From IMG/VR virus record IMGVR_UViG_3300042451_000960: a stretch of 64,000 bases of DNA. One strand, 5' to 3'. The notes beneath the pieces are model-generated. The model had not been told where the DNA came from. It worked only from the letters and a program-made list of their open reading frames with translations, and searched no databases. This document shows, one piece after another, positions 1 through 64,000 of this stretch; position 1 is the first letter of the stretch, and each line of letters starts with the position of its first letter. Position numbers and translations under genes: made by a program. This stretch comes from a virus (Duplodnaviria; Caudoviricetes).

Positions 1-2
1 AT

Positions 3-1172
3 TTTGTACCATCAACTCCAACATTACCTTCAACATTTGATTTAGCATTAACTGACCCTAACTACAAAATGCCACAAGTTTGGAAAAACAATTTGGCAGT
101 TGACCAAAAGTTACCTTGGTTAGGTTTGGTAGCAAGTGTAGAATTACTTTACAATCAAACAATCAATGCAGTTCATTATTATAACGCTAACTTAGATAAA
201 CCAGTTGGTAACCTATTGGGTTCTGATAACAGACCTGTATTCGCAGGTAACGATGCTGGTGTAAGAGTGAATGATAATGTATCTATGGCTGCAGTTCTAA
301 CTAATAGAAATGGGGCTTTCAATCGTTCAGCAACATTCAAATTAGAAAAACCAATCTCTAAAGGCCTTTGGGGTTATGTAGCTTATACAACTGCAAACGC
401 ACAAGACTTTATGGATGCGGGTTCAATAGCAAGTGGTAGCTGGCAATCAGCGTTATCAACATTTGGTAACAATACATTAAACCTTTCAACTTCTTCTAAC
501 TTAGTAAGAAATCGTATTGTAGGTTTATTGGGTTATAAACTTGATTATGGTAAGAAGTATGGTGGAGCAACTACATTTACATTAGGATATGTAGGAGCAC
601 AAAACAATCCATTCTCTTACATTGTAGCGGGTGACCTTAATGGTGATAGAGTAAATAATAATGACTTAGTATTTGTTCCAACCAAAGGTTCTGATATTAA
701 ATTCTCTCCATTAACAATAGGTAGTGGAGCAAGTGCAGTAACTTATACTGAAGCTCAACAACAAGCTGCTTTTGATGCTTACATAGCACAAGACCCATAC
801 CTATCAACTATAAGAGGTAAATACGCAGAAAGAAATGCATTAGCACTTCCTTTCTTACATAGATTTGACCTTTCAGTTACGCAAGATGTATTTGTGAAAA
901 TTAAAGGAAAGAAAAATGCTTTCCAAATCAGAGCAGATATTCTTAATTTCGGAAATATGTTAAATAATGAGTGGGGTGTTTCTCAAAGAGCAACTAACTC
1001 ACAATTGTTGAACTTTGTAAGTAGAGATGCTAATAACGTTCCAACATATAGATTGGCTACTCAAAGAGATGCTAGTGGTACTTATTTGATTAAGGATACA
1101 TATCAATTCAATTCATCTGTATTTGATGTGTGGACAGCTCAATTAGGTATTCGTTACACTTTTGGTAAGTAA
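3..1172 (+). CDS. TonB-dependent outer-membrane receptor, Oar-like, C-terminal part (5'-truncated by window)
   Basis: Frame is open from nt 3; beta-barrel-type sequence (GDLNGD..NNDL.FVP, YAERN, DILNFGNMLN, C-terminal QLGIRYTF). Confidence 0.8.
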   Translation, partial: FVPSTPTLPSTFDLALTDPNYKMPQVWKNNLAVDQKLPWLGLVASVELLYNQTINAVHYYNANLDKPVGNLLGSDNRPVFAGNDAGVRVNDNVSMAAVLTNRNGAFNRSATFKLEKPISKGLWGYVAYTTANAQDFMDAGSIASGSWQSALSTFGNNTLNLSTSSNLVRNRIVGLLGYKLDYGKKYGGATTFTLGYVGAQNNPFSYIVAGDLNGDRVNNNDLVFVPTKGSDIKFSPLTIGSGASAVTYTEAQQQAAFDAYIAQDPYLSTIRGKYAERNALALPFLHRFDLSVTQDVFVKIKGKKNAFQIRADILNFGNMLNNEWGVSQRATNSQLLNFVSRDANNVPTYRLATQRDASGTYLIKDTYQFNSSVFDVWTAQLGIRYTFGK

Positions 1173-1193
1173 TATCTAAAAATAAAATAAAGT

Positions 1194-1225
1194 AAGGGGA
1201 GTAGAAATACTCCCTTTATTTTTTT
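1194..1225 (+). terminator. Intrinsic terminator
   Basis: aaggggagta-GAAA-tactcccttt hairpin followed by T-run. Confidence 0.85.
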
Positions 1226-1253
1226 GTATAATCATAAAAAAATCGTATATTTG
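1223..1253 (+). promoter_or_regulatory. Bacteroidota sigma70-type promoter
   Basis: TTTG (1223-1226), 19 nt, TATATTTG (1246-1253) just before ATG 1258. Confidence 0.7.
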
Positions 1254-1257
1254 TAGT

Positions 1258-1863
1258 ATGAAAAAAATATTATTAATCCTATCATTATTCATGTCCACTT
1301 ATTCGTTCGGACAGATGAACAACAAAAACTTAAAAGAATATGTAAACCGAATTACAGGTATATTCTCAACTTACGAACAGCATCAGCAGGACTCTACATT
1401 TGATAATGTTGTAGTTTATACAAAGTTGATTCGTAGAGATAGGAATAACATCTATTGGGTTTATACGGAACAAGGTGAAGCTAAAAATTATAAACCATAT
1501 CGCCAAAGAGTTTATCAAATTGCATTAGTAGATAATCTTATTAAGTTAAGAATTTATTACATTAAAAATCAGGAAAAGTTTTCTTACTTCAATCCTAAAT
1601 CAATTCAATCAATTACTCTAAAAGATATTTACTTAAAGCAAGGTTGTGATTTAGATATTCAATGGGTTGGTGATGGTGTATATGGTGGTAGAACAAATGA
1701 TACTAATTGTATAGCAACATTCAGAGGTTCATCTTACACTACAACCGATTTTATGGTTTATGAAGATGAGGTACATAGTTGGGAAAGAGGATGGAATAAA
1801 AATGGTATTCAAATTTGGGGAAGTCAAAAAGGACATTACTTTTATAAAAAAATATCTAAGTGA
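1258..1863 (+). CDS. CpcT/CpeT-family chromophore lyase-like protein with signal peptide
   Basis: PYRQRVY, SWERG..G.QIWG motifs; hydrophobic N-terminus. Confidence 0.75.
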   Translation: MKKILLILSLFMSTYSFGQMNNKNLKEYVNRITGIFSTYEQHQQDSTFDNVVVYTKLIRRDRNNIYWVYTEQGEAKNYKPYRQRVYQIALVDNLIKLRIYYIKNQEKFSYFNPKSIQSITLKDIYLKQGCDLDIQWVGDGVYGGRTNDTNCIATFRGSSYTTTDFMVYEDEVHSWERGWNKNGIQIWGSQKGHYFYKKISK

Positions 1864-2399
1864 GTAAGATTATAAATTTATTTGGTGGACCATCAATAGG
1901 TAAATCCACACAAGCAGCGGGATTATATTATGAAATGAAGAAGGCAGCATATAATGTAGAAATGCCTTATGAGTTTCCAAAGTTGCAAGCATGGGAAAGA
2001 AATGTATATGCAGTTAAAGACCAATTTTATATTACAGCTAATCAACATCGTAACATTTCTCGTCTTTATGGACAGGTTGATTACATCATTGTTGATTCAC
2101 CAATTTTATTTGGATTGATTTATAAAGACCGGTACAATGATGAACCAGAATATCCGGCTATGTTCTATGGACATTCCTTTGATGAATTCATTGTTGATTT
2201 ACATTCACGCTACGATTCATTGAATATAGTTTTAGAAAGAGAACCATCAATGTATCAGAACGATGGTAGGTTTCAGAATTTAGAAGAAAGTATTCAGATA
2301 GATAAGGAGATAATCGGTATGCTTGAAAGATATGAAGTTGAGTATTTTAAAGTACCAATTAATAATGATACTGCTAATATCATTATATCTCTAATATAG
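1860..2399 (+). CDS. P-loop NTPase/kinase (AAA_28/NadR-like)
   Basis: Walker A GGPSIGKS; IIVDSP; RFQNLEES. Confidence 0.7.
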   Translation: MSKIINLFGGPSIGKSTQAAGLYYEMKKAAYNVEMPYEFPKLQAWERNVYAVKDQFYITANQHRNISRLYGQVDYIIVDSPILFGLIYKDRYNDEPEYPAMFYGHSFDEFIVDLHSRYDSLNIVLEREPSMYQNDGRFQNLEESIQIDKEIIGMLERYEVEYFKVPINNDTANIIISLI

Positions 2400-2549
2400 A
2401 ATAATACAAATAATATAGTATCATAATAAATTTGAAGTAACAAAATGTGACTTCAAATTAATTATAACAATTTATAAAGATATTTATTTAAACAAATCAG
2501 CGCTTGTTTTATTATTATGTTATTACTATTAACTTAAACAAATAGAAAC

Positions 2550-2663
2550 ATGCAGACAGTTGTAGATTTCGTATTCAATTTTCACTTTTTAGTAGGTGGA
2601 TTGGTTGGATACTTCGTAGTTCCTTTCTTAGTAAAATTCGCTAAAGGATTTATTAAGAAGTAA
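2550..2663 (+). CDS. 37-aa hydrophobic membrane peptide
   Basis: Read from sequence: MQTVVDFVFNFHFLVGGLVGYFVVPFLVKFAKGFIKK; followed by terminator. Confidence 0.6.
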   Translation: MQTVVDFVFNFHFLVGGLVGYFVVPFLVKFAKGFIKK

Positions 2664-2704
2664 CTTTAGAATTAAGCCCAAAGTTGAAATTAGCTAATCA
2701 AAAC

Positions 2705-2735
2705 AAACCCTCATAGAAATATGGGGGTTTTTTAT
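2705..2735 (+). terminator. Intrinsic terminator
   Basis: ccctcata-GAAA-tatggggg plus T-run. Confidence 0.75.
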
Positions 2736-2858
2736 TTTTCATTATATATATTATTGAAACCTTGTGGTTAATCCTTTAGTGTTCTCCGAAACATTTGAGT
2801 TGAAAATAAAACCCTCAACGAATAAAGGCTTAAATAAACAAACAAAAACAAGACAATT

Positions 2859-3644
2859 ATGTACAACATTACAAACACGTGGTCTGCTACAAAAAGACCA
2901 GAAGCCTTCGTTACGAAAGGTAAAAAAAGAATCAAACAATTTGATGGACAAGTATATCTCTCCGATGGGGATGAATACGAAATTGAGCTATTCAATCCTA
3001 CACAAGAGGTATTATTAGCAAAAATTAAAATTGATGGGGATTATATTGCCGGCGGTGGTATAGTTCTTAGAAGGGGTGAAAGAGTGTTTTTAGAACGCTT
3101 TTTGGACTCGCCTAACAAGTTTAAGTTCTCAACCTATGTAGTTAGTGGAAACAACACAGAGGTTCAGGATGCGATTAGGAATAACGGATATGTAGAGATT
3201 GAGTTCTATTCGGAATACAAACCAATTTGGAATAGTGGATTCCTAACAACAGGTACTAATACCCACACTATTAATGGTAACCCAATAACATTCACTACAA
3301 CTGGAACTAGCGGTAATTTTACTCTAACATCAGGAACTACCACAACGGCATTCTATAATTCTAGTTTAACGGCTAACACATTAGAAGGTCCAAACATTAG
3401 AAATCTATCTAATAAAGTAGAAACCGGTACAACTGAGAAAGGTGGTGGTTCAGACCAAACATTCAAACATACAAACAAAACATTCAATTCGTTTTCGTTT
3501 TGGAATGTGGCTTGGCAAATTCTACCAACATCACAAAAACAATATACAGCAGAAGAAGTAGGTACTAACTATTGTGGAAATTGTGGAGCTAAGAGAAAGA
3601 AATCATCTTTTAAGTTCTGCCCACACTGCGGAAATAAATTCTAA
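2859..3644 (+). CDS. Conserved hypothetical protein with Thr-rich linker and C-terminal zinc ribbon
   Basis: CGNCG...FCPHCG at C-terminus. Confidence 0.7.
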   Translation: MYNITNTWSATKRPEAFVTKGKKRIKQFDGQVYLSDGDEYEIELFNPTQEVLLAKIKIDGDYIAGGGIVLRRGERVFLERFLDSPNKFKFSTYVVSGNNTEVQDAIRNNGYVEIEFYSEYKPIWNSGFLTTGTNTHTINGNPITFTTTGTSGNFTLTSGTTTTAFYNSSLTANTLEGPNIRNLSNKVETGTTEKGGGSDQTFKHTNKTFNSFSFWNVAWQILPTSQKQYTAEEVGTNYCGNCGAKRKKSSFKFCPHCGNKF

Positions 3645-3671
3645 TAAGTTATAATAAATCACAAGGTATTC

Positions 3672-3707
3672 AAAAGAAAAAGGGAGTTAAACACTCCCTT
3701 TCTTTTT
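3672..3707. terminator. Bidirectional terminator at convergent strand switch
   Basis: aaaagaaaaagggagt-taaac-actccctttcttttt. Confidence 0.8.
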
Positions 3708-4044
3708 ATCCGTTATATGCTAAGATTCTATAAATCTTACTCATAGCATCCCATTCGATAATATCCACAACTTTATATGTGGTATCTGCTATTGTTAAAT
3801 TGAATAGGGCTATTGTAGTTCTGGTTGCTTCAGATTCTTTAATATCTTCAATTTGAATTGTAAAATCATTATTGAACAAATCCTCATTCATTTGAAGAAC
3901 TGCTTGTTTACCAACCCATTGACCGTTCCAATCTCTCAAAGTAATTGAATCATTATATATTTCATCCTCTAATCCTTTGATGTTTTTTGATGCAAACAAC
4001 TCTAAATAACGTTGTGTCTTTTGTATTAAAAATGTATTTTCCAT
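3706..4044 (-). CDS. NTF2/SnoaL-like fold protein
   Basis: LRDW..GKQAV...N; VVDIIEWD...I..I.AY pattern. Confidence 0.6.
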   Translation of the reverse strand: MENTFLIQKTQRYLELFASKNIKGLEDEIYNDSITLRDWNGQWVGKQAVLQMNEDLFNNDFTIQIEDIKESEATRTTIALFNLTIADTTYKVVDIIEWDAMSKIYRILAYNG

Positions 4045-4086
4045 AATCTTTTTTATAAATATATGTATTTTTGTTTTATATTGTGT

Positions 4087-4521
4087 TTAAATAATGTTTG
4101 ATTTTAGTAACCAACTACTACTTTGTATCTTATCACCCAATCCATCGATTAATTGAATACCCAATCTCTCACAAACTTCTCTTTCTGGTATTGTTTCATT
4201 GTTCTGGTCACCACCATTTGCAAATACTAAATCGTATCTATCTCCAAACATTTTGTGAAACTGTTGTAAGGTATAGCATTGAGTTCTATCCCTATCGGAT
4301 GATATTAATGCATAATCAACATATCTAATAGCCTTAACTATTTCTAATCTTTCAGAATCAGACATAAATTCCAATGAACCTTTTAATTCTCTTTGGAAAT
4401 CTGAATTAACAATTACCCAAAGTTTATCACCCATTTGTTTACCTTTTTTAAATAAATCTAAGTGACCTTTGTGTAGGGGATTAAAGTATCCGCTAACTAT
4501 AATTGCTTTTTCTTTTTTCAT
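4087..4521 (-). CDS. Cytidylyltransferase-family (HxGH) nucleotidyltransferase
   Basis: SGYFNPLHKGH, FANGGD, KIQSSSWLL. Confidence 0.85.
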   Translation of the reverse strand: MKKEKAIIVSGYFNPLHKGHLDLFKKGKQMGDKLWVIVNSDFQRELKGSLEFMSDSERLEIVKAIRYVDYALISSDRDRTQCYTLQQFHKMFGDRYDLVFANGGDQNNETIPEREVCERLGIQLIDGLGDKIQSSSWLLKSNII

Positions 4522-4524
4522 AAT

Positions 4525-4836
4525 CTATATTGTATTTAAATAATGTACTAATGATTCTCCAAATAATTCCATATCTTCTAATACAGTATGGTATATAATA
4601 TCTTCTATTATAGATGAACTACCTTTATTATCATCTATCAGAGATATTGAATAATACTTTTCGAAATTCTCATCCATCTTAGGCTCTCTTAGTATAACTA
4701 TCGTTACACTACGTTTTCCACTTGAGTGTTGTGATTGTAAAGCATAATAGGTTTTTTCTTCCATAATACCTTTACCAATCTGCCAATCACCGAACCATTG
4801 GTTTTTTATTTTTTTAAAATTCTCTATTGTTAGCAT
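4525..4836 (-). CDS. MLTIEN-family hypothetical protein (start reassigned)
   Basis: MLTIENFKKI start at 4836 abuts upstream stop. Confidence 0.65.
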   Translation of the reverse strand: MLTIENFKKIKNQWFGDWQIGKGIMEEKTYYALQSQHSSGKRSVTIVILREPKMDENFEKYYSISLIDDNKGSSSIIEDIIYHTVLEDMELFGESLVHYLNTI

Positions 4837-4838
4837 AA

Positions 4839-5318
4839 TTAAAATGGTAATAATGGATGATAACCATCCACAATTTTTTCTATCATTCCCCAAAAGGTTT
4901 TATGATTAATATCCTTAGCATCCAACCAAAACCTCTTATCCCATTGTGCTAAATCATCATGTATATAACATTGATACATCTGATATAGGTTGTTCTCTAA
5001 ATCGGAAACTTGTAATTCTCTACCCAATGTGATGTAAACCCTCAATGAACCATTCTCTCGGTTTCTTAATTGGAATAAATAATTTTCATCGGTTTCATCA
5101 GCAGCGATAACATCCCATCCCCAAAATACACCACTACCCAAATCCTTTGCATAGTTTTGTATCACCAACTTCCTATTCGTGTCGAAGTTAGGATTTTTTT
5201 GGGTTTGATTTTGTTGATAATACTTAGCCGCCCAGCCCATAGCAGAAGCCCAGCCACCACCTTTTGGAGTGGATGTAATCACTATCTTTCCGTTTCCCTT
5301 TGTTCGCATTATACTCAT
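4839..5318 (-). CDS. Hypothetical protein (internal MLTIEN-like segment KLVIQNY)
   Basis: ORF in tightly packed operon. Confidence 0.55.
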   Translation of the reverse strand: MSIMRTKGNGKIVITSTPKGGGWASAMGWAAKYYQQNQTQKNPNFDTNRKLVIQNYAKDLGSGVFWGWDVIAADETDENYLFQLRNRENGSLRVYITLGRELQVSDLENNLYQMYQCYIHDDLAQWDKRFWLDAKDINHKTFWGMIEKIVDGYHPLLPF

Positions 5319-5647
5319 TACTTATCTATTGAATATTTTAATGCCGTTCCCATCGTCTTAATCGCATTATGGAAATCCGAAAGGAATTGGGCAGAAACGA
5401 TATGTGTGGGTGATTGTGGGTAGTTTAATCTATATACCCATCTACTATCTTTTGAGTCCCATTCCCCAAAACGGCTCACTTCCACCCATATATATCGGAG
5501 AGATGGCCAATTGTGGTCACAGAATTGGAAACGATAATTTGTATCTGTCTCTACTGTGGTAGTACATACGAATCTTCCATCGTAGAATTCTTCACCTTCC
5601 ATTCTTTTATGGTTGGTTATATGTAGATATTTTTCTACGTCATGCAT
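5318..5647 (-). CDS. Hypothetical protein, MLTIEN-like (YLHITNH)
   Basis: Coupled ORF in operon. Confidence 0.55.
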   Translation of the reverse strand: MHDVEKYLHITNHKRMEGEEFYDGRFVCTTTVETDTNYRFQFCDHNWPSLRYIWVEVSRFGEWDSKDSRWVYRLNYPQSPTHIVSAQFLSDFHNAIKTMGTALKYSIDK

Positions 5648-5948
5648 AATCTCTGATTATTTGGTTGAAGAATGTGGATACCTTGTCCATCTTCTTAACA
5701 TATTGTTTTGATATTATTGTTATTAGTTTTTTATTCGGGTGGTTTAAGGGGTAGACTTCATCACCGTCCGCATCTATGTAGGATGTTCTATCTAATTCTA
5801 TCCAATAGGTATCCCCATATGATGCAGAGGATGAATTCCCATTATGGAACGAGAAACGATAAATCTTTTCGTGCTCTACAACTAGTCCACAAGTCCAATC
5901 GCCAAACTTTAATCCTACTAATTTCTTATAGTTCTCTATCTTTAGCAT
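5640..5948 (-). CDS. MLTIEN-family hypothetical protein
   Basis: MLKIENYKKL. Confidence 0.65.
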   Translation of the reverse strand: MLKIENYKKLVGLKFGDWTCGLVVEHEKIYRFSFHNGNSSSASYGDTYWIELDRTSYIDADGDEVYPLNHPNKKLITIISKQYVKKMDKVSTFFNQIIRDYA

Positions 5949-5952
5949 ATTA

Positions 5953-6261
5953 TTATAAGCTCCGTAATATTTCCGTAAATTTATTTACTAAGTTGTTTAT
6001 ACTTTTTAAGTATGAAGTTGTGACAAGTTGATTCAACTTCCTATCATCCAAATATAATTCGTAGCATAATTCATTCTCATCCATATTTGGTATATCAACT
6101 CTCGATAGGGTTATCCTTCTAACATCACATATCTTACCTTCTATATTCAAGCGTTCAACAACGAAATGATAAAAGGTATCCGTTTCTCTAACCGAATCGC
6201 ATCTCCAATGTACGTTGAATGGATATTGTTTAATCTTCTCTATGTTATCTATTATTAGCAT
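5953..6261 (-). CDS. MLTIEN-family hypothetical protein
   Basis: MLIIDNIEKI. Confidence 0.65.
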   Translation of the reverse strand: MLIIDNIEKIKQYPFNVHWRCDSVRETDTFYHFVVERLNIEGKICDVRRITLSRVDIPNMDENELCYELYLDDRKLNQLVTTSYLKSINNLVNKFTEILRSL

Positions 6262-6560
6262 TACTTAACTTCGTTTATAAATGATTCAATTAATCTGCTC
6301 ATCTCCCATATATCCCTTATATCATTCTTTGTTACCCAATAGTGTTTCCAACTGATATGGTGACATTGTAAAAGATATTCATCACTATGTGGATGTGGTT
6401 TACCATTTTGTAATTTTGGTTTATGACGGGCTAGTGTAACTTCTATTGCTTTGCTATCACCCACATCAACAAAGAATGAATAATGAGTATCATAAGTAAC
6501 ATTCCACACATTGAATCCAATGCAATTGGTAATCTTATCTAAGTTCTCTATGGTTAGCAT
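6261..6560 (-). CDS. MLTIEN-family hypothetical protein (start reassigned)
   Basis: MLTIENLDKI at 6560. Confidence 0.65.
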   Translation of the reverse strand: MLTIENLDKITNCIGFNVWNVTYDTHYSFFVDVGDSKAIEVTLARHKPKLQNGKPHPHSDEYLLQCHHISWKHYWVTKNDIRDIWEMSRLIESFINEVK

Positions 6561-6561
6561 A

Positions 6562-6876
6562 TTATTGTTTATAATCATCAAGGAATCTTTCAGTAATCCA
6601 AAAAATAAATTTACTACGATTACTAACCATTTCATAATCCAATTCGTAAGTAGAATGAATCCAATGATTATCCTTATCACAAAATCGTACAACAACGGTA
6701 TCGCCTACATTCCAATCTTTTGATATAGTCATCTTAGCATCCAATACACCATCCTTTAGAATACGAAATAGGTATTCAGCTGCATTTTCTCTTTGATATA
6801 CAATTTCACAATGTATATCAGCGGTTAGAGCTTTTGTTGTAATATTCAACCTTTCAGGGTTTTTAATCTTTAACAT
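6562..6876 (-). CDS. MLTIEN-family hypothetical protein (start reassigned)
   Basis: MLKIKNPERL at 6876. Confidence 0.6.
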   Translation of the reverse strand: MLKIKNPERLNITTKALTADIHCEIVYQRENAAEYLFRILKDGVLDAKMTISKDWNVGDTVVVRFCDKDNHWIHSTYELDYEMVSNRSKFIFWITERFLDDYKQ

Positions 6877-6991
6877 AGGATTAATTTGTGGCGATAAGAA
6901 TAAGGATAGCCATAGCAACCAAATAGATTACCATTAACTTTTCACTATCACCTAATGCGTTCCAATATTGTTTTATATACTTTATCATATC

Positions 6992-7351
6992 TTATCTATT
7001 TTCTGTCCAATACCTTTTACCTCTTTCAACCACCATACCTAACGATGAAATAAAGGTAGAAAAGTTTTGAATATCTTTCCAACCCAATTCCATACAAGTC
7101 ACACCATGCAATCCCATCCAAAACAATTCGTACTTACCATGTTTGGGGCGGCGGTATAGGTGAATCTCAAATTCATCTTCCCATCGTTTCATTCCATTCG
7201 GGTCATTTTTGTAATAAGGTATTTCGGCAAAATAAAATACATACGAAGATGAATCCACACCATATCTTGCTGCTAATGAAACCTTTTGGATAGTCCGATT
7301 ATGGAATATGTGACCGGTAAGTTTATTGATACCACTAATGTTTAAGACCAT
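6992..7351 (-). CDS. Hypothetical protein, MLTIEN-like (MVLNISG)
   Basis: Operon ORF with similar size and pattern. Confidence 0.55.
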   Translation of the reverse strand: MVLNISGINKLTGHIFHNRTIQKVSLAARYGVDSSSYVFYFAEIPYYKNDPNGMKRWEDEFEIHLYRRPKHGKYELFWMGLHGVTCMELGWKDIQNFSTFISSLGMVVERGKRYWTENR

Positions 7352-7578
7352 ATACCTTTAATCTTTAAAAAGTTAAGAATTGGTGATTTAGAACTATTGT
7401 TTGAAAAGTCGTATTGCTCATTTAATTGCTTAGCCCTAATAAACCCATCGGGCTCTACATACGATTGAGAAATGTTAAGTTCCTTTACCCATTGTTGGTA
7501 TTTCGGGTCTAATGCCGTTTGTAATCTTTCGTTCTCCAAAGCCTCATACGCTTGGACATCATTGTAATTGTTATACAT
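7342..7578 (-). CDS. Hypothetical protein
   Basis: ORF track, co-oriented. Confidence 0.55.
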   Translation of the reverse strand: MYNNYNDVQAYEALENERLQTALDPKYQQWVKELNISQSYVEPDGFIRAKQLNEQYDFSNNSSKSPILNFLKIKGIWS

Positions 7579-7623
7579 AATAAGGGGATTTATAATAAAG
7601 AAATAGTATATAGTATAAAAGGA

Positions 7624-7881
7624 TTACTTAGAACTCTTTTTAGCCCTTTTCTTCTTTTCTACTTTTACATCCACATCCAATACATCAGTAGTAGAATCAA
7701 CAACCTTTATAGAACCATCGTTGAATAACCCACTAATAGGGAAGAACTGACCTCTACCTTCAATGTTGATAGAATGGATAGTACCTACCTTACCCCTAAC
7801 CTTTACATCATTAATAGGAGTAGTACCATAAAGGACACCATCTACCATTACCTTACCATCTGAAACTTTAAAACTTTTCAT
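7624..7881 (-). CDS. Hypothetical protein with basic C-terminal tail
   Basis: First gene after promoter at 7921. Confidence 0.6.
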   Translation of the reverse strand: MKSFKVSDGKVMVDGVLYGTTPINDVKVRGKVGTIHSINIEGRGQFFPISGLFNDGSIKVVDSTTDVLDVDVKVEKKKRAKKSSK

Positions 7882-7920
7882 AATCTTAATTTTTGTTTAT
7901 TTAGAAATTTATTAACATAC

Positions 7921-7992
7921 CAAAGATACGAAAAAATACCCATATAGCAATGAAAAACCCCAAAAATTCCTCATTGATAATCAACACGTTAG
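7921..7992 (-). promoter_or_regulatory. Promoter (-7 TATCTTTG) with upstream IHF-consensus box
   Basis: caaagata 7921-7928; attgataatcaacacgttag 7973-7992 contains WATCAANNNNTTR. Confidence 0.65.
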
Positions 7993-8591
7993 CCGGGCCC
8001 GCTCTAAACCCGAGCTAACCTATTGATTATTAAAGAGATACATATTATATGGTTTTACTGTGATTTCCCGAGCTTTACCATAAAACCACCCCAATATACA
8101 CCCCATACCGAAACCATCAAAAATAAGGGGGTCTAATCCATCCTAAAAGGGAAATAGCTAAATTGATAGAGGTCCACCCTATTAAGGCAGGCTAGGTACT
8201 ACCTTACCCTATAAAAATCCTATACGGGAAAAAACCGGGCTCGGGGCGGAAACGGCATAGGCGTGGGTCATGCCAAACTTTTATTTTCTCAGTCACAAGA
8301 AATTCAGTCCCCCCCGTCCCGTCTCATGCAACCCACTGCTACCAACGGTTGCATAGGAATAGGTATGTATCAATATGTATCACCCATGCCATGCAACCCA
8401 CATCGGGTCTATGTTACATGGGTATATACTAAGAGTATTTTATTTAGCTGAATTATTTTTATAGCCTATACTATATAGGGATAGTACACACAGTGTCCAA
8501 CTAACCGTAGGGGTAAGTAAGTTAGGACCGGTAAGTGTGAACACAAAAGTAACACCGCTAAGAGTGGCGGTTAGTATTAATTGCCAGTTTT

Positions 8592-8816
8592 TCATTTTAG
8601 TTTATAGCTCCATAGTGTACCACAATCATCATCATCTAATGAGTCCTCTACTACTATAATAGATTCACCTACTATATCCTGAAGTAGCTTAGCATCTATT
8701 CTCCGCCAATATCCAAATCGAAGGAACATTTGATTTGTACCAACTACCGTATCCACTTGGTAGGGACCGAAGTTAGCTAGAATAGTTTCGTGTAAAAGGG
8801 GTTTAGAAAAGCTCAT
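8592..8816 (-). CDS. Hypothetical protein
   Basis: ORF track. Confidence 0.55.
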   Translation of the reverse strand: MSFSKPLLHETILANFGPYQVDTVVGTNQMFLRFGYWRRIDAKLLQDIVGESIIVVEDSLDDDDCGTLWSYKLK

Positions 8817-8819
8817 ATA

Positions 8820-9074
8820 TTAAAGTTTAATGTATCGTTCAGTAAATTCAATTCGGTTAGTGATGTGGGTAGGTAATCCCATTTGTTTGGCCATCTCTAA
8901 CATTTCAGTATAGTAGTATCCATCCCACACACCACACAACATATTGTATAGTGGGGTGAACCAGCTTTCATCTCTAGCTATATGATAATCTTCAACCATT
9001 CGAAGGGTAGTGGAGTGAAAGTCCATCATTTTTTCGGAGAACAATTCGTGGCGGTTAAATCGGAGAGTATTCAT
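8820..9074 (-). CDS. Hypothetical early protein
   Basis: Directly downstream of conserved promoter 9087-9105. Confidence 0.6.
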   Translation of the reverse strand: MNTLRFNRHELFSEKMMDFHSTTLRMVEDYHIARDESWFTPLYNMLCGVWDGYYYTEMLEMAKQMGLPTHITNRIEFTERYIKL

Positions 9075-9086
9075 ATCGTTATCTTT

Positions 9087-9105
9087 TTATTACATAGTAA
9101 AGGTA
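9087..9105 (-). promoter_or_regulatory. Conserved strong promoter/leader motif (TAnnTTTACTATGTAATAA)
   Basis: ttattacatagtaaag on +, repeated at 10502, 12767, 27352, 38780, 43166. Confidence 0.7.
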
Positions 9106-9170
9106 AGTAATATATTCGTAAAAGTCAAGGGGTTTGGAAAATATTTTTGTAATTTGGAATTAATCTAAAT

Positions 9171-9200
9171 AAAAAACCCCACCGGTAGAAACAGGCGGGG
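9171..9200 (-). terminator. Intrinsic terminator
   Basis: ccccgcc...ggtgggg hairpin plus T6 on minus. Confidence 0.65.
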
Positions 9201-9232
9201 AAAATGAAAATATAACTAACCAAATAATATCT

Positions 9233-9502
9233 TTATCCTATATAGGGCTTGAACCAACCTTTAATTACTTTGTGTGTCAGTCCATCGGTGTATTGTTCAC
9301 TACGTGTACCCAAACACTCAGCTATTAAGCTATATGCATCTTCTTTGTGTATAGCACATAGTGCATGTATCTTAGCTTCGATTTCTTTTTCGTATCTCAT
9401 ACCGCTTTCCCAAGCTCTATGGTCATCGGAATACATATACGAATAATCATGCTTTAGGACCATATCTAACAGGTCCACTTTAATTTGTTCACTTACTGTC
9501 AT
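9233..9502 (-). CDS. Hypothetical protein
   Basis: ORF track; HDYSYMYSDD motif. Confidence 0.6.
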   Translation of the reverse strand: MTVSEQIKVDLLDMVLKHDYSYMYSDDHRAWESGMRYEKEIEAKIHALCAIHKEDAYSLIAECLGTRSEQYTDGLTHKVIKGWFKPYIG

Positions 9503-9505
9503 ATC

Positions 9506-9721
9506 TTATTTATTTAATTTACTTAATATCTTATATATCTGTCTATCAATCTGCTCATCGGACCTCATTACTATATCAGAACTATCTATACCACGCCATA
9601 GGATACCATTGTACATATAACCAAAGTTACCAACTTGCGGACAATAGGGGTAGGTGAATGTATCCATAATAAGGTCATCGGATACCGTAGTAAGATTCTT
9701 ATATATTTCAGCTTTTAACAT
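9506..9721 (-). CDS. Hypothetical protein (start reassigned to MLKAEIY)
   Basis: AACCCCTTA leader precedes ATG 9721. Confidence 0.5.
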   Translation of the reverse strand: MLKAEIYKNLTTVSDDLIMDTFTYPYCPQVGNFGYMYNGILWRGIDSSDIVMRSDEQIDRQIYKILSKLNK

Positions 9722-9740
9722 AGTAAGGGGTTTGTAGGGT

Positions 9741-10058
9741 TTAGTAAGAATAAGCGTTTGTACTACCTTCTTCCATCTCAGCCAATAGGGCCTTTCCACT
9801 AGCCGTACCCCAATACTCTTTAGGTACATCCTTTGAATAGGGGTTTTTACGGGCTATCGTTTCAACTTCAACAGCGTTTAAGTAGTTACTTGCTAATAGA
9901 GCATCACACACTTTGTTAAACACACCCACCTCAATACCGGTACTTCTACCTTGCTTACGTTTCACATTCACATATCCAGCTACAGCGGTCATCAATGCGG
10001 ACAACTCATCTTGAGAAAACACATTAACCAATTTTTCGGTTGTACTATTCATATTCAT
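9741..10058 (-). CDS. Hypothetical protein (start reassigned to MNMNST)
   Basis: ORF track plus leader motif. Confidence 0.55.
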   Translation of the reverse strand: MNMNSTTEKLVNVFSQDELSALMTAVAGYVNVKRKQGRSTGIEVGVFNKVCDALLASNYLNAVEVETIARKNPYSKDVPKEYWGTASGKALLAEMEEGSTNAYSY

Positions 10059-10181
10059 ATTACTTAGATTTAGGGGTTTGAAAAAAATACTCATAAGCCG
10101 TTTTAAAGAACACATAACCAAACAAAGAAACAGCTGATACAATGATGGCTTCGATTAAGGTGATTGTAGTACCCATAGTGA

Positions 10182-10499
10182 TTATTTTAAAAGGTATTTA
10201 GAAATAGTACCGAAACCAGCGGCCTGAAGGTCACTCTTAATTTCCGAGTGGAACTTCTTAGGGAACTTACCCATCTTAACGGGGTATTCACCCAATATCT
10301 TATTAATCGCTGTAGATTCAGCTTTAAAGATACTAAGGAACTCACGAGCCGAATTAAGGGCTTTACGTGTCTTACATTGGATACGGTGAGTATTACCCAT
10401 AAAGTCCGTATATTCAACCGATACGTTGAAACGGGGGTTATTACTCATTTTACTAGCGGAGAACTGTCTGAAGGGGTTTTCGTTATACATATTTATCAT
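10182..10499 (-). CDS. Hypothetical early protein
   Basis: Directly after promoter 10502-10520. Confidence 0.6.
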   Translation of the reverse strand: MINMYNENPFRQFSASKMSNNPRFNVSVEYTDFMGNTHRIQCKTRKALNSAREFLSIFKAESTAINKILGEYPVKMGKFPKKFHSEIKSDLQAAGFGTISKYLLK

Positions 10500-10501
10500 T
10501 T

Positions 10502-10622
10502 TTATTACATAGTAAAGATAGGGCAGTTAGCCGATATGGCCAAATATTTTCCACGAAATCTTTAAAAATTCTTTATTGATAATCAACACGTTAGCCCGGC
10601 CTATTGATAATCAACTAGTTAG
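10502..10622 (-). promoter_or_regulatory. Conserved promoter plus two IHF-consensus boxes
   Basis: ttattacatagtaaagata 10502-10520; boxes 10575-10594 and 10603-10622. Confidence 0.7.
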
Positions 10623-10831
10623 CTCGAGTACAATTTGTGACTATTTTCAATATAGGGCCCTAAGAAGACGGGACCGGTAAAATAAGGGATAACGTGAAAG
10701 AAACGGAATTACATTGCTGTTTTTTACATACGATATTTGCTAACGTGTTAGTTAGCTAGTTAAATACGAGTTGTATTAAACTGGTGGAACAAGTGGTACG
10801 ACTGGTACAAGTGGTACGTGTAGTACGGGCA

Positions 10832-10860
10832 TAAAAAAAGGATACCTTTTTGGTATCCTT
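10832..10860 (-). terminator. Intrinsic terminator
   Basis: aaggatacc-aaaaa-ggtatcctt plus T-run on minus. Confidence 0.8.
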
Positions 10861-10887
10861 AATATGTGTACTGTTAGAAGGGTCTAA

Positions 10888-11064
10888 TTACTTCACTTCA
10901 GCAGGTACTACCTCAGTAGTATCAGCAACAACAGCAGCTGTATCTACAGCTACAGCAGTTGTATCAACAGCAGTAGAGTCAGTAGCAGTAGCTTCAGTAG
11001 AAGCGTTACCACCACAAGCTACCAATGTAGTAGCGATTGCGAAAATTGCGATTACTTTTTTCAT
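10888..11064 (-). CDS. 58-aa small lipoprotein, Thr/Ala/Asp-rich
   Basis: Read from sequence: MKKVIAIFAIATTLVAC|GGNASTEATATDSTAVDTTAVAVDTAAVVADTTEVVPAEVK; lipobox LVAC. Confidence 0.8.
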   Translation of the reverse strand: MKKVIAIFAIATTLVACGGNASTEATATDSTAVDTTAVAVDTAAVVADTTEVVPAEVK

Positions 11065-11134
11065 CTTTGTTTGTTTTATTTAAGTTTAAATTTGTTTACT
11101 TTTTAATGTAACTCTAATAAGTATTGGTTGTCTT

Positions 11135-11171
11135 AAAAAATGGGACCGGTTGGGCTTTACCACCGGTCCCT
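11135..11171 (-). terminator. Intrinsic terminator
   Basis: gggaccggt...accggtccc stem plus T-run on minus. Confidence 0.75.
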
Positions 11172-11182
11172 ATTTAGTTTAA

Positions 11183-11374
11183 TTAAGCACCAACCCACTC
11201 ATTACGAAGAGTCTTAGCTTTCTTCAATGATGTCTCATATTGAGAATACATTACACCATCTTCAGTTACACGTACTCTATAAGATACAGTACCTGATGGA
11301 CGAGTGATTTTCTGAATGTTGTTTGAAACAGTTTCATAAATGTTTCCTCTTTTTGCGGCTTTACGATTTGCCAT
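11183..11374 (-). CDS. Small basic putative DNA-binding protein (three-strand AP2/Arm-like pattern)
   Basis: SGTVSYRVRV...SLKKAKTLRN. Confidence 0.4.
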   Translation of the reverse strand: MANRKAAKRGNIYETVSNNIQKITRPSGTVSYRVRVTEDGVMYSQYETSLKKAKTLRNEWVGA

Positions 11375-11604
11375 AGTTTTGAATGGTTGACCTCAAACAC
11401 CAATAGGTTTTTATTATATAAGTGAGCCCGTTAATCAGGGTGGTGCTCTTTACCCTATACTCTTTTGAAGCGAACTCAAAGATACGAAATTATTTTGAAT
11501 CCGCCAAATTTATTTTACTAAGGATGTCCAGCTCCATTTCATAGGTATCTGCTTGGACCTCTATACAAATATACGAAAAATTATTCATATCGCCAAATTT
11601 ATTT

Positions 11605-11967
11605 TTAGATGTTATTAACATCCAAAGGGGTTATACCAGCAGCATCCATTTCCTTTAGTACTGATTTAGCACCTTTAGCTATATTCCTTTCGGCATCAAT
11701 AGTATCAATAGCCATAATAGCGTAGTTAAGGGATACATAACGTTTGCCAAACAATTCACTAGCCCATTCAGGACCTGCGGTTACCTTTACCATTTCGGTA
11801 AGTGTATCGTGTGGGACTGGCTCCATAGCGATACGTTTATGTTTAAGGGCTTTAACCTTAGCGATAGCCGTAGCTTTCTTACTTACTTTCTTTGTGGCCT
11901 TTTTCTTGGCCGCCGGCTTAGTTACTTTCTTAGATACCGGTTTAGTTACTTTTTTCTTAGTAGCCAT
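11605..11967 (-). CDS. Protein with histone-H1-like Lys/Ala-rich N-terminal tail
   Basis: KKVTKPVSKKVTKPAAKKKATKKVSKK. Confidence 0.6.
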   Translation of the reverse strand: MATKKKVTKPVSKKVTKPAAKKKATKKVSKKATAIAKVKALKHKRIAMEPVPHDTLTEMVKVTAGPEWASELFGKRYVSLNYAIMAIDTIDAERNIAKGAKSVLKEMDAAGITPLDVNNI

Positions 11968-11994
11968 AATATTATTAAATTAAGGGGTTTAAAA

Positions 11995-12294
11995 TTATTT
12001 TACAAATCCAATACGTCTCCAAGTACCATCCCACTCATTACCATTCAAATACCAATTCCAATTCTTTTGATTGATTCGTACATTGGGTAGTCCATTCAAA
12101 CGTTCTTTTGTAGTGTTACTAGCCCATCCTGCGTTTGATACACTCATAACACCCAGCGCATCAATAGTGGCGATCGTGTTACCATGCAACTTTAACTTAG
12201 TGTATCCTAAATCAACTTCAACACTCATGTTACCTTTGTTAAACTTACGTCCTTCGATAAAAGCTTGGACAGACTCTTTAGTTATTTTTCTCAT
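11995..12294 (-). CDS. Conserved phage hypothetical protein
   Basis: LHGNTIA...GWASNTTKERLNGL. Confidence 0.6.
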   Translation of the reverse strand: MRKITKESVQAFIEGRKFNKGNMSVEVDLGYTKLKLHGNTIATIDALGVMSVSNAGWASNTTKERLNGLPNVRINQKNWNWYLNGNEWDGTWRRIGFVK

Positions 12295-12308
12295 TATAAG
12301 GGGTTTAA

Positions 12309-12524
12309 TTATTTGTTAGAAAAAAGATTATCAATATAGATAGGGGAATAATCACCACTCTTTAGAACCGAACACAATTGAGTAACCGAGCGATACGAAA
12401 GGTCCAACCACGAATCCTTACGTTTCAACTCTTTTACCAAATCACCACCGGTAAGTGGATACTTAGCACTAAATTCTTTAACTACTGCCGCATCGGCTTG
12501 GGACATTCTTTCTAATAGATTCAT
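12309..12524 (-). CDS. Hypothetical protein
   Basis: ORF track. Confidence 0.55.
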   Translation of the reverse strand: MNLLERMSQADAAVVKEFSAKYPLTGGDLVKELKRKDSWLDLSYRSVTQLCSVLKSGDYSPIYIDNLFSNK

Positions 12525-12542
12525 ATCAATAAGGGGTTAAAA

Positions 12543-12755
12543 TTATTTAGAAATAGTATAAAATGAAACACGCTCCGCCATTCTCCACGGAATATCGTTT
12601 TGAGTACCTCTCATCCAACGGTAACCCAATACAGCTTTTCGGTTACTATGTCTACCACGTGGGCGGACCTGACATCCGAAAATAGAACTTAACATTTTGG
12701 TAATGGCCTTAATTTGGGCTTCTGATTCGAACTTAACGTTTAATACGGAACTCAT
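12543..12755 (-). CDS. Hypothetical early protein
   Basis: First gene after promoter 12767. Confidence 0.55.
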   Translation of the reverse strand: MSSVLNVKFESEAQIKAITKMLSSIFGCQVRPRGRHSNRKAVLGYRWMRGTQNDIPWRMAERVSFYTISK

Positions 12756-12766
12756 ATTTTCAATCT

Positions 12767-12864
12767 TTATTACATAGTAAAGATAGGTAAAATTCCTGAA
12801 ATAGCAAAGACTTTTTACAATTATTTTTTAAAAAAGTATAAACCATTGGTTATCAACACGTTGC
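12767..12864 (-). promoter_or_regulatory. Conserved promoter plus IHF-consensus box
   Basis: ttattacatagtaaagata 12767-12785; tatcaacacgttg within 12845-12864. Confidence 0.65.
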
Positions 12865-12883
12865 GCCCCGCCTCGGGTGTCCT

Positions 12884-12909
12884 ATTTAACATAATATATT
12901 ATATAAGAA
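12884..12909 (-). other. Degenerate dif-like site with exact XerD arm
   Basis: Reverse complement contains TTATGTTAAAT (12884-12894), but only 4 nt separate it from a ttatataagaa arm. Confidence 0.5.
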
Positions 12910-12957
12910 AAACACCCCTTTTTTCGAGCTAACCGATTGATAATCAGCGTGTTGGTG

Positions 12958-12985
12958 ACTTAACATAATATACGTTATATAACAT
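12958..12985 (-). other. dif-like XerCD recombination site (11-6-11)
   Basis: Minus strand ATGTTATATAA-CGTATA-TTATGTTAAGT; compare E. coli dif GGTGCGCATAA-TGTATA-TTATGTTAAAT. Confidence 0.65.
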
Positions 12986-13109
12986 TCCATAAGCGATTGA
13001 AAACCAACAGGTTAGCCTGCCGGTCCCTAATGGGGCTTACCCCGCCCTCCACTCCCTAAAGTTACGGAAAATACTTGAGAATTCCAAGCTTTTTTACCAT
13101 TATTTTTTG

Positions 13110-13283
13110 CTAGTGTAACTGATTGAGAATCAATTCGTTATAGGCCATCTCTAAGCAATCCAACCATTCTGCCGTATCACCTTCTGCTGAAAGCTGACGT
13201 TGAATTTGTTTAGCATAACTGATTACCTCTTCGTCCATACCAATAACGGCGGCCCTTTGAATCATTTCGTTTTCGGAAAGCAT
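13110..13283 (-). CDS. 57-aa hypothetical protein
   Basis: Read from sequence: MLSENEMIQRAAVIGMDEEVISYAK... Confidence 0.45.
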   Translation of the reverse strand: MLSENEMIQRAAVIGMDEEVISYAKQIQRQLSAEGDTAEWLDCLEMAYNELILNQLH

Positions 13284-13292
13284 ATATATTGT

Positions 13293-13664
13293 TTATTCGT
13301 CTGTATCTGACCAATCCTTTATAGAAGCTAAACACCTTTCTAATTTATCCAATTCAGTATTAGCATTACTTATTATTTCCTTTTGTACTTCTATTTTATG
13401 CTCCAATAGTTTTGTAGCAGCGTATTTTCTACCCCACTGCTTAGGGTAATGAAAACGATTACCAATAGGATGATATTCGCCCCTTACTAATGTGGGCTGG
13501 TCCATCCTATCCACTACTGGGTAATACTCGCCCGCTTCATTTTCGAATAGCTGCATATTACAATGTAGTGTTTTGTTGTAAGCTATCTGCTCACCCGGCT
13601 TTGCTTTACGGCCAGGGTTTCCAACTTTTCGGACCGGATTATTTTGATTTTCGTTTGTATGCAC
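13293..13664 (-). CDS. Hypothetical protein
   Basis: ORF track. Confidence 0.55.
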   Translation of the reverse strand: MHTNENQNNPVRKVGNPGRKAKPGEQIAYNKTLHCNMQLFENEAGEYYPVVDRMDQPTLVRGEYHPIGNRFHYPKQWGRKYAATKLLEHKIEVQKEIISNANTELDKLERCLASIKDWSDTDE

Positions 13665-13998
13665 GCTTAACTAATTTTTCGTTCTCTCGGGCTTGTATTT
13701 CGTATGGATTCTTTTTGTATCCGTATTTCAATTGATAATGGTTATACCACCTGTACGATTGTTGTGCGTGTGTCCATTCGTGTAGAATAGTTTTTTGGAC
13801 ACTTATCATTCTTTTACATTGGGCTAAATTAATCCAAATAGTCTTTTCCCAATCATAGTAACCTAACTCAGCTTCATCACGTGTATCCCAATAGAATGCT
13901 ATAGCTCCACATCTACTCTCACCGAGCTTCTCGTAGGCCCAATTCCATAAACGGTTACAATCAAATCGCATACCAGCTTTTTTATTACTTACTCTCAT
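13639..13998 (-). CDS. HExxH zincin-like metallopeptidase
   Basis: TILHEWTHAQQ...NPYEIQA. Confidence 0.7.
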   Translation of the reverse strand: MRVSNKKAGMRFDCNRLWNWAYEKLGESRCGAIAFYWDTRDEAELGYYDWEKTIWINLAQCKRMISVQKTILHEWTHAQQSYRWYNHYQLKYGYKKNPYEIQARENEKLVKRAYKRKSK

Positions 13999-15488
13999 AA
14001 ATATCGTTTGGGGTTATAAATAGAATTTCTGATATACAAATATACGAAATATTTTTGACATAGCCAAATTTTGTGTAGCTTATTTGTTTATACGAATATC
14101 CGAATGGCCGAATGTGTGTGAAAATACCCCACGAAAAATTTTGCCGTTTGCTAAAGAATCCGTATATGGTCTCATTGTGATATGATAAACTGATAATTAA
14201 CCTCTGTTTATTCTATGAAGTGGTAAAAAGTGTAAGTTTGTGGGAATGTGTGTTAAATTGACATTGACGTGGTTTTCAATTACTATGTACCATCAAAATA
14301 TAAAAGTACAAATGTATCCTTATATTTAGGTAGCAATGGTAATTAAAAAACGTGTGTATCAAATTAGTTTTTCTTTTTGAATACAAAGTACCTAATCAAT
14401 TCCCAAAAGATAGTAACAAAGAAGCTCATACTCATTGTTAATCCTATCATTTTATCTATATCATTTGTAAGGAATCCACAAAGAAAAAAAGATATTATTG
14501 TTATAAGAATGAAACGTAGCATATTAATATAATAACGTTAATGCCATCCCCACAAGCCCAGCCCACCATACCCAACGTGCTAATTCGAAGTAGGGTTTAT
14601 AGTTTTTTCTTTGTCTCGATTTCATAAAGTAGTGAATCAATTATGGCGGAGTTTTCGTATCTTTTGTAATTCTTTGTATTCATTTCTTAATAGGTATTCG
14701 ATTTGACGGGTTAGGGGCGGTTGATTGATTCTCTTTGCATGGGCTAAGATTCCTTCGAGTTCACCGATTCTCTTTAAGGTTTTATCTTTGGGACTCATCT
14801 ATTTTTTGGTAAGAGTTATGGATGATATTTCGTATTTGTGAGCATAGCTCGTATTCCTCTAACCCGATACATTCTTTGAGTAACCATTCCAATTTTTGTA
14901 TTCGGGATTGTAATTCGATACGTTCCCTACCCGTTAAATTGTGTGAGTTAGTATTATCCATAGGGCTACTATTAGTATTGTGAATAGTAGGAGCTCGGAC
15001 CCTTCCATTCCCTTACAGCTCCTTTTTATCCTTTTAATAAGATTCATATCCGGCCTTTTATAAGTTTGAATCAGGGTGCCAATCATTATCCCATTCAGTA
15101 CCTCTTTTGATTACTCCGTTACCCTTAGTGTATTCCGTTATATAGGACCAATTAATCCCCACTATGTACACTATATACAGGGTACATCCTATTACTAATT
15201 CTAATTCATTATTCAATTCCATTTGAGCTAAATTTTATTTAGTTTACTTTTAAGTGAACTTAATCTTTCCGGTCTCCCTCTATATCCTTATGGTTAGTGT
15301 TTATCCACTTATCCACTATGTACTGTCCTATCCCGTATCCTATTAACATACTGAATACTATTGTTACTATTATCATTTGCTGTACTATTATTGTTATTCG
15401 TGTCCGGCCTTATAGCTTACCCCACCCATTATGGTGTCTATTCTTTTCGGCCCATTCGAAACCTTTATAAATATCGCTTAGTATTTTC

Positions 15489-15731
15489 TTAATATATTGG
15501 TACATCTTCTATTGGTATTAATAGGAATTGAGTTTCGGCAATCCCACCTAAAATTTTTATATTCAATCCCTCACTTACCCATACCCCACTTAATCGCCAC
15601 ACTTCGGGGCTTAGCCATTCCGTTTCGATGGTTTCGATACCCCATTCCCCACATATTCCGATTACGGCTTTGTGATTCGAACCGGCCTCCCTTACCTTAC
15701 TTTTAAACCGGTCTCTATATTCGTTTTCCAT
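15489..15731 (-). CDS. Hypothetical protein
   Basis: ORF track. Confidence 0.45.
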   Translation of the reverse strand: MENEYRDRFKSKVREAGSNHKAVIGICGEWGIETIETEWLSPEVWRLSGVWVSEGLNIKILGGIAETQFLLIPIEDVPIY

Positions 15732-15891
15732 CCTTTTTCTTATTTAAATATACGCCCATTATTTTTTTATTCTATATACCCCTATTGTTTGTAACCCTTC
15801 CCTATTGGCTATGTTGGCATACACTATCAAAAAAATTCCCCATCGACCCGATTTCCGATTCTCCGATACGATGAATACTGAAAGGAATATA

Positions 15892-16215
15892 TTATCTTAT
15901 TATAGTTTTAATATGATTGTCCAAGCATATTGTAAAATCGGTTATGGTTTTCATTCTATCTATACTATATACCGAACGTCCATAATAGTTTTGTTTTACT
16001 ATTCCCGTCTCCATTACATACCCATCCATTGCCTTTATCCTATGCAATCGTACCGTCAATTCATCATGCTTAGAATCACCAATTGTCCAATAACCTACCC
16101 GTTTGTGGATTACAAATACATAGTTTTGTGAACCTATAAACATTTCACCTATCTGCCATTCGGCCGTACCTGCGAACTTACTATTGAGTATGTTTATGTT
16201 TTCTATTGTTAGCAT
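15892..16215 (-). CDS. MLTIEN-family hypothetical protein
   Basis: MLTIENINIL. Confidence 0.65.
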   Translation of the reverse strand: MLTIENINILNSKFAGTAEWQIGEMFIGSQNYVFVIHKRVGYWTIGDSKHDELTVRLHRIKAMDGYVMETGIVKQNYYGRSVYSIDRMKTITDFTICLDNHIKTIIR

Positions 16216-16522
16216 TTAATAATCCAGTTTGTATGTGTAATTCTAATACGAAATTATCTAAGGTTAAGTTTTCCGGCTTCACATAAGGTTGCCAACTCAT
16301 TTTAGGTGCAACTAATTTATATCCCCTTCTACTCTTTTTAGTTCTATGCAATTTATATACAATACCATCCTTTATACTAGCCACCCCAATTTCGGTTAGT
16401 GGAAATACCCCAAAACTATAATGGTCATACCAACTCCGTACAATACCAATTACATACTTCTGTCCACTGCTCATTTGGAATTCCTTACCTTCTATATTTT
16501 GTATGTTGTCTATTGTAAGCAT
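16181..16522 (-). CDS. MLTIEN-family hypothetical protein
   Basis: MLTIDNIQNI. Confidence 0.65.
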   Translation of the reverse strand: MLTIDNIQNIEGKEFQMSSGQKYVIGIVRSWYDHYSFGVFPLTEIGVASIKDGIVYKLHRTKKSRRGYKLVAPKMSWQPYVKPENLTLDNFVLELHIQTGLLNANNRKHKHTQ

Positions 16523-16523
16523 A

Positions 16524-16835
16524 TTACTTTGATATTGCTTTACTAATTATGTCCACAATTCTATTCAACCGCCATTCACTCTTTTTTTCCCCTATTGTTT
16601 TCGGCTCGTCATCCTTTGTATTGTTATATACATTGACCGATGTATTGTATTGACTTACCAATGATTGAAAATAAGTTTGATGTAAGTGATGCGGAATGTC
16701 CGTAAAATCAGCCTCAACCGTTACCGGCATTTTAGTACCCGTTCCGTATATTTGTATTGAAGTTTTGATTTGTACCTTACCGCTACCCTTCATTGTCAAA
16801 CTGCCATTGTCCGGCGTTATATATAAATTACTCAT
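16524..16835 (-). CDS. Hypothetical protein, paralog of 28408-28716
   Basis: Shared V.ADF..IP..H..F motif. Confidence 0.55.
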   Translation of the reverse strand: MSNLYITPDNGSLTMKGSGKVQIKTSIQIYGTGTKMPVTVEADFTDIPHHLHQTYFQSLVSQYNTSVNVYNNTKDDEPKTIGEKKSEWRLNRIVDIISKAISK

Positions 16836-17134
16836 TGTACTAATTCTTTTATTTGTTGTATTAATAGTTCTGGGTTTTGTAATTTAGTTTTATCCAACAT
16901 TCTACGCTTAGGAACTGCAGTAGGTAGTGGTGCATTGTGCTGATAGCTATCCCAACACCATAATTCATATTGTACACCTATTGGATTACGTTCTAAATTA
17001 ATTTGTATTCTTTGCCCAACTGAGTTCATTAGTGTGAATAGGTATGCGGTATTTATTGTTTCTACTTTACCAATACGCCACAAATTGCTAACGTCCTTTT
17101 TATAAACCTTTGTTATGTTTTCTATTGTAAGCAT
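16832..17134 (-). CDS. MLTIEN-family hypothetical protein
   Basis: MLTIENITKV. Confidence 0.65.
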   Translation of the reverse strand: MLTIENITKVYKKDVSNLWRIGKVETINTAYLFTLMNSVGQRIQINLERNPIGVQYELWCWDSYQHNAPLPTAVPKRRMLDKTKLQNPELLIQQIKELVQ

Positions 17135-17478
17135 TACTTAAAAAAGTTTCTTTTTATTTCACTTTGTATTGATACTAAATAATCTTGCAACATAACAATA
17201 AACCTATTGTAATTTGTCAAGTCCTTTATATCAACGTAATTGGTAGCTTCTATTAAATTGTTTTCAAATCGGTAACCTTCATTATCTTTATTTTTGTGTC
17301 TGTCCAACCAAATGACTAATGGTATATCCCCTAATCCAATATCAAAATCAAATGTGTAACTATTGCTATTCAATATAAGGTCATCATTGACTTGTTCTAC
17401 TCTTATACATTGTATAGTTTTAGAATCAAAGTTCCAATACGTTTTTTCAATTCTTTTTATGTTTTCTATTGTAATCAT
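17134..17478 (-). CDS. MLTIEN-family hypothetical protein
   Basis: MITIENIKRI; ATGA overlap with upstream stop. Confidence 0.65.
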   Translation of the reverse strand: MITIENIKRIEKTYWNFDSKTIQCIRVEQVNDDLILNSNSYTFDFDIGLGDIPLVIWLDRHKNKDNEGYRFENNLIEATNYVDIKDLTNYNRFIVMLQDYLVSIQSEIKRNFFK

Positions 17479-17765
17479 TCCCAAGTTACTGATGTATCAA
17501 TTATCAATTCTAATTTTTTAAGAAATAATGTTTTATCTTTAATCACATCCAAATCACAATATACCATCGTCTTATTGAAAGTATTTTCCAATATATAAAC
17601 AGGCGTTGCTTCTTTTCTTAATTCAATTATTTGTGCAAATGGTGATTTTAAATCCTTAATGTGAAAATACGTTTTTACCAATGAGTCCTCACATTTGTAA
17701 ATAAGGTATCTGCCATTATGAAATAAATGCCCTTCTATTGTTTTAAGGTTTTCAAACTTCAGCAT
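17475..17765 (-). CDS. MLTIEN-family hypothetical protein
   Basis: MLKFENLKTI. Confidence 0.6.
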   Translation of the reverse strand: MLKFENLKTIEGHLFHNGRYLIYKCEDSLVKTYFHIKDLKSPFAQIIELRKEATPVYILENTFNKTMVYCDLDVIKDKTLFLKKLELIIDTSVTWE

Positions 17766-17766
17766 T

Positions 17767-18342
17767 CTACTTTATATTGTATTCGTTTTCAATTACATCT
17801 TTTGTTTTTCCTAAAAATCTTGTCCATATTTTTTTAGGTACACTACTTAATAAATACCCCGGATAGTTTTTATCAATTAATTCCGATTCTGGTATTGCTA
17901 TAAAATTCCAACTATTAATATCATTATAAGATTCTATTGTAGGTGGCTTTGAAAATAAATAAACATCCGCCTCACCAATAGCATACCTTGTGTATCCCGT
18001 ATTTGAATTAGTTGCTTTATTATTTTTAACTGAATTTCGTCTCGTCTGCTCAATATGCAATCCGTTATATCTTAACTTTGATTGTATTTTCAACTTACCA
18101 TCAATAGAAATTAAATCAAATCCAGCAGCATTTCCGCTATGTTCGTAATCCTCACGCTTTACTACCGTTACATTTGTGTTGCTATTTATCCAATCACGTT
18201 GTATAAACTCATTTGCTTCAGCGTACAACTTACTAAGGTCCCTTACATTTGAATTATTAATTAAACTTTTAGATGAAATGTACAAATAGTAAATGTTAGG
18301 TTTGTTTTTCCTTAACCAATTTAATATTTCATTTTCGTCCAT
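17767..18342 (-). CDS. Putative PD-(D/E)xK restriction-endonuclease-like protein
   Basis: GFDLISIDGKLKIQSK. Confidence 0.4.
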   Translation of the reverse strand: MDENEILNWLRKNKPNIYYLYISSKSLINNSNVRDLSKLYAEANEFIQRDWINSNTNVTVVKREDYEHSGNAAGFDLISIDGKLKIQSKLRYNGLHIEQTRRNSVKNNKATNSNTGYTRYAIGEADVYLFSKPPTIESYNDINSWNFIAIPESELIDKNYPGYLLSSVPKKIWTRFLGKTKDVIENEYNIK

Positions 18343-18496
18343 CTGCCTCATTATTGTTTTCAATTACTATATAACGATACCCATTTTCTGTTTGTTTAAA
18401 CTCACCAATTTTTGCTAAACGTTGAACTAACTCCATTCCATTTTTAGTATTAGCCATTAATGTAATCGTATCTTCTAAATAAATTATTTTAGCCAT
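18329..18496 (-). CDS. Hypothetical protein
   Basis: MAKIIYLED start reassigned. Confidence 0.45.
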   Translation of the reverse strand: MAKIIYLEDTITLMANTKNGMELVQRLAKIGEFKQTENGYRYIVIENNNEADGRK

Positions 18497-18705
18497 TCTT
18501 TTCTGTGTTTTATAAACCATTGGGTATGTATCATCAATACGCAACTATTTACAATGATTGTAGGCCATGCCATAATACCTAATCCGTAAACTATCCAAAA
18601 CATAGAACCGATTGAATTTATTAAACGTAATCGGTAAATGTTTTCAATTAAGAATGAGTATAAAACAACCACAGTTCCTATGTAGCCAAATATTTCCCAA
18701 TTCAT
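18484..18705 (-). CDS. Small membrane protein (YgjV/PQ-loop-like)
   Basis: GYIGTVVVLYSF...LRLINSIGS.FWIVYG. Confidence 0.6.
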   Translation of the reverse strand: MNWEIFGYIGTVVVLYSFLIENIYRLRLINSIGSMFWIVYGLGIMAWPTIIVNSCVLMIHTQWFIKHRKEWLK

Positions 18706-18706
18706 A

Positions 18707-18949
18707 TTAATCAAATAAGTCTTTAAATAATCCAGCTTCAACTCTTTTACCAAATGCTTCACCTAATAATTCAGCTTCTAATTCTCTGAAATGATTTTGC
18801 CTTTCAACCATTTCCCTAAATTTATCCGGCGTTAATTCATCCAGCTCTTTTATTTCAAAGTGCTGTGTTTGTATTGTGAATACTACATACCCATCGTTTG
18901 TTTTACGAATATCAATCCCGTCCTTAATCCATTCCTTTAACTCAATCAT
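18707..18949 (-). CDS. Hypothetical protein
   Basis: ORF track, start reassigned. Confidence 0.5.
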   Translation of the reverse strand: MIELKEWIKDGIDIRKTNDGYVVFTIQTQHFEIKELDELTPDKFREMVERQNHFRELEAELLGEAFGKRVEAGLFKDLFD

Positions 18950-19484
18950 TTTTCCAAATTGTTTCGTCAATGTTTTCTTTATGTCCGATGTATCGTGCTA
19001 ATACAAAAAAGAAATCACTTAATCGGTTTAAGTATTTAGTTATAATAGCAACCCTTTCAGTATTTTCCATAACTAAACAATTCAATACCTCAATTTCGGC
19101 TCTACGGCATATCGTTCTACAAATATGTGCGTATGTTTGTGCTTTACTACCATTTGGTAAAATAAAGTTTTTCAAATCTGGCAACTGATTATTTAAACCA
19201 TCCATAACAGTTTCCAAAACTTCAATGTCATCTTCCGTTACATTTGTTATCGGTGAATTGTTATCATTGATAATCATTGAACCTGCGTTAAATAAATCCC
19301 ATTGAATTTCCTCAAGCAACCCACCTTCAGGTTTGTATTCAGTTCGGAGTAACCCTACAAATGAATTCAATTCATCTAATGCACCTACTGCTCTAATTTC
19401 AGGATAAAGTTTTGATACTCTACGGCCTGATAATAACGATGTAGTCCCACTATCCCCTTTCTTTGTATAAACTTTGTTAGCCAT
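18942..19484 (-). CDS. PduO-type ATP:cob(I)alamin adenosyltransferase
   Basis: KVYTKKGDSGTT, GALDELNS, H..RTICRRAE, YLNRLSDFFF..AR. Confidence 0.9.
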   Translation of the reverse strand: MANKVYTKKGDSGTTSLLSGRRVSKLYPEIRAVGALDELNSFVGLLRTEYKPEGGLLEEIQWDLFNAGSMIINDNNSPITNVTEDDIEVLETVMDGLNNQLPDLKNFILPNGSKAQTYAHICRTICRRAEIEVLNCLVMENTERVAIITKYLNRLSDFFFVLARYIGHKENIDETIWKND

Positions 19485-19930
19485 TAAATGTTTGTTTCTT
19501 TAATGATTTCCATTGAATGAATAGCATCACCTTGTCTGATAAAATCAATAACTTCAACTCCATCAATCACTTTACCAAAGCACGTATGGTTGCCATCCAA
19601 ATGTGCAACTCCTGCTCTATTGTGACAAATAAAGAATTGTGAACCACCGGTGTTTCTACCCCGATGTGCCATACTTAGGACACCTCTATCGTGATATTGT
19701 TTTGGTGCACTCACTTCACATTGAATTGAATACCCCGGTCCACCGTCACCTCTACCATTCGGACATCCACCCTGAACCATAAAGTTTGGAATAACTCTGT
19801 GAAAGTTTAATCCGTTATAGAATCCTTGCTCAACTAATTTCTTAAAGTTGCCGGATGCTATTGGTGTTTCATCGTATAGCTCTGCTATCATGTCACCTTT
19901 TGCTGTTTTAATTAATACTTTTGTTGCCAT
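19484..19930 (-). CDS. Cyclophilin-type peptidyl-prolyl isomerase
   Basis: FHRVIPNFMVQGG, SMAHRGRNTGGSQFFI, HLDG.HT.FG. Confidence 0.95.
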   Translation of the reverse strand: MATKVLIKTAKGDMIAELYDETPIASGNFKKLVEQGFYNGLNFHRVIPNFMVQGGCPNGRGDGGPGYSIQCEVSAPKQYHDRGVLSMAHRGRNTGGSQFFICHNRAGVAHLDGNHTCFGKVIDGVEVIDFIRQGDAIHSMEIIKETNI

Positions 19931-19939
19931 AGTTTTATT

Positions 19940-20248
19940 TTATCTTATTACCATTAATAATTCTTGTTCTCTAAACAAATAATATTCTTTATTGTTTAGT
20001 TTTACCGTCTGAGCAGTTCCTATTTGTGGCATCATTACTTTATCCCCAACCTTTACAGTCATTGGTATTTTAACACCATCGTTTGTGTAAACACCATCAC
20101 CAACTGAAACTACGGTGCCTATTTTTGTATCTTCAGCTTTAGCAGTTTCAGGAATTATAATACCGCCTGCTGTTTTTGTTTGTACTTCCTCTTTTTCAAT
20201 AAGTACTCTGTCCGCTAATGGTTTAGCTAATTCAAATTGTTCTGCCAT
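19940..20248 (-). CDS. groES: Co-chaperonin GroES
   Basis: KPLADRVLI, TAGGIIIP, VKVGDKV. Confidence 0.9.
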   Translation of the reverse strand: MAEQFELAKPLADRVLIEKEEVQTKTAGGIIIPETAKAEDTKIGTVVSVGDGVYTNDGVKIPMTVKVGDKVMMPQIGTAQTVKLNNKEYYLFREQELLMVIR

Positions 20249-20249
20249 A

Positions 20250-20846
20250 TTATTTTGTTTTCTTTGTATATTTACGTTTTGGTTTTACTATTGGAGCTAT
20301 AATCATAGCCTCTTTAATTTCATCGGGCATTTTATTCACATTATCCAGCACCGTTTCTATTGCATATAAATCATTAGGATGGATGTTTGCTGTTTTTTCT
20401 TCTAATTGCTTACTAATATCCTGCTTAGCAATATCAGCCATTTTCTTTTTACCTTCCGTTGATACTCTACTCATTGGAACTGATGCCAATGGGTCATTAT
20501 CACTACCAAAGTTCGTATCAATTGTAGTTATCTTTGTAGTTCGTACATTGATTGATTCATCCGGTTTTGGGAACTCACTATTCTCAGCTGCTTTCAATAG
20601 AGCTTCTACAATTTGTTCATTCAACTTTTTTGTTGTAACATTCGTAGGTAATTCCGAAGTAGTGGTTTCAATTGGTTTAATACCTGCTAACTTTTGAAAC
20701 TGCTCTTTAGCTTCAAACTCTGCTTCAATCTTACAAAGTTCATCTGCTTCTTTTTCTTTCTTTTTGTTTTGTTGTACATCGTAAATGAACTTAGCTAGTG
20801 TTGCTACTACAAACACTAAAAAGCTCCAAATGATAAAATATGCCAT
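20250..20846 (-). CDS. Hypothetical protein with N-terminal membrane anchor
   Basis: Hydrophobic N-terminus, basic C-terminus. Confidence 0.55.
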   Translation of the reverse strand: MAYFIIWSFLVFVVATLAKFIYDVQQNKKKEKEADELCKIEAEFEAKEQFQKLAGIKPIETTTSELPTNVTTKKLNEQIVEALLKAAENSEFPKPDESINVRTTKITTIDTNFGSDNDPLASVPMSRVSTEGKKKMADIAKQDISKQLEEKTANIHPNDLYAIETVLDNVNKMPDEIKEAMIIAPIVKPKRKYTKKTK

Positions 20847-20993
20847 AATATATGTTTTTAAAATATTGATTTAATAATTTGCCAAATAAATAAGAATCCC
20901 CAATACAGAATTCCAAATCCAACTCCCATTGCTCCTAAATACGCAATGAATTCGAATACTTTTCCCCAATTTAATTTTTGTTTCATAAGTTTA

Positions 20994-21500
20994 TTATTTT
21001 AATAATCTACCGGCACCTCTATATGCCCTTTTATAATTTGGCTCATTAAGTGAGCTAATCTTTACACCTTCATATCTGTTTGCTGCGTGTACAAACATAG
21101 TTTCACCTAAGTAAACTGCACAATGCCATCCACTTGGTGATTGTTTACTTCTAAAAAATAGGAGGTCACCAGTTTGTAAACTATCTTTTGGTACTCTATT
21201 TGTTTGAGCCCACTGCTTATAACATACGTTTTCCAAATTCAATTTATATACATCGGTATATAACCTCTTATTAAATTGTGAACAATCAATTCCCTTTTCA
21301 GTTTTACCGCCTAACTTATAAGGTTTACCTATCCAATGTAGCATAAAGTTATTTAATGCCGTATCGGCGGTTAAATATGGTAGCGAATCCAATTCAGGTA
21401 AAACTTTTTTTGTTTGTGCCTGTGTAGTGCAAGTATAACATAATATCCAAAAAAGTATTGTGGTAATTATATAAAGTATTTTTGTTTTACGCTTTATCAT
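20994..21500 (-). CDS. NlpC/P60 (C40) cell-wall peptidase
   Basis: WIGKPY..GG..GIDCS, GDLLFF, H.AVYLG..FVHA. Confidence 0.9.
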   Translation of the reverse strand: MIKRKTKILYIITTILFWILCYTCTTQAQTKKVLPELDSLPYLTADTALNNFMLHWIGKPYKLGGKTEKGIDCSQFNKRLYTDVYKLNLENVCYKQWAQTNRVPKDSLQTGDLLFFRSKQSPSGWHCAVYLGETMFVHAANRYEGVKISSLNEPNYKRAYRGAGRLLK

Positions 21501-21775
21501 CCGTTTATCCTTTTTATTGTACAGTCCTCATACCTACAATCGTAATATTCCTCACCATTTGAAATATCCATCACTATCATTCTATCACTTATCTTTACTA
21601 ATTTAGAATTTGGATATGTCAAAGGACAACCTTTACCCAAAACTCCATTAAAGGTTTCCCATATTGTAATTTTGTTGCCATCGTATCTTATAATTTCTAT
21701 AAAGCGCATTGATTTATTTTTTGTTCGAATATCTTTTTGAAAAACATTTCCTAACTCTCTCTGAGCTAAACTCAT
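21497..21775 (-). CDS. Hypothetical protein
   Basis: ORF track. Confidence 0.5.
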   Translation of the reverse strand: MSLAQRELGNVFQKDIRTKNKSMRFIEIIRYDGNKITIWETFNGVLGKGCPLTYPNSKLVKISDRMIVMDISNGEEYYDCRYEDCTIKRING

Positions 21776-22359
21776 TACTTTCTTTTTTTCTTTGGCGTTT
21801 CGATAGTTACCGATGCTTCACGTGCTTTCCAAACATCATCAAACTTTTTTCCATCCAATTCGCCATTATCACACATTTCATAAAACTTTTTAAGTGCTAG
21901 TTGGCGGCACATTGTTCTAATCCATCCCAATGTCCAAGTTCCAACTTCAACTTCTGAGCCCGATATTTCGCATACATTATACGATTTTTGTTCGGCATTT
22001 CTAATCAATGCCCAATTTTTATCAGATGTACCAGTTACATAAAAACGTAACCCACCAAATTTTTCTTTTATCTGAGTCACCTTTGTAATCCAATCACCTT
22101 TCTTTAAGTCATTAACTTTAATACCATGTACCAATTCATAAATGATTTTAAACCAACCATCCTCTACATCAATACCATATTTGTATGGATTCGTTTGTTG
22201 GATATAATCAATCTTTCGTGTCCACTTAAATTTTTTATGTAGGTATGCTAAAGCATTATTGTATTGTTTCTCAAACCAATTGTGCTCATACCCTCTAGTT
22301 GTGTATGTAAACATCTCTGGATACAATTCCACAATTCTTTCACTATTATTATTTGTCAT
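21775..22359 (-). CDS. Conserved phage hypothetical protein
   Basis: GWF.II..L...QIKEKFGGLRFY...CE..G. Confidence 0.65.
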   Translation of the reverse strand: MTNNNSERIVELYPEMFTYTTRGYEHNWFEKQYNNALAYLHKKFKWTRKIDYIQQTNPYKYGIDVEDGWFKIIYELVHGIKVNDLKKGDWITKVTQIKEKFGGLRFYVTGTSDKNWALIRNAEQKSYNVCEISGSEVEVGTWTLGWIRTMCRQLALKKFYEMCDNGELDGKKFDDVWKAREASVTIETPKKKRK

Positions 22360-22591
22360 CGTTTACTTTTTTTCTTTTAGTTTTTAATTGCTTTTCCGCA
22401 ATTGTTAATTGGTTTACCCCATCAGTATCAGTATTTACATCTTTTACTACTTCGGTTACTTTTACTTTACGAGTTGCAGCTTTCCATTCTGATTTAGCTA
22501 CATAACTCCATGCATTACCTACTTTGTTGTAAGCTTCTCTATCGCCTAACCTTTCAATTTCACCTGTTTTGTTGTTTTTAATACACTTCAT
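22349..22591 (-). CDS. Hypothetical protein
   Basis: ORF track. Confidence 0.55.
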   Translation of the reverse strand: MKCIKNNKTGEIERLGDREAYNKVGNAWSYVAKSEWKAATRKVKVTEVVKDVNTDTDGVNQLTIAEKQLKTKRKKVNDDK

Positions 22592-22603
22592 AGTTTATGT
22601 TTT

Positions 22604-23566
22604 TTATTTTAATTTCCTACAGTAAAGCATTCCTGTTGTATCCCCATCTTTGTAAATAGATTTTGTTTCAAATCCAGTTATTCTAAGTTTTTCAATTAAT
22701 CCAATAACCTTTTTATCAGTTAGCGGATGGTGAAATTCAATGGCTATTTTATTTACATTTTCTTTTAAGAATTTATTATCCATTGATTTAAATATTTCAT
22801 ATTCACTACCTTCACAATCAACTTTTAGATAATCTATTTTAGTAATATTGTTTTCAATCAAAATATCATTAAATGCTTTCACATCAACATTATACGATAT
22901 AGTTTGAGTATCTGAATTTACATTGGAATCCATAGATGCTTTGCCCGGCCATTCATTTTCAAAAAATGTTGCTTTTCCATTTTCCGAACCAACAGCTACC
23001 TCAAATAATTTTACTCTATTTGAACCACAATTATTATTAAAAAGATTTACTAATTTTTTATTAGGTTCAAATCCATATACAAATGAAGCACCTTTATAAA
23101 GTGCTTGTAGTGAAAACAACCCATAATTAAAACCAATATCAAAAACAACATCACCTTGTTCAACAGTTATGAAATCGGTACAATAAGTATCATTCGTAAA
23201 AATTTCATTAAATATAAAGTTTAAATCATTTTTTTCAACTTTTGATAAATGTGGCAGTATTTTCTTAATATATTTGTTTTGGTCTACATCTCTATAACCT
23301 ATAACACCATCTAATGAAAACATACCAACCACTTCATTTGTTTCTACATCAATAAATTCAGCATATCTATCTCTCGTTTTTGTAAAAAAATGAGTATAAT
23401 AAATTACACCAGGATGTAATTCCATAGTTGAAGTGTATTCGCATACTCCAAGATATTGATTATTAATTTTTAGAATAACATTTTGCTTTTCTTCTGAATT
23501 GAGTGAATAGTAAAACTTTTGTTTACTATCATCAATCCCATTATATGTAATACTATAATTTTTCAT
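22604..23566 (-). CDS. FkbM-family SAM-dependent methyltransferase
   Basis: VFDIGFNYG, FEPN, IDYLKVDCEGSE. Confidence 0.85.
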   Translation of the reverse strand: MKNYSITYNGIDDSKQKFYYSLNSEEKQNVILKINNQYLGVCEYTSTMELHPGVIYYTHFFTKTRDRYAEFIDVETNEVVGMFSLDGVIGYRDVDQNKYIKKILPHLSKVEKNDLNFIFNEIFTNDTYCTDFITVEQGDVVFDIGFNYGLFSLQALYKGASFVYGFEPNKKLVNLFNNNCGSNRVKLFEVAVGSENGKATFFENEWPGKASMDSNVNSDTQTISYNVDVKAFNDILIENNITKIDYLKVDCEGSEYEIFKSMDNKFLKENVNKIAIEFHHPLTDKKVIGLIEKLRITGFETKSIYKDGDTTGMLYCRKLK

Positions 23567-23603
23567 TTTACAAATATACGAATAATTTTTTAATCTACCA
23601 AAT

Positions 23604-23909
23604 TTATTTCAAAATTCTATTTACTAACTCATTCCACTTTTGAACTTCAATTTTATCAGCGTTATACATTTCAAACCCAAAATCATTATCGGAACTAGGT
23701 ACTACAACAATATGATAATCATCTGTAATACTATCCTTTGAAAGTGCATCCCTAACATTTTTTAATTCAGCTGCACCCATTGAAGATGGTACTCTCATTA
23801 CGAATATAGCTTTTGTTTTTGTTGGCGTATTGTAAATTGTACCCGGAGATGTTTGATAATTTGCAATAATTTGTTGTACTAATTGTGTTGGGTTCATATT
23901 TTTATCCAT
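23604..23909 (-). CDS. Hypothetical protein
   Basis: ORF track. Confidence 0.5.
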   Translation of the reverse strand: MDKNMNPTQLVQQIIANYQTSPGTIYNTPTKTKAIFVMRVPSSMGAAELKNVRDALSKDSITDDYHIVVVPSSDNDFGFEMYNADKIEVQKWNELVNRILK

Positions 23910-24295
23910 TTATTATTTGATTCTAATCTAGTTGCTCCTATAAATTCCATATTCCATTCACTAGGTGCTATTAATGAAAGGAATGGACTACCATCTTTTT
24001 TTTCATATAGATAATATGTCTCACCAATTACAGGCAAAAAGTTGTAAGTTGCTGAATATACAAATTCATTCCAACTAACTTCATCCACTAATTTTTTGAA
24101 TTCATCTTTTATTTCCTCATACTTTTTAGTGAATATCTTATTAGCGTTTTGAGCTTGTATTTGTTTCCATCCACCAACATCCTCTAATTGTATAGCAGGT
24201 GCTCCGTTATTACTACCATAGGTTAATTCTCTTGGATAGTAACCACGTTCAGCATCCCATACAACCAAATCAGGTTTCTTTTTTTCTTTACTCAT
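23894..24295 (-). CDS. DUF2452-like protein
   Basis: VYSA.YNF.PV.GETYYLY...FLSLIAP.EW. Confidence 0.7.
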   Translation of the reverse strand: MSKEKKKPDLVVWDAERGYYPRELTYGSNNGAPAIQLEDVGGWKQIQAQNANKIFTKKYEEIKDEFKKLVDEVSWNEFVYSATYNFLPVIGETYYLYEKKDGSPFLSLIAPSEWNMEFIGATRLESNNKWIKI

Positions 24296-25388
24296 ATGAA
24301 TTTCTATCAATATTAATCACAAAAGGAAAACGAGGGATACCATCGGGTGTTAAGTTGAAATACTTAATCGTTGCTTGCTTACCTATTAGTTTCTTTTTAC
24401 TCTTTAGCATTTCAGCAGTTTCATCCCATGTCCCCTTTACATTTGATTTGAATCGTTTACCTTCTGCCGTTTCAAATACCATATAACCCGCAGTTCCTGC
24501 CCTATTACCTTCACCTTCACAAATATCAATGATAGTATATTCTTCGTCAATGAATGATTTGTGCTTCAACAAATTCTTTGAACGTTTGTTTTCATAAACT
24601 CCATCGGTTCTCAACATCTGACCTTCATATCCCCTCTCAACATAGTTTTCATACCAATCTGTCACTTCACTTTCGTTTTTCACTATGTGCGTTTCAACTT
24701 GCTTTACACACTTAGGAAAATCTAAACTCAATTCATCTAACTCAATACACCTTTCTTTGAAAGTACCATCAACAGAAGGTATATCATAAACGTGATACTC
24801 AATGTTCTTAGCACTTTGTTTCAGGTCATCCGCTGTTGGTTTTGTTTTCTTAACCAATGATACGATAGCGTTGAAATCATTAGCGAACTTATCAGCGTAC
24901 AACTCACCATCCAATATCAAATCAGGTTCGTGCTGAAATAGTTTATCCAACGATTCTCTAATATGTGGTGCTGATATAATCTCTTTACCATTCCTACTGA
25001 ACATACCATCAATGGTTACAATACAACGTATCCCGTCCAGCTTTGGTTGTGAATAGATAGGGTATTCAATCTTGTCTTTTCTATCTTCCCACTTACCAGC
25101 CAACATAGGTTCAAAGTATTGTTTCTTATTAATGTTCTTAATATTCTCAAAGTAACCACGCTCCAACTTCAACTTATGTTTAGCTTCAGCTTCTTTAACT
25201 GCTTGCTCATTAGCGGTAGTTTCGTTTGCTCTACCTTCATTTTTACCAAACACACTAGTCCATTCACTAACTACTTTCTTACCGTCAGTTTGGCCTGAAA
25301 TAGTACGATACCTATTCTTTACTACTTCAATTGTCCACTCTTGCACCTTACCACCTTTAGTGGCTTTGTAAATTGTTTCAAATAACAT
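24288..25388 (-). CDS. lig: ATP-dependent DNA ligase
   Basis: YSQPKLDGIRC (KxDGxR), LDGELY, EGQMLR, LLKHK, PRFP. Confidence 0.92.
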   Translation of the reverse strand: MLFETIYKATKGGKVQEWTIEVVKNRYRTISGQTDGKKVVSEWTSVFGKNEGRANETTANEQAVKEAEAKHKLKLERGYFENIKNINKKQYFEPMLAGKWEDRKDKIEYPIYSQPKLDGIRCIVTIDGMFSRNGKEIISAPHIRESLDKLFQHEPDLILDGELYADKFANDFNAIVSLVKKTKPTADDLKQSAKNIEYHVYDIPSVDGTFKERCIELDELSLDFPKCVKQVETHIVKNESEVTDWYENYVERGYEGQMLRTDGVYENKRSKNLLKHKSFIDEEYTIIDICEGEGNRAGTAGYMVFETAEGKRFKSNVKGTWDETAEMLKSKKKLIGKQATIKYFNLTPDGIPRFPFVINIDRNSYE

Positions 25389-25391
25389 ATT

Positions 25392-25580
25392 TTAATTTTT
25401 AGGGGTTACAATTACTTCTAAATTATTATCACTAAAGCGAAGTCCAACAACCTCACCACCATGCTCTGCCGCTTCAACTATTTCTAAAAACTTTTTAAGT
25501 TCTACTGCTCTAACAAAGAATCCACCTTTGGCTTCCCCATCGGTAAAATTTTCTTTCCAAAATATTTGTTCGTTAAACAT
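25392..25580 (-). CDS. Hypothetical protein
   Basis: ORF track. Confidence 0.5.
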   Translation of the reverse strand: MFNEQIFWKENFTDGEAKGGFFVRAVELKKFLEIVEAAEHGGEVVGLRFSDNNLEVIVTPKN

Positions 25581-25591
25581 ATCTTTATTTT

Positions 25592-25849
25592 TTATTTATT
25601 TAGTTCCCAAATATGCCATACAAATGGGCCATCGAATAATGAATCAATGTAGGTATGCGTTAAATAATCAAATTCAAACTCATGTCCCGTACCAATTATT
25701 TCAAAATTACGTTGGGATGTTTGTTTCCAATTTGGGTCTACTAATACCCACATTTGCATAATACCATTTTGCATTCCAACTTTTAAAACTTGTGAATCAA
25801 TTGGTAGTTGAATTGTTTGTGTTAATTCGTATTTATAAATTACTCTCAT
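25592..25849 (-). CDS. Conserved phage hypothetical protein
   Basis: MRVIYKYEL...MWVLVDP...F.IIGTG...VWH. Confidence 0.65.
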   Translation of the reverse strand: MRVIYKYELTQTIQLPIDSQVLKVGMQNGIMQMWVLVDPNWKQTSQRNFEIIGTGHEFEFDYLTHTYIDSLFDGPFVWHIWELNK

Positions 25850-25860
25850 ATTTTTTGTTT

Positions 25861-26223
25861 TTATGCTCTAAATACTACACTATGCTCTGCTAATGATTTT
25901 AATGATTCAAAAAATCTTTCAGGTGTATTCAATCCACTTCTACTTACTTCAATCTTAGCACTTTCGTTATCGGATGTGATTGCTGTTATTTTGAATGTGG
26001 GTATAACTTCAGTATCATACTCAATTGTAAATACAACATGCTCCGGCACCATATACCCTAACGTTTTATCAACTGCGGCAAGTATAACGGCTCCCCAATT
26101 ACCTGTTGTTGAATTTGTTTTACTCAATTCGTTTACACTAACAACTTTATACATAGCTTGTCTAGCGTTCTTAATTGGAAAATTGAATTCCATATCCTTA
26201 ATCTTACTTAAATTCTCTATCAT
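25861..26223 (-). CDS. Hypothetical protein, MLTIEN-like (MIENLSKI)
   Basis: N-terminal similarity. Confidence 0.5.
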   Translation of the reverse strand: MIENLSKIKDMEFNFPIKNARQAMYKVVSVNELSKTNSTTGNWGAVILAAVDKTLGYMVPEHVVFTIEYDTEVIPTFKITAITSDNESAKIEVSRSGLNTPERFFESLKSLAEHSVVFRA

Positions 26224-26224
26224 A

Positions 26225-26488
26225 TTAATTATGTTTCATTCCTTTACAAACACCATAACCACTTCGTTGCGACAATCTATACAATCTATCCGCATCTTCG
26301 GCTGGCATTATCTGAATTTCATTACCTGTTTTGTGGTTAGCGATTGCTACTCCACCTACTCTAGCTACCGTACTACAATTCACACAACTTCTATAACCAT
26401 ACTTTGTGAATCGTAAAAGTGGCATATCATTACCACATTTAGTACAACTAGTCATTTCTAATTTGTTTACATTTACTTTCATATTCAT
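26225..26488 (-). CDS. Zinc-finger (CxxC...CxxC) protein
   Basis: CTKCG...CVNCS. Confidence 0.6.
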   Translation of the reverse strand: MNMKVNVNKLEMTSCTKCGNDMPLLRFTKYGYRSCVNCSTVARVGGVAIANHKTGNEIQIMPAEDADRLYRLSQRSGYGVCKGMKHN

Positions 26489-26500
26489 ATCTTATAATTT

Positions 26501-26902
26501 TTATACCATTGGAAATCCTGCTGCTGAATTTGTTGTTGATGGAAGTGTTGGGGCCCATCCCTTTGAATGAGTACTAAAATGTTTTCTAGTATAAGGACTC
26601 ATTTTAACTGGATTTATTCCAATACTATCCCAACTACTTTCCCATCTAACCGGCAATATACCATCCCTAACCGTAACTTCACAAATAGCTGTAGGTCTGA
26701 ATTCAACAATATCTTTACGCTCTACTTTACGAAAGATGTTTTGGCGATTAACTCTATCAACTTCTATAAAAGTAATTGAACGGGCTTTTACCATACATAC
26801 TTTTAACTCTTTAACATCGGTTTTACCATTAAGAGAAACGTGAACCTTAACAATCAATCCCTTAATAAAGGAATCGGGCAACTGAACTGAATTTTGTTTC
26901 AT
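26501..26902 (-). CDS. Hypothetical protein
   Basis: Start reassigned to MKQNSV. Confidence 0.5.
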   Translation of the reverse strand: MKQNSVQLPDSFIKGLIVKVHVSLNGKTDVKELKVCMVKARSITFIEVDRVNRQNIFRKVERKDIVEFRPTAICEVTVRDGILPVRWESSWDSIGINPVKMSPYTRKHFSTHSKGWAPTLPSTTNSAAGFPMV

Positions 26903-26912
26903 ATACTTAATT

Positions 26913-27341
26913 TTAGAAATTTCTACATACAGGACCAAAACCAACTTCGATTGAGTTAGCATCGGTTAAAGTTTTACCACACTTCAAACATTTACCTAAG
27001 TGGAAAATATCAACATTGGTATCCAACACGTCAAATCGGTTAGTAAGTAACATTTTCATAAACCAACTAATAGCTTCAGAAGCGGGTGTTTTAACTTCTA
27101 CTTTTTTGTTAATCACTTTACCATCTTTGTACCAACCCATATATTTGAAATTAAGATACTGAATCTCTACTTTCAAATGTAGGTAGTTAATGTTATTGAA
27201 TAGTGCTTGCGATACTTTAAAAGTATAATCTTTACCAGTCTTTTTACTTCGAATAGTAAAGGGAGCACCACTCAATTTTTTACCTTCTTTGTTGATTAAG
27301 TGAACTAAATTCTGAGCTGAAATAGGGTGTTTCGTGTTCAT
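26913..27341 (-). CDS. DUF6011-like zinc-binding protein
   Basis: CLKCGKTLTDANSI..GFGPVC. Confidence 0.7.
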   Translation of the reverse strand: MNTKHPISAQNLVHLINKEGKKLSGAPFTIRSKKTGKDYTFKVSQALFNNINYLHLKVEIQYLNFKYMGWYKDGKVINKKVEVKTPASEAISWFMKMLLTNRFDVLDTNVDIFHLGKCLKCGKTLTDANSIEVGFGPVCRNF

Positions 27342-27351
27342 ATCTTTGACT

Positions 27352-27459
27352 TTATTACATAGTAAAGATACGAAAAATACCTGAAATTACCAAATAATTT
27401 TTTGGTTGTAATCGGTTGATTTTCAATAAGTTATAACTAATTGATTATCAATGAGTTAG
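27352..27459 (-). promoter_or_regulatory. Conserved promoter plus two IHF-like boxes
   Basis: ttattacatagtaaagata 27352-27370; boxes 27415-27434 and 27440-27459. Confidence 0.65.
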
Positions 27460-28408
27460 CAATAGGCTGTATTTTATCAATATAGGTTAAAAATGTAGCT
27501 TTTAGCTCATCATTAATCTCATCATTTTTATTTTTATCAGATTGGATAGGAATTATTTTTGAAATAAAGCCGGAACTTCTTAGCTCATCAACTTTGTCTC
27601 TAACTCTAAAGTTTTCTTGCCACATATTTGTATTATCCGTTACTCTACCATTATCAGTTACTCTACCCAAATCGTGTATTCTTACATAACACAAAATCTT
27701 TTTTACAGAATTGTATCCCAAACTTAGATTATCCAAACTTCCTAAAAATTCCAAATCATCAACAAAATTAGACGTTACGGTTATTTTATCTTTAACACGT
27801 TTAACAGATTCAGTTCTCATTGTATAGGTATGGTATATACAAAATGCATTTGCTTTAGCTGCGTGTATTATTGATGTATAGTTTTTTGGTTGGTCATAAA
27901 AATTTTGTATGAATGTCCAAGGTTCTCTCCACGGGTGGTTGTTTGGAATTGTATAAGGAGCCCAAATATCTCTGCTTGGTGGGTGTTCGAATGGATTTTT
28001 TGTAGATATTAAATTTTGTAAATCTTTATCTTTAAAGAATACGCTAGAACCATAAGTGAATTCTAATTCTTTATTTTTTTCATAAATCTCATTTACAAAT
28101 TCTAAAGCATCTTCGGTTAGCATATCATCATCATCTAACCTGACTATAACTTCACCATTTGCCAAATCTGGAGCTAATAGCCAAGAATTTTTAAATAGTT
28201 CATATTCACTCTGACTTGTTAAATATAAAACTCTTTTATCTAAATTATTAGATTTAAATTTTTTGTAAATAGAAAAATTAATATCAGATGCAGCATCATC
28301 AAATATCAATACTTCCCAATTAGGATGGGTTTGTAATTGTATTGATGCTAAAGCCTCTCTTAAAAAATCAGGCCTATTATAAGTTCTAACTACAACTGTA
28401 ATTTTCAT
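27437..28408 (-). CDS. Glycosyltransferase family 2
   Basis: VVVRTYNRP.FLREAL.SI, IFDD, RLDDDD. Confidence 0.85.
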   Translation of the reverse strand: MKITVVVRTYNRPDFLREALASIQLQTHPNWEVLIFDDAASDINFSIYKKFKSNNLDKRVLYLTSQSEYELFKNSWLLAPDLANGEVIVRLDDDDMLTEDALEFVNEIYEKNKELEFTYGSSVFFKDKDLQNLISTKNPFEHPPSRDIWAPYTIPNNHPWREPWTFIQNFYDQPKNYTSIIHAAKANAFCIYHTYTMRTESVKRVKDKITVTSNFVDDLEFLGSLDNLSLGYNSVKKILCYVRIHDLGRVTDNGRVTDNTNMWQENFRVRDKVDELRSSGFISKIIPIQSDKNKNDEINDELKATFLTYIDKIQPIANSLIIN

Positions 28409-28716
28409 TATATATTTAAATTAGCTTTCCAAAATTCCCACCATCTTTTCTTTGGTGGTGGAACACATTGTGAAAATGGGTTATCACCAAATGAAACCGA
28501 ATCCATATACTTTGAACTAAACATATTTAAAAAAACCTCGTGGTACTTATCAGGTATTTTACTGAAATCGGCTAAGATTTTTACTTCTAAAATTTCGTAT
28601 TTATCATCTCCAACTTTTAACCTTAATAAATTTTTAGCTTCAACAGTTTCAGATGTTTTTATATTTAAGTATCCATAACTACCTAAATAAATTTCATTAT
28701 TGTTTTTAGTTTTCAT
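28408..28716 (-). CDS. Hypothetical protein, paralog of 16524-16835
   Basis: KILADFSKIPDKYHEVF. Confidence 0.55.
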   Translation of the reverse strand: MKTKNNNEIYLGSYGYLNIKTSETVEAKNLLRLKVGDDKYEILEVKILADFSKIPDKYHEVFLNMFSSKYMDSVSFGDNPFSQCVPPPKKRWWEFWKANLNI

Positions 28717-28717
28717 A

Positions 28718-29122
28718 TTAATCTATCTTTATAACTTTAGTAATTCTTTCGGTTACAGTTTTCATTTTCTTTTGTGATGCGGGCGCCTCACCAATACCAT
28801 TAGCCATCCAACTTTTTATTTCCATTTCACAAAGGTAATCAGATACATTTGGAATATACTTTTTACCAAAGTCTTCCAAAATGTGCCACTCACATATATC
28901 TTTTACTGAAACTATTTTACCATCTGAATTGGTAATGTATTCGCCGAATAGTGGAATCATAACTTCAAAGATAAAAAACATATTGTGGGTCAACGCACGA
29001 TGCCTATTATCGGAAAAATATTTCTTACTACTATCCATCTTATTATGAAGTGGCAAGTAGTCTTCTACCTTGCCACCCCATAACTTAACGGATGATTGAG
29101 AATGTTTTAAAGGATTTGCCAT
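28718..29122 (-). CDS. Conserved hypothetical protein (DUF6915-like)
   Basis: P.KHS.SS...WGG...DY..H..MDSSK...RHRAL.H...HI.ED. Confidence 0.65.
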   Translation of the reverse strand: MANPLKHSQSSVKLWGGKVEDYLPLHNKMDSSKKYFSDNRHRALTHNMFFIFEVMIPLFGEYITNSDGKIVSVKDICEWHILEDFGKKYIPNVSDYLCEMEIKSWMANGIGEAPASQKKMKTVTERITKVIKID

Positions 29123-29124
29123 AA

Positions 29125-29499
29125 CTATTTAGTTTCTTCTTCGTCATCTTCATCTTCTTCCAACTCACCCCAATATTCATCGGATACAGTTGTTTCACAA
29201 GTCAACTCACCATCTTCATAACGAATACGGCCTGTTGTTCCTGCGTTGTTGAAGTTATAGCTAACACCAGTTGCATCAATAATCTCAAATAGGAAATCTA
29301 CATTATCATTTGTGTTAGCATCAAAGTTACCTTCTAGCTCTTTATACTTTCCATCTTTGTAATCGGAAACCGAAACGTAAGTGAATGAATCAAAGTTATC
29401 CCCACCACCACAAAACTCAATCTCTACGGATGAAGTTTCAAGATCAAATTCAGGATAGTTTGCTTTAATTTTCTCTAAGAATTGTTTTTTAAGTCCCAT
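29125..29499 (-). CDS. Acidic hypothetical protein (DUF6878-like)
   Basis: IEF.GGGD...N.G..G.I. Confidence 0.5.
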   Translation of the reverse strand: MGLKKQFLEKIKANYPEFDLETSSVEIEFCGGGDNFDSFTYVSVSDYKDGKYKELEGNFDANTNDNVDFLFEIIDATGVSYNFNNAGTTGRIRYEDGELTCETTVSDEYWGELEEDEDDEEETK

Positions 29500-29519
29500 A
29501 ACATTTGTTTTTGTTTTTA

Positions 29520-29939
29520 TTAAATTGTATGTTCTATTTTTACTCTTACACAAGTTTGTGGTAATCTACAATTCATTAAGTAATTGTTGATGTATCCCAT
29601 AATATTAGCCGAACCAATTGGGTTAGCTGAATGTGTATAGATTTGCGGAAGTGGTATTTTAGAAGTCATACTTTCGGCAACTAACCATTTAGCACAATCT
29701 AAACCTGTTTTTTCTTTTATGTTATTATAATCTAATGTGTAATTAGGATGAACATTGTTAAAGTATTCATCCATAGCAGTTCTACCCAAATCGTGGTCCA
29801 ATGAAATAACTTCATAGGCATCCAAGCGATTAAGTTGAATGTGTTTTATAAATTCATCATAACTCTTAACTACTTCCCATCCACTATCTTTTGGAGTTCT
29901 TACATCATCCAAATATAATCTCATTTTATTTTTTATCAT
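29520..29939 (-). CDS. Cyclic-phosphate-processing receiver (Rec)-like domain protein
   Basis: LYLDDVRTP, ISLDHDLG, TGLDCAKWL, HSANPIG. Confidence 0.75.
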   Translation of the reverse strand: MIKNKMRLYLDDVRTPKDSGWEVVKSYDEFIKHIQLNRLDAYEVISLDHDLGRTAMDEYFNNVHPNYTLDYNNIKEKTGLDCAKWLVAESMTSKIPLPQIYTHSANPIGSANIMGYINNYLMNCRLPQTCVRVKIEHTI

Positions 29940-30697
29940 TATATAAAATTTATCTCACCACTTTCAAAATTGTAATCAAAGCTTATTGGTGCGTTTTCAG
30001 CTTCGTACCTTAAATTACAGCTACAACCATTGAATGTTTGTAAATCGTACCAACTCGTCAATCCCATAGTTTTCCAACCATAAGCTTCGTGAATGTGGCC
30101 ACAAAAGTGTAAGTGTGGTTGTACCTCTTTTATTCGGTGATACAAATCAGCACATCCTACATTTTGGTTTGTGTTTGAAGCCCTATCATTGTATCCATAT
30201 ATTGGAGTGTGGGTAATAACAATATCAGTATCCATTGGTATTTCATTCCAACATTGTGCAATATCATTACCTCTATCTTTGTTGAATCCCCACCCATAAC
30301 CAAATGACGGTGAATAAGGTGAACCCCAAATGTTGATACCTTCTAACTTAATAGAGTTATTCTCTAAGTAATAAACACCATCGGGTAAGTTACTCAATAG
30401 TTCAACTAACCATTCAGGTTTACCTTCGGCACCAGGTGTTGGGTATTCTTTGTGTTCAAAGTGAGCGGATTTAGCTTCATACAACCTTTCACTATCCATA
30501 ACTAAGTCGTGATTACCAGCTATGAAAACTTTGTGCGTATAATCCTGCTTAGCGAACCACTTAATGAATCCTTCAACTTCGTGCTTTCTACCAATAGACG
30601 TAAAATCACCCGAATGAATCAATAGTTGTCCACCGGGTAGTTTACCATTAAGCTGATTGTGCTTATTGTGTGTATCTGAAATGTGTGTAATTCTCAT
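29939..30697 (-). CDS. Calcineurin-like metallophosphoesterase
   Basis: HISDTH, HSGD, IAGNHD, THTP, GHIHE. Confidence 0.9.
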   Translation of the reverse strand: MRITHISDTHNKHNQLNGKLPGGQLLIHSGDFTSIGRKHEVEGFIKWFAKQDYTHKVFIAGNHDLVMDSERLYEAKSAHFEHKEYPTPGAEGKPEWLVELLSNLPDGVYYLENNSIKLEGINIWGSPYSPSFGYGWGFNKDRGNDIAQCWNEIPMDTDIVITHTPIYGYNDRASNTNQNVGCADLYHRIKEVQPHLHFCGHIHEAYGWKTMGLTSWYDLQTFNGCSCNLRYEAENAPISFDYNFESGEINFI

Positions 30698-30875
30698 AAC
30701 TTATTAAGTATGTACAAAGATACAAAAATATTTTTAATTTTCAAAATCTTTTATTTTTTCTGGCCATTTGTTTCGCATATATTCAACATAGTGGTCTTGC
30801 TTCATTCCATTATAGAACATCCAAGCAAAATAATAATCAAATATCCATTCTAATTTGCGTAACATAATTTTATTA

Positions 30876-31205
30876 TTAAAAATGAAGTGTTAAATCTATG
30901 TCCATATTATACCGAAATTGGTCAGGTGATAATTGACCTTCGGTTGGTTCAAAATAAGAAACCTCTATTGTATGCCCTTGATTTAAAATTTTCTGAATGG
31001 TTGGTTGGTACAAATCATTATCGTTCATTCTAGTTTCTAATTGTATTACCGAACCACCCTCTAAAATATATTTCACTTCTGAAAATTGAAATATTCTATT
31101 AGTCTCTATAATCTGAAGGGCTGCGTGTTGTGGTTCTCCTTCGATTGAAGTATTAACCACTCTTGCTAATTTTTTAATTGTAGCCATAAGTTTTAATTTA
31201 AACAA
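30876..31205 (-). CDS. Hypothetical protein
   Basis: ORF track. Confidence 0.5.
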   Translation of the reverse strand: MFKLKLMATIKKLARVVNTSIEGEPQHAALQIIETNRIFQFSEVKYILEGGSVIQLETRMNDNDLYQPTIQKILNQGHTIEVSYFEPTEGQLSPDQFRYNMDIDLTLHF

Positions 31206-31573
31206 ATATTTTTAAGTATATCTTCACCTTCTTTAATTCTTCCAATTTTTTGTTTAATTTCATCTACCAATTTTCTAGATGCCAAAACACTTTCCATCAA
31301 TCTACTACGATAATTCTCTACTTCATGCTTTGTTTCTACTTCATAACAAAACTGGTCAATAGCGTTATTGATAAGATTTTTTAATCCATCATCATCACCA
31401 TCAATCATACTCATCTCCATCATATTGATAAGAGATGCTGCGGTTGCGGATTTTATAATCATACTTACACCATTCTCAGCTTCTAATAGGTTACATAGAA
31501 TTATAGTCATAGCAAATCGTTGCTCATTCACTCTAATTGCTTTTTCACCAGCGGTTAGTTTCTTTTTTCTCAT
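31193..31573 (-). CDS. Hypothetical protein
   Basis: ORF track. Confidence 0.55.
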   Translation of the reverse strand: MRKKKLTAGEKAIRVNEQRFAMTIILCNLLEAENGVSMIIKSATAASLINMMEMSMIDGDDDGLKNLINNAIDQFCYEVETKHEVENYRSRLMESVLASRKLVDEIKQKIGRIKEGEDILKNICLN

Positions 31574-31761
31574 TTTAATAATTTTATAAGCCTAAGTAAA
31601 TACCATTTTGGTACTTCAAATTGGGCTCTAATGAATAATATTAATTGAAATGATGTCCTAAATCTAAGGTCATCTTCGGTTTCTTCCATTCTCCTATTAA
31701 CGTGTCTTACAATCGGAAAGCTTAGAAGAATCCATATCAATAAAATTGTTAATCCATCCAT
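31570..31761 (-). CDS. Small membrane protein
   Basis: Hydrophobic N-terminus. Confidence 0.45.
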   Translation of the reverse strand: MDGLTILLIWILLSFPIVRHVNRRMEETEDDLRFRTSFQLILFIRAQFEVPKWYLLRLIKLLK

Positions 31762-31763
31762 AC

Positions 31764-32483
31764 CTATAAATATTTGTTGAACACCTTTTGGTATTCTTTG
31801 TTTAATTGTTTAAGAATCTTTTTAGATACACCTTGAGCGAACTTTGTGTACTCACTATGCCAAGTTAGATACGCCTGAATCTCATCGTACACCACACTAT
31901 CGGTATATCCCATATCTATTAGGTTGTTTCTGAATTTCATACGAATATCCAAAGGAATAGCATCGGTAATTTCATCCATCAATTCCTTATACTCTTTGTT
32001 GGTATAATATAAACCATGACAAACTTCGTGCATAAAAGTATCACTTTCAGTATCGTTAGCTCCAATAATATAAGCGTTCATATCCCTTTTATTCTTTTTA
32101 TTGAACATACGGCTTTGAACATTCCATACAATATCTTTCATCACACCATCCCATTTACTTTTCCAATTATCAGGCATAGAACGAACACCATTTACAAACC
32201 CATTTTTCTTTTTAGGTTTTTCAGTACCTTCGTAACATTCCCAAGCTATTGGTAGTGGTATATTAAATCCACCCCAATCAAATGCGTAAGTAAAAGCATC
32301 TCTATGCTCTTTACTATACCATTCAATAAAATCCCAAATGTTAAAGTGCTTACCTCTAAAATCAGGGTTAGGTGATTCATAAAATTCCTGTACTCTACAA
32401 AATGTCATAGCCCTATCATAATGGTTGGGTATGATAACAGCGAACACTCTATCTTTAACTTCTTTTATTTGATAGTTTTTCAT
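31764..32483 (-). CDS. HExxH-containing protein
   Basis: F.R.QEFYESP...HEVCHGLY...DEIQAY. Confidence 0.6.
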   Translation of the reverse strand: MKNYQIKEVKDRVFAVIIPNHYDRAMTFCRVQEFYESPNPDFRGKHFNIWDFIEWYSKEHRDAFTYAFDWGGFNIPLPIAWECYEGTEKPKKKNGFVNGVRSMPDNWKSKWDGVMKDIVWNVQSRMFNKKNKRDMNAYIIGANDTESDTFMHEVCHGLYYTNKEYKELMDEITDAIPLDIRMKFRNNLIDMGYTDSVVYDEIQAYLTWHSEYTKFAQGVSKKILKQLNKEYQKVFNKYL

Positions 32484-32664
32484 ATTTAAAAAATTTCTTC
32501 AGCTATTCCTAATACTTCAGCTACAGCGAATAACACAGCGGCTGTGAAAAGGTCACCTACAAATAATCCGTAACATGCACCTAAACGAAAACCACTTTTA
32601 GTTACAGAAATGTAAAAGTGGCTCTTTGAATTACTTTCTTTTGGTTGTATCATAAAATTTATTT

Positions 32665-32904
32665 TTAACTTATTACATAATCGTATAACTCTCTCACCGA
32701 GTTTATACCATTTCTACTACTCATTGTATCAATGTCCGATAACCTCTCAACGTTACATCCTTCGTTAATCTCATCATAGGTACAATTGATATTACAACTA
32801 CCTTCAACACAATACCAGCGTTTACCGCTGTATGTTTCGTAAACAAAAATAGTACCTCTATTTCGGGTACCATAAAATCCTTCTACTTCATACAAATTTG
32901 CCAT
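32665..32904 (-). CDS. Hypothetical protein
   Basis: ORF track. Confidence 0.55.
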   Translation of the reverse strand: MANLYEVEGFYGTRNRGTIFVYETYSGKRWYCVEGSCNINCTYDEINEGCNVERLSDIDTMSSRNGINSVRELYDYVIS

Positions 32905-32922
32905 ATACTTAATTTTTATTTA

Positions 32923-33219
32923 TTAACTTAATGAACTTAATATTACACCTTTATAACCCATACTCTTTGCCTTCTCAATACCTTCCCACTCATAAAAGTT
33001 TTCACCAGGCACTTCGTAAAGATACAATCTGAAATTTTCACAAAACTTTAGAATGTGTTCACATTCACCATTCCAATCCAATTCCATAATATCAACATTC
33101 AAACTAACTTTGAACCAATCCCAAACATCGCATATATTCAATACAGCGAATTCGTTTTCTAATTCAGAAACTACTCGGTTTCTACCGTCCATTTCATATT
33201 GTGTTACATTACTATTCAT
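32923..33219 (-). CDS. Hypothetical protein
   Basis: ORF track. Confidence 0.55.
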   Translation of the reverse strand: MNSNVTQYEMDGRNRVVSELENEFAVLNICDVWDWFKVSLNVDIMELDWNGECEHILKFCENFRLYLYEVPGENFYEWEGIEKAKSMGYKGVILSSLS

Positions 33220-33241
33220 ATACTTAATTTTTATTTGTTAA

Positions 33242-33601
33242 TTAGATACCTTGCTCCCTACGCAACATCGTTTCGTGATATTCAGCTTCCGAATATTCAA
33301 CAACCTTTAAGTAAGGTTTGAAATCGGTAGTATAGTAACCATTAAGGTTAGCCAAACTAATCATTGTATCAATGAAATTTTGACGAGCATAGGTCATATC
33401 TGAACTACCAAACCCCTGGTCTTCCGGCCAATCTGAATAATCTTCAGTTAAGGATTCCAATGCCGAATATACTGCATCGGCGTAAGTAATAACTCTACCC
33501 GTGTACTTACCTACAACGGGGAAAGAATTTTTAATAACATCATAACCCTCAATCAATGGAGCGGTTTCAAATACCCTAATCGGGTCAAAAGGTAAACTCA
33601 T
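33242..33601 (-). CDS. Hypothetical early protein
   Basis: Follows promoter at about 33620. Confidence 0.55.
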   Translation of the reverse strand: MSLPFDPIRVFETAPLIEGYDVIKNSFPVVGKYTGRVITYADAVYSALESLTEDYSDWPEDQGFGSSDMTYARQNFIDTMISLANLNGYYTTDFKPYLKVVEYSEAEYHETMLRREQGI

Positions 33602-33610
33602 AATCTTAAT

Positions 33611-33743
33611 TTTATATAGTAAAACTACAAATAATACCCGAAACTACCAAATTTTTAGGGAAAAATCTTCAAAAAAATTTTATTGATAATCAACACGTTA
33701 GCCGGGTGTCTCAAAAACCTCACGTAACGTGTTGATTATCAAT
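33611..33743 (-). promoter_or_regulatory. Promoter plus inverted pair of IHF-consensus boxes
   Basis: attgataatcaacacgttag 33682-33701 and inverted copy 33724-33743. Confidence 0.6.
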
Positions 33744-33849
33744 TCAATATATATTATGCCATTTTTAACCGATTTTAGGGGGTCTTTTTGAATATAAGGT
33801 CAATACCCAGCCCAGCACCCAAAACCATCAGGAAACGAATAAAAACGGG

Positions 33850-34221
33850 CTATTCTACACCATTTTTGGTATTCCAAACACCCCTTAATTTATCCAGTAT
33901 CATACGGGTCAAAACGGGTCCTGCCAACCCATCTAATACATATAAAATATCATTATCTGTGTACTTCAATTTTATACTATCGTTGATGTCATCAATTTCA
34001 GATTGCTGATAATATTCGTTTTCTAATTGCTCTCTTTCTATGAGCATTTTATCTAATACATCGTTGGGCATTAGGTCACCATTATCATCAAATAGTGATA
34101 CTTGTTTGTATTGTTTGTAATTTTCCATATATTCTACATATTCAAATGCCGAAATTCCAAATCGTTCATCCATTTCTTCCGGCGTTAGGTTATTGAGTAA
34201 CTTTTCTTTTAGTTTTCCCAT
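33850..34221 (-). CDS. Hypothetical protein
   Basis: Start reassigned to MGKLKEK. Confidence 0.5.
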   Translation of the reverse strand: MGKLKEKLLNNLTPEEMDERFGISAFEYVEYMENYKQYKQVSLFDDNGDLMPNDVLDKMLIEREQLENEYYQQSEIDDINDSIKLKYTDNDILYVLDGLAGPVLTRMILDKLRGVWNTKNGVE

Positions 34222-34222
34222 A

Positions 34223-34831
34223 TTAAATATTTTCTTCTCTATAAATTGTTTCAAATCTTTTAGGTAACTTACTATAATCCAACTTAAAGTTTGTTGGCAT
34301 TGCTGCTACAACTTTCTTATTGTGGTATGGCATATTGTTTGGTTTACACCATCTACGAGTTTGCTTCATCCAATTATAGAACATCAAGTAACTATTAGCT
34401 TTCTTAATGTACTTATCGGTATCAATACTCAATCCCCATTCGTTAATCATTCTTACACTTCTCATTTCATTATCCCTTTCCAACTGAATAGCGATATTGA
34501 AAGCGTTTTCCAACGTTTGAGGTCTTTTGTACTTACCTTCCAACCACTCATCAATAACAGGCAATGCTCTACCTGCTTTTTTCCATAAATGCAAACCATC
34601 TTGCCATTGTGTAAGGTGACAATATTCGTGTACCAATATTTCCAATCCATCCGACTTACCCATTGAACATGCTAAGATAGCATCTACATCATCAAAGTAT
34701 CCACTACATCTAATGTTACCGGAAAGTTTTACATACTTCACATCTTTAATATGGGTCTTTATACCCAATCTCTTACACTCATCCTTAACAAACTGAATGA
34801 ATGCTTTATCGTTTTTACTTAATCTTTTCAT
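34223..34831 (-). CDS. HExxH zincin-like protein
   Basis: ILVHEYCHLTQW...LERDNE. Confidence 0.65.
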   Translation of the reverse strand: MKRLSKNDKAFIQFVKDECKRLGIKTHIKDVKYVKLSGNIRCSGYFDDVDAILACSMGKSDGLEILVHEYCHLTQWQDGLHLWKKAGRALPVIDEWLEGKYKRPQTLENAFNIAIQLERDNEMRSVRMINEWGLSIDTDKYIKKANSYLMFYNWMKQTRRWCKPNNMPYHNKKVVAAMPTNFKLDYSKLPKRFETIYREENI

Positions 34832-34857
34832 AAAGGGGTTTTTACAAATATACGAAA

Positions 34858-35142
34858 TTATTTTGAATCTAACAAATCTATGTTTGTAGTTATTAATTGT
34901 CCATCTTCTTCACTATACAATTCGGCAGTTGGGTTACCACCATTATCACCCGGCTCCAAATACTCTTCTGTTTCGAATAGTGTTTCTTGCTCATCGAAAG
35001 TATCAACACACATATTATCGTGAAAACGAGCTGCCATTTCTGCTTTAGCATCATCTAAAGATTCAGCTTTAATTGTGTGGAACTCTCTTTGCCAAATTGT
35101 TACCTTACGGTCTATAAAAAAATCAAAAGTTTGTGTAGGCAT
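34858..35142 (-). CDS. Hypothetical protein
   Basis: Start reassigned to MPTQTF. Confidence 0.55.
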   Translation of the reverse strand: MPTQTFDFFIDRKVTIWQREFHTIKAESLDDAKAEMAARFHDNMCVDTFDEQETLFETEEYLEPGDNGGNPTAELYSEEDGQLITTNIDLLDSK

Positions 35143-35530
35143 GTGCTTTAAGTTTATTTTGTTTATTTTTAATGTGGTTATATGAATAACCATGTCTCTT
35201 TTTAAATTCACGAATTAGTATGTTAGCTTCATCATAGTATCCATATTTTCTCAACAATACCATAGCCAAACTATCTGCTTCAACTTCATCGTTTGGTCCT
35301 TTAATACCTGTATGATTGAGAATGATATGTGCTACTTCGTGAGCCTCTACGATTTTGTATATTGATTTATGTTGATTACCATCAATGAATATCAACTTTT
35401 GGTCAGGCGCTACAAATCCATATCCATAATCATTAAATAGTGGTGCTAAGACCTGATACTGATAATCTCCGGCTTCAATCACAGCTACCATAACTCCTTT
35501 GTGAAATTCACTTTCAAATAATTTTGCCAT
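35123..35530 (-). CDS. HExxH (ImmA/IrrE-like) metallopeptidase
   Basis: AHEVAHIILNH...EVEAD. Confidence 0.65.
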   Translation of the reverse strand: MAKLFESEFHKGVMVAVIEAGDYQYQVLAPLFNDYGYGFVAPDQKLIFIDGNQHKSIYKIVEAHEVAHIILNHTGIKGPNDEVEADSLAMVLLRKYGYYDEANILIREFKKRHGYSYNHIKNKQNKLKAHAYTNF

Positions 35531-35533
35531 AAC

Positions 35534-36115
35534 TTACCAAATTTTAAATCCACCACAAGCTCTAAGGAAATTAATCCAACGCTTGATATGTGCTAATGAA
35601 CAACTATGAGCTGATTCAACCAACTCACCTTTCTTTGTAACAATAGGGTTGTAAAGGATAGTACCATATTCATATTGTTGTTGCAATTCTAAGTTCTCAT
35701 CCGAATAGAATTGACCTGTACCACTCTTTACCCAGCTACCCATCACTATCTGAATACGGTCATCATCTTCGGCCATAAACTCATTGTAACCACTATCATT
35801 AGTCAACATCAATTCCAATGCATCTGCTAACTTATCACATTGCTTTTGTGTACGAAGCCCTTTACCATCATTTGAACCCCAATGGTCCATATTCATTTTG
35901 AGTTTGTACTTATCGTTTGCTATTTCACATAACATACAAATAGGTCTCCAACCCCACCAATTAGAACGAAAGTAAACGCCAGGATTTTCTTCTTCCCATT
36001 CATCTACTTTATTCCAATACTTTTGTTTTTGGTCATCGGTTGAAGCCTGATAATCTATTTGGTCAGGTCTTTCCGATTTTACTATTGGCTTTCTGCCGTA
36101 TATATCTACTCCCAT
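35534..36115 (-). CDS. Conserved phage hypothetical protein
   Basis: MGVDIY...YFR.N.WGWRP...F...GGF.IW. Confidence 0.65.
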   Translation of the reverse strand: MGVDIYGRKPIVKSERPDQIDYQASTDDQKQKYWNKVDEWEEENPGVYFRSNWWGWRPICMLCEIANDKYKLKMNMDHWGSNDGKGLRTQKQCDKLADALELMLTNDSGYNEFMAEDDDRIQIVMGSWVKSGTGQFYSDENLELQQQYEYGTILYNPIVTKKGELVESAHSCSLAHIKRWINFLRACGGFKIW

Positions 36116-36133
36116 ATAAATTTGTTTTTAATA

Positions 36134-36586
36134 TTACCAACTTGAATGATATGAAAACTCATCAGCATCTCCATCACTAAGAGCTTCTTCTAAAATTTCT
36201 ATTGTACTATTAATACCTTCATAGTACCACTCATCATAACCAGTACCACCAAAGAAAAATCCGGAAGCAGTTGGTAGTAATTGTTCAGCTTTATCGTTAT
36301 CAATACTAACAATCTTACAAAGGTTAAGTAATTGCTCTAAATTCTCTCTACTAACATAGGCATCTCTACAATCATCAACACCACCCTGGCAGTTATCCAC
36401 AAACCATTGATGAATGGCGTTTGCTTTTCTCCAATACCCAACTTCTTCTACAATATAACTTACCTTCTTTGGGTTAATGTTTGTAGGGTTACCAGCTTTA
36501 GTGACCTTAACATCATAATTGTTATCACCATTGTGCTCCCAATACTTTACATACGTCTTTTTACTTAAATACATGTCTAATCCCAT
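36134..36586 (-). CDS. Conserved phage hypothetical protein
   Basis: MGLDMYL...YWRKANAIH.WF...GFFFG..YD..Y. Confidence 0.7.
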   Translation of the reverse strand: MGLDMYLSKKTYVKYWEHNGDNNYDVKVTKAGNPTNINPKKVSYIVEEVGYWRKANAIHQWFVDNCQGGVDDCRDAYVSRENLEQLLNLCKIVSIDNDKAEQLLPTASGFFFGGTGYDEWYYEGINSTIEILEEALSDGDADEFSYHSSW

Positions 36587-36618
36587 AACTTAATTTTTAA
36601 TTTTTATTTTATAATTTA

Positions 36619-36813
36619 TTATCTATTCTTTGTTGGCGTTCTAATACTAGCTGCCCAATTTATGTTTGTACTTACCAAATTTTTATTTGTAAGTTGCTTT
36701 GAACATTCACTACAATTAACTTTAGTTTTATCCAAATCATTATCCCAAACATATTCCTTTGTTAGTGCCCCACATTTACATTTGTAGGTTCGTTGTTTAA
36801 GCGTATTCTTCAT
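36619..36813 (-). CDS. Small zinc-ribbon protein
   Basis: YKCKCG...CSECS. Confidence 0.55.
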   Translation of the reverse strand: MKNTLKQRTYKCKCGALTKEYVWDNDLDKTKVNCSECSKQLTNKNLVSTNINWAASIRTPTKNR

Positions 36814-36824
36814 TCTACTATATT

Positions 36825-37244
36825 TTATGATTCATAATCATCTTCGCCATCGTAATCTTCATCATCGTAAAAGTATCCCTGTGATTCACAACTATCAGGT
36901 CCATAGTAATTGTATCTCCAACCCTTAGCTTCTTCTACTAAGTTAGGATACTTAACTGCGAATGTATGGTCACCACTTCCATTTTCTTTGAAAGCAATAC
37001 CAATACCCTCACCTCTCATATAATTGGTATATTTCTCACCTTTCAAATCTGAAGTTACTCCATTCATTTCGGCAAGTAATTCATAATAATCCTTACCACC
37101 AAATACACCATAACCTTCATAGTTATCTTCGGTCCAAACATTACCTTTATCATCCATCATTTGAACTCGGAATGTACCTCTAACAGAGGATTCGTTACTG
37201 ATACTCTTATCAGTGTCCATTGTTTTCCAACTAAAAAATCCCAT
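36825..37244 (-). CDS. Conserved phage hypothetical protein
   Basis: MGFFSW.T.DT..SI...YEGYG.FGG.DYY. Confidence 0.65.
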   Translation of the reverse strand: MGFFSWKTMDTDKSISNESSVRGTFRVQMMDDKGNVWTEDNYEGYGVFGGKDYYELLAEMNGVTSDLKGEKYTNYMRGEGIGIAFKENGSGDHTFAVKYPNLVEEAKGWRYNYYGPDSCESQGYFYDDEDYDGEDDYES

Positions 37245-37255
37245 AACTTTAATTT

Positions 37256-37501
37256 TTATTTTAATGAATATTTTTGTTTACTTTCTTGTTCGTTATATAC
37301 AGGAAGTTTTGTTTTGAAAAACTCTTGAATCCTATATACGTTCATCCATTGTACATCTTCCCAACGGCCATTTGAAGTTTTAACATATAAGTTCCACATA
37401 TTGGCTCCACCAAAATCACTCATAGATTTTTCTGCACGCAGGTTACTTTCTTCTACTTCAAAATAACTAATGCCATTTGGCGCTGTGTAATTGTAATTCA
37501 T
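37256..37501 (-). CDS. Hypothetical protein
   Basis: ORF track. Confidence 0.5.
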   Translation of the reverse strand: MNYNYTAPNGISYFEVEESNLRAEKSMSDFGGANMWNLYVKTSNGRWEDVQWMNVYRIQEFFKTKLPVYNEQESKQKYSLK

Positions 37502-37505
37502 ATAC

Positions 37506-37847
37506 TTATTTTTTATTTTTTATCTGAACAATGTGTTTACAATCTTTACCACGTCCGAAACCGTGCGCAGGACAACTACAAGTCCAAACACCGTCATCAT
37601 TTATCACTTTGTAGGTATTACCTTTACTACCTGCTACTTTATATTCCTTACGTTCTTTCTTAACAGGAGTTACTTTAGCTTTAACACCATACTCAATCTT
37701 ATCCCAAACCTTTTCCAACTCATCCCATCTATAACTCCTATCTACTTTTACCCAACCATCACCATCGGAACTACATATAACATACCATTGGTTACTGAAT
37801 GTACCTTGGAATGATACAGGTGGATAGTGTGAACGAAATCTTCTCAT
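37506..37847 (-). CDS. SWIM zinc-finger protein
   Basis: GSKGNTY.V...WTCSCP...CKH. Confidence 0.75.
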   Translation of the reverse strand: MRRFRSHYPPVSFQGTFSNQWYVICSSDGDGWVKVDRSYRWDELEKVWDKIEYGVKAKVTPVKKERKEYKVAGSKGNTYKVINDDGVWTCSCPAHGFGRGKDCKHIVQIKNKK

Positions 37848-37851
37848 TGTA

Positions 37852-38070
37852 TTATCTATATAAGGTTACAAAATGTCCGAAATACTTATCGAATGTTGCT
37901 ACTAAATGTTCGTAATCACCACTCATCATTTCAGCTTGAATTTTAGCTTTGTCCAATCCTAATTGCTTAGCTAAATTACCAGCTCTACCAATTAACATAA
38001 ATGCGTTACCATCAGGTCCTGTTAAGTCAATTTCAATAGTGGACTTACTCACTTTCTTTTTAATAGCCAT
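37852..38070 (-). CDS. Conserved phage hypothetical protein
   Basis: L.GPDGNAF.L.G...SGDYEHL. Confidence 0.65.
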   Translation of the reverse strand: MAIKKKVSKSTIEIDLTGPDGNAFMLIGRAGNLAKQLGLDKAKIQAEMMSGDYEHLVATFDKYFGHFVTLYR

Positions 38071-38073
38071 AGT

Positions 38074-38235
38074 TTAATATTTAGTTTCTTTTTTGAAATA
38101 CTCTTTTACAATCTCAATATTCTTAATCGTCAATATCTGATATGATAATTGAGTTACCGTAGAATACGGAACACCTTTAAGGTTAAACGAATCTCCACCT
38201 ACAGTGGTTACTTTAATGTCAAATACTGATTTCAT
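38074..38235 (-). CDS. Hypothetical protein
   Basis: Start reassigned to MKSVF. Confidence 0.45.
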   Translation of the reverse strand: MKSVFDIKVTTVGGDSFNLKGVPYSTVTQLSYQILTIKNIEIVKEYFKKETKY

Positions 38236-38236
38236 A

Positions 38237-38767
38237 TTATGCAACTTTATGATAAATTGTTTCACCATTTGAAAATCGGGCAGTAACTCCATACTTATCG
38301 GTATAGTTACCAAACACTTTCTCAACTTCTTCTACTATTTCATCCGTAATCTTTACTGCTTTTTTGTTAGCCAATAAAGAATAAGCTAATCGTTGTGAAT
38401 TGGAAAGGTTAGTATCCCATTCCAAAGTTCTTTCAATATCATCTAAATCACATTGGTTACCATTGATACCATACCAAACGTGCCAATCTAAGTTACAACC
38501 TTCATAGTAACCTGAACGTACAACAGCGGTAAGAACTACTTCTAAACTGAAATCTTTGTATTGAAAATCACGCTCAATAGAACAAATTGAACGAGATGGA
38601 AATGACCTTAATTCATTCGGGTCACTTTTTGTGTAAGTTGAATAACCTTCAATAGAACCAAGTTCAGAATCAACATTACCTATCAAATCTTCATAATCCC
38701 ATTCGTTCTCCAAAGAACACGCAAAAATGTGGGTAGCGTTTACGTTGTGGAAATTGCTCGTAGCCAT
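38237..38767 (-). CDS. Hypothetical early protein
   Basis: Follows promoter 38780; RSGYYEG.NLD. Confidence 0.6.
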   Translation of the reverse strand: MATSNFHNVNATHIFACSLENEWDYEDLIGNVDSELGSIEGYSTYTKSDPNELRSFPSRSICSIERDFQYKDFSLEVVLTAVVRSGYYEGCNLDWHVWYGINGNQCDLDDIERTLEWDTNLSNSQRLAYSLLANKKAVKITDEIVEEVEKVFGNYTDKYGVTARFSNGETIYHKVA

Positions 38768-38779
38768 AATTTTTAAGTT

Positions 38780-38946
38780 TTATTACATAGTAAATGTACA
38801 AAAACGGCACGATATATCCAAATATTTTAGGGGTTATTTTTGGGGTCTAAATGCTAACGTGTTGATTCTCAATAAAGAATTTTTTAACTAATATAATTCA
38901 TTGAAAATCAATAAGTTACATAAGTCATTGAAAATCAATGGGTTAG
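38780..38946 (-). promoter_or_regulatory. Conserved promoter plus three IHF-like boxes
   Basis: ttattacatagtaaa 38780-38794; inverted box 38854-38873; boxes 38900-38919 and 38927-38946. Confidence 0.65.
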
Positions 38947-39113
38947 AATCTTTCGTCCTTAGTGTTCTTTATTATTTCGTGAACTGATAAGTTTGGGTTA
39001 TCCTTAGCGTAAGCTATTGCTCTTAATAAGAATATAGATACTTCATCTCTTTTTTCAAGCTTCTTAATTAACTTATTAAGGTCATCCAAATTTTCATAAA
39101 ACTTGCCCATAGG

Positions 39114-39344
39114 TTATAGTTTATAATCTTTATCAAAGGTAACAATAATTTCACCGGCGTTATGCGCTGGGATATACCATTCAAATTTATGTTTATATAA
39201 AATGTTTTCAGTAAGGTTTTTCATTCGGATAGAATTACCTATTATGATTCTGATAGGTAGTTCTTTGGCGTTAAGTAAAACAAAGTTCTCAACTTCATCT
39301 CTAACTTGGTGATGTAATAATCCGTGAAGGTCTAATTCTTTCAT
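39114..39344 (-). CDS. Smr-like small protein
   Basis: ELDLHGL...IIIG. Confidence 0.55.
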   Translation of the reverse strand: MKELDLHGLLHHQVRDEVENFVLLNAKELPIRIIIGNSIRMKNLTENILYKHKFEWYIPAHNAGEIIVTFDKDYKL

Positions 39345-39354
39345 AACTTATTAA

Positions 39355-39681
39355 TTATTCAAACCATTGTGAGCGGTCAGTTTTGTGATGTTTAACATAC
39401 AAATCAGGAACTTTGGCAGTAATGTTTTTAGCAGCATCTCTTATCTTCTCGTTACGAACCCATTCACCTTCCCTACCAATCTTCTTAGCCTCTCTCAATT
39501 GTTTAGTTGAAAGATTACCACCGGCTGCCACAGATGCATATTTCTTAGTGTGGTATTGGTCTAATGGAACTGTGAACTCTTTTAAGTAAGCTGCTTTGGT
39601 ATCCAAATACTCAAAGAAATCATCTTCGGATAATTCTTTCAGTTGTTCATCAGTCAACTCATTTTGTGGGTCATACTTCAT
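39355..39681 (-). CDS. Hypothetical protein
   Basis: ORF track. Confidence 0.55.
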   Translation of the reverse strand: MKYDPQNELTDEQLKELSEDDFFEYLDTKAAYLKEFTVPLDQYHTKKYASVAAGGNLSTKQLREAKKIGREGEWVRNEKIRDAAKNITAKVPDLYVKHHKTDRSQWFE

Positions 39682-39685
39682 AGTT

Positions 39686-39904
39686 CTAAATAGTATCGTT
39701 TACAATTTCAGCTTCAGGTACTTCGTTTACTAAATAGTGTGTATCATCCGGTCCTCTCAATAGTTTTTCAACGTGATATGCTTCACAAGCTTCTTGAGCT
39801 GTAAATTTATTAGAGAATAATCCCTGAACAAACCAACTATCTGCTTTAAATTTTCTTTTTATTACCCACACACTATTATTTGCATTTATCATTTCTATTT
39901 GCAT
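39686..39904 (-). CDS. Hypothetical protein
   Basis: ORF track. Confidence 0.5.
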   Translation of the reverse strand: MQIEMINANNSVWVIKRKFKADSWFVQGLFSNKFTAQEACEAYHVEKLLRGPDDTHYLVNEVPEAEIVNDTI

Positions 39905-40263
39905 ATCTTAAACCAATTTAGTTCTTCCATTATAAATGCCTGTTTTTCGTATGGGTGATTATGATACTTATATCCCATACTATAATATCGTGCCATCCAT
40001 TTTGGGTCTTGTAAATAATGAGTGTATTCGTGTACTATTGTTTTTGCCAAATCACTCTTTGATGTTATATTTTTTGAATAGATTATAATTTCGTTTTCTT
40101 CATCATCATATTCACCATGCCAATCGTTATCAATACCTTCCGAATTCGGACTGTATTCTACAACTAAATACGGTGCATGTGGATGGTATTTACTTTCACC
40201 CAAAAGTTCTATTGTTCTATCTAAATAGATTTCAGCCAATCTCTCTACTTCTTTTTTATTCAT
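39895..40263 (-). CDS. HExxH zincin-like metallopeptidase
   Basis: TIVHEYTHYLQ...HPYEKQA; similar to 13639-13998. Confidence 0.7.
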   Translation of the reverse strand: MNKKEVERLAEIYLDRTIELLGESKYHPHAPYLVVEYSPNSEGIDNDWHGEYDDEENEIIIYSKNITSKSDLAKTIVHEYTHYLQDPKWMARYYSMGYKYHNHPYEKQAFIMEELNWFKICK

Positions 40264-40564
40264 GATTTGCTATTTTGTAGGATAATAATTTTTTGAACGT
40301 ATCTATTGTTTTCAAATCCAATTTGCTCATTTCAAATATCTCAATTGGATTCCATTGCCTATCAATGTAGATTCCGCATTTGATACGATTTTGGGCTTTG
40401 GTTACAACAATAGTGAAAGGAGTATTACCCTTACCACTCATCGGAGCTATACGAACAACTTGTGCATCGGGTGCTATAGTCATTGTATCTTTATCAAATC
40501 CATACATTGTATCAGGTGTGAATAAATTCTCACCATAAAGTTTATCCCAATTTTCTACTAACAT
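40256..40564 (-). CDS. Hypothetical protein, MLTIEN-like (MLVENWDKL)
   Basis: N-terminal similarity. Confidence 0.5.
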   Translation of the reverse strand: MLVENWDKLYGENLFTPDTMYGFDKDTMTIAPDAQVVRIAPMSGKGNTPFTIVVTKAQNRIKCGIYIDRQWNPIEIFEMSKLDLKTIDTFKKLLSYKIANHE

Positions 40565-40733
40565 AGTTTATTATTTAATCCAATCTTCGTAAGCGAAATG
40601 ATACGCATCTACAATAGGATGTCCATCTTCATGGTGATATTTTTTAGCAGTTTCTTCAACTTCATAACGAAGTCCCCAAGCACCTGCTTCTTCCAATATC
40701 AATTCAATATCCATTTGTTCTTCTATTGTAATA

Positions 40734-40949
40734 TTAGTTTTCATTGCCATCTCTTTTAATAGTTACGTTTGATTTGAAAAGAATGTGTGTAAGAAAATTA
40801 ATACCCATAGCTTCGTATAAGGTAATTTGTGTTACACCAAAAATTCTAGGCATTAACCAATTCCAAAGGAACATTGTTGGAAACGCCAAAATGATTGCTG
40901 ATAATAACAACAATCCAATTACAATTAAAAATGCTTCTATTGCTTTCAT
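40734..40949 (-). CDS. Small membrane protein
   Basis: LWNWLMP..FG...IT...A.G. Confidence 0.6.
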   Translation of the reverse strand: MKAIEAFLIVIGLLLLSAIILAFPTMFLWNWLMPRIFGVTQITLYEAMGINFLTHILFKSNVTIKRDGNEN

Positions 40950-41192
40950 TTAGATTAATTTATTTGCGATTCGTAAAATCGTTTCTTCATCTTCTTTTGA
41001 TAATCTCCAACTATTACCAATAAGTTTACTCACTTCTTTATCAAAGTCACCTGTTGGTACATCATCAGGATGCACTCCACCCATTTGTTTTGGAACATAC
41101 CCATCATCATAAAGTTCATCTGCTAATTCCTGTTTTTCCCAACTAGTCATCGAATATATGATTTCTTCAATATCAATGTCAATACTTGCCAT
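40950..41192 (-). CDS. Hypothetical protein
   Basis: ORF track. Confidence 0.55.
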   Translation of the reverse strand: MASIDIDIEEIIYSMTSWEKQELADELYDDGYVPKQMGGVHPDDVPTGDFDKEVSKLIGNSWRLSKEDEETILRIANKLI

Positions 41193-41222
41193 AATTTAAT
41201 TTTTAGGTTTTACAATTAGTTT

Positions 41223-41477
41223 TTAAGCGTAACAATTAGCGTTACACATTGTTAATAAGAATATGTTCTTTCTACAATCGGAATCGGCTCTACTCATAGC
41301 CAAATACAAATTGTTAGCTACAACTGCTTCAACAAATCCACCACCTGCGTAAGATGATTTATCTCTTGTGGCCATAATAGAAACCATAATATCAAAAATA
41401 TGGTCACTTACATTTTCTTCATTCCACTCTTTAGCGAATTGAATAGCTCGCTCTCTATATTTTTCTCTAATATCCAT
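41223..41477 (-). CDS. Conserved phage hypothetical protein
   Basis: GGF..AV..N.L..A...AD. Confidence 0.6.
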   Translation of the reverse strand: MDIREKYRERAIQFAKEWNEENVSDHIFDIMVSIMATRDKSSYAGGGFVEAVVANNLYLAMSRADSDCRKNIFLLTMCNANCYA

Positions 41478-41495
41478 AACTTTAATTTTTATTTA

Positions 41496-42137
41496 TTAAT
41501 AATCTACTTCTACCCAATTTGATGGATTAGCTACCTTAATCACATACTTAGCATCTGAATAACGTTTACCCTCTTTAGCTAAGTACCTTTGTGTTTTACG
41601 ATTCTTATAAGGTATTCTCAAATTAGCCAATATGTGTGAGAAACTATTCGAACCAGAATGAATTTTGTAATAAGTATGTAATTCAGTATAAGATACTGCA
41701 CCTCTCCTATCTACATAATCCAATAACTTTTGTGTAATACCATTGAATTTTTTTGAATCTTCATATCTTTGAGAATCCTGCAACAATGTTGAACGATAAT
41801 CTTCATCAGCTTCTTCGTTACTTACATAGTGTGAACGAATTTCATCTACCAATGGATTGGCATCACCTAATACATTTTTCAATGTAGAATCTAATCTATT
41901 GTTATAAGAAAATCCGGCACTATCATATTGGGGCGTTTCATCTTCTCTATACTCTTCTGCTCTTTCCAATATCCATTGTTTGAAAGCATCGTTGTGATAC
42001 CCCATACCTTTGATAAGTGTTTGGAAAGCATCCATAACTTCATCCAAGTCCAAGTCACAATGGTCAATCTCTACGGTAGTTTTAGTACCATACGTTTGTG
42101 CCGTAAATATAGCCGGCTGATTTGTTTTATAAATCAT
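41496..42137 (-). CDS. Hypothetical protein
   Basis: ORF track. Confidence 0.55.
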   Translation of the reverse strand: MIYKTNQPAIFTAQTYGTKTTVEIDHCDLDLDEVMDAFQTLIKGMGYHNDAFKQWILERAEEYREDETPQYDSAGFSYNNRLDSTLKNVLGDANPLVDEIRSHYVSNEEADEDYRSTLLQDSQRYEDSKKFNGITQKLLDYVDRRGAVSYTELHTYYKIHSGSNSFSHILANLRIPYKNRKTQRYLAKEGKRYSDAKYVIKVANPSNWVEVDY

Positions 42138-42157
42138 ATACTTAATTTTTAATTTTA

Positions 42158-42370
42158 TTAATAAAAGAAACTATTCCATGCAATCCAATTAGGTACTTTG
42201 TACTTAACTCCAACAAACTCCGGCTTAGGGAACTTATCGTATGGCGATGGAACTGATTCAAATGTTGAATTCACTTTATTTACTTTAACCAATCTTGCTC
42301 TACAAGTTGGTGAAAAGTTTTGAGAAACATCTTTCCCAATAACTTGTTTTAAATCATTTACTTTATTCAT
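42158..42370 (-). CDS. Hypothetical protein
   Basis: Start reassigned to MNKVND. Confidence 0.5.
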   Translation of the reverse strand: MNKVNDLKQVIGKDVSQNFSPTCRARLVKVNKVNSTFESVPSPYDKFPKPEFVGVKYKVPNWIAWNSFFY

Positions 42371-42374
42371 ATTC

Positions 42375-42653
42375 TTATTTTTTATTTTTATAAAATTGAA
42401 AAACTTCAGCCCATCCACTACAAGCATCCCAATCGTATTTATAGAATGTCTTAGTACCAAATGAAACCGAACCTATACATTCAGCTCTACCACCCAACTT
42501 AGATTCATTCATTTCCTTTAACTTTAAGAACTTCTTATAAGCGGACATTAAATCTTTACCATTGGAATTCTCCATAAGGTTACATACCAAAGGATACTTT
42601 TTAAGGAAAGCTATACAAGCCTTCTCATTAACTTTAAAAACTAACTTGTTCAT
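42375..42653 (-). CDS. Hypothetical protein
   Basis: ORF track. Confidence 0.5.
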   Translation of the reverse strand: MNKLVFKVNEKACIAFLKKYPLVCNLMENSNGKDLMSAYKKFLKLKEMNESKLGGRAECIGSVSFGTKTFYKYDWDACSGWAEVFQFYKNKK

Positions 42654-42677
42654 ATTTATTTTTATTTAATTGATTAA

Positions 42678-43154
42678 TTAAGCGGACAATAACCATTGTG
42701 AATAAATTACATCATATTCTACACCCATTGTTATTGCCAATTTATCGAATACACGCTCTCTTACCAAACTATCACCAACGCCAATGTATTCATAAACATC
42801 TTCAAAGTTATCCAAAACTTTTTGTAAACCAGCAAAGGTAGCTTCAGGATTAATTTCAATACCCAATTCATCGGTTGGGAAAGCTTCTAAATAATAGTTT
42901 CTGATATTACCTTCGTTTTTTACAATTGAATAATTAGTTGAATTATCATATTCACCACCCCAATTACCGTTATCCAATTCAGACCATAACCAATTCAAAT
43001 ACTCATCGGTTACACCCAATTCCAAATTCTGATTATGGAAAGTAAGAGCTTTTACAAACTTCATACGTTTGGTTGCCAATTCCGTATTGAAATTTACTTC
43101 AATCATCGCATCGTTTAAGTGGGATGCTACCACAATTCCTAAATTGACCTTCAT
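42678..43154 (-). CDS. Hypothetical early protein
   Basis: Follows promoter 43166. Confidence 0.55.
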   Translation of the reverse strand: MKVNLGIVVASHLNDAMIEVNFNTELATKRMKFVKALTFHNQNLELGVTDEYLNWLWSELDNGNWGGEYDNSTNYSIVKNEGNIRNYYLEAFPTDELGIEINPEATFAGLQKVLDNFEDVYEYIGVGDSLVRERVFDKLAITMGVEYDVIYSQWLLSA

Positions 43155-43165
43155 ATTTTTAAGTT

Positions 43166-43331
43166 TTATTACATAGTAAAGGTAGTAATTGTATTTGAAT
43201 TAAACAAATATTTTAGTGATTATTTTTGTCTCACAAATTCTAACGTGTTGATTATCAATAAAAAAGTTTTTGACAAAAAATAACCCATTGAAAATCAATG
43301 AGTTATAAGTTGTTGAAAATCAATGAGTTAT
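43166..43331 (-). promoter_or_regulatory. Conserved promoter plus three IHF-consensus boxes
   Basis: ttattacatagtaaag 43166-43181; inverted box 43240-43259; boxes 43287-43306 and 43312-43331. Confidence 0.65.
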
Positions 43332-43333
43332 GA

Positions 43334-43678
43334 TTATCCGTAATTTTCCCAATAATAGGCCCTAACTTTTTTACCCAATTCTTGGTCATTTGGTGTCCCC
43401 AATACCCAATGTTTTGGTATTGTAATCATTTCTCTGCCTGAAGGTGAACCACCCGTATAACAATTTCCACAAAGTTGTCCAACGCCTTCAACATATCCGA
43501 TTCTAGTATCAATATGTTGCTGTGTTCTATACACCGTAGTTTTTCCACAAATTACGCAATTATCAAATTGTTCGTTATCTTTAATTGTGGTGTATTCATA
43601 CGAACCACCCATATCGTGTCCTACTTTTGTTACATTGTTGTTTTCATCAATTTGTAACGGCACATGTTGTGTTCCCAT
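43334..43678 (-). CDS. Zinc-binding hypothetical protein
   Basis: CVICG...YVEG.GQLC..CY. Confidence 0.6.
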   Translation of the reverse strand: MGTQHVPLQIDENNNVTKVGHDMGGSYEYTTIKDNEQFDNCVICGKTTVYRTQQHIDTRIGYVEGVGQLCGNCYTGGSPSGREMITIPKHWVLGTPNDQELGKKVRAYYWENYG

Positions 43679-43719
43679 AACTTTTAAGTTTTAATGTTTA
43701 TATATACATATCTTAATTT

Positions 43720-44142
43720 TTAATTTTCTAAGTTTATATTCTCTGTGTACCATTCTAAAATTTCTTCGCCTGCTTTTATATCTCGTAGTGCTATCCCATT
43801 TATATCAATGTTTACATTTTCTATATTAGGGTGTGCTGAATTACAATAACTGAATCCGTGGAATAAGAAATTTAATCCTTTGAATAATCGTATTATCTTA
43901 TATCCACATTCTTCGTTGATAAAATATTTGTGAAGTAAATGTTGCACCGATTTTGGTATTTTATCCAAATCACTATTAGGTACAACATAAATTCCAGTTT
44001 CACCTTCCCAAATTGGAAACACATCTTCACCTTTCTTAATATCTTTGATGGCAAATACACCAACACCGTCTAAAGGTGAAACTGCTATTTCGGTTTTTAT
44101 ATTATTAGCCAAATGATTTATAACTTCTTTAGTAATATCCAT
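43720..44142 (-). CDS. SET-domain protein (putative lysine methyltransferase)
   Basis: S..DGVGVFA.KDIKKGE; N.S..PN; ALRDIKAGEEI...Y. Confidence 0.8.
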   Translation of the reverse strand: MDITKEVINHLANNIKTEIAVSPLDGVGVFAIKDIKKGEDVFPIWEGETGIYVVPNSDLDKIPKSVQHLLHKYFINEECGYKIIRLFKGLNFLFHGFSYCNSAHPNIENVNIDINGIALRDIKAGEEILEWYTENINLEN

Positions 44143-45444
44143 TTAGAATTCTCCATTTCGTTTTACAAGTTCATCAACTCCTATACCATTAGCTATATCC
44201 AACAATACACTTTTTTCTTTCATACAAACTTCCATAGCCATAGCCAATAATTTTTTCTCAATTTCTTTTGGTATAACAACAATACCTTCGTTATCAGCAA
44301 ATACTAAATCACCGGGTAGTATCCTAACACCTTCTATTTGTATTGGAACATTTATTCCATCCAAAGTTGCACGCCTTCTAACATCAATACATTTATTACC
44401 TTTAGCAAATACAGGAAACCCTAATTTCTTTACATCAGCTGAATCTCTAGTAACCCCACCAACAATTGCACCAACCGCACCAGAACGTATTCCTAAGTTA
44501 GCATTTAGTTCACCAAAGTATGCGTAATCTGATATTTCGTTTTCAACAATTATAACATCATTTGGTACTATTGTATTATAACTATGTAATGCATTGTATA
44601 TTCCTTTGTAACTATCACCTTCTTTTAACTTTCGTATCTTCAAAGTTTTAGCTCTACCAAAAATCTTAGCATCAATTATGTTTGGTTGTAATCCGTTTAT
44701 TATAGTTGAATATCCCAAATCATCTAACAAATCCGATAGCATCGAACTATTCAATTGACTTTTTAGGTTATCCAATAAGATTCTATCTTTCTCTCTCAAA
44801 CCAGCTGCTATAAGATTTGCCAATTCAAAATCTTCAGGCCAATTAACATCAATGGCTTCGATTATACTTGCTTTAACTAAAAATGGATTATCACCTATTC
44901 TTCTTTGAGTTTGTATAGCACATTCTTTTTTTACTATGTATAATCCCATAGTTTCAATTGTTGTACTTTCCAAATCAACACTGTTAGGTATATTGTTTAT
45001 ATCATACACAGGCTTACCATCTGTCCACGTATATAATTTTTCATCTCTAACTAAAACAGCCGAATCATATTTGGAATGTACTATTTGATTTATTGCTAAT
45101 TTAATTGTATTGGTTTCTATAAAAGGTGATGTACATAAAATCTGAATGTATATATCGGCATCCACTTGCCTAACTTCATTCATAAATAATTTATTACCAT
45201 CGGTTTTATTATCAGCCAAAGAATGGTCTCTCTTTAATACAAAATGATTTAAATGAGATGCCATACCAATTACCTCATTGGATTCAGTATCTAAATAAAC
45301 TTCGTCTATAATATCACATTGTAAAAGTTTTTCTAATGTATGTAAGAATAGTGGTTTACCATCCAACAATTTTATATTTTTGTTTTCTATTCTTGAACTT
45401 GTTCCCTTTACAGGTAAAAACGCAACTATTTTCATATTAATCAA
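44143..45444 (-). CDS. CMP-nonulosonate synthetase (NeuA-like) fused to RraA/HMG-aldolase-like domain
   Basis: P.KGTSSRIENKNIK.L.GKPL, TSPF, IDVNWPEDF; C-terminal GELN, GVTRD, PGDLVFADNEG. Confidence 0.8.
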   Translation of the reverse strand: MINMKIVAFLPVKGTSSRIENKNIKLLDGKPLFLHTLEKLLQCDIIDEVYLDTESNEVIGMASHLNHFVLKRDHSLADNKTDGNKLFMNEVRQVDADIYIQILCTSPFIETNTIKLAINQIVHSKYDSAVLVRDEKLYTWTDGKPVYDINNIPNSVDLESTTIETMGLYIVKKECAIQTQRRIGDNPFLVKASIIEAIDVNWPEDFELANLIAAGLREKDRILLDNLKSQLNSSMLSDLLDDLGYSTIINGLQPNIIDAKIFGRAKTLKIRKLKEGDSYKGIYNALHSYNTIVPNDVIIVENEISDYAYFGELNANLGIRSGAVGAIVGGVTRDSADVKKLGFPVFAKGNKCIDVRRRATLDGINVPIQIEGVRILPGDLVFADNEGIVVIPKEIEKKLLAMAMEVCMKEKSVLLDIANGIGVDELVKRNGEF

Positions 45445-46036
45445 TTATGTGAATGTTCTTAAAATTAGTTAGTATTCTTTTTTCAAACTCACCATCATGT
45501 TCAACAACATCAGTTCCCATAATTTTTTTCCAAAATTCTTCGTTTGTAAAATCTTTATCGTAGTAATGACCTGATTTTAAGAAAAAATTAAACCCAACTA
45601 AATGTACTTCTTTATTAAAGAACAAAGATAAATTTAATGCTAAAGTTCCTCCCGATGAAAGTCTAAATGTTGGGCTAATCATCAAAGGAAGTGATACATC
45701 CAATAGTTTAGTTCCAGATTGTATATGTATTATATCATCTTTGCTGTTTGGATACTTTGGTGATGTTGTAAATATAGGAACACTACCACTATACTTTATA
45801 TAATTTTTTTCTAAATACTTTGTATGTTTGTGAGAAAAGTCACTGCAATGCAAAGATAATGCAGATATTTTAGTACCTGCATTTTCTTCATGTCCATCCA
45901 ATTGGAAATCATTGAAACGAATTACATATTCATAACTATCTATTATACTTCCCATATTTTTAATATCACCGTTTCCAACAAGTAATACTTTTTGAGGAAT
46001 ACTAATAAATAAGTCTTGAACAGATGAGTAACTCAT
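45437..46036 (-). CDS. GT29 (sialyltransferase)-like glycosyltransferase
   Basis: Sialylmotif-L-like VLLVGNG...IDSY..VIRFN...GTK; SSGG..A; GF.F...HYY. Confidence 0.6.
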   Translation of the reverse strand: MSYSSVQDLFISIPQKVLLVGNGDIKNMGSIIDSYEYVIRFNDFQLDGHEENAGTKISALSLHCSDFSHKHTKYLEKNYIKYSGSVPIFTTSPKYPNSKDDIIHIQSGTKLLDVSLPLMISPTFRLSSGGTLALNLSLFFNKEVHLVGFNFFLKSGHYYDKDFTNEEFWKKIMGTDVVEHDGEFEKRILTNFKNIHIID

Positions 46037-46037
46037 A

Positions 46038-46493
46038 TTATATTTTTACTAAGTGGTCAGCTGCATAAGTTGCAATTGGACCTAATGTTTTATATCGTAC
46101 TTCATACCCCATACCTTCTACCATACCAACTGCTTGTCTGAACACTTCATTTGATTTAAAGCGTGGATCTGGATTCAAATCAATATCAATCCACTTTGGT
46201 TTTGGAATACCAGCTTCTCTTAAATATTCAGCTGCTTCAATTGCATACCAAACTTCGTTTAATAATCTTACTGAACGGGTTGGTTCTCTATCTGCTTTCC
46301 ATCTTCTATAAAGTACATGAGCTCCTTTTCCGTTATGGTACAAAGCCACAACAACGGCATATATTGTTTTATCGGCAAAGTTTTGCGAATCACATCCGAT
46401 AAGAAGTTCAATATTTTCATTGTTTTCAAAATAGTTTTTAACATAAGGGATAAGTTCAAATTCTTCTCTACCATAAAGCTTTTTGTACTTCAT
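46038..46493 (-). CDS. RNase H-like YkuK-family protein
   Basis: IGCDSQ, RL..EV..AI..A, IDLN, ADH. Confidence 0.75.
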   Translation of the reverse strand: MKYKKLYGREEFELIPYVKNYFENNENIELLIGCDSQNFADKTIYAVVVALYHNGKGAHVLYRRWKADREPTRSVRLLNEVWYAIEAAEYLREAGIPKPKWIDIDLNPDPRFKSNEVFRQAVGMVEGMGYEVRYKTLGPIATYAADHLVKI

Positions 46494-46509
46494 AAATTTT
46501 GTTTTTGAG

Positions 46510-46591
46510 TGCCCCATAAGAGACTCGAACTCTTATGCTTCTCAGCACCAGATCCTAAGTCTGGCATGTCTACCAATTCCATCAACGGGGC
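46510..46591 (-). tRNA. tRNA-Leu(TAG)
   Basis: Cloverleaf; anticodon arm ccaga-cttagga-tctgg. Confidence 0.9.
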
Positions 46592-46596
46592 CTTTG

Positions 46597-46743
46597 CTGT
46601 AAGAGATGGATTCGAACCACCATAGTGCGATTCAGTTAGTAACACATTCCTGCAGGATGGTGGTCTACCCCATATTACTAACCTATTTCGTGCTCACCAC
46701 CCCCGAGACAGGAGGGCTTGTCTGCCAATTCCAACACCTTACA
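46597..46743 (-). ncRNA. 147-nt tRNA-like RNA, GUC anticodon, ~75-nt variable arm
   Basis: Acceptor tgtaagg/tcttaca+G; class-II D-loop; ccctc-ctgtctc-ggggg; T-arm ggtgg-ttcgaat-ccatc. Confidence 0.7.
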
Positions 46744-46748
46744 ATGTG

Positions 46749-46833
46749 CAGAGAGTGAGGGATTCGAACCCCCGTTACCTTTCAGTAAAACAGTTTTCAA
46801 GACTGCCGCCATCAACCACTCGGCCAACTCTCT
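46749..46833 (-). tRNA. tRNA-Ser(TGA)
   Basis: gcagt-cttgaaa-actgt; long variable arm; G73. Confidence 0.9.
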
Positions 46834-46850
46834 GTTTAGTACTCTAATAA

Positions 46851-47114
46851 TTAGAATACTTTTTCATCTTTAAAGTCTTTAGTATCTAAAGTACTTTGAT
46901 TTCTTCTTGCTTCTTCTGCTTCTTTATATACCCTAACCCAAGTTAAGAATATATCTACTGGTGCTAATATCCAACACATAATCAATAGAGCCAAAGAATC
47001 TAAACCAGGTGATATACCTAAACCACCTGCTCTTACATCTCTATTCCATTTTCGTATTGACATTACAAGACAATAGATGAAACAAATTACATAATACGTC
47101 CAAAATAATCCCAT
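46851..47114 (-). CDS. Small membrane protein
   Basis: Two hydrophobic segments. Confidence 0.55.
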   Translation of the reverse strand: MGLFWTYYVICFIYCLVMSIRKWNRDVRAGGLGISPGLDSLALLIMCWILAPVDIFLTWVRVYKEAEEARRNQSTLDTKDFKDEKVF

Positions 47115-47141
47115 AACATTTGTTTTTAATTATTAAAATTT

Positions 47142-47603
47142 TTATTTATTTTTTAGAAAGACAACTAAAACCTCTCTATTTCCTTTTTTAATTGGTTTAA
47201 CTAAGTGTAGCTGATTTCCATTAAAAGCTATTATATCTCCTTTCACTAATGGAACATAATTTTTATCCAAATGAAATTCACCACCTTCAAATTCATCGTT
47301 TAGAATGAAAATAAAAGTTTTATTAGATGCACCAATATCACTATGTTCTTTTGCCCCTTCACCTTTTTTGTAATTTATATAATGAATTGATGTTATACAT
47401 TCATTAACATCATCTATTGGTATATTATTTTTTATAATATCTAGTAATTCATCATTTTTTAAATCACAAAAAAATCTTTCACTTTTTATGAAATATGGAC
47501 TATTTATATCATCTGAATTGCTAGGTACATATCTAGTATCATTACCATTTTTGTAAACCTCTTTTATTTTATTTATATCTTCAAATGAAATTTTATATTT
47601 CAT
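47142..47603 (-). CDS. 2OG-Fe(II) oxygenase (start reassigned to MKYKISF)
   Basis: EHSD (HxD), LNDEFEGGEF, H.V.PI.KGNR..LV. Confidence 0.8.
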   Translation of the reverse strand: MKYKISFEDINKIKEVYKNGNDTRYVPSNSDDINSPYFIKSERFFCDLKNDELLDIIKNNIPIDDVNECITSIHYINYKKGEGAKEHSDIGASNKTFIFILNDEFEGGEFHLDKNYVPLVKGDIIAFNGNQLHLVKPIKKGNREVLVVFLKNK

Positions 47604-47614
47604 AATATTTTTTG

Positions 47615-47686
47615 TTACCCGAACTGGACTCGAACCAATACGAACAGAATCAAAATCTGTGATGCTAACCATTACATCATCGGGCA
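47615..47686 (-). tRNA. tRNA-Gln(TTG)
   Basis: acaga-ttttgat-tctgt. Confidence 0.88.
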
Positions 47687-47773
47687 ATAAAACCCAAGCA
47701 AATTAATGCTTGAGTTTGTAGTAATTGAAAAACATCTATTCTTCTTGCGGCCTAATACTAACAGGCCCACTTG

Positions 47774-47846
47774 AGCGAGAGACCAGGCTCGAACTGGCCA
47801 CCTGAAGCTTGGAAGGCTACCGCTCTACCAAATGAGCTACTCTCGC
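47774..47846 (-). tRNA. tRNA-Gly(TCC)
   Basis: Loop cttccaa; U73. Confidence 0.9.
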
Positions 47847-47906
47847 TTTTGTGTAGGTGGGACTAACCTACTTCGGTTTTGTACTTCAACCATTAAAGTC
47901 CTTTTG

Positions 47907-47979
47907 AGCGGAAGACCAGGCTCGAACTGGCCACCCCAACCTTGGCAAGGTTGTGCTCTACCGAATGAGCTACTTCCGC
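47907..47979 (-). tRNA. tRNA-Gly(GCC)
   Basis: caacc-ttgccaa-ggttg; U73. Confidence 0.92.
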
Positions 47980-47987
47980 AATTTTTG

Positions 47988-48061
47988 TGGACCCACTTGG
48001 AATCGAACCAAGCACCTACTGATTATGAGTCAGTTGCTCTAACCGAATGAGCTATAGGTCC
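47988..48061 (-). tRNA. tRNA(CAT), Ile2-like (or elongator Met)
   Basis: actga-ctcataa-tcagt; GGACCT acceptor resembles Ile2. Confidence 0.85.
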
Positions 48062-48065
48062 GATG

Positions 48066-48139
48066 TGGAGAAGAAGGGAGTCGAACCCATGACCCTCTGC
48101 GTGCAAGGCAGATGCTCTAGCCAACTGAGCTACTTCCCC
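48066..48139 (-). tRNA. tRNA-Ala(TGC)
   Basis: tctgc-cttgcac-gcaga; G3:U70. Confidence 0.92.
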
Positions 48140-48149
48140 TAATTGAACG

Positions 48150-48235
48150 TACCGAGGATGGGAGTCGAACCCACACGAGCTATTTCTGCTCAAAAGATTT
48201 TAAGTCTTTCATGTCTACCATTCCATCACCTCGGC
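48150..48235 (-). tRNA. tRNA-Leu(TAA)
   Basis: aaaga-cttaaaa-tcttt; long variable arm. Confidence 0.9.
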
Positions 48236-48293
48236 GGCGATACTATTTCAAATAACTATACAAAGATACGAATAATATTTTAATTATCCTAAT

Positions 48294-48521
48294 TTAAAAT
48301 TTACCCCATTGAGATTTATTTCGGTTTCCTTCAGCTATCTTAAATCCTAGCCAAACCTCACCTAATAATCTTTTTATTTTTTTCAATAAGGTATTATCTT
48401 TTTTATAATTTTCAATAACTTCTTCTTGAATAAGTTCAATCGCTTTACCATATGAAATTTCTTCATTTTGCAATTTGATTTCTAAATCTCGTATGAATGC
48501 GGTTTTAATATACTTTGCCAT
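48294..48521 (-). CDS. Hypothetical protein
   Basis: ORF in tRNA array. Confidence 0.5.
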   Translation of the reverse strand: MAKYIKTAFIRDLEIKLQNEEISYGKAIELIQEEVIENYKKDNTLLKKIKRLLGEVWLGFKIAEGNRNKSQWGKF

Positions 48522-48554
48522 TTATTTTATATTTCACTTATCCAAATCTTTTCG

Positions 48555-48628
48555 TAGGGAATGCCAGATTCGAACTGACGACCTCTTGGTCCCAAACCAA
48601 GCGCGATACCGGGCTACGCTAATTCCCT
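48555..48628 (-). tRNA. tRNA-Pro(TGG)
   Basis: cttgg-tttggga-ccaag. Confidence 0.9.
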
Positions 48629-49065
48629 ATGTTTGCTACATTATATAACTTAACCTTTCTGATTTTTGTTCCTTTATCATCTGGGTTAATTAATATATCA
48701 ATCTTTTTTGTCCATCTCTTCGCCATTAAATCTCTGACGGTATATACACCATCTAATTTACCAGCACCCTTCACTCTTACTTTTTGTCCAAACTTATACT
48801 TTCGTTTCAGGTCTCTGCTTATTGCTATTACCTTTTGTTTCTTTGGATTAAGGCTATCCAATTTGTAACCACTTGCGGTAATTAATGGAGTTGAATCGGT
48901 TTCACCTTTAGATACAGTGTACGTTGTTACGGTCACTAAATCATAAGGTAACTTTTTCTTTTCTATTATTTCATCCACAACTTCTTCCTCACTCCTTTCA
49001 GAGTTATTTATATTATGCGGAATGAATAACAAAAAGAAGCATGTTACTAAAGTTACATTTTTCAT
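48619..49065 (-). CDS. 3D-domain (MltA-like) cell-wall protein with signal peptide
   Basis: TDSTP.ITASG, IAISRDL, V.DLM..RW...IDIL. Confidence 0.75.
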   Translation of the reverse strand: MKNVTLVTCFFLLFIPHNINNSERSEEEVVDEIIEKKKLPYDLVTVTTYTVSKGETDSTPLITASGYKLDSLNPKKQKVIAISRDLKRKYKFGQKVRVKGAGKLDGVYTVRDLMAKRWTKKIDILINPDDKGTKIRKVKLYNVANIGN

Positions 49066-49080
49066 GTCTTACTTTTTATT

Positions 49081-49157
49081 TGGTGATTCGGAAAGGATTC
49101 GAACCTTTGACCCACAGCTTAGAAGGCTGTTGCTCTATCCAACTGAGCTACCGAACC
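49081..49157 (-). tRNA. tRNA-Arg(TCT), CCA encoded
   Basis: acagc-cttctaa-gctgt. Confidence 0.92.
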
Positions 49158-49161
49158 AAAC

Positions 49162-49326
49162 AGTTGTTTCAACTTGCAAGTTTACTCTTAACATCTCTTT
49201 CTCTACAACGTCTGAACCTAATCTACATTTGTAGTCCGAATGTGGCGTTGGGTAATTACTCCATGCCTCTATGTAACTCTATGTGCCTTACCTTGTTACT
49301 AGGTGTGTTAAGTGTATGAAACAACT
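49162..49326 (-). ncRNA. Putative structured spacer RNA (~165 nt)
   Basis: Closing stems agttgtttca/tgaaacaact and cttaaca/tgttaag. Confidence 0.4.
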
Positions 49327-49327
49327 T

Positions 49328-49404
49328 AAAAGTATAATCACCTCACATCTGCAGGTGTTAAAGATTGCCGAGCTAATTGCATATACAATCTAATTATACC
49401 TTTT
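49328..49404 (-). ncRNA. Putative three-way-junction spacer RNA
   Basis: aaaagtataat/attatacctttt enclosing cacct/aggtg and agattg/caatct. Confidence 0.35.
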
Positions 49405-49405
49405 G

Positions 49406-49479
49406 CGGATTGTACGGGACTCGAACCCGTGAACTCCACCGTGACAGGGTGGCATGATAACCAACTTCACCAACAATCC
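49406..49479 (-). tRNA. tRNA-Asp(GTC)
   Basis: ccacc-ctgtcac-ggtgg; G73. Confidence 0.92.
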
Positions 49480-49554
49480 TTAATCACTAATTCACCTTTA
49501 TCCGCACCATCCATGTCATGCACTGGTTGACAAACACCTCAATGAATTAGTTTG

Positions 49555-49626
49555 AGCTTCCATCCGGAATCGAACCGAATTATCTTGATTACAAGTCAAG
49601 CGCATCGCCTGCAATGCTTTGGAAGC
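49555..49626 (-). tRNA. tRNA-Thr(TGT)
   Basis: cttga-cttgtaa-tcaag. Confidence 0.85.
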
Positions 49627-49631
49627 GTTTT

Positions 49632-49716
49632 GATAAGAGAATGTCCCAGCCGTTTCTTTCTCTTATCTAACATACACTAACAGCTAAATACGGCTTGACT
49701 GATTGTGATGTATGCT
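49632..49716 (-). ncRNA. Putative kissing-loop spacer RNA
   Basis: Two hairpins with complementary loops agccgt/acggct. Confidence 0.4.
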
Positions 49717-49720
49717 ATTG

Positions 49721-49792
49721 TACTCGGTACGGGAATCGAACCCGTATCACCACCGTGAAAGGGTGGTGTCCTAACCGTTAGACGAACCGAGC
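49721..49792 (-). tRNA. tRNA-Glu(TTC)
   Basis: ccacc-ctttcac-ggtgg. Confidence 0.92.
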
Positions 49793-49798
49793 ATAGAT

Positions 49799-49995
49799 GG
49801 GTTGATGTGGTGAATCAATAAGTTAATATGATTACCAATTAATAAGAGTTTTGAGTGTGTTGACATTGCGCGAATGTTGACTCTATCAAGATTTGAGAGT
49901 TGAAATTATTTAATCATCATCGTTTAATACTGATTGGCAATGCGTCAGATTTGCAAGATAATAATAAAAACAAATTTCATCACTCACATCTTCCC
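49799..49995 (-). ncRNA. Putative structured RNA (~197 nt) downstream of 50005-50433
   Basis: Ends pair: gggttgatgtggtga with tcactcacatcttccc. Confidence 0.35.
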
Positions 49996-50004
49996 AATTT
50001 TTTA

Positions 50005-50433
50005 TTAGATGGTTGTAGTTGCGTTATACACATCCAACTCATCCTGCAATCCCTCAATTTGATTTTCCAAATCTTTTATCATTTGGTCTTTTTGAGCGAT
50101 ATTAATTTCTACTTCTTTCACCGATTGGATTGAACCAAATCTTTCGGTTACTTTACCTTCTTCACAACTCATTCCTTTAAGTTGCTTTACCTTTCCTTTT
50201 AGCTCTGCCATTAGGAAAATCTTACCATATACAGGTTGGTTAGCCTGATGGATTTTAGTTTTTAAATCAACCAACTCTTTGGTCAATTCTTCTGCTTCAT
50301 TCAATACTCCATTTACGGAATATCTACGCAGGTTACCTTCCTCAATTGAGTTATGATTCTTAGCGATTTCATATAACGCTTTGATTTGAGTGGTAAGTTT
50401 GTTCTTTGCTTTTAAAGCCTGTTTTACGTTCAT
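50005..50433 (-). CDS. Coiled-coil protein, DIP1984-like
   Basis: M.VKQALK.K..L...LK.KI..AN...LQ..LD..NA.T. Confidence 0.55.
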   Translation of the reverse strand: MNVKQALKAKNKLTTQIKALYEIAKNHNSIEEGNLRRYSVNGVLNEAEELTKELVDLKTKIHQANQPVYGKIFLMAELKGKVKQLKGMSCEEGKVTERFGSIQSVKEVEINIAQKDQMIKDLENQIEGLQDELDVYNATTTI

Positions 50434-50496
50434 CTCTTTTATGTTTTAAGTTATACAAATATACGAATAATTTTTCAATTATCCAAATTATTTATG

Positions 50497-50586
50497 CGGA
50501 GAGTGAGAGATTCGAACTCTCGGTACAGATTAACTCCGTACAACGGTTTAGCAAACCGGCCCTTTCGGCCACTCAGGCAACTCTCC
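50497..50586 (-). tRNA. tRNA-Ser(GCT)
   Basis: Loop ttgctaa; long variable arm; G73. Confidence 0.9.
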
Positions 50587-50588
50587 GT

Positions 50589-50663
50589 TGGGGTGTAAGG
50601 ACGGTATCGAACCGTCTTATCTAGCTCCACAAACTAGCGCATCACCTTAATGCTTCAAACACC
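50589..50663 (-). tRNA. tRNA-His(GTG), G-1:C73, CCA encoded
   Basis: ctagt-ttgtgga-gctag; two U-U mismatches in acceptor. Confidence 0.8.
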
Positions 50664-50666
50664 ATT

Positions 50667-50738
50667 TGGTTGCGGGGCCAGGAATTGAACCTGAATATCT
50701 GGCTTATGAGACCAAACGGATTACCTAATCTCCCCACA
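50667..50738 (-). tRNA. Atypical tRNA(CAT) with truncated D-arm, CCA encoded
   Basis: tgtgggg/ccccgca acceptor; gatt-aggt-aatc D-arm; ctcataa loop. Confidence 0.65.
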
Positions 50739-50746
50739 ATATCAAG

Positions 50747-50817
50747 AGGCGAGTACAGGATTCGAACCTGTGTAAAAGTTTTTGCAGAACTTCATATCAC
50801 CACTCTAACAACTCGCC
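50747..50817 (-). tRNA. tRNA-Cys(GCA)
   Basis: aagtt-ctgcaaa-aactt; U73. Confidence 0.88.
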
Positions 50818-50825
50818 TTATTATG

Positions 50826-50898
50826 TAGCCCCTAAAGGATTCGAACCTTTAACCCAACGTCCGTAGCGTTGTGTGATAATCCATTTCACTAAAGAGCC
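50826..50898 (-). tRNA. tRNA-Arg(ACG)
   Basis: caacg-ctacgga-cgttg. Confidence 0.9.
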
Positions 50899-50903
50899 AA
50901 TTG

Positions 50904-50974
50904 CACGGGTAGTAGGATTCGAACCCACAACAACGGTTTTGGAGACCGGCATGATACCATTTCACTATACCCAT
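50904..50974 (-). tRNA. tRNA-Trp(CCA)
   Basis: Loop ctccaaa; G73. Confidence 0.88.
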
Positions 50975-50979
50975 GTGTG

Positions 50980-51053
50980 TTGGAGTAGCGGGATTCGAAC
51001 CTGCGGCATCTAACGTATCAGATTAGCGCTCTAACCAACTGAGCTATACTCCA
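50980..51053 (-). tRNA. tRNA-Ile(GAT)
   Basis: ctaat-ctgatac-gttag. Confidence 0.88.
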
Positions 51054-51128
51054 ATGTGATAGGTTTCCATCCTATCGTATAATGTGTACATCATTATTTT
51101 AACTCAATATTAAGTTCGGAACTTTTTG

Positions 51129-51202
51129 TGACCCCTAATGGATTCGAACCATTGACTCCTATATTAAAAGTATAGTGCTCTAACCAACTGAGCTAAGAGG
51201 TC
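51129..51202 (-). tRNA. tRNA-Lys(TTT)
   Basis: ctata-cttttaa-tatag. Confidence 0.9.
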
Positions 51203-51242
51203 TGACTTTTGTCATACTTGTCACTTTCCATAGTATTTGTTT

Positions 51243-51452
51243 TTAATTGTTATCTTCTAATTCTATTTTACAATATTCGTCCAATGATATTTTATCAAAT
51301 GTTATCCATTGTCCATTTCCAAAATCTACTGCGAACTTACCATCTTCTGGTAGATACGCAGTTACTATTCCTTTACTACCCATTTCAATTTTTCCTTTTG
51401 GTGTCACCAACTCTTTTATTAATGTACCAACTCCATGATTAAAATCTGCCAT
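51243..51452 (-). CDS. Small SH3-like hypothetical protein
   Basis: KG..G.V......KFAVDFG. Confidence 0.5.
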   Translation of the reverse strand: MADFNHGVGTLIKELVTPKGKIEMGSKGIVTAYLPEDGKFAVDFGNGQWITFDKISLDEYCKIELEDNN

Positions 51453-51474
51453 AATTGTTTTTTTAATTGTTAAG

Positions 51475-51547
51475 TGGTAATGAGTGGTATCGAACCACTT
51501 CCTAAAGATTTTCAGTCTTTCGCTTCTACCTAGTTAGCTTCATCACC
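51475..51547 (-). tRNA. tRNA-Phe(GAA)
   Basis: aaaga-ctgaaaa-tcttt. Confidence 0.9.
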
Positions 51548-51551
51548 GGTG

Positions 51552-51633
51552 TTGGGGTAGACGGACTCGAACCGCCGAACTCAAATGAGAGCTGATTTAC
51601 AGTCAGCCGCAATTGCCACTATGCGATACCCCA
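51552..51633 (-). tRNA. tRNA-Tyr(GTA)
   Basis: gctga-ctgtaaa-tcagc; long variable arm. Confidence 0.92.
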
Positions 51634-51638
51634 ATGGC

Positions 51639-51732
51639 GTTCCATATAACTCACATTTGATAGCCCTATCGTGCTACTCACTCAATCCTACAACAGCTTT
51701 CAACTGAGAGATTGTAGGAATGTGTATGGAAC
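51639..51732 (-). ncRNA. Putative 94-nt multibranch spacer RNA
   Basis: gttccata/tatggaac, cacat/atgtg, tcctacaa/ttgtagga stems. Confidence 0.45.
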
Positions 51733-51738
51733 ATGTTG

Positions 51739-51813
51739 TGGAAGTTACAGGATTCGAACCTATGACCCTCACGGTGTAAACGTGATGCTCTAAACCAGCT
51801 GAGCTAAACTTCC
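51739..51813 (-). tRNA. tRNA-Val(TAC)
   Basis: tcacg-tttacac-cgtga. Confidence 0.9.
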
Positions 51814-51822
51814 AACTTATCC

Positions 51823-51838
51823 CAATATGTCAAAGAAC
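51823..51838 (-). promoter_or_regulatory. boxA-like antitermination element
   Basis: Minus GTTCTTTGACATATTG; compare boxA GCTCTTTAACA. Confidence 0.6.
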
Positions 51839-51846
51839 ATATACTG

Positions 51847-51918
51847 CGCTCCCTCTTGGATTCGAACCAAGGACCAACAGATTAACAGTCTGCTGCGCTA
51901 CCGCTGCGCCAAAGGAGC
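51847..51918 (-). tRNA. tRNA-Asn(GTT)
   Basis: gcaga-ctgttaa-tctgt; G73. Confidence 0.92.
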
Positions 51919-51920
51919 TT

Positions 51921-51962
51921 AAAACGAAAAAACCTCTAACCGATTTGATTCAGTTAGAGGTC
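51921..51962 (-). terminator. Intrinsic terminator (attenuator) upstream of tRNA-Asn
   Basis: gacctctaactg-aatcaaat-cggttagaggtt plus ttttcgtttt. Confidence 0.8.
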
Positions 51963-51989
51963 TTTCTATGTTGTTTTAAGTATAATCTA

Positions 51990-52142
51990 TTACCAACCTG
52001 ATGCTTCCTCTAACTGTGTACAAATATAATCCACCTTGCCTAAGTTTGCCGGATTACTAATCGTACTAAACATACGAATGCCTGCCCACTCATTTCTCAA
52101 TGTAGGTTGCGAACAATTTGTATGTAGTGTTAAAGTTTTCAT
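51990..52142 (-). CDS. 50-aa putative leader peptide carrying an antiterminator
   Basis: MKTLTLHTNCSQPTLRNEWAGIRMFSTISNPANLGKVDYICTQLEEASGW; nt 52007-52016 complementary to terminator 5' arm. Confidence 0.7.
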   Translation of the reverse strand: MKTLTLHTNCSQPTLRNEWAGIRMFSTISNPANLGKVDYICTQLEEASGW

Positions 52143-52209
52143 CACTTTGTTATATTAATAAGTATATATAAATAATTTTTTCCGAATTGTTGTTAGTTTC
52201 ATCAGGCTT

Positions 52210-52237
52210 AAATAGGGGATGCCGAAGCACCCCCATC
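52210..52237 (-). terminator. UUCG-tetraloop hairpin, probable terminator
   Basis: ggggtgc-ttcg-gcatcccc-tattt on minus. Confidence 0.6.
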
Positions 52238-52291
52238 TAAGTTGTAATAAAAATTAAGATATGAAACGAACAACTTTTCAGTTGTTAGTAG

Positions 52292-52361
52292 AGCGGTGAA
52301 AGGAATTGAACCTCTCCTTTTCACTGGAATGTGAAATGTGCTACCGTAACACTTACACCGC
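52292..52361 (-). tRNA. Atypical Gly(TCC)-like tRNA with non-7-nt anticodon loop
   Basis: gcggtg/caccgc+U; tttcac-attcca-gtgaaa; T-loop ttcaatt. Confidence 0.55.
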
Positions 52362-52603
52362 ATAAATGGAAAGTTTTTTTGTAAGGTGGGAACTTTCCGA
52401 GCGCTTGCCTAACCACAGGTATCTATCGTGTCAACCATTTTCGTTTAGCCCTATTTGATAAGGGATTAACAGTCAAACTTACAAAAACCAGCCTATACTG
52501 TCTACATTAGTTTTGTTCTTTTAGGTCTACATAACTCTTTATTCTCAATAGGTGAACATTATGTAAAAGAAAGACCACGATAATTCATCTTACAGGATGA
52601 ATT

Positions 52604-53530
52604 TGCTCTCTCTATTGGAATCGAACCAATATACAACCATTGAGAAAGTAAAAACGTTGAGAATACACGTTGGGATAACTAGCTTTAGAAAGATTATTTT
52701 GATTCCTTTCGTTTCCACACCCTTTTGAGATGTACCAGTCAATGCAGGTTAGTAAAGTATAACCACTCTTAAAGTTGTAACTTACTCTCTTACTACTCCC
52801 CTTATTCAATCCTGCCGAACTGATTCAACCTTGCGGGTCTATAAGCTTTTCGTAAAAATCATAACCACCTTGCGGGCGTTTATGGCTGGGAACAACTCCC
52901 AACTATGTATGCACCTTTCGGTCACAACTGATGGACACTTATGCTTTATGTTTAATTATAGTTTTTCAAACCTAAATTGAAAATATAAAGTTTTGGTTTG
53001 TAGATTGATTCAGGTAGCGGTCCATCACCAGCTCCCCCATCTTTTGAACGAGAGAATACTAAACTACCCAATGCGTTATCTCAACGCCATACTTCAAGTC
53101 ATCTTCATTAATAGGGATTGGTGTCCCACATTAAAGGATAGTAACGCCACCACGCGTACACAGTCTTATCTTACGTCCTTTCGGATAGCTTGATTATCAA
53201 GACCACTTTGGTATTGAATCACGCAATAGTAAAAAGGGATTAGCTTTCTATGTCTTACAATAATTCTATGAGTTATTCTTATTGTTCTTCCGAACTCAAC
53301 CGAAGGTTCTACATACCCCCAGTTACCCAAACTCTTCTGCTACAGTGTTACCCTCACATACAAAGCCCAAGTAATATCTCACTTGCCTACTCAAGCTCAT
53401 AACCCTAAACGGATTACAAACCGCAAATCATTTAACCAAATGATTCACTTTATCCTACTTTCGTAGTTTATTTAATGACCATAGGCGGCCATCGTACACT
53501 ATGTAACACAAGGTTACTATGTGTAGTATC
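52604..53530 (-). ncRNA. Large (~0.9 kb) structured ncRNA, GOLLD-like
   Basis: No credible ORF; many GNRA hairpins; within tRNA array; follows promoter and boxA; 3' end is a T-arm/acceptor minihelix. Family identity from recalled resemblance only. Confidence 0.6.
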
Positions 53531-53532
53531 TT

Positions 53533-53548
53533 CAATATGTTAAAGAAC
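53533..53548 (-). promoter_or_regulatory. boxA-like antitermination element
   Basis: Minus GTTCTTTAACATATTG. Confidence 0.65.
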
Positions 53549-53566
53549 TTTTGTTTTAAGAACAGA

Positions 53567-54000
53567 GTAAAGATACGAAATCTTTTTCAATTTTCCAAAA
53601 CTTTTTTTAAAGATTCTCAATTTTGTTTTCTGGCGAACCAATCAACTACTTTATTTTTGAATCTTAGTAAAGATACGATAATTTTTTCAAACTACCAAAT
53701 CTTTTTTTAATTAGTTAGTTAAAGTATCCGGCTTTGTAGTTTCTTTTCACTCTAACGAAACTAATGTTTAACGAGTCACTCAATCGGTTTTATTAGTTGA
53801 TGGCTTCAACCTTAACTTTGTAAAGATACGATAATTTTTTCAAACTACCAAATCTTTTTTGTTGCGGGGGAAGGATTCGAACCAACGGCCTCAAGGTTAT
53901 GAGCCTTGCGAGCTACCTCTGCTCTACCCCACAATATTATATTATTTAAAAGAACTTTGTAAAGATACAAATAATTTTTCAAACTACCAAATCTTTTTTT
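53567..54000 (-). repeat. Four tandem ~41-bp repeats, each a Bacteroidota promoter
   Basis: gtaaagatacgataattttttcaaactaccaaatctttttt-like units at 53567, 53667, 53820, 53959. Confidence 0.75.
53862..53933 (-). tRNA. tRNA-Met(CAT), initiator-like
   Basis: tgtggggtagagcag...caagg-ctcataa-ccttg. Confidence 0.85.
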
Positions 54001-54103
54001 CTAAATGTGGATAACTTTCATAAATGCCTCAGAATCAATGAGTTATACACATAGAATTAATAAGTATATACAAATATACTAAAAAGATACGAATCCGCCA
54101 AAT

Positions 54104-54790
54104 TTATTTTTTAGATTGTGCAACAAATGTTTGAGCTGCCTTAAATACAGGGTGTTTCTCATCGTATGCTAAAGCTGATTTAACTTTAATCATATTTCCT
54201 GTTGCTGGATTTTTAATAGTTTTGTCTAAAATATCTTTTGGTAATAAATGCATTAACTTTGTTTCATCATCAGAAACTTTAGGTTCTTCTGGCTTAAATA
54301 CAAAAGTTTTTCCGCCTTTTAGTTTTGAATAAGCTTGTTGTATTTTATCAGGAGAAAACTTACCAATATTTTCTACCTTACCATCTTTGAATATAAGAGT
54401 TGCGTTTCCTTTAGTTTGTTCACCACCAAAGATAACCGCATCCTGTCCGTATTTTTTACCTAAGTTGTGAATATCTTTTGCTGAAATATTTGGAACGAAA
54501 AGTGATTCTTCGATAGCATCTTTTAGTAAGTTCTTCGGACAATCTTCGTATGATAGGTTACCATCCTGGCACTCAACCCAATGACCTTCTACTTTAAAGA
54601 ATCCATGCCCCATCTGCCTTAATTCAGCTTCTAATTCTTTATTAAGTTTTTTATTTTGGTTTGGAGTATTAGAATATCTATATGCGGTAAGCATACCCCA
54701 ATTTTTCACACTCTTTTTGCCCTGAATGTGTTGGAGAACTCTACCTAAAGAAGCTTCATCCAAACGTACTACTTTACATCCTTTTTCCAT
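54104..54790 (-). CDS. Hypothetical protein, DUF3293-like
   Basis: WG.LTAYR...N..L...L...G.W.E...EES.FV...YGQDA. Confidence 0.5.
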   Translation of the reverse strand: MEKGCKVVRLDEASLGRVLQHIQGKKSVKNWGMLTAYRYSNTPNQNKKLNKELEAELRQMGHGFFKVEGHWVECQDGNLSYEDCPKNLLKDAIEESLFVPNISAKDIHNLGKKYGQDAVIFGGEQTKGNATLIFKDGKVENIGKFSPDKIQQAYSKLKGGKTFVFKPEEPKVSDDETKLMHLLPKDILDKTIKNPATGNMIKVKSALAYDEKHPVFKAAQTFVAQSKK

Positions 54791-55002
54791 TCATTGTATA
54801 TTTCATTAGATAAATATATAGAATCGTGAAAATGGATTTTTTCTTGCACCTTCTTTAGTCTTTCCGAAATACGGTCAATTTTAGTTTGACGAGCCCATTT
54901 ACCCATATTATTTACAGGTATGTGAGCTTCAGCACTTGCTAATTCTTCCTTTAATTCGGATTCTTTAAGTTTAAGTTTTAATATGTTTTCGTTGATTTCC
55001 AT
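54769..55002 (-). CDS. Coiled-coil hypothetical protein
   Basis: ORF track. Confidence 0.5.
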   Translation of the reverse strand: MEINENILKLKLKESELKEELASAEAHIPVNNMGKWARQTKIDRISERLKKVQEKIHFHDSIYLSNEIYNEWKKDVK

Positions 55003-55021
55003 CTATACAAAGATACTAAAT

Positions 55022-55270
55022 TTATTCGGATTTTCCAAATTTATTTAAACGTTTGGTAAACAATATATATGCCAACCAAAAGCAGCCTGAAATTGAGTAA
55101 AAGACCACGTCTGCTCCCCAATATGAGCCTGTTATATCCATCAATAGCTTGAACAGTGCATCGTACCCCAAAGGTAGAAAAAACATTGCCAGCATCAATG
55201 ATGTATCGCGATAGAGCATCAATCTGCTCTCTTTGTTTTCTAATTTTTTGATTGTTTTTTTCACTGTCAC
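55022..55270 (-). CDS. Small membrane protein
   Basis: FF.PLGYD.LFK; two hydrophobic segments. Confidence 0.55.
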   Translation of the reverse strand: MTVKKTIKKLENKESRLMLYRDTSLMLAMFFLPLGYDALFKLLMDITGSYWGADVVFYSISGCFWLAYILFTKRLNKFGKSE

Positions 55271-55309
55271 CGTCGTCCATATATGGTTTCTTTCGTTAAG
55301 GTTTGTAAC

Positions 55310-55957
55310 TTATTTTATTAATTTATTCTTAACTAACTGCTTAAATAAATATTCAGATACTTTTCTATCAGATGGATAATGTAATCCACTCAATTCTCTT
55401 ACTCTTTTTATTTGATGATAAAAGTCATCTACTTCATCCGCAATTTCCGGCTTCATTTTTCCAAAATGATATAATATTACTAAAAAATCTAAAGTATGAC
55501 CAGATGGATATGCTGCTGAATTTGCATCAGATGCGGTTATTGGATAAAGTGGTAAGTTTAGTTCCTTTGCCAATTGATATGGCCTTGGTCTATTGAACTT
55601 ATCTTTAAGGTAAAATAGAATCGGGTCCACATCACCAACCCATTTTAGTATTTCTTCCTTGCTAACATCTAATCCCAGCTTTTTTCCAACTATAACAAAG
55701 AAATCATAGTGATTGGTTTCTATTAACTTACAAAATTTTAAATCTTCTTCGGATGCTTCTTTTGTAATTCTTAACAAATAATCTAACTCGTTTTTAGTTT
55801 CTTCGGATGAATTTTTGGGAAATGGATGATTTTCTAATACATCTTTGATGATACCAGTTTCTTCGCAGTCTTTGATGATACCGGAACGGTCTTCTCTTAC
55901 CTTCTGCTCCTGTTCTTTAGTTGTATTACCATATTTAATATCATCCAAGTTCATCAA
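55310..55957 (-). CDS. PAP2-family phosphatase/haloperoxidase
   Basis: K..FNRPRP, AYPSGH, R..SGLHYPSD. Confidence 0.85.
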   Translation of the reverse strand: MMNLDDIKYGNTTKEQEQKVREDRSGIIKDCEETGIIKDVLENHPFPKNSSEETKNELDYLLRITKEASEEDLKFCKLIETNHYDFFVIVGKKLGLDVSKEEILKWVGDVDPILFYLKDKFNRPRPYQLAKELNLPLYPITASDANSAAYPSGHTLDFLVILYHFGKMKPEIADEVDDFYHQIKRVRELSGLHYPSDRKVSEYLFKQLVKNKLIK

Positions 55958-56396
55958 CTACTTTTTTCGTTTTAAATACATCGGTAATTTTTCTTACAAC
56001 ACTCTTTTTAAAATGACCCGAATCAATCACTTTAAAATCTTTACCGTTTCTATCTATAAACTGCCAATGTGCTTCAGTTAATCCAAACCAATCATCTATA
56101 TGGTTTAGTACATCTTTTGGTTTAAAATCCGAACAACTATAAATATCAAATTGAAACATAGCCGGATTTTCGTTATCCCAAACGTGAATAGATGCATGCG
56201 ATGTTGCTAATGTTACCGTTCCCGTTATCCCTTCGTTGCCCGGTTCATTAACATAAACCGATGTAGGACCTGCAACAACTTTCATTCCTACGTTGTCAAC
56301 CAATTGTGTAAACCATATGTTTAACACTTTTTCTGTTTGTGGTGGGGATTTTAAGTATCCCTTTACCAATAGATGCAAATGATTTGGTACGAACAT
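55941..56396 (-). CDS. S-adenosylmethionine decarboxylase proenzyme-like
   Basis: GITG.V.LATSHASIHVW...FDIYSC. Confidence 0.75.
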   Translation of the reverse strand: MFVPNHLHLLVKGYLKSPPQTEKVLNIWFTQLVDNVGMKVVAGPTSVYVNEPGNEGITGTVTLATSHASIHVWDNENPAMFQFDIYSCSDFKPKDVLNHIDDWFGLTEAHWQFIDRNGKDFKVIDSGHFKKSVVRKITDVFKTKKVVDELG

Positions 56397-56423
56397 TATT
56401 TATTTTTTGTATAAATATAGTTT

Positions 56424-56789
56424 TTACCAGTAAGCCTCTTTTTTACTTTTCTTTTTGGGTTTTTTTTCTCCGTTTTGTAGCTTTTGGATTTCAGCACACC
56501 TTTCATATTCTTCCACCTCAATATAATATTCCATCATCTTTCGTAGTGTTAAATCAATATCGTCCTTCGATATGATAAAATCCACATTAATAGGTGGTTC
56601 TTTAAGTGCCGCCGGTCTTCTTCTTTGTGGTATCTTTGGTGATACCTGAAGTACTACTCTATCATCTTCTTCGGATTCTACAAAATCAAATACATTGGAA
56701 TATATGGAATCCATAATTACTCCTTTGTTATTATCAGCCCATTCTTCTATGGGAGTTCCAAAATCTATGTATATTTTTTTTGGTGTCAT
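56424..56789 (-). CDS. Hypothetical protein with C-terminal UVR-like motif
   Basis: EVEEYERCAEI. Confidence 0.55.
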   Translation of the reverse strand: MTPKKIYIDFGTPIEEWADNNKGVIMDSIYSNVFDFVESEEDDRVVLQVSPKIPQRRRPAALKEPPINVDFIISKDDIDLTLRKMMEYYIEVEEYERCAEIQKLQNGEKKPKKKSKKEAYW

Positions 56790-57418
56790 ATTTTTGGGAA
56801 TAGTATGTTTTCCATAAAATAACGAGCTTTTTCCTCACCAATCTTAGCTTTTAATGCTGAAAATGTTCGAGGGTTTGTTGCCTGTATTTGACAATAAATA
56901 TTCTGCTTCTCTATTACACTATTAATATCTTCTACTTTCTTTTCCATCCATAAGATAGAATTAAGATACCAATCATATCTGTCCAACACCCAATCACAAA
57001 AACGAATAAATTCTTCATTACTTTCCGGCTTCAACATTATAAACTTATCAGAAAATACAGTAGCCCATTCAGGTAATGGTTTCCTATCCTTAAAATCAAT
57101 ACCATTATCAAATGGGTAATCCTTCAGACCCGGACTCAAATCCATATAACATCCTGTTACTTTGTTTTCAGTACAAATTACATCAAACCCAAATATAGGT
57201 TCTGGACTCCATTTGTGTGGAAAGGTAGTAAAGTGAAGTACTTCTATATTCTTATCCCAATACCTTTCGATATGGGCCAAACGAAATGTGGAAGATTCGT
57301 AACGATGATTAACCCATCCAAAGTCTTCGGTAAATACAGTCCCAACTTTAGGTGCAGCTAACACCATTTGTTGAAACTTATTCGCCAGCTGATTCAGATA
57401 TTCGTTGTAGTTCATCAA
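56786..57418 (-). CDS. Ferredoxin-dependent bilin reductase (PcyA/PcyX-like)
   Basis: R..HIE...VLH..FP...PIFGFD (His-Asp 17 apart, as PcyA H88/D105), DLSP, LPEWA..FS, Q..NPRT. Confidence 0.8.
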   Translation of the reverse strand: MMNYNEYLNQLANKFQQMVLAAPKVGTVFTEDFGWVNHRYESSTFRLAHIERYWDKNIEVLHFTTFPHKWSPEPIFGFDVICTENKVTGCYMDLSPGLKDYPFDNGIDFKDRKPLPEWATVFSDKFIMLKPESNEEFIRFCDWVLDRYDWYLNSILWMEKKVEDINSVIEKQNIYCQIQATNPRTFSALKAKIGEEKARYFMENILFPKI

Positions 57419-57923
57419 AAATAGCTATATTGTAATCTAATGCTTTGTTTGCTTCGTCTGCCCATTCATCTTTTTGAATTGCTCTAATACTTCCAGCAAC
57501 TTCCCTCATATCACCATCGAACTCATACATCTTACCATTACCAGGAACTTTTGATTTCATCATCTGCCCACCAAACATTAGGGCTAAGTAGTTAAGATAA
57601 ATGTGCGGAAGTATTTCTTCATCCGATAATGATTTAATATATAAAAAATATTTTTCAGTTGAATCTAAAAGGTCAATTTCCAACCCAGCATCATCGCCAA
57701 TTTCCATCAGTTCTTGAATATCTTTTAAGATATTATCAACTCTGTTAAGGGATGGGTGTGGTAGTGTTCTACCTCTTTCTATCGCATCGAATATTCCTAA
57801 TTGTTGGCAAAGATATGCGATATATTCTTCTTTACTCAATTCTCCGTTTAACATTCTTTGATTGAATGTCATTTTTTCTGCTAACGAATGCTTCTCAGCG
57901 ATTGCTTCTTTTAATGGTAACAT
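57378..57923 (-). CDS. Heme oxygenase
   Basis: LKE....H..AE, H.Y..YL..MFGGQM, EA..A...N...F.EL. Confidence 0.85.
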   Translation of the reverse strand: MLPLKEAIAEKHSLAEKMTFNQRMLNGELSKEEYIAYLCQQLGIFDAIERGRTLPHPSLNRVDNILKDIQELMEIGDDAGLEIDLLDSTEKYFLYIKSLSDEEILPHIYLNYLALMFGGQMMKSKVPGNGKMYEFDGDMREVAGSIRAIQKDEWADEANKALDYNIAIFDELQRISESAGE

Positions 57924-58170
57924 ATTTTGTGTTTTTGATTTTATAAAATAGCATTATTCCTACTAATGCCGTATTGAATACATAGTTTAATAATAATGGA
58001 AGGTCTTTCATTGGTATAATATATGTAAGCATGAAAAGTTCGCCACCAAACCAAAGTAACAAAAAGTTCCATCCTAAATGACATTTGTTATCTTTAATAG
58101 TGCGAACCACTTCTGGAATACCACATACTGCTAAAAGTATGCTACCAATAAATCCGATTGTTTCCATCAT
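57895..58170 (-). CDS. PQ-loop/SemiSWEET-like membrane protein
   Basis: G.IG..LLA.CG.PE; PL..NY..N. Confidence 0.65.
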   Translation of the reverse strand: MMETIGFIGSILLAVCGIPEVVRTIKDNKCHLGWNFLLLWFGGELFMLTYIIPMKDLPLLLNYVFNTALVGIMLFYKIKNTKYVTIKRSNR

Positions 58171-58181
58171 ACTGTCTACTC

Positions 58182-58391
58182 TTAGAAATCACCTTCGGTG
58201 TGAACGAGATTATCATCCCATCCATCCCTACCAGCAATTTTGGTTACATCAGCATCATTGTCCCAATTCAGAAAATCTTCTCCTTTGTAATCAGGATGAT
58301 TTTCTTTCATGTAGTCAATACCCCTTACCCATCTCCACGCTAACAAACCGCAAGAAAGAACAATAAATGTAACTAAGCCCAAAGTTACCAT
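58182..58391 (-). CDS. Small membrane protein
   Basis: GID.M...HPDYKGED. Confidence 0.55.
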   Translation of the reverse strand: MVTLGLVTFIVLSCGLLAWRWVRGIDYMKENHPDYKGEDFLNWDNDADVTKIAGRDGWDDNLVHTEGDF

Positions 58392-58418
58392 ATATTATTG
58401 TTTTTGTTTTTTCCTTGC

Positions 58419-58985
58419 TTAATCCCACCAAGCTCTCATATCAGTACCATCATAATTTTTACCGTACTTCTTTGAGTTCTTAGTGCCTTTAAAAATTTCC
58501 CACAATTCTTTCCACTCACTATCTTCAATCTCACGTGCTCTTTTGAATACGTTACGATTATGTTCTTTTTGTTCCGGTGTATCTCTATCAATCATTACAC
58601 CTTCCTCATCCAATTCCCAATCCCATCTAGTAATAGGACCTAATTCAGCTTCAGCTCTTTCTACAAAGTTATCTTCTCTATTATTACGAAGTAACTCCAA
58701 AGCCCTTCTCATAGATTTCACTTTTGGTTCTCTAGTCTCGCTCACTTCCATTCCCTTCGTACCCATTCCCTTTTCCATTATGATAAGAGAACGTTCCATC
58801 ATATTCAAAGTGTAACGATAATCCCACCATTGATGGTCCCATAACTCCCTTCTGAATCTCCACACATTCTTTACAAAGAGTGGAATATCATATCGGAAGG
58901 TGGCATAGGTTCGGTATAACCAATGCTGATGCCATATTAGTCTTTTAAGTGATTTAGTAAAAGAATCTGTAATTTGTACTTTCAT
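58419..58985 (-). CDS. Conserved phage hypothetical protein
   Basis: W.FR..LW....WDY...C-terminal WWD. Confidence 0.6.
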   Translation of the reverse strand: MKVQITDSFTKSLKRLIWHQHWLYRTYATFRYDIPLFVKNVWRFRRELWDHQWWDYRYTLNMMERSLIIMEKGMGTKGMEVSETREPKVKSMRRALELLRNNREDNFVERAEAELGPITRWDWELDEEGVMIDRDTPEQKEHNRNVFKRAREIEDSEWKELWEIFKGTKNSKKYGKNYDGTDMRAWWD

Positions 58986-59180
58986 ATTACTTTTTCTTTT
59001 TAAATAAGTCACTTAACTTCTTTGTTGGTCTTATTGTTCGAAGTCCACCATCTTCTGTCTCTTGCATTAAAGGTGCTCTCCAAATTTCATAGGCCATCCA
59101 AAGTGATACTACCACTAAAATGATTCCGAAAATTGTATATCCACTCATATATATTAATTTTAATTAAAAAAGTTGGGTTT

Positions 59181-59423
59181 TTATAAAGTTTTTTCTATTC
59201 GTATTGTTATACCAGCATTTCCAGCTGATACAAAATATGTGTTGTATCTATTATCATTTATCCAACCATATTTATCAAATCTAAAAACGATTACATCATT
59301 ACCTTCAAACAAACAATGTATGGCATTTGTAGCATAATCAATAGAGGGTTCTCTTAAGAGTCCCATCTTCCAACTATTTACAAATTCCGGCTCTAACTCA
59401 TCCGGTAAGATATTAATTATCAT
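59181..59423 (-). CDS. Hypothetical protein
   Basis: ATGA-coupled start at 59423. Confidence 0.5.
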   Translation of the reverse strand: MIINILPDELEPEFVNSWKMGLLREPSIDYATNAIHCLFEGNDVIVFRFDKYGWINDNRYNTYFVSAGNAGITIRIEKTL

Positions 59424-59770
59424 TTCCAAAAAATTTGAACTCCCAATATGCAACATGCCAACATCAAACACACAAACGTTTTCATAGTTATTGGTTCTTT
59501 AAACATTAAGATACTCATTATAGCAAATACAATTATACCTATTGCAAATCCTATTAATCTACTAGGCCATATTTCACCATTATAAGCAACAACAAAATGC
59601 TCTACCGATTTCATAAATAGGTAAGCCATTGGTATTGATGTTAAAAGCGTCAATATTGGATATTTGGATAATAATCCCCATTTAATATTACCTTGTAATT
59701 GTACAAAAGTAATAATTTGGGCCACCAATCCATATAACGCACCCTTACAAAATTCAACTATAAAATTCAT
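59420..59770 (-). CDS. Small multidrug/EamA-like membrane protein
   Basis: Four hydrophobic segments; W.SR..GF..G; F.EP.T.K. Confidence 0.55.
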   Translation of the reverse strand: MNFIVEFCKGALYGLVAQIITFVQLQGNIKWGLLSKYPILTLLTSIPMAYLFMKSVEHFVVAYNGEIWPSRLIGFAIGIIVFAIMSILMFKEPITMKTFVCLMLACCILGVQIFWK

Positions 59771-59798
59771 TTTACAAATATACGAAAAATTCCTGAGA

Positions 59799-60344
59799 TT
59801 ACCAAAGACTTGCTGAACCAAATGTCATTGTACTACCATTATTAATGACATGACTTACAATACCGGTTTTACCATTTTTGGAATTAAGCCTATCCCTAAG
59901 AAATGTTAGAAAATTCTTCACCTCTGTATCAGTTATTACTAAACTCTCAACAGTACTTAAAAAAATGGTTGGGTCTTTTAGGTGTTCCTTTACTACATAC
60001 CTTTCCAAATGAATTGGTATTGTTGTAAATTGTTTAGGCGGAAATATCTTAACGCTCAGTTCCATATTATCAGCCCACAAATCTACTCTCACAAACTGGT
60101 CACCATCCACCATTTCATATACATCAATGGTATAACGTGATTCTAATATTTGAGTTCCGGATACTCTCATAGGAACTCCAGCTATCTCAAATACTTTATT
60201 ATCTAACTTATTCCAATTTTCTATCTTCACACCTTTATCATCATTAGCCAGTAATATACATGCTAAATGATTATTACCAACTAAGTAATCATAATCTACA
60301 TCAGATGTATCTTGTCCGCAGTATTGGCAAATCCATTTACTCAT
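59799..60344 (-). CDS. Zn-finger plus MLTIEN-like domain protein
   Basis: N-terminal CQYCG...H..C; internal VKIENWNKL. Confidence 0.5.
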   Translation of the reverse strand: MSKWICQYCGQDTSDVDYDYLVGNNHLACILLANDDKGVKIENWNKLDNKVFEIAGVPMRVSGTQILESRYTIDVYEMVDGDQFVRVDLWADNMELSVKIFPPKQFTTIPIHLERYVVKEHLKDPTIFLSTVESLVITDTEVKNFLTFLRDRLNSKNGKTGIVSHVINNGSTMTFGSASLW

Positions 60345-60700
60345 TTTATTATACCATGTGGTTTTGGTCTTCCGTTTTCATCTACCGCAACAAATACAAT
60401 CTTATCAATTTTAATGATAGTTTGCTTAGTATCTTTATTTCGAACTTCGCATGAAATTGTAACTGATGTTGTACCAAATTGTACTAACTCGCATCCTATC
60501 TCAATAATGTCACCAGTTTTTGCAGATGCCACAAAGTTGATTTCACTCATTGCCTTTGTAACAATACTTCGCTCACCTAATTGGCATATTGTAAATATGG
60601 ATGCTTCTTCATCTATCCACTTCAATACCTGTCCGCCAAATAGTGTGCCTCTAGCATTTAGGTCACCGGGCTTTATTAATTTTCTCGTTCTAAATTTCAT
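60341..60700 (-). CDS. Hotdog-fold acyl-CoA thioesterase
   Basis: P.DLN..GTLFGG..L.WIDE. Confidence 0.88.
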   Translation of the reverse strand: MKFRTRKLIKPGDLNARGTLFGGQVLKWIDEEASIFTICQLGERSIVTKAMSEINFVASAKTGDIIEIGCELVQFGTTSVTISCEVRNKDTKQTIIKIDKIVFVAVDENGRPKPHGIIK

Positions 60701-60935
60701 CTCTAACTCTTTTAATATCTATACATTCATCCCTCTTTATATCATCAAATGATTTCCATAGAGTAAATTTCTTTCCAACTCTAGGAAGGGAATGATGCTC
60801 TCTATGCCCACACCATTTACATTCTCTTACTACTACTCTAATAGTTGGTAGACCCATTGGGTGATTTGTAACTGGATGTTTTTCTTTTCGGTATTCCCAG
60901 TTGTGGCAACCGATGTAACAAAAGGGGTTGTGCAT
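60690..60935 (-). CDS. Small Cys/His protein
   Basis: C..G.H.W...R.C..CG. Confidence 0.5.
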   Translation of the reverse strand: MHNPFCYIGCHNWEYRKEKHPVTNHPMGLPTIRVVVRECKWCGHREHHSLPRVGKKFTLWKSFDDIKRDECIDIKRVRDEI

Positions 60936-60938
60936 AAC

Positions 60939-61697
60939 TTATATTTTATATCCTAATTTTTCAAATGCTTCATCCATATGACCATTCATATAATGTTGTA
61001 TTGCCAAATGCGATTCCGGCTCAGCTATATCTGGTAATCCTATGTTATATGGGTCTAATGCCAATGATTTATACTTTGATTCAAATAATATTCTTGAATC
61101 ATGCAATAGATAAATTCCGTTTTCATACATCGCTCTACCCAAAACCCAATCATCAATTGTACAATCCAAAGGGTCTTCAACTATTCTCATATCTCTTTGT
61201 GCAATTTCCATTGCTTTTTTACTAACCAAATATCCACACCCACTAGCTATATATCCGCTTTTTAACACATAGTATCTATTAATATGAAATGGATTCCAAC
61301 CATCATTCGGATGACAACAACCCATATAATCAATATTTGATATTTCATTAAAATTTTGAATAAGCATATTATGAAATCTCTTAGGAGCAACGAATGAATC
61401 TGAATCAATTCTGAAATAGTATTCATATCCTGTTTCTTCTAATATCCATTTTATTGGTAACCTAATTGATTTATCATATAAGCCCAACTTTGTATCATCT
61501 GCTTTAAACCAAATTATATCTTCTTCTATTTTATAGTAATGTTCCAAATCAGGGTTACCAATTGCTATGTAAACATGGTATCCCATATTTCTCAAAGAAG
61601 TTACCCAAGTCCTTCTACATTCTTTCCAATTTTGGTCCCACGGCTCAATTGTTGTGCCGGTTACCATAATTACCATTTTAGATATATCAAAAGCCAT
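60939..61697 (-). CDS. GT31/fringe-like glycosyltransferase
   Basis: YYFRIDSDSFV (DxD), ASGCGY.VS, DDWVLG. Confidence 0.7.
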   Translation of the reverse strand: MAFDISKMVIMVTGTTIEPWDQNWKECRRTWVTSLRNMGYHVYIAIGNPDLEHYYKIEEDIIWFKADDTKLGLYDKSIRLPIKWILEETGYEYYFRIDSDSFVAPKRFHNMLIQNFNEISNIDYMGCCHPNDGWNPFHINRYYVLKSGYIASGCGYLVSKKAMEIAQRDMRIVEDPLDCTIDDWVLGRAMYENGIYLLHDSRILFESKYKSLALDPYNIGLPDIAEPESHLAIQHYMNGHMDEAFEKLGYKI

Positions 61698-61698
61698 A

Positions 61699-62349
61699 TT
61701 ATTTTTTCTTCAAAATTAAAGGTATAATAAACGCTAATAAAGTTAAGATTGAGAATACTGCATCTATGCTTTCAGTATTCAAATCATGCAACCAATATGA
61801 TGATACTAACTTCAATCCCAATGCTCCAATTACCCAATATGCTACTCTCTCCAATATAGGATTTTTCTCTAACACTTTCACAAACTTTGTTGTTGCAAAT
61901 CTCATAGCAAGGATACCAATGAATACCCCACCACATATCAACCATAAGTTAGGTGTGAATGCTACAGCGGCAAATACATTATCAATACTGAATACTAAAT
62001 CCATCATCTCAATTGCTACGATAGTAGACCAAAGTGCTGATAGAAATGGTATCTTAATTGTCATCTTACTCTCACCACCCTGCTCAACTTTTGAAGATAG
62101 GGCTTTATATGCTAAGTACATAAGATACAATCCACCTGCTACTTTCAACCATACCAATTTGATAAGAACGGATGCGAATAGTAAAGCTAATCCTCTAAAA
62201 AGGTATGCTCCCGCTATCCCGTAAGTCAGCGCCTTTTTTTGCTGGTCTTTTGGTAACTCCTTTACCATCGCCGCAAGTACAGCCGCATTGTCTATACTTA
62301 GTACAATTTCCAAAATCATTATGTTTAGGAAAATCAGTAACTCTGTCAT
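61699..62349 (-). CDS. TerC-family membrane protein
   Basis: LE.VLSIDNA.V, DLVFSIDNV.AA. Confidence 0.9.
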   Translation of the reverse strand: MTELLIFLNIMILEIVLSIDNAAVLAAMVKELPKDQQKKALTYGIAGAYLFRGLALLFASVLIKLVWLKVAGGLYLMYLAYKALSSKVEQGGESKMTIKIPFLSALWSTIVAIEMMDLVFSIDNVFAAVAFTPNLWLICGGVFIGILAMRFATTKFVKVLEKNPILERVAYWVIGALGLKLVSSYWLHDLNTESIDAVFSILTLLAFIIPLILKKK

Positions 62350-62566
62350 TGTTTTCTTTTTTTATTTCTGAATGTTCGTATGGATAACTATCCAATAAGG
62401 TTATTTTTTCATCTAAGGTAATTATATGTTGTCTTAGATTTTCATTATCTCTACTTAATTGTTCTATCTCCAATTCTCTACCTTTGAATCGGGCATAGTT
62501 TAGGAAAGCAATAGTTCCAAATATAACGCAAAGTATTGCTAATCCATATTGTTTAATTGTGTTCAT
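62195..62566 (-). CDS. Membrane-anchored coiled-coil protein (3' end overlaps TerC)
   Basis: N-terminal TM followed by heptads. Confidence 0.45.
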   Translation of the reverse strand: MNTIKQYGLAILCVIFGTIAFLNYARFKGRELEIEQLSRDNENLRQHIITLDEKITLLDSYPYEHSEIKKENNDRVTDFPKHNDFGNCTKYRQCGCTCGDGKGVTKRPAKKGADLRDSGSIPF

Positions 62567-62576
62567 ATTTTTTGTT

Positions 62577-63320
62577 TTAAAATCCTAATTTATTTTTTGC
62601 CTCATCCATATGCCCGTTCATATAGTGTTGAATTGCTAAATATGAATTTGGTATTGATATATCGGGTACTTCGTTGTTAGGGTATTGAAATCCCATATAA
62701 TATTTTGAGTGTAGTAAAATTCTACCATCATGCAAAAGTGGTATATTGTTTTCCCACATAGCTCTCCCCAAAACCAAATCATCCCATTGTAATTCCTTAT
62801 CATCATCTATTCTCATATCCCTATCTGCCAATATCATAGCTTTTTTAGAAAGAAAATATGCAGCTCCACTTGCATAAATTCCTTTTTTCATTATATGGAA
62901 TCTCATAGGTGGTTTATCCCACCACATATCTACCGGAATAGAACATCCCATATAATCAACATCACCATATTTGATAAAATTTTCATTTAACATTTTTTCA
63001 AATCTTAATGGGGCTACAAAAGAATCTGAATCAATTCTCATATAGTATTGATATTTTGTTTCTGCAAGTATCCATTTTATTGGCAGCTTAATACTTTTAT
63101 CAACCAAACCATCCTTAGTATCATATGTTTTAAAATAAATTTTATCGTTATCTAAAAGATAATAATTTGATAAACTAGGGACACCAATCGAAATCTTTAT
63201 GTTATATCCTAATTTTCTTAATTCGGGTATCCAAGTTCTTTCAGATTCCTTCCAATTTTTATCGTAAGGTTCTATATTTGTACCAGTAACCAATATTATT
63301 AGTTTTGATTTATCAAACAT
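62577..63320 (-). CDS. GT31/fringe-like glycosyltransferase (paralog of 60939-61697)
   Basis: YYMRIDSDSFV, YASGAAYFLS, DDLVLG. Confidence 0.7.
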   Translation of the reverse strand: MFDKSKLIILVTGTNIEPYDKNWKESERTWIPELRKLGYNIKISIGVPSLSNYYLLDNDKIYFKTYDTKDGLVDKSIKLPIKWILAETKYQYYMRIDSDSFVAPLRFEKMLNENFIKYGDVDYMGCSIPVDMWWDKPPMRFHIMKKGIYASGAAYFLSKKAMILADRDMRIDDDKELQWDDLVLGRAMWENNIPLLHDGRILLHSKYYMGFQYPNNEVPDISIPNSYLAIQHYMNGHMDEAKNKLGF

Positions 63321-63529
63321 TAAAAATATATTTTACGAATTGTGAAAAAATCTTTATAATCATTCTTATACACACTACCACCTACCAAATAGAATTCCGC
63401 ATCAGATAGTGTTGAAAATTTTCTTACATTATTTACGTCTTTGTAGGTATCGGTATCTTCCATCCAAGTACCACCTTGAGAAAGCCATTGGTTTGAACGA
63501 TGATTATATATAGCGTAATAACCTTTCAT
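63320..63529 (-). CDS. Hypothetical protein
   Basis: ORF track. Confidence 0.5.
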   Translation of the reverse strand: MKGYYAIYNHRSNQWLSQGGTWMEDTDTYKDVNNVRKFSTLSDAEFYLVGGSVYKNDYKDFFTIRKIYF

Positions 63530-63530
63530 A

Positions 63531-64000
63531 TTAATATCTATTATTGAATCCGATTGGTGAATACTTATCTTCTGATTTGTATTCTTCCTCTCCTATGTTA
63601 TATATTTCAGTTAGTGTCATTGGTTTGGTTGTCACATAATCTTTACCTAAGTGTTTCAATAGATTGTTAGCATCATCAATAGGTAATGCATCGAACTTAT
63701 GTTCTGCAATCAATCTACCTTTACGAAGTAATGCCGAATCAATCTTAGCTTTATCCATATTGAATGTTGCAACAATCTGAATCTTTAGAATATCACTTAG
63801 GATACCATCGGTAATATTAAGGATATTAGATACCCCATTTGCCCCACCATTGTTTCTATCCGTAATTACTCTCTCCGCATCTTCAATGAATAGGATTGAA
63901 TTACTATTCTGAATTAGGAATGGTGTCATCTCAGGTGATGTAATGAAGTCTGCTAAATAAGGTGGGATGAATAAAACTCTCTTATCCTTAATCTTACTTG
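63531..64000 (-). CDS. AAA+ ATPase, C-terminal part (truncated by window)
   Basis: Frame open to window end; Walker B ILFIEDAE, LLN.TDG, ID.ALLR.GRL. Confidence 0.8.
   Translation of the reverse strand, partial: SKIKDKRVLFIPPYLADFITSPEMTPFLIQNSNSILFIEDAERVITDRNNGGANGVSNILNITDGILSDILKIQIVATFNMDKAKIDSALLRKGRLIAEHKFDALPIDDANNLLKHLGKDYVTTKPMTLTEIYNIGEEEYKSEDKYSPIGFNNRY

Follow-up and report, generated by a model that had tools for sequence, protein, structure and literature searches.

The RNA gene at the end of a phage tRNA array is real and conserved, and in this phage it represents a large RNA family of Bacteroidota that is apparently undescribed. As read from its sequence, the RNA combines a Leu-type class II body with a U1-A72/G2-C71/G73 acceptor end and an anticodon loop of tRNA-Asp from which the hallmarks of decoding are missing. 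The gene was studied in a 64,000-nt stretch of phage DNA, referred to below as the window.

A tRNA-like RNA with a branched 78-nt variable region

The element is a 147-nt minus-strand RNA, in which every part listed in the original prediction (acceptor, D, anticodon and T arms, and G73) is present in the sequence. The element, its parts and its neighbors are located as follows.

46597..46743, minus strand: whole tRNA-like RNA gene, 147 nt, with U1 at 46743 and G73 at 46597 (from the sequence parse, the R1 model described below and pattern matches)
46737..46743, minus strand: acceptor 5' strand UGUAAGG, partner 46598-46604; U1-A72 and G2-C71 invariant, pairs 3-7 covarying
46718..46734, minus strand: D arm, a 3-bp stem UUG/CAA with an 11-nt loop GAAUUGGCAGA containing G18/G19; the helix covaries
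46700..46716, minus strand: anticodon arm CCCUC-CUGUCUC-GGGGG; five of five stem pairs covary
46707-46709, minus strand: anticodon GUC, with U37 at 46706 and C38 at 46705
46622..46699, minus strand: variable region, a branched domain of 78 nt (from alignment, covariation and sequence parse)
46688..46698, minus strand: 5' side of the variable-arm base, consisting of V1a GGUG, bulge AGCA and V1b CGA
46624-46627 and 46628-46630, minus strand: partners of the arm base, CACU (for V1a) and UCG (for V1b)
46673..46682, minus strand: 5' strand of the long helix V2, partner 46635-46644
46683-46687 and 46631-46634, minus strand: conserved internal loop around V2, AAUAG and UGAA
46659..46671, minus strand: element GGGGUAGACCACC, possibly a hairpin GGGG-UAGA-CC(A)CC; invariant in the sampled phage copies
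46648..46657, minus strand: tip hairpin UCCUGCAGGA, UCC-UGCA-GGA, a perfect palindrome
46605..46621, minus strand: T arm GGUGG-UUCGAAU-CCAUC, with an invariant T loop (helix 8 in the covariation test)
46597..46604, minus strand: acceptor 3' strand UCUUACA and G73, followed by CAAAG and then tRNA-Leu
46748..46833, minus strand: tRNA-Ser(UGA), upstream neighbor, 5-nt spacer
46509..46591, minus strand: tRNA-Leu(UAG), downstream neighbor, 5-nt spacer, last gene of the tRNA array
49405-49479: canonical tRNA-Asp(GTC) in the same phage tRNA array

The acceptor stem parses as 7 bp including G7-U66 and is followed by U8 and G9, while the anticodon stem (CCCUC/GGGGG) has 5 bp with one U-G pair. Variable regions of tRNAs measure 4-5 nt in class I and up to ~24 nt in class II. 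The giant arm predicted here at ~75 nt is 78 nt long and contains the 11-bp helix and the two hairpins described for it, GGGGUAGACCACC and UCCUGCAGGA, which cap the long helix V2 (10 bp in the family consensus, 11 bp in the window copy with a U-G pair). That description held for the helix and hairpins but had missed the base of the arm, in which a 4-nt bulge separates helices of 4 bp and 3 bp and the conserved internal loop follows.

The element lies at the end of a 27-gene phage tRNA array. ARAGORN called neither a tRNA nor a tmRNA at its position, and a search of Rfam 15 returned nothing there, either at the gathering score or with E up to 10. The fold of the single sequence was not significant (z = -1.75); the case for the element therefore rests on comparison with homologs. 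A GOLLD RNA, identified with Rfam, lies 6 kb from the element in the same window.

An RNA family of phages and Bacteroidota

An exact 25-mer from the arm matched nine IMG/VR contigs, and a pattern combining the loop with the arm core matched 112 stretches. When the anticodon was left free, at least 119 viral stretches were found among the matches listed; the family occurs in more than 110 IMG/VR contigs from phages. The anticodon-free pattern also matched cellular Bacteroidota (Runella, Arcicella and Saprospiraceae), in a scan that gave mostly chance matches in GC-rich genomes and from which the 21 matches passing an acceptor-pairing filter were retained. In a blastn search against 50,697 GenBank phage records, the only matches were to the flanking tRNA-Ser and tRNA-Leu.

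The covariance model proposed in the original prediction was built from an alignment of 57 representatives with no more than 93% identity (model R1). RNAalifold applied to these representatives recovered the cloverleaf together with the helices of the arm. Tested against a structure of 41 pairs, the alignment has 97.6% of its cells paired, compared with 82.0% in shuffled alignments, and 29 of the 41 pairs have changed on both sides; none of 500 shuffles reached any of these measures, and pairing fell to 42-55% when the partners were slid. Changes on both sides were seen in five of seven acceptor pairs, six of the seven pairs of the arm-base helices V1a and V1b, and seven of the ten pairs of V2, the arm helices of 4 bp, 3 bp and 10 bp all covarying. 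The GGGGUAGACCACC hairpin has no covariation test because the element is invariant among the retrieved copies, an invariance that, for phage copies, the search patterns required.

Of 151 Bacteroidota genomes drawn evenly, 15 contain the RNA according to model R1, and a 16th copy (genome G047) is cut by a contig end. In one order it was present in 107 of 151 genomes (71%), often in tandem and in up to six copies; as this order holds Runella-like loci, we infer it to be Cytophagales. Family members range from 109 to 212 nt, with arms of 45-150 nt. Every member, cellular or phage, retains the arm base and internal loop; the distal arm is variable. Of 57 unique cellular members, 26 lack the GGGGUNGACCACY-type element (cellular consensus RGGGUNGACCACY). 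An intramolecular codon mimic, in which GAC of GGGGUAGACC would pair with the anticodon GUC, was considered and set aside as not belonging to the core, its hairpin being absent from those same 26 members; both sides of the pairing are invariant, and covariation therefore offers no check on it. The cellular genes stand alone, with Bacteroidetes-type promoter motifs (TTTG / TAnnTTTG), a leader of ~55 nt and a downstream terminator hairpin, and the short cellular members received no call from ARAGORN or Rfam. Two cultivable strains, Runella limosa DSM 17973 and Arcicella aurantiaca DSM 22214, contain the family, which opens charging, partners and phenotype to direct test.

Among phage copies, 68 of 146 lie within 150 nt after a tRNA, which in 50 of these cases is tRNA-Ser; in some relatives the gene immediately downstream is a phage tmRNA. 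Of 102 unique phage copies, 67 have a further hairpin inserted within the D loop. The window copy is of a reduced phage type, without this hairpin. The tip hairpin was found in 104 unique sequences, of which 103 have a self-complementary tetraloop (UGCA, GGCC or AAUU), compared with ~6% expected by chance; cellular members do not have this hairpin. The palindromic tip is compatible with loop-loop or duplex dimerization, for which there is precedent in other phage-associated RNAs that multimerise (bioRxiv 10.1101/2024.12.08.627333, 10.64898/2026.07.01.735769). The D-loop hairpin was ruled out as a second dimer interface, its loop being palindromic in only 4 of 61 cases. A hammerhead-like string of relatives (UGAUGAG...CGAAA) was likewise rejected: it reads UGGUGAG in the window copy, and its bases lie within the covarying V1a/V1b helices.

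Lake-water metagenomes from many studies contain the phage. Contigs of close relatives, assembled from four freshwater RNA libraries, span 46545-46727 (with 6 differences) and 46517-46769 without any joint crossing the arm; assembled contigs show presence, not ends, strand or level, gaps in their coverage carry no meaning, and DNA carry-over is possible. Cellular-type relatives in RNA-library contigs have a word depth of 239-477 over the D and anticodon arms, running into a cellular-type arm. The extra segment is thus conserved in homologs and, in these RNA-library contigs, not spliced out, the outcome that the original prediction needed.

Conserved positions, AsnC coupling and possible function

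Positions invariant in the phage set are U1, G2, U8, G9, G18, G19, G34, U35, C36, C38, the T loop and A72-G73. U1-A72 is present in all 57 unique cellular members and in all 57 phage representatives; of the same cellular members, 57 of 57 have G73 and 55 of 57 have GUC, with UUC in its place in one genome. G2-C71 and C74 are also invariant, some relatives encode the complete CCA, and the 5' strand of the T stem has one bulged nucleotide in many of them. The family consensus of the anticodon loop is Y32 N33 G34 U35 C36 Y37 C38. At position 33, cellular members have U, C or G, and phage copies can have A as well; position 37 is restricted to U or C throughout the family (U37 in the window copy), and position 38 is always C; variants recovered when the search left the loop free were CAGUCCC, CCGUCUC and CUGUCCC.

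In E. coli, the AspRS identity set comprises G34, U35, C36, C38, G73 and the determinant G10. Five of these six are present and near-invariant in the family, and position 10 is U, A or G, G10 not being conserved. GUC, C38 and G73 are the identity set of bacterial AspRS (review PMC9976931). Since GUC, C38 and G73 are kept and, of the U33 and purine 37 required of a decoding tRNA, the first is not conserved and the second is absent, AspRS probably recognizes the RNA, which probably has no part in ordinary decoding. The idea of a tRNA-scaffolded RNA from which the study started is supported, and the anticodon loop lacks decoding hallmarks family-wide, with position 33 variable and position 37 always a pyrimidine. 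Counting against the AspRS reading, G2-C71, G73 and the long arm fit recognition by SerRS as well.

The E. coli genes asnC and asnA are divergently arranged. In cellular Bacteroidota, an AsnC-type gene lies divergent from the RNA gene, 130-300 bp upstream, at 8 of 14 phylum-wide loci, and the same arrangement occurs at 23 of 29 loci within the order. Comparison of the Runella AsnC-type protein with the phylum sample gave 17 genomes at no less than 177 bits and at least 53% identity, namely the 15 RNA-positive genomes, G047 with its truncated RNA and one genome without detectable RNA, the next match scoring 150 bits. In six carriers the ortholog is on a different contig from the RNA, and the pair is thus kept even when unlinked; the co-occurrence is partly confounded by the common ancestry of the carriers. 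The NF008384 profile scored the regulator at 152-161 bits, below its cut-off of 227, while LrpA, LysM and Lrp gave ~70-86, and the alignment of the regulator to E. coli AsnC (PDB 2cg4) spans both proteins from one end to the other. Among characterized subfamilies, these comparisons place it closest to genuine AsnC. Neither the window nor 1.34 Mb of phage loci contained an AsnC-type gene. The genes downstream of the RNA vary (hisG in Arcicella), and the regulator is followed by SufB in a subset of genomes and by a beta-CASP nuclease in Runella.

The reading that we prefer, tentatively and with somewhat less than even confidence, is that the RNA matures like a tRNA, is recognized by AspRS, stays off the decoding pathway and, in cells, is tied through AsnC to Asp/Asn status. 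The window copy would be transcribed within the phage tRNA operon and excised by tRNA-processing enzymes, with RNase P generating the 5' end and CCA being added. AspRS would recognize it via G34, U35, C36, C38 and G73, and the conservation of these positions suggests that it is probably aspartylated. It would be barred from routine translation and kept from the ribosome by pyrimidine 37, the lack of conservation at position 33 and the 78-nt arm, and the conserved arm base may be a handle for a partner. In cells, the dedicated AsnC ortholog would govern the gene and link its level to Asp/Asn status. Phage copies may have escaped AsnC control by their position in tRNA arrays and have added the self-complementary tip, probably pairing two molecules. 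This reading is the most economical for the conservation pattern; roles in decoding, as a decoy or as a SerRS substrate each explain less of it.

It is unlikely that the RNA is an unusual working tRNA-Asp isoacceptor for GAY codons, perhaps used in special conditions, with an arm that is regulatory or stabilizing. Such a role would suit its complete cloverleaf, intact elbow (G18, G19 and T loop), GUC, G73 and CCA-compatible 3' end, its location inside phage tRNA arrays, and the tandem multi-copy cellular genes, which resemble those of tRNAs. However, an unconserved position 33 and a pyrimidine at 37 are, to our knowledge, almost unknown in elongator tRNAs, and neither an arm of 45-150 nt nor a frequently bulged T stem speaks for decoding; dedicated coupling to AsnC is not a tRNA trait. 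The normal supply of tRNA-Asp is also accounted for, as the original prediction had argued from the canonical gene in this array: the phage and five of five cellular carriers checked have an ordinary tRNA-Asp.

The invariance of the anticodon loop despite lost decoding traits could also be explained by a decoy or sponge, which would titrate a binder of the tRNA-Asp anticodon loop (an anticodon nuclease of the G34-U35 type, a modification enzyme or AspRS itself) and be put to anti-defense use by phages. The many copies within phage tRNA arrays and the repetition of the UGUCUC motif in the inserted D-loop hairpin of many phage copies agree with titration, as would high expression of the relatives, judged from word depth in RNA-library contigs that cannot show level. 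We consider this improbable nevertheless. Most of the family resides on chromosomes, with a regulator of its own and a presence in 71% of the genomes of one order, so that evading defense cannot have been the ancestral function; U33, part of the TGT recognition triplet, lacks conservation, and no linked nuclease or defense gene was seen at the loci inspected. The narrower proposal of a decoy invented by phages against anticodon nucleases fails as an account of the ancestral role, because the family is primarily cellular, with its own promoter, terminator and AsnC coupling.

A more specific proposal, which we regard as quite improbable, makes the RNA a platform for asparagine synthesis. A discriminating AspRS would aspartylate it and GatCAB, acting via U1-A72, would amidate the product to off-ribosome Asn; the arm and crippled loop would shield EF-Tu and the ribosome from Asn on a GUC anticodon, and AsnC would switch the gene on when Asn is short. 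The RNA gene would thus stand in the place of asnA, and an unregulated, dimerizing phage copy would sustain the Asn supply and keep it flowing after host shut-off. The proposal draws on the retained GUC/C38/G73 set, on the regulator being nearest to genuine AsnC, on the sole GUC exception, UUC, being the anticodon for Glu, the other GatCAB precursor, and on the invariant U1-A72, a bacterial GatCAB determinant (PMC1635274, PMC4206432). gatB is present in all RNA-positive genomes searched, and five carriers have both AsnRS and GlnRS, which would make GatCAB dispensable for translation in them; asnA is absent from five of five carriers, three of which also have no asnB above cut-off.

Against this proposal, gatB occurs in 126 of 151 genomes, which makes its presence non-discriminating, and genomes with AsnRS, GlnRS and GatCAB are already explained by a non-discriminating AspRS acting on tRNA-Asn (PMC4206432). 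Members of the asnB family score above cut-off in 13 of 15 RNA-positive genomes compared with 85 of 151 overall, giving no anticorrelation with the RNA. asnA was also not found in four genomes with 150-bit AsnC homologs, nor in G021, whose ortholog scores 193 bits, and no asnB was found in the phage record. A supernumerary D-loop nucleotide (U20A) is an antideterminant for GatCAB; the D loop of the element is of the Leu type with 11 nt, and the phage copies with a D-loop insertion have a whole extra hairpin there. Finally, we know of no enzyme that would release Asn from such an RNA.

The least likely possibility is an allo-tRNA-like RNA charged by SerRS via G73, G2-C71 and the long arm, for missense insertion or tRNA-dependent Ser conversion: its class II body, invariant G2-C71 and G73, and GUC, one of the predominant allo-tRNA anticodons (PMC5389517), would be expected, but the architecture is 7/5 rather than 8/4 or 9/3, the 4-nt bulge breaks the arm after 4 bp, no SelA-like or SepCysS-like neighbor was seen at the loci inspected, and the invariant GUC and C38 are left unexplained because SerRS ignores the anticodon.

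If the AspRS-centered reading is true, a bacterial order and many of its phages maintain a highly expressed tRNA look-alike in which the synthetase handles are kept and decoding is disabled, together with a dedicated amino-acid-sensing regulator that co-occurs with the RNA and probably controls it. This would be a further case of tRNA chemistry serving purposes outside translation, next to tmRNA, the aminoacylation of cell walls and lipids, and the tRNA-dependent synthesis of amino acids, and phage tRNA arrays would be seen to carry cargo unrelated to codon supply. For structural work, the 78-nt arm and the conserved internal loop within it make an attractive target.

Comparison with known systems

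The body of the element is closest to that of class II tRNA-Leu (RF00005), with which it has in common a 3-bp D stem, the loop GAAUUGG(U/C)AGA, a long arm, and a normal T arm and elbow; its D arm and the one in the adjacent tRNA-Leu(UAG) are nearly identical, and the best matches of model R1 outside the family are tRNA-Leu(UAG) and tRNA-Tyr at ~40-50 bits. It has the 3-bp D stem, long D loop and stem-loop arm expected of class II tRNAs, but neither the cognate anticodon nor the A73 of tRNA-Leu and tRNA-Tyr, G73, GUC and U1-A72 being present instead. Its 78-nt arm, with bulge, internal loop and branches, also differs from the ~15-nt arm of tRNA-Leu. The anticodon loop CUGUCUC differs from the CUGUCAC of tRNA-Asp(GUC) solely at position 37, and G73 and C38 are common to both. 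In other respects tRNA-Asp is unlike the element, as it belongs to class I and has G1-C72, a 4-bp D stem, a 5-nt variable loop, a purine at 37 and U33. With tRNA-Asn of the indirect pathway and its transamidosome, as treated in PMC1635274 and PMC4206432, the element has in common U1-A72 and G73, possible charging by AspRS and the presence of GatCAB in carriers. By contrast, tRNA-Asn is a decoding, class I tRNA with GUU, whereas the element has GUC on a class II body and its amidation is hypothetical.

Mimicry of tRNA outside normal decoding, as proposed for the element, is known from tmRNA and from YrlA, a bacterial Y RNA whose ends form a Ro-binding stem. tmRNA has a tag ORF and pseudoknots and no anticodon arm, whereas the element has a full anticodon arm. 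GOLLD, ROOL and manA are phage-borne structured RNAs that occur near tRNA genes and multimerise by loop-loop contacts (bioRxiv 10.1101/2024.12.08.627333, 10.64898/2026.07.01.735769). The element has no sequence or structural relation to them, and its own putative dimerization is proposed from the palindromic tip alone.

No description of the family was found in the open-access literature searched, and it is absent from Rfam 15. The nearest published relatives are the allo-tRNAs, often with GUC (Mukai et al. 2017, PMC5389517), a paper in which the word Bacteroidetes does not occur. Allo-tRNAs resemble the element in their long arms and non-cognate anticodons, GUC being among the commonest. They are defined by acceptor/T stems of 8/4 or 9/3 and have arms of ordinary length, whereas the present family has a 7/5 architecture, with both the 7-bp acceptor and the 5-bp T stem supported by covariation, and an arm of 45-150 nt.

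Genes around the tRNA array

The array of 27 tRNA genes on the minus strand of the window is flanked by protein genes, four of which lie immediately downstream (43720-46517, minus strand), and its operon also carries a GOLLD RNA.

RNA and protein genes flanking or sharing the tRNA operon of the window
43720-44142, minus strand: SET-domain gene, downstream of the array
44143-45444, minus strand: cytidylyltransferase-RraA/aldolase fusion gene, downstream of the array
45437-46036, minus strand: GT29 sialyltransferase-like gene, downstream of the array
46038-46517, minus strand: RNase H-like gene (PF04308), directly downstream of the array
52291-52362, minus strand: ARAGORN tRNA call, type undetermined, with an anticodon of two bases (tc)
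52654-53071, minus strand: GOLLD RNA (Rfam RF02032, 295.9 bits, full model)
54104-54790, minus strand: S-adenosylmethionine lyase-family gene (PF23780), just upstream of the tRNA/GOLLD operon

The GOLLD RNA shares the tRNA operon with the element at a separation of ~6 kb, and the tRNA call at 52291-52362, which adjoins it, has the appearance of another aberrant tRNA-like gene besides the element. Several other phage contigs (L003, L008 and L227) showed the order element, boxA-like GTTCTTTAACA, phage tmRNA gene; the tmRNA was called by ARAGORN in two phage loci.

Variation in the T stem and anticodon

Alignment of family representatives from phage contigs revealed that in about one third of phage members the 5' T-stem strand contains a single bulged nucleotide (columns 177-194), with GGAUGG or GGAGUG paired to CCUCC. 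Such a bulge is unusual for any tRNA required to bind EF-Tu. Among the 57 unique cellular members, the sole departure from GUC was found in one genome (G139), which encodes two tandem minimal members of 109-110 nt with a short hairpin arm (locus L295, 4001-4110 and 4223-4331). Their loop, CUUUCUC, replaces GUC with the anticodon UUC (Glu), and both retain U1-A72 and G73.

Chromosomal copy number and the AsnC-type neighbor

In two Bacteroidota genomes the RNA gene is repeated in tandem on a single chromosome, with six copies spaced ~190 nt apart in each (G223:C1:3545330-3546434 and G302:C1:3754740-3755848), which is a tRNA-like gene dosage. In an RNA-negative Bacteroidota genome (G111:C3:381372-382998), an AsnC-type gene that is more distantly related (41% identity) is divergent from an adjoining asnB-type gene, showing that the classical regulator-synthetase pairing occurs in the same phylum.

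Follow-up and report, generated by a model that had tools for sequence, protein, structure and literature searches.

Layout of the locus

The window (the whole stretch of DNA that was analyzed, 64,000 nucleotides from a large lake-water phage of the Caudoviricetes, IMG/VR record IMGVR_UViG_3300042451_000960) contains 27 tRNA genes between positions 53933 and 46509, as detected by ARAGORN. The leader, the terminator, the tRNA array and the GOLLD RNA considered here are all encoded on the minus strand. On the 3′ side of GOLLD, a tRNA-like gene is followed by a UUCG-loop hairpin, an AT-rich stretch, a short open reading frame (ORF), a spacer, a terminator and tRNA-Asn, in this order:

52654–53071, minus strand: conserved 3′ domain of GOLLD RNA (Rfam RF02032, 295.9 bits, E 1.9e-84)
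52362–52291, minus strand: aberrant tRNA-like gene, between GOLLD and the UUCG-loop hairpin
52210–52237, minus strand: upstream hairpin with a UUCG loop and a weak U-tract, stem pairing kept in close relatives
52156–52171, minus strand: AT-rich 16-mer, candidate promoter element, 14 nt upstream of the ATG
51990–52142, minus strand: leader ORF, ATG at 52142, TAA at 51992–51990, 50 codons plus stop
51921–51966, minus strand: intrinsic terminator, composed of A-tract, segment 3, loop, segment 4 and U-tract
51846–51918, minus strand: tRNA-Asn (GUU), first gene downstream of the terminator, with 24 further tRNA genes behind it
46509–51918, minus strand: tRNA array proposed to be controlled, 25 genes covering all 20 amino acids (ARAGORN)

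The locus had been singled out from the letters of the sequence and a list of its ORFs alone (hereafter the original prediction). As predicted, a 50-codon ORF that is absent from the ORF track reads from the ATG at 52142 to the TAA at 51992–51990, and a strong terminator (51960–51921) lies directly upstream of tRNA-Asn. The core hairpin of this terminator was calculated at −15.1 kcal/mol, and at −22.5 kcal/mol with its flanking A/U extension; the terminator is present in 66 of 66 complete relatives. It was not detected by a simple terminator scan, likely because its U-tract has an alternative partner in the A-tract upstream. The gap between stop codon and terminator, predicted to be 28 nt, is 29 nt in the window, or 27–29 nt according to the base chosen as the start of the stem. 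The predicted number of tRNA genes had to be corrected, from tRNA-Asn and 23 others to 25 genes with tRNA-Asn included.

The tRNA-Asn gene starts at 51918, 2 nt past the U-tract, and in most relatives 10–16 nt from the U-tract start. This distance of a few nucleotides leaves no room for a separate tRNA-Asn promoter. In 64 of 65 relatives, tRNA-Asn(GUU) is the first tRNA and lies directly downstream of the leader. The tRNA arrays of the relatives comprise 22–25 tRNAs with a nearly identical anticodon set, and none of the 20 amino acids is missing from them where a sufficient part of the contig could be retrieved. A search of the array region for other leader cassettes found no other small ORF with 20 distinct residues and a downstream U-tract.

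Upstream of the leader, the stem of the UUCG hairpin (52237–52210) varies among close relatives with compensatory changes. This hairpin is followed directly by UAUUUAAG only, and is therefore at best a weak terminator. The hairpin that had been predicted to insulate the unit is thus real, and its role as a terminator is supported only in part; it may be where the preceding RNA unit ends. The AT-rich 16-mer has a second copy, with one base different, at 54073–54058, upstream of the tRNA-Met/GOLLD unit, and its core TATA[CT]TTAT was found 14–24 nt before the ATG in 7 of 16 loci checked. We consider it a candidate promoter element that would give a short 5′ UTR, a function that is inferred only. 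Shine-Dalgarno sequences are rare in this phage (2 of 54 genes), and the A-rich start context of the leader is typical for a phage whose genes lack them.

Judged by sequence comparison, the leader, terminator and antiterminator are members of a family of which about 110 loci were identified in uncultured freshwater phages. Back-translated searches of IMG/VR, made with the leader peptide, gave 15 loci. An alignment-based search gave 16 viral loci and, in the metagenomes of JGI and ENA, 101 candidates, of which 80 were kept; the pooled loci yielded 72 distinct regions of 260 nt. The counts given below come from related sequences and are not independent trials. GOLLD lies ∼510 nt upstream of the leader in the window, and was found upstream of the ORF (260–307 bits) in 13 of 13 viral loci tested, with a gap of 190–600 nt. 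A tRNA array follows the leader in the same 13 of 13 loci, and a tmRNA gene lies further upstream in six of them. Exactly one leader copy was present in each of ten related phage records of 45–289 kb. In the distant huge phage LR756502, neither leader nor tRNA array was found within 2.5 kb of its GOLLD-like region.

When 185,579 species were scanned (one bacterial or archaeal genome each), the sole match was a 1.6-kb contig in a Cyanobium MAG bin. This contig is probably phage-derived and gives no host assignment. The element thus appears to be confined to phages. The same scan did not bear out a link, mentioned in the original prediction, to short ORFs upstream of Bacteroidota RNA-repair genes.

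Four co-varying RNA segments in the leader and terminator

The leader transcript contains four short segments with alternative partners and, inside the ORF, two further helices, P2 and P3:

52129–52135, minus strand: segment 1, CUUUAAC, codons 3–5, predicted anti-antiterminator that closes the leader fold (P1)
52120–52125, minus strand: P2 5′ strand, ACAUAC, codons 6–8, pairs with 52075–52070 (RNAalifold consensus helix)
52070–52075, minus strand: P2 3′ strand, GUAUGU, codons 23–25 (RNAalifold consensus helix)
52063–52066, minus strand: P3 5′ strand, GUAC, codons 26–27, pairs with 52021–52018
52018–52021, minus strand: P3 3′ strand, GUAC, codons 41–42 of the window
52007–52016, minus strand: segment 2, CAGUUAGAGG, codons 43–46, pairs with segment 1 or, as antiterminator, with segment 3
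51960–51950, minus strand: segment 3, the terminator 5′ arm, CCUCUAACUGA, 11-bp stem
51949–51944, minus strand: terminator loop
51943–51933, minus strand: segment 4, the terminator 3′ arm, UCGGUUAGAGG
51932–51921, minus strand: terminator U-tract

As had been proposed, codons 43–46 (CAGUUAGAGG, 52016–52007) are perfectly complementary, over 10 nt, to the 5′ arm of the terminator. A complement of such length occurred in 8 of 20,000 shuffles of the 200 nt upstream, and the energy of the 2:3 duplex was −16.6 kcal/mol. Segment 2 ends 14 nt before the stop codon in most relatives (range 11–23 nt). Segment 1 (codons 3–5) is not described in the original prediction.

The original prediction had also held that segment 2 and the terminator 3′ arm compete for segment 3, and comparison of homologs upheld this claim. 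The 7-nt cores of 2:3, in which both strands vary, are fully paired in 66 of 66 distinct relatives, and those of 3:4 in 65 of 66. For 1:2, all seven pairs form in 60 of 66 sequences, six of seven in five sequences and five of seven in one. Five sequence types were distinguished in which the segments change in step, segment 2 having forms such as GUUAGAG, GUUAAGG, GUUAGGG and GUCAGGG. Segment 2 and the terminator 5′ arm are matched as GUUAGAGG with CCUCUAAC, GUUAAGGG with CCCUUAAC, GUUAGGG with CCCUAAC, and GUCAGGG with CCCUGAC. The variants of segment 1 (CUCUUAAC, CUCUAAC, C[CU]UUGAC and CCUUAAC) each fit their own segment 2 form. Segments 2 and 4 are direct repeats of each other, and segment 1, being complementary to segment 2 and co-varying with it, is similar to segment 3. 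As far as pairing and covariation can tell, segments 1–4 have the classical 1:2 / 2:3 / 3:4 attenuator layout.

The 1:2 helix encloses a three-way fold that spans the whole ORF, and folding of 51915–52260 gave a z-score of −6.15. P2 is invariant except for two G-U changes, and hence carries no covariation. P3 co-varies: position 1 of codon 27 and position 3 of alignment codon 46 are A/U in 44 sequences, G/C in 11 and mismatched in one. RNAalifold found no further conserved helices.

The order in which the alternative pairings would form was followed by staged folding of 17 diverse family members. Before segment 3 is transcribed, the probability of 1:2 pairing was 0.47–1.0. With segment 3 out and segment 4 still to come, that of 2:3 pairing was 0.75–1.0 and mostly close to 1. 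In the full-length transcript, 1:2 and 3:4 were predicted together with a probability of about 0.7–1.0 in 14 of the 17. When segment 1 was masked, as it would be by a ribosome on codons 1–9, 2:3 reached 0.92–1.0. Once segment 3 is out, 2:3 is thermodynamically favored in the model even without a ribosome, and a branch in which absence of the ribosome leads to termination therefore rests on kinetics.

Coding signature and amino-acid composition of the leader

The leader had been predicted to be translated, and the comparison of 69 distinct complete ORFs supports this inference. All 69 begin with ATG and are uninterrupted. There is no in-frame stop in 3454 codons vs. 369 and 337 stops in the other two frames (at least one per sequence), and pN/pS is 0.46 in frame vs. 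0.91 and 1.05 in the shifted frames. Indels within the ORF are all multiples of 3; those in the spacer after the stop codon measure 1, 2, 4 and 5 nt. In a sublineage beginning MKNFNL, a +1 insertion and a −1 deletion lie within 9 nt of each other, and both segment 1 and the downstream frame are preserved. The residues encoded by segment 2 vary freely (Glu, Arg, Gly), as RNA pairing requires. The frame thus bears the evolutionary signature of a translated ORF; translation itself is inferred from it and has not been observed.

Contigs from four lake metatranscriptomes were placed on 51400–54000. They covered GOLLD (about 52650–53500) at very high depth, with a low-level tail to about 52404–52436. 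The ORF, the terminator and the tRNAs were not covered, and since contigs cannot show absence, this result counts neither way. No match to the leader peptide was found in PHROGs. AlphaFold2 with a 13-sequence alignment gave a pLDDT of 48.8, with no fold and no secondary structure predicted. That no fold is predicted and no PHROG matches is more easily understood for a sensor peptide than for a structural protein.

The leader peptide of the window contains all 20 amino acids within its 50 residues, and the same holds for 58 of 59 distinct peptides of the family (48 of 48 in the long form of 50–53 residues and 10 of 11 in the short form of 38–44 residues). The C-terminal halves of the short forms are unrelated to the long form and partly unrelated to one another. 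At the amino-acid frequencies of the phage, a complete set would be expected by chance in 3.4% of peptides with 50 residues and in 0.6% of those with 40; of 731 stretches of 50 residues from proteins of the phage itself, 19 were complete. The invariant residues (His7, Trp19, Phe25, Tyr, one Val and one Asp) are mostly single copies. Cys shifts among columns 10, 17, 20 and 46 by lineage and is never lost. Shuffling within alignment columns gave 74% complete peptides, and none of 2000 shuffles reached the observed 100%.

The position of the set is also conserved. In 47 of 47 long peptides, the 20 amino acids are complete 4–7 codons before segment 2, a distance of about one ribosome leading edge, and the variable tail after segment 2 contributes no new amino acid. 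Long leaders contain codons for 23–25 of the 25 decoding classes of the array, for which the null expectation is P about 0.1% for 25 and about 1% for 24 or more. Most amino acids occur in 1–3 copies, and tandem codon runs of the kind found in trp, his and phe leaders are absent. The presence, in nearly every member, of all 20 amino acids upstream of the antiterminator segment supports the general translation sensor that had been proposed.

Narrower specificities were considered and rejected. A sensor specific for Asn is not favored, as Asn is not enriched (about 4 codons, vs. a genome frequency of 6.8%), and a rare-codon sensor is not favored, as rare codons occur at about their expected number. 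Strict matching of tRNA species fails because leaders without CGN still precede arrays with tRNA-Arg(ACG); all arrays checked carry tRNA-Arg(ACG), and arrays hardly vary.

One 18-nt block (codons for GKVDYI; GGCAAGGUGGAUUAUAUU) shows no synonymous change at four codons. The missing synonymous variation points to an additional constraint at the RNA level that the attenuator model does not explain. Two codons of the block, GGC and GTG, are rare in the phage, and the block may be a pause or binding site. No consistent complement of GGCAAGGUGGAUUAUAUU was found in the leader, the spacer or tRNA-Asn. A local AAUCC/GGAUU hairpin was discarded as the reason for the block; it is broken in three lineages in which the block is kept.

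Proposed mechanism and alternative explanations

We propose, with a probability of roughly 0.7, that the element is a ribosome-mediated attenuator of the trp type that heads the tRNA operon and senses the supply of any charged tRNA. A short ORF by the tRNA genes, an intervening terminator, an exclusive 2:3 pairing and a 1:2 anti-antiterminator are the attenuator features met; that the leader is translated, that translation is coupled to the polymerase, that the fold is selected by the position of the ribosome and that the supply of tRNA is what is sensed are inferences. In place of runs of regulatory codons, the long form has all 20 amino acids upstream of segment 2, which might serve in a different way the role that regulatory codons have in known leaders.

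The transcript would probably begin a short distance before the ORF, with a short 5′ UTR that carries no Shine-Dalgarno sequence, as is usual in this phage. In the absence of a ribosome, segment 1 would pair with segment 2, the 3:4 terminator would form and transcription would stop 2 nt before tRNA-Asn. A ribosome moving at normal speed would cover segment 2 and wait at the stop codon, 14 nt further on, and the terminator would again form. If any one charged tRNA were scarce, the ribosome would stall within about the first 40 codons, open the fold and leave segment 2 free. Free segment 2 would capture segment 3 as it emerges, no terminator would form, and the polymerase would read through into the 25 tRNA genes. 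The array would thus be expressed on demand and be turned off again once decoding is fast; the circuit would be self-limiting because its products are tRNAs. Possible triggers include a codon mismatch between a phage of 33% G+C and its host, host shut-off, and tRNA-cleaving defences. There is no direct evidence for transcription or translation of the ORF, and the coupling of transcription and translation in the host is unknown, which limits the model. The sensor may respond poorly to mild starvation, and well only to severe depletion, because its amino acids occur mostly 1–3 times and without codon runs.

A bolder version, which we regard as an even bet, takes the leader as a "pangram", a test message that monitors the whole charged-tRNA pool of the host. 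The full tRNA set would be released upon any depletion, e.g., by host anticodon nucleases or by codon-usage mismatch, and shut off upon recovery, with the tRNA product feeding back on its own sensor.

Two of the alternatives that we weighed accept that the ORF is translated. The leader might be a nascent-peptide arrest sensor, in which the N-terminal half (MKTLTLHT...W.GI.MF) would act within the tunnel and a small molecule or factor would cause the stall that frees the antiterminator. Residues such as Gly21 and Pro31 are indeed conserved despite synonymous codon variation, and the region of conservation common to long and short forms extends to about the point at which the short form would need a stall. 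The conservation of single-copy residues, however, is explained without any tunnel interaction by the all-20 property and the relocation of Cys; moreover, Arg23, which looks critical, is replaced by Ser or Gly, the residues near the expected stall site differ between long and short forms, and a known arrest motif is absent. We consider such a sensor unlikely. The ORF might also be the gene of a functional micro-protein with its own terminator, the pairings serving mRNA stability or its own translation and the tRNAs being made by constant leak-through. We doubt this equally. Purifying selection on the ORF is what such a gene predicts, and its constant linkage to GOLLD and the tRNA array could mean that it encodes a partner of either, but the peptide has no predicted fold and no family match, its C-terminal tail is readily swapped, and half of the protein is missing from the short form. 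Neither the presence of all 20 amino acids in 58 of 59 variants nor a coding segment that co-varies with a terminator arm would be expected of a micro-protein gene.

Two further alternatives were considered. That the three-way fold closed by 1:2 binds a ligand, a protein or an RNA, as a riboswitch does, and that the reading frame is incidental, is difficult to reconcile with a frame open in 69 of 69 distinct sequences, with its in-frame indels, third-position bias and compensated frameshift, or with an all-20 composition that would be meaningless in a non-coding RNA. In its favor, the architecture is like that of a P1 helix plus expression platform, covariation is seen in P1 and P3, the 18-nt block is invariant at the nucleotide level, and the folding z-score of −6.15 for 51915–52260 is in line with a structured RNA. 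RNAalifold, however, found no conserved helices in addition, covariation is limited to P1 and P3, and the best Rfam hit (searched to E 1) was a chance match to NsiR1 (E 0.75). We regard this explanation as improbable. Still less credible to us is a terminator that acts constitutively and does no more than keep the GOLLD unit and the tRNA array apart, with the upstream complement as a relic of duplication. Segment 2 does repeat segment 4 directly and segment 1 does resemble segment 3; a relic would nevertheless be expected to decay, yet the four segments change together in several lineages, and tRNA-Asn has no space for a promoter of its own. The first three alternatives (arrest peptide, micro-protein, riboswitch-like leader) each explain some of the observations, and none of them accounts for the combination of an open frame, all 20 amino acids upstream of segment 2 and four co-varying segments.

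Among amino-acid operon attenuators are the trpL, hisL, pheL and thrL leaders and the multivalent ilvGMEDA leader. The phage element resembles them in its short ORF, its 1:2, 2:3 and 3:4 segments, a terminator placed before the genes and a presumed selection of the fold by ribosome position, and it shares with the multivalent ilv and thr leaders a readout of more than one amino acid. It differs from amino-acid operon leaders in that (i) it would regulate tRNAs rather than biosynthetic enzymes; (ii) it has no runs of regulatory codons, all 20 amino acids being present, mostly 1–3 times; (iii) its ORF lies wholly inside the 1:2 domain, with segment 2 upstream of the stop codon and not downstream; and (iv) it is carried by a phage. 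With T-box riboswitches it would share the sensing of the state of the tRNA pool and the choice between terminator and antiterminator. In contrast to the phage leader, T-boxes are untranslated; each recognizes a single specific tRNA in its uncharged state by direct binding, and the genes under their control are synthetase genes or amino-acid genes. The Rfam search of 45500–55000 at E up to 1 gave no match to a T-box.

To our knowledge, the tRNA arrays of phages are mostly regarded as cargo with constitutive expression, and the timing and control of their expression are largely unknown. The mechanism of attenuation is known; what would be new is its application to tRNA genes, with a leader that contains all 20 amino acids. 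If our reading as an attenuator of the tRNA operon is correct, classical attenuation would be put to a new use, with tRNAs as regulated products, a general sensor and a self-correcting loop, and there would be a testable link between phage tRNAs and host tRNA depletion (codon mismatch, host shut-off, tRNA-cleaving defences). Such a leader could also serve as a compact reporter of overall decoding capacity.

The attenuator is an element separate from GOLLD. The leader, which begins at 52142, lies outside the conserved 3′ domain (the RF02032 match extends to 52654) and about 510 nt downstream of the GOLLD core. Full-text literature searches on leader-peptide attenuation of phage tRNA genes and on the GOLLD context did not return a description of the element, and the GOLLD cryo-EM paper makes no mention of a downstream ORF or attenuator (bioRxiv 10.1101/2024.12.08.627333). 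The element defines a conserved neighbor for GOLLD RNA, which is itself of unknown function. GOLLD adjoins phage tRNA islands, downstream of tRNA-Met (bioRxiv 10.1101/2024.12.08.627333), and the same order, from tRNA-Met through GOLLD to the tRNA island, is also present in the window.

GOLLD transcripts and the neighbouring tRNA-like gene

52654-53500, minus strand: GOLLD RNA (Rfam RF02032, 295.9 bits)
52291-52362, minus strand: tRNA-like gene located after GOLLD and before the leader (ARAGORN, Rfam)

GOLLD RNA was very abundant among the contigs of four independent lake metatranscriptomes. Past the conserved 3′ domain of GOLLD, cover by these contigs was ∼100-fold lower, and the low-level tail stopped near 52404-52436. 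The tRNA-like gene received no ARAGORN assignment (its "anticodon" is 2 nt), and its Rfam tRNA score was only 34 bits. A similar unassignable tRNA lies immediately past the GOLLD-like region of the distant huge phage LR756502.

RNA units upstream of the array

54058-54073 and 52156-52171, minus strand: two copies of the 16-mer UU[G/A]UAUAUACUUAUUA

Each copy of the 16-mer precedes an RNA unit, tRNA-Met/GOLLD (54058-54073) or the leader and tRNA array (52156-52171), and in relatives its core is nearly confined to the transcribed strand. A tmRNA is encoded upstream of the tRNA-Met/GOLLD/leader/tRNA block in 6 of the 13 related loci checked (L004, L007, L011, L013 and L014 among them), 800-2900 nt upstream of the leader; therefore, several translation-related RNAs are grouped there.

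Conserved segments upstream of and within the leader

In related loci (L004, L006-L010, L012, L014 and others), a conserved element of ∼75 nt precedes the leader ATG by ∼60-130 nt. Its core reads GAGGCUAGUAUUAACC...GCAUGAC...GGCGUAUUUUGAA, and the element lies within a long-range stem and has a U-run after it. Among the top matches listed, no Rfam family fitted this element. The element stands where window-type loci carry the UUCG-loop hairpin.

52027-52044, minus strand: nucleotide-invariant block GGCAAGGUGGAUUAUAUU inside the leader

Among 56 long-form ORFs (leader variants of 50-53 residues), the block showed zero synonymous change at GGC, GUG, GAU and UAU; the first two are rare codons in the window phage. 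A pairing partner for the block was sought and none was found.

Features within the tRNA array

51243-51452, minus strand: 69-residue ORF between tRNA-Phe and tRNA-Lys
51828-51839, minus strand: boxA-like motif UGUUCUUUGACA immediately past tRNA-Asn

The 69-residue ORF has no Pfam match. With no U-tract after it, this ORF does not have the appearance of a second attenuator. In the relative L002, the same boxA-like motif is located immediately past the terminator, before the first tRNA. The motif could confer processivity on polymerases that get past the attenuator.

Follow-up and report, generated by a model that had tools for sequence, protein, structure and literature searches.

Features of the locus

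The window analysed here, a stretch of 64,000 nucleotides, belongs to a 160,007-bp IMG/VR virus record that is 79% complete by estimate and carries genes for a family-B DNA polymerase, a ribonucleotide reductase, a DnaB-type helicase and a tail fibre protein. The features of the GOLLD locus and its surroundings are, from upstream to downstream:

53959-53991, minus strand: promoter module P1 (TTTG 53991-53988, 20-nt spacer, TATCTTTAC 53967-53959), preceding tRNA-Met
53861-53933, minus strand: tRNA-Met (CAT), from ARAGORN; Rfam tRNA 59.9 bits
53820-53852, minus strand: promoter module P2, a repeat copy from the genome motif scan
53667-53699, minus strand: promoter module P3, a repeat copy from the genome motif scan
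53567-53599, minus strand: promoter module P4, nearest to GOLLD (TTTG 53599-53596, TATCTTTAC 53575-53567)
53530-53548, minus strand: boxA-like leader element GTTCTTTAACATATTGAAG, from alignment and comparison with rrn leaders
53548-53539, minus strand: boxA core GTTCTTTAAC, the boxA of the first-pass annotation
53496-53524, minus strand: leader hairpin ACACATAGTAAC-CTTGT-GTTACATAGTGT between boxA and core, read from the sequence
53072-53492, minus strand: GOLLD 5' domain (env-38 type), from env-38 homology, BLAST and RNAalifold
53463-53458, minus strand: GAAA tetraloop (CGAAAG) in the 5' domain
53184-53177 and 52921-52914, minus strand: CCGAAAGG loops
52654-53071, minus strand: GOLLD 3' domain (RF02032), cmscan 295.9 bits
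53048-53041, minus strand: UCAAAAG loop in the 3' domain
about 52995-52950, minus strand: variable A/U-rich linker in the 3' domain
52875-52868 and 52836-52829, minus strand: two CCGCAAGG loops in the 3' domain
52605-52648, minus strand: tRNA-like minihelix, RNAfold -10.9 kcal/mol
51821-51838, minus strand: second boxA-like element GTTCTTTGACATATTGGG between tRNA-Asn and tRNA-Val, from the genome-wide motif scan

ARAGORN found 27 tRNA genes, all on the GOLLD strand, with one tRNA-Met upstream of GOLLD and the others downstream; GOLLD heads the tRNA array of the phage, and its place in a phage genome beside tRNA genes is that of the family. The nearest upstream tRNA is a tRNA-Met in 24 of the 75 related GOLLD loci considered below, and the structurally characterized GOLLD env-38 has also been described downstream of a Met-tRNA (PMC12286853). 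Further upstream of the RNA block, 54104-54790 and 55941-56396 (minus strand) encode, respectively, an S-adenosylmethionine lyase family protein (PF23780, E 2e-11) and an S-adenosylmethionine decarboxylase (PF02675, E 4e-14). Fourteen runs from lake-water metagenomes contained 61-87% of the sampled words of the stretch, and in a megablast against cultured phages, 24 kb of the window matched tRNA genes only.

Assignment to the GOLLD family

In a comparison of the whole window with Rfam 15 (cmscan), positions 53071 to 52654 of the minus strand matched the GOLLD model RF02032 with 295.9 bits (E 1.3e-83; gathering score 150 bits) over model positions 1-416 of 416, i.e., without truncation, and GOLLD was the sole match other than tRNAs. 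A permissive Rfam scan of 51900-54100 returned no other large-RNA family, ROOL (RF03087) included. The first-pass annotation had proposed GOLLD from resemblance and had suggested a covariance-model search as the check; the search confirmed the proposal, with nearly twice the gathering score over the full model, and the lack of such a hit, which the annotation had listed as an argument against itself, is contradicted by an E value of 1e-83. RF02032 models the conserved 3' domain only, and the 420 nt upstream of the match are homologous to the 5' domain of env-38; the structural core therefore extends from 53492 to 52654 (minus strand, ~839 nt), displaying the variable 5' domain with its own conserved structure and the total length of ~800 nt that characterize the family.

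A 30-nt pattern taken from the 5' domain was found in at least 119 IMG/VR loci, 75 of which, unique and full-length, were used as relatives. Across the 76 aligned sequences conservation was high from 53494 to 52655 and fell on either side, save at the boxA island discussed below. For the leader and 5' domain of 51 non-redundant sequences RNAalifold predicted 110 pairs, 84 of them with compensatory double changes, at odds with the absence of covariation that had been named as a second ground for rejecting the assignment. The closest GOLLD (L108), carried by a complete 274-kb record, is 83% identical to that of the window. Distant BLAST matches extended over both domains, from ~53499 to 52714, in the huge uncultured phages LR756502 (642 kb) and LR745206 (635 kb), and were located in the 3' domain in the Acinetobacter phage vB_AciJM_313; the GOLLDs of all three exceed the RF02032 cut-off.

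The GOLLD env-38, derived from a marine metagenome, has been resolved by cryo-EM as a 14-subunit cage (PDB 9MEE, 833 nt; Kretsch et al., 2025, PMC12286853), and its construct begins with ATGGCCGC.TATGGTC..AAATAAA.TACGAAAGTAGGATAAAGTG and ends with ..GTGTATTCT.. (PMC12286853, supplement). Compared by eye with the env-38 sequence as printed in the supplement, the window mirrors both the start (ATGGCCGC..CGAAAGTAGGATAAAGTG) at 53492 and the end (..GTGTATTCT..) at about 52654, reading ATGGCCGCCTATGGTCATTAAATAAACTACGAAAGTAGGATAAAGTG from 53492 and GTGTATTCTCAACGT at 52668-52654. The two RNAs have in common the two-domain layout, the type of 5' domain, long internal stretches that are identical or nearly so, a similar length (833 vs. 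~839 nt) and a tRNA-Met upstream. They differ in provenance (marine sample vs. freshwater phage), in the linker and in several hairpin tips, and the solved construct excludes the boxA leader and the 3' minihelix seen in the window. The GOLLDs of Streptococcus agalactiae (12-mer, PDB 9L0R), Lactobacillus brevis and Mycobacterium share the conserved 3' domain with the window copy and, like it, are borne by phages or prophages and adjoin tRNA genes; their 5' domain, however, is reduced or different and without P21b, whereas the window copy is of the full env-38 type. Some GOLLDs of that group also harbor a tRNA within the linker, while an internal tRNA occurs neither in the window copy nor in any of the 75 relatives. 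ROOL RNA (RF03087) resembles GOLLD in being large, phage-associated, close to tRNA genes and able to form RNA-only cages (PMC12286853), yet the two are unrelated in sequence and fold.

ORFs of 43-66 aa occur on both strands and might be taken to mean that the region codes for small proteins instead of, or besides, an RNA. None of this set is conserved, however, substitutions in 51 relatives follow the paired helices and not codons, and an RNA whose structure has been solved can be aligned with the region base for base, all of which leaves a coding function with a next to negligible probability. Between 52590 and 53710 no ORF on either strand exceeds 66 aa, in agreement with the earlier description of the region as devoid of long ORFs. 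That the GOLLD copy is decayed, or a passenger no longer functional in this phage, also appears very improbable: just four non-canonical pairs were flagged in the full-length RF02032 alignment, the conserved loops are all intact, the differences from the 83% identical GOLLD of the complete 274-kb phage keep pairing, and the sequence is present in RNA libraries. Both readings are set aside, given that the model match is intact, that pairs covary and that RNA-library contigs exist, and the same three observations render superfluous the fallback of the first-pass annotation, a new large ncRNA. The best explanation overall, and in our judgment a very probable one, is that 53492-52654 (minus strand) is the env-38-type GOLLD RNA gene of a large lake-water phage with a probable Bacteroidota host. 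Nothing speaks against GOLLD membership, and the RNA is a fresh member of an already known family, ordinary as a kind. The hairpin loops named in the first-pass annotation were all found on the minus strand. Its limits, 52604-53530, enclose the full core (53492-52654) along with the leader hairpin and the minihelix; one limit coincides with the end of the 3' tRNA-like minihelix and the other with that of the extended boxA.

Presence in lake RNA libraries

Six metatranscriptome runs contained 39-48% of the words of the stretch. In the four runs examined, contigs identical to the window (zero differences) covered 52671-52788, 53004-53146 and 53155-53300 in X15, 52853-52933 and 53375-53461 in X16, and 52774-52872 in X18, with depths of hundreds to thousands in runs belonging to separate studies; over 52416-52635, window-identical contigs were found at low depth only. 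The first-pass annotation had made its case depend on a discrete transcript, and on this point the contigs give a partial answer: they establish the presence of core sequence in RNA libraries, whereas strand, ends and continuity as a single transcript cannot be read from assembled contigs. The leader and promoter (53527-53613) and most of the tRNA array were devoid of contigs, which is not taken as evidence.

Promoter modules and probable host

The modules P4 to P1 are four copies of a direct repeat of 45-61 nt, spaced by 100, 153 and 139 nt and all contained in 450 nt, and each consists of TTTG, a 20-nt spacer and TATCTTTAC, with the overall form TTTG-N20-TAnnTTTA; the 160-kb genome has 12 occurrences of the module on its minus strand, ahead of genes. 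The promoter previously assigned to position 53567 corresponds to P4, as 53567 is the final base of its -7 box TATCTTTAC, and comparison with the 75 relatives bears out its dedication to GOLLD. Most related loci have a perfect TTTG-N19-21-TAnnTTTG at the matching site, and in most of the loci with a match to TTTG-N17-23-TAnnTTT[GAC] this ends 21-28 nt before boxA. A consensus sigma-70 scan was uninformative (11 sites vs. 7.8 expected), and a terminator scan found none. Transcription from P2 and P3 would traverse the stretches 53819-53706 (110 nt) and 53666-53610 (60 nt), and one RNA-library contig in X18 joins 53831 to 53684, a strain variant with one promoter module fewer.

The arrangement of TTTG and TAnnTTTG is the -33/-7 promoter form of Bacteroidota. 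The -7 box of the window ends in A, where the Bacteroidota consensus has G, and because of this departure the promoter could need a phage factor. Shine-Dalgarno-like motifs preceded 4% of 140 ORF starts, vs. 8% in controls, and A was enriched at -13 to -11 and at -3, again the pattern known from Bacteroidota, in which starts are poor in Shine-Dalgarno sequences and rich in A at these positions. The promoter form, the A-rich starts without Shine-Dalgarno sequences and the rRNA-type boxA described below together suggest that the host is probably a member of the Bacteroidota. Against this counts Microcystis phage Mel-JY01, which comes closest among cultured phages in its DNA polymerase (52% identity) and was reported on a cyanobacterium; no GOLLD was found in that phage. 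The 5'-domain motif was absent from 185,579 representative bacterial genomes, and prophages therefore provide no host link for env-38-type GOLLDs.

A boxA-like element in the leader

The leader of the window copy contains, 19 nt after the -7 box (usually 21-28 nt in the relatives), an element already labeled boxA in the first-pass annotation, a label upheld by both the 75 relatives and the rRNA leaders of Bacteroidota. It forms a conserved island at 53548-53538, GTTCTTTRAA, whose first seven bases occur in 74 (G), 73 (T), 76 (T), 69 (C), 74 (T), 76 (T) and 73 (T) of the 76 aligned sequences, and the complete pattern is matched by 67 of the 75 related leaders. The element precedes the core by 20-100 nt, is not part of the env-38 construct and was left unpaired by RNAalifold apart from three invariant, non-covarying pairs. 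Its position is thus promoter-proximal, in a predicted single-stranded segment, upstream of the 839 nt of GOLLD and of the tRNA array. Between boxA and the core, the inner stem of the leader hairpin changes on both sides among relatives, from GTAAC/GTTAC to GTAGA/TCTAC and GTAGG/CCTAC.

Bacteroidota 16S loci were fetched with a phylum-specific 16S pattern, and the 450 nt before each 16S gene were scanned (n = 88 leaders). The core motif was present in 27 of the 88, and the extended form GTTC[AT]TT[GA]A..[AT]TTG. in 36, always 80-178 nt before the 16S gene and against an expectation of 0.02 per leader; the window's GTTCTTTAACATATTGAAG agrees with the sequence found in these rrn leaders, GTTC[AT]TTGAAAATATTGAA. 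The same extended form was found in 18 of the 75 GOLLD leaders (0.002 expected), and several GOLLD leaders (L109, L107 and L071) match the commonest rrn-leader form, GTTC[T/A]TTGAAAATATTGAAA (20 nt), at 20 of 20 positions. The Polaribacter loci L135, L136 and L172 have an A form of the rrn-leader element, GTTCATTGAAAATATTGAAA. Among Bacteroidota rrn leaders without the T form the k-mer AGTTCATTGACAGCG recurs, and many rrn leaders of the phylum have a TATATTTGCACCCGC -7 box.

The boxA of E. coli reads GCUCUUUAACAA, and rRNA operons carry one copy of boxA in the leader and another in the spacer. The core of the GOLLD element agrees with the bacterial boxA consensus, as known from E. coli and from the NusB-NusE-boxA structures (PMC3177189). 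The GOLLD element resembles the boxA of rRNA leaders and of lambda nut sites in its GYUCUUUAA-type core, in its location in a 5' leader shortly after the promoter and ahead of a long untranslated RNA, and in having a second copy further in. It differs in preceding a phage non-coding RNA, unlike the boxA of rRNA operons or of lambda nut mRNAs, and neither a boxC nor a leader-trailer helix was identified. LR745206 likewise has one boxA ahead of a tRNA and another ahead of GOLLD, while no boxA was found near the GOLLDs of LR756502 and of the Acinetobacter phage. The second copy in the window, located inside the tRNA array, recalls the spacer boxA of rRNA operons. Judged by its sequence, the leader element is of the general bacterial boxA type, in a position like that in rRNA operons. 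None of the papers in the literature searched, a set that leaves out the original GOLLD description, mentioned GOLLD and boxA together, and searches for the boxA sequence returned PCR primers only.

In a true GOLLD, GTTCTTTRAA could nonetheless serve as a processing site (for RNase E/G or RNase III, for example), a promoter-proximal initial-transcribed element or the binding site of a phage protein, and the resemblance to rRNA leaders would then come from processing common to both and not from the loading of Nus factors. Such a role would suit a leader that is possibly absent from the mature RNA, as well as those relatives (L003) in which the element follows a tRNA by 30 nt and does not follow a promoter. 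It fits less well with a core that conforms to the bacterial boxA consensus, with the same position as boxA in Bacteroidota rRNA operons, with a predicted single-stranded state and with two copies in a non-coding unit, as in rRNA operons, and we regard a role other than antitermination as possible, if rather doubtful. As an antitermination element, the GOLLD boxA would be expected to bind NusB-NusE.

The tRNA-like 3' end

The minihelix at 52605-52648 comprises a 7-bp acceptor stem (CUUUCUC/GAGAGAG), a T arm (AUUGG-UUCGAUU-CCAAU) and the discriminator C, with the linker AAUGGUU following CUUUCUC (AAUGGUUGUAU in the full read-out), and it is without D arm and anticodon arm. At 52605-52648 no Rfam tRNA match was obtained, even at E<=1, and ARAGORN reported none; the element is tRNA-like and not a tRNA. 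Among the relatives, minihelices with different yet complementary acceptor stems were read by hand and from single-sequence folds in L011, L019, L036 and L039 (UAUCAU-type), L007 and L044 (CGCAA/UUGCG) and L048, whereas RNAalifold on ten minihelix sequences recovered the T stem alone, the acceptor stems being out of register in the alignment.

Three classes of sequence follow helix P27 in the relatives: a full tRNA 8-20 nt further on (19/75; mostly tRNA-Met), an intrinsic terminator, or a minihelix (about 12 loci). The last of these includes the window, whose minihelix sits where 19 of the 75 relatives have a full tRNA, and GOLLD 3' ends occur among relatives in three interchangeable forms. 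The classic minimal substrate of RNase P is a T arm with an acceptor stem stacked on it; the window element has the same acceptor and T arm, and its cleavage is a prediction. The relatives that end in an intrinsic terminator differ in this respect from the class with a tRNA-like element for 3'-end processing. Together with the boxA leader, the tRNA-like minihelix appears to be a previously unreported feature of GOLLD.

Downstream of the minihelix, 52301-52605 (minus strand) amounts to ~305 bases more than in L108, between the minihelix and TACTAACAACTG, and this insert ends with an odd tRNA. The tRNA-like gene at 52291-52362 (minus strand) has glycine-type features and an aberrant anticodon arm, with a 6-nt loop AUUCCA or an 8-nt loop CAUUCCAG; ARAGORN assigned it no anticodon and the Rfam tRNA score is just 34 bits. 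The odd anticodon loop recurs in the tRNA directly after the GOLLD of the relative L104.

Proposed cage assembly and mechanism

GOLLD ranks among the largest non-coding RNAs of bacteria and phages, its RNA-only cage exceeds the ribosome in size and, to our knowledge, its function has been open since 2009. In env-38 the GAAA tetraloop forms bridge B1, the last two A's of the UCAAAAG loop form B6, and the GC dinucleotides of the CGCAAG loops L21a and L21b form B8 and B9 (PMC12286853; PMC12990946). All of these loops, the two CGCAAG kissing loops included, were found in the window, and cage assembly of the window RNA may be extrapolated from its homologue, with the qualification that stoichiometry varies within the family, 10-, 12- and 14-mers having been described (PMC12990946). 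Published ideas on the cage include encapsulation of tRNAs or ribosomes (PMC12286853) and storage of embedded tRNAs (PMC12990946). Because GOLLD is constantly linked to phage tRNA arrays, the most likely role of the cage is to serve the translation of the phage late in infection.

Transcription would start from P4, the nearest of four tandem host-type promoters (-33 TTTG, -7 TATCTTTAC), and the rRNA-type boxA in the nascent leader would recruit host NusB/NusE, rendering RNA polymerase Rho-resistant over the long untranslated RNA. The leader would then be removed, and the 3' end would come to lie at helix P27 or immediately downstream, through a cut by RNase P at the tRNA-like minihelix, which would leave the GOLLD 3' end at about 52649, or alternatively through the U-run after P27. 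Once freed, the RNA would self-assemble like env-38 into a closed RNA-only cage of ~14 subunits.

The boxA complex has been proposed to guide the co-transcriptional folding of rRNA. Tentatively, and with somewhat less than even confidence, we extend the proposed sequence of events to the GOLLDs of Bacteroidota phages in general, which would be miniature rRNA-type operons: boxA would load the host Nus complex and so shield the GOLLD-tRNA unit from Rho, and may also guide co-transcriptional folding, while the flanking tRNAs or tRNA-like elements would release the RNA for the cage.

The window copy offers a clearly delimited case: a GOLLD of the full env-38 type, present in lake RNA libraries and carried by a jumbo-phage record that is nearly complete and has a complete relative of 274 kb. 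The probable host phylum has genetic tools (Flavobacterium, Bacteroides). Through the boxA leader and the tRNA-like 3' element, both expression and maturation of GOLLD become accessible to tests at the bench. If the boxA reading is true, phages borrow the host rRNA transcription machinery to make GOLLD, and this would give an indication of when, and in what amount, the RNA is made.
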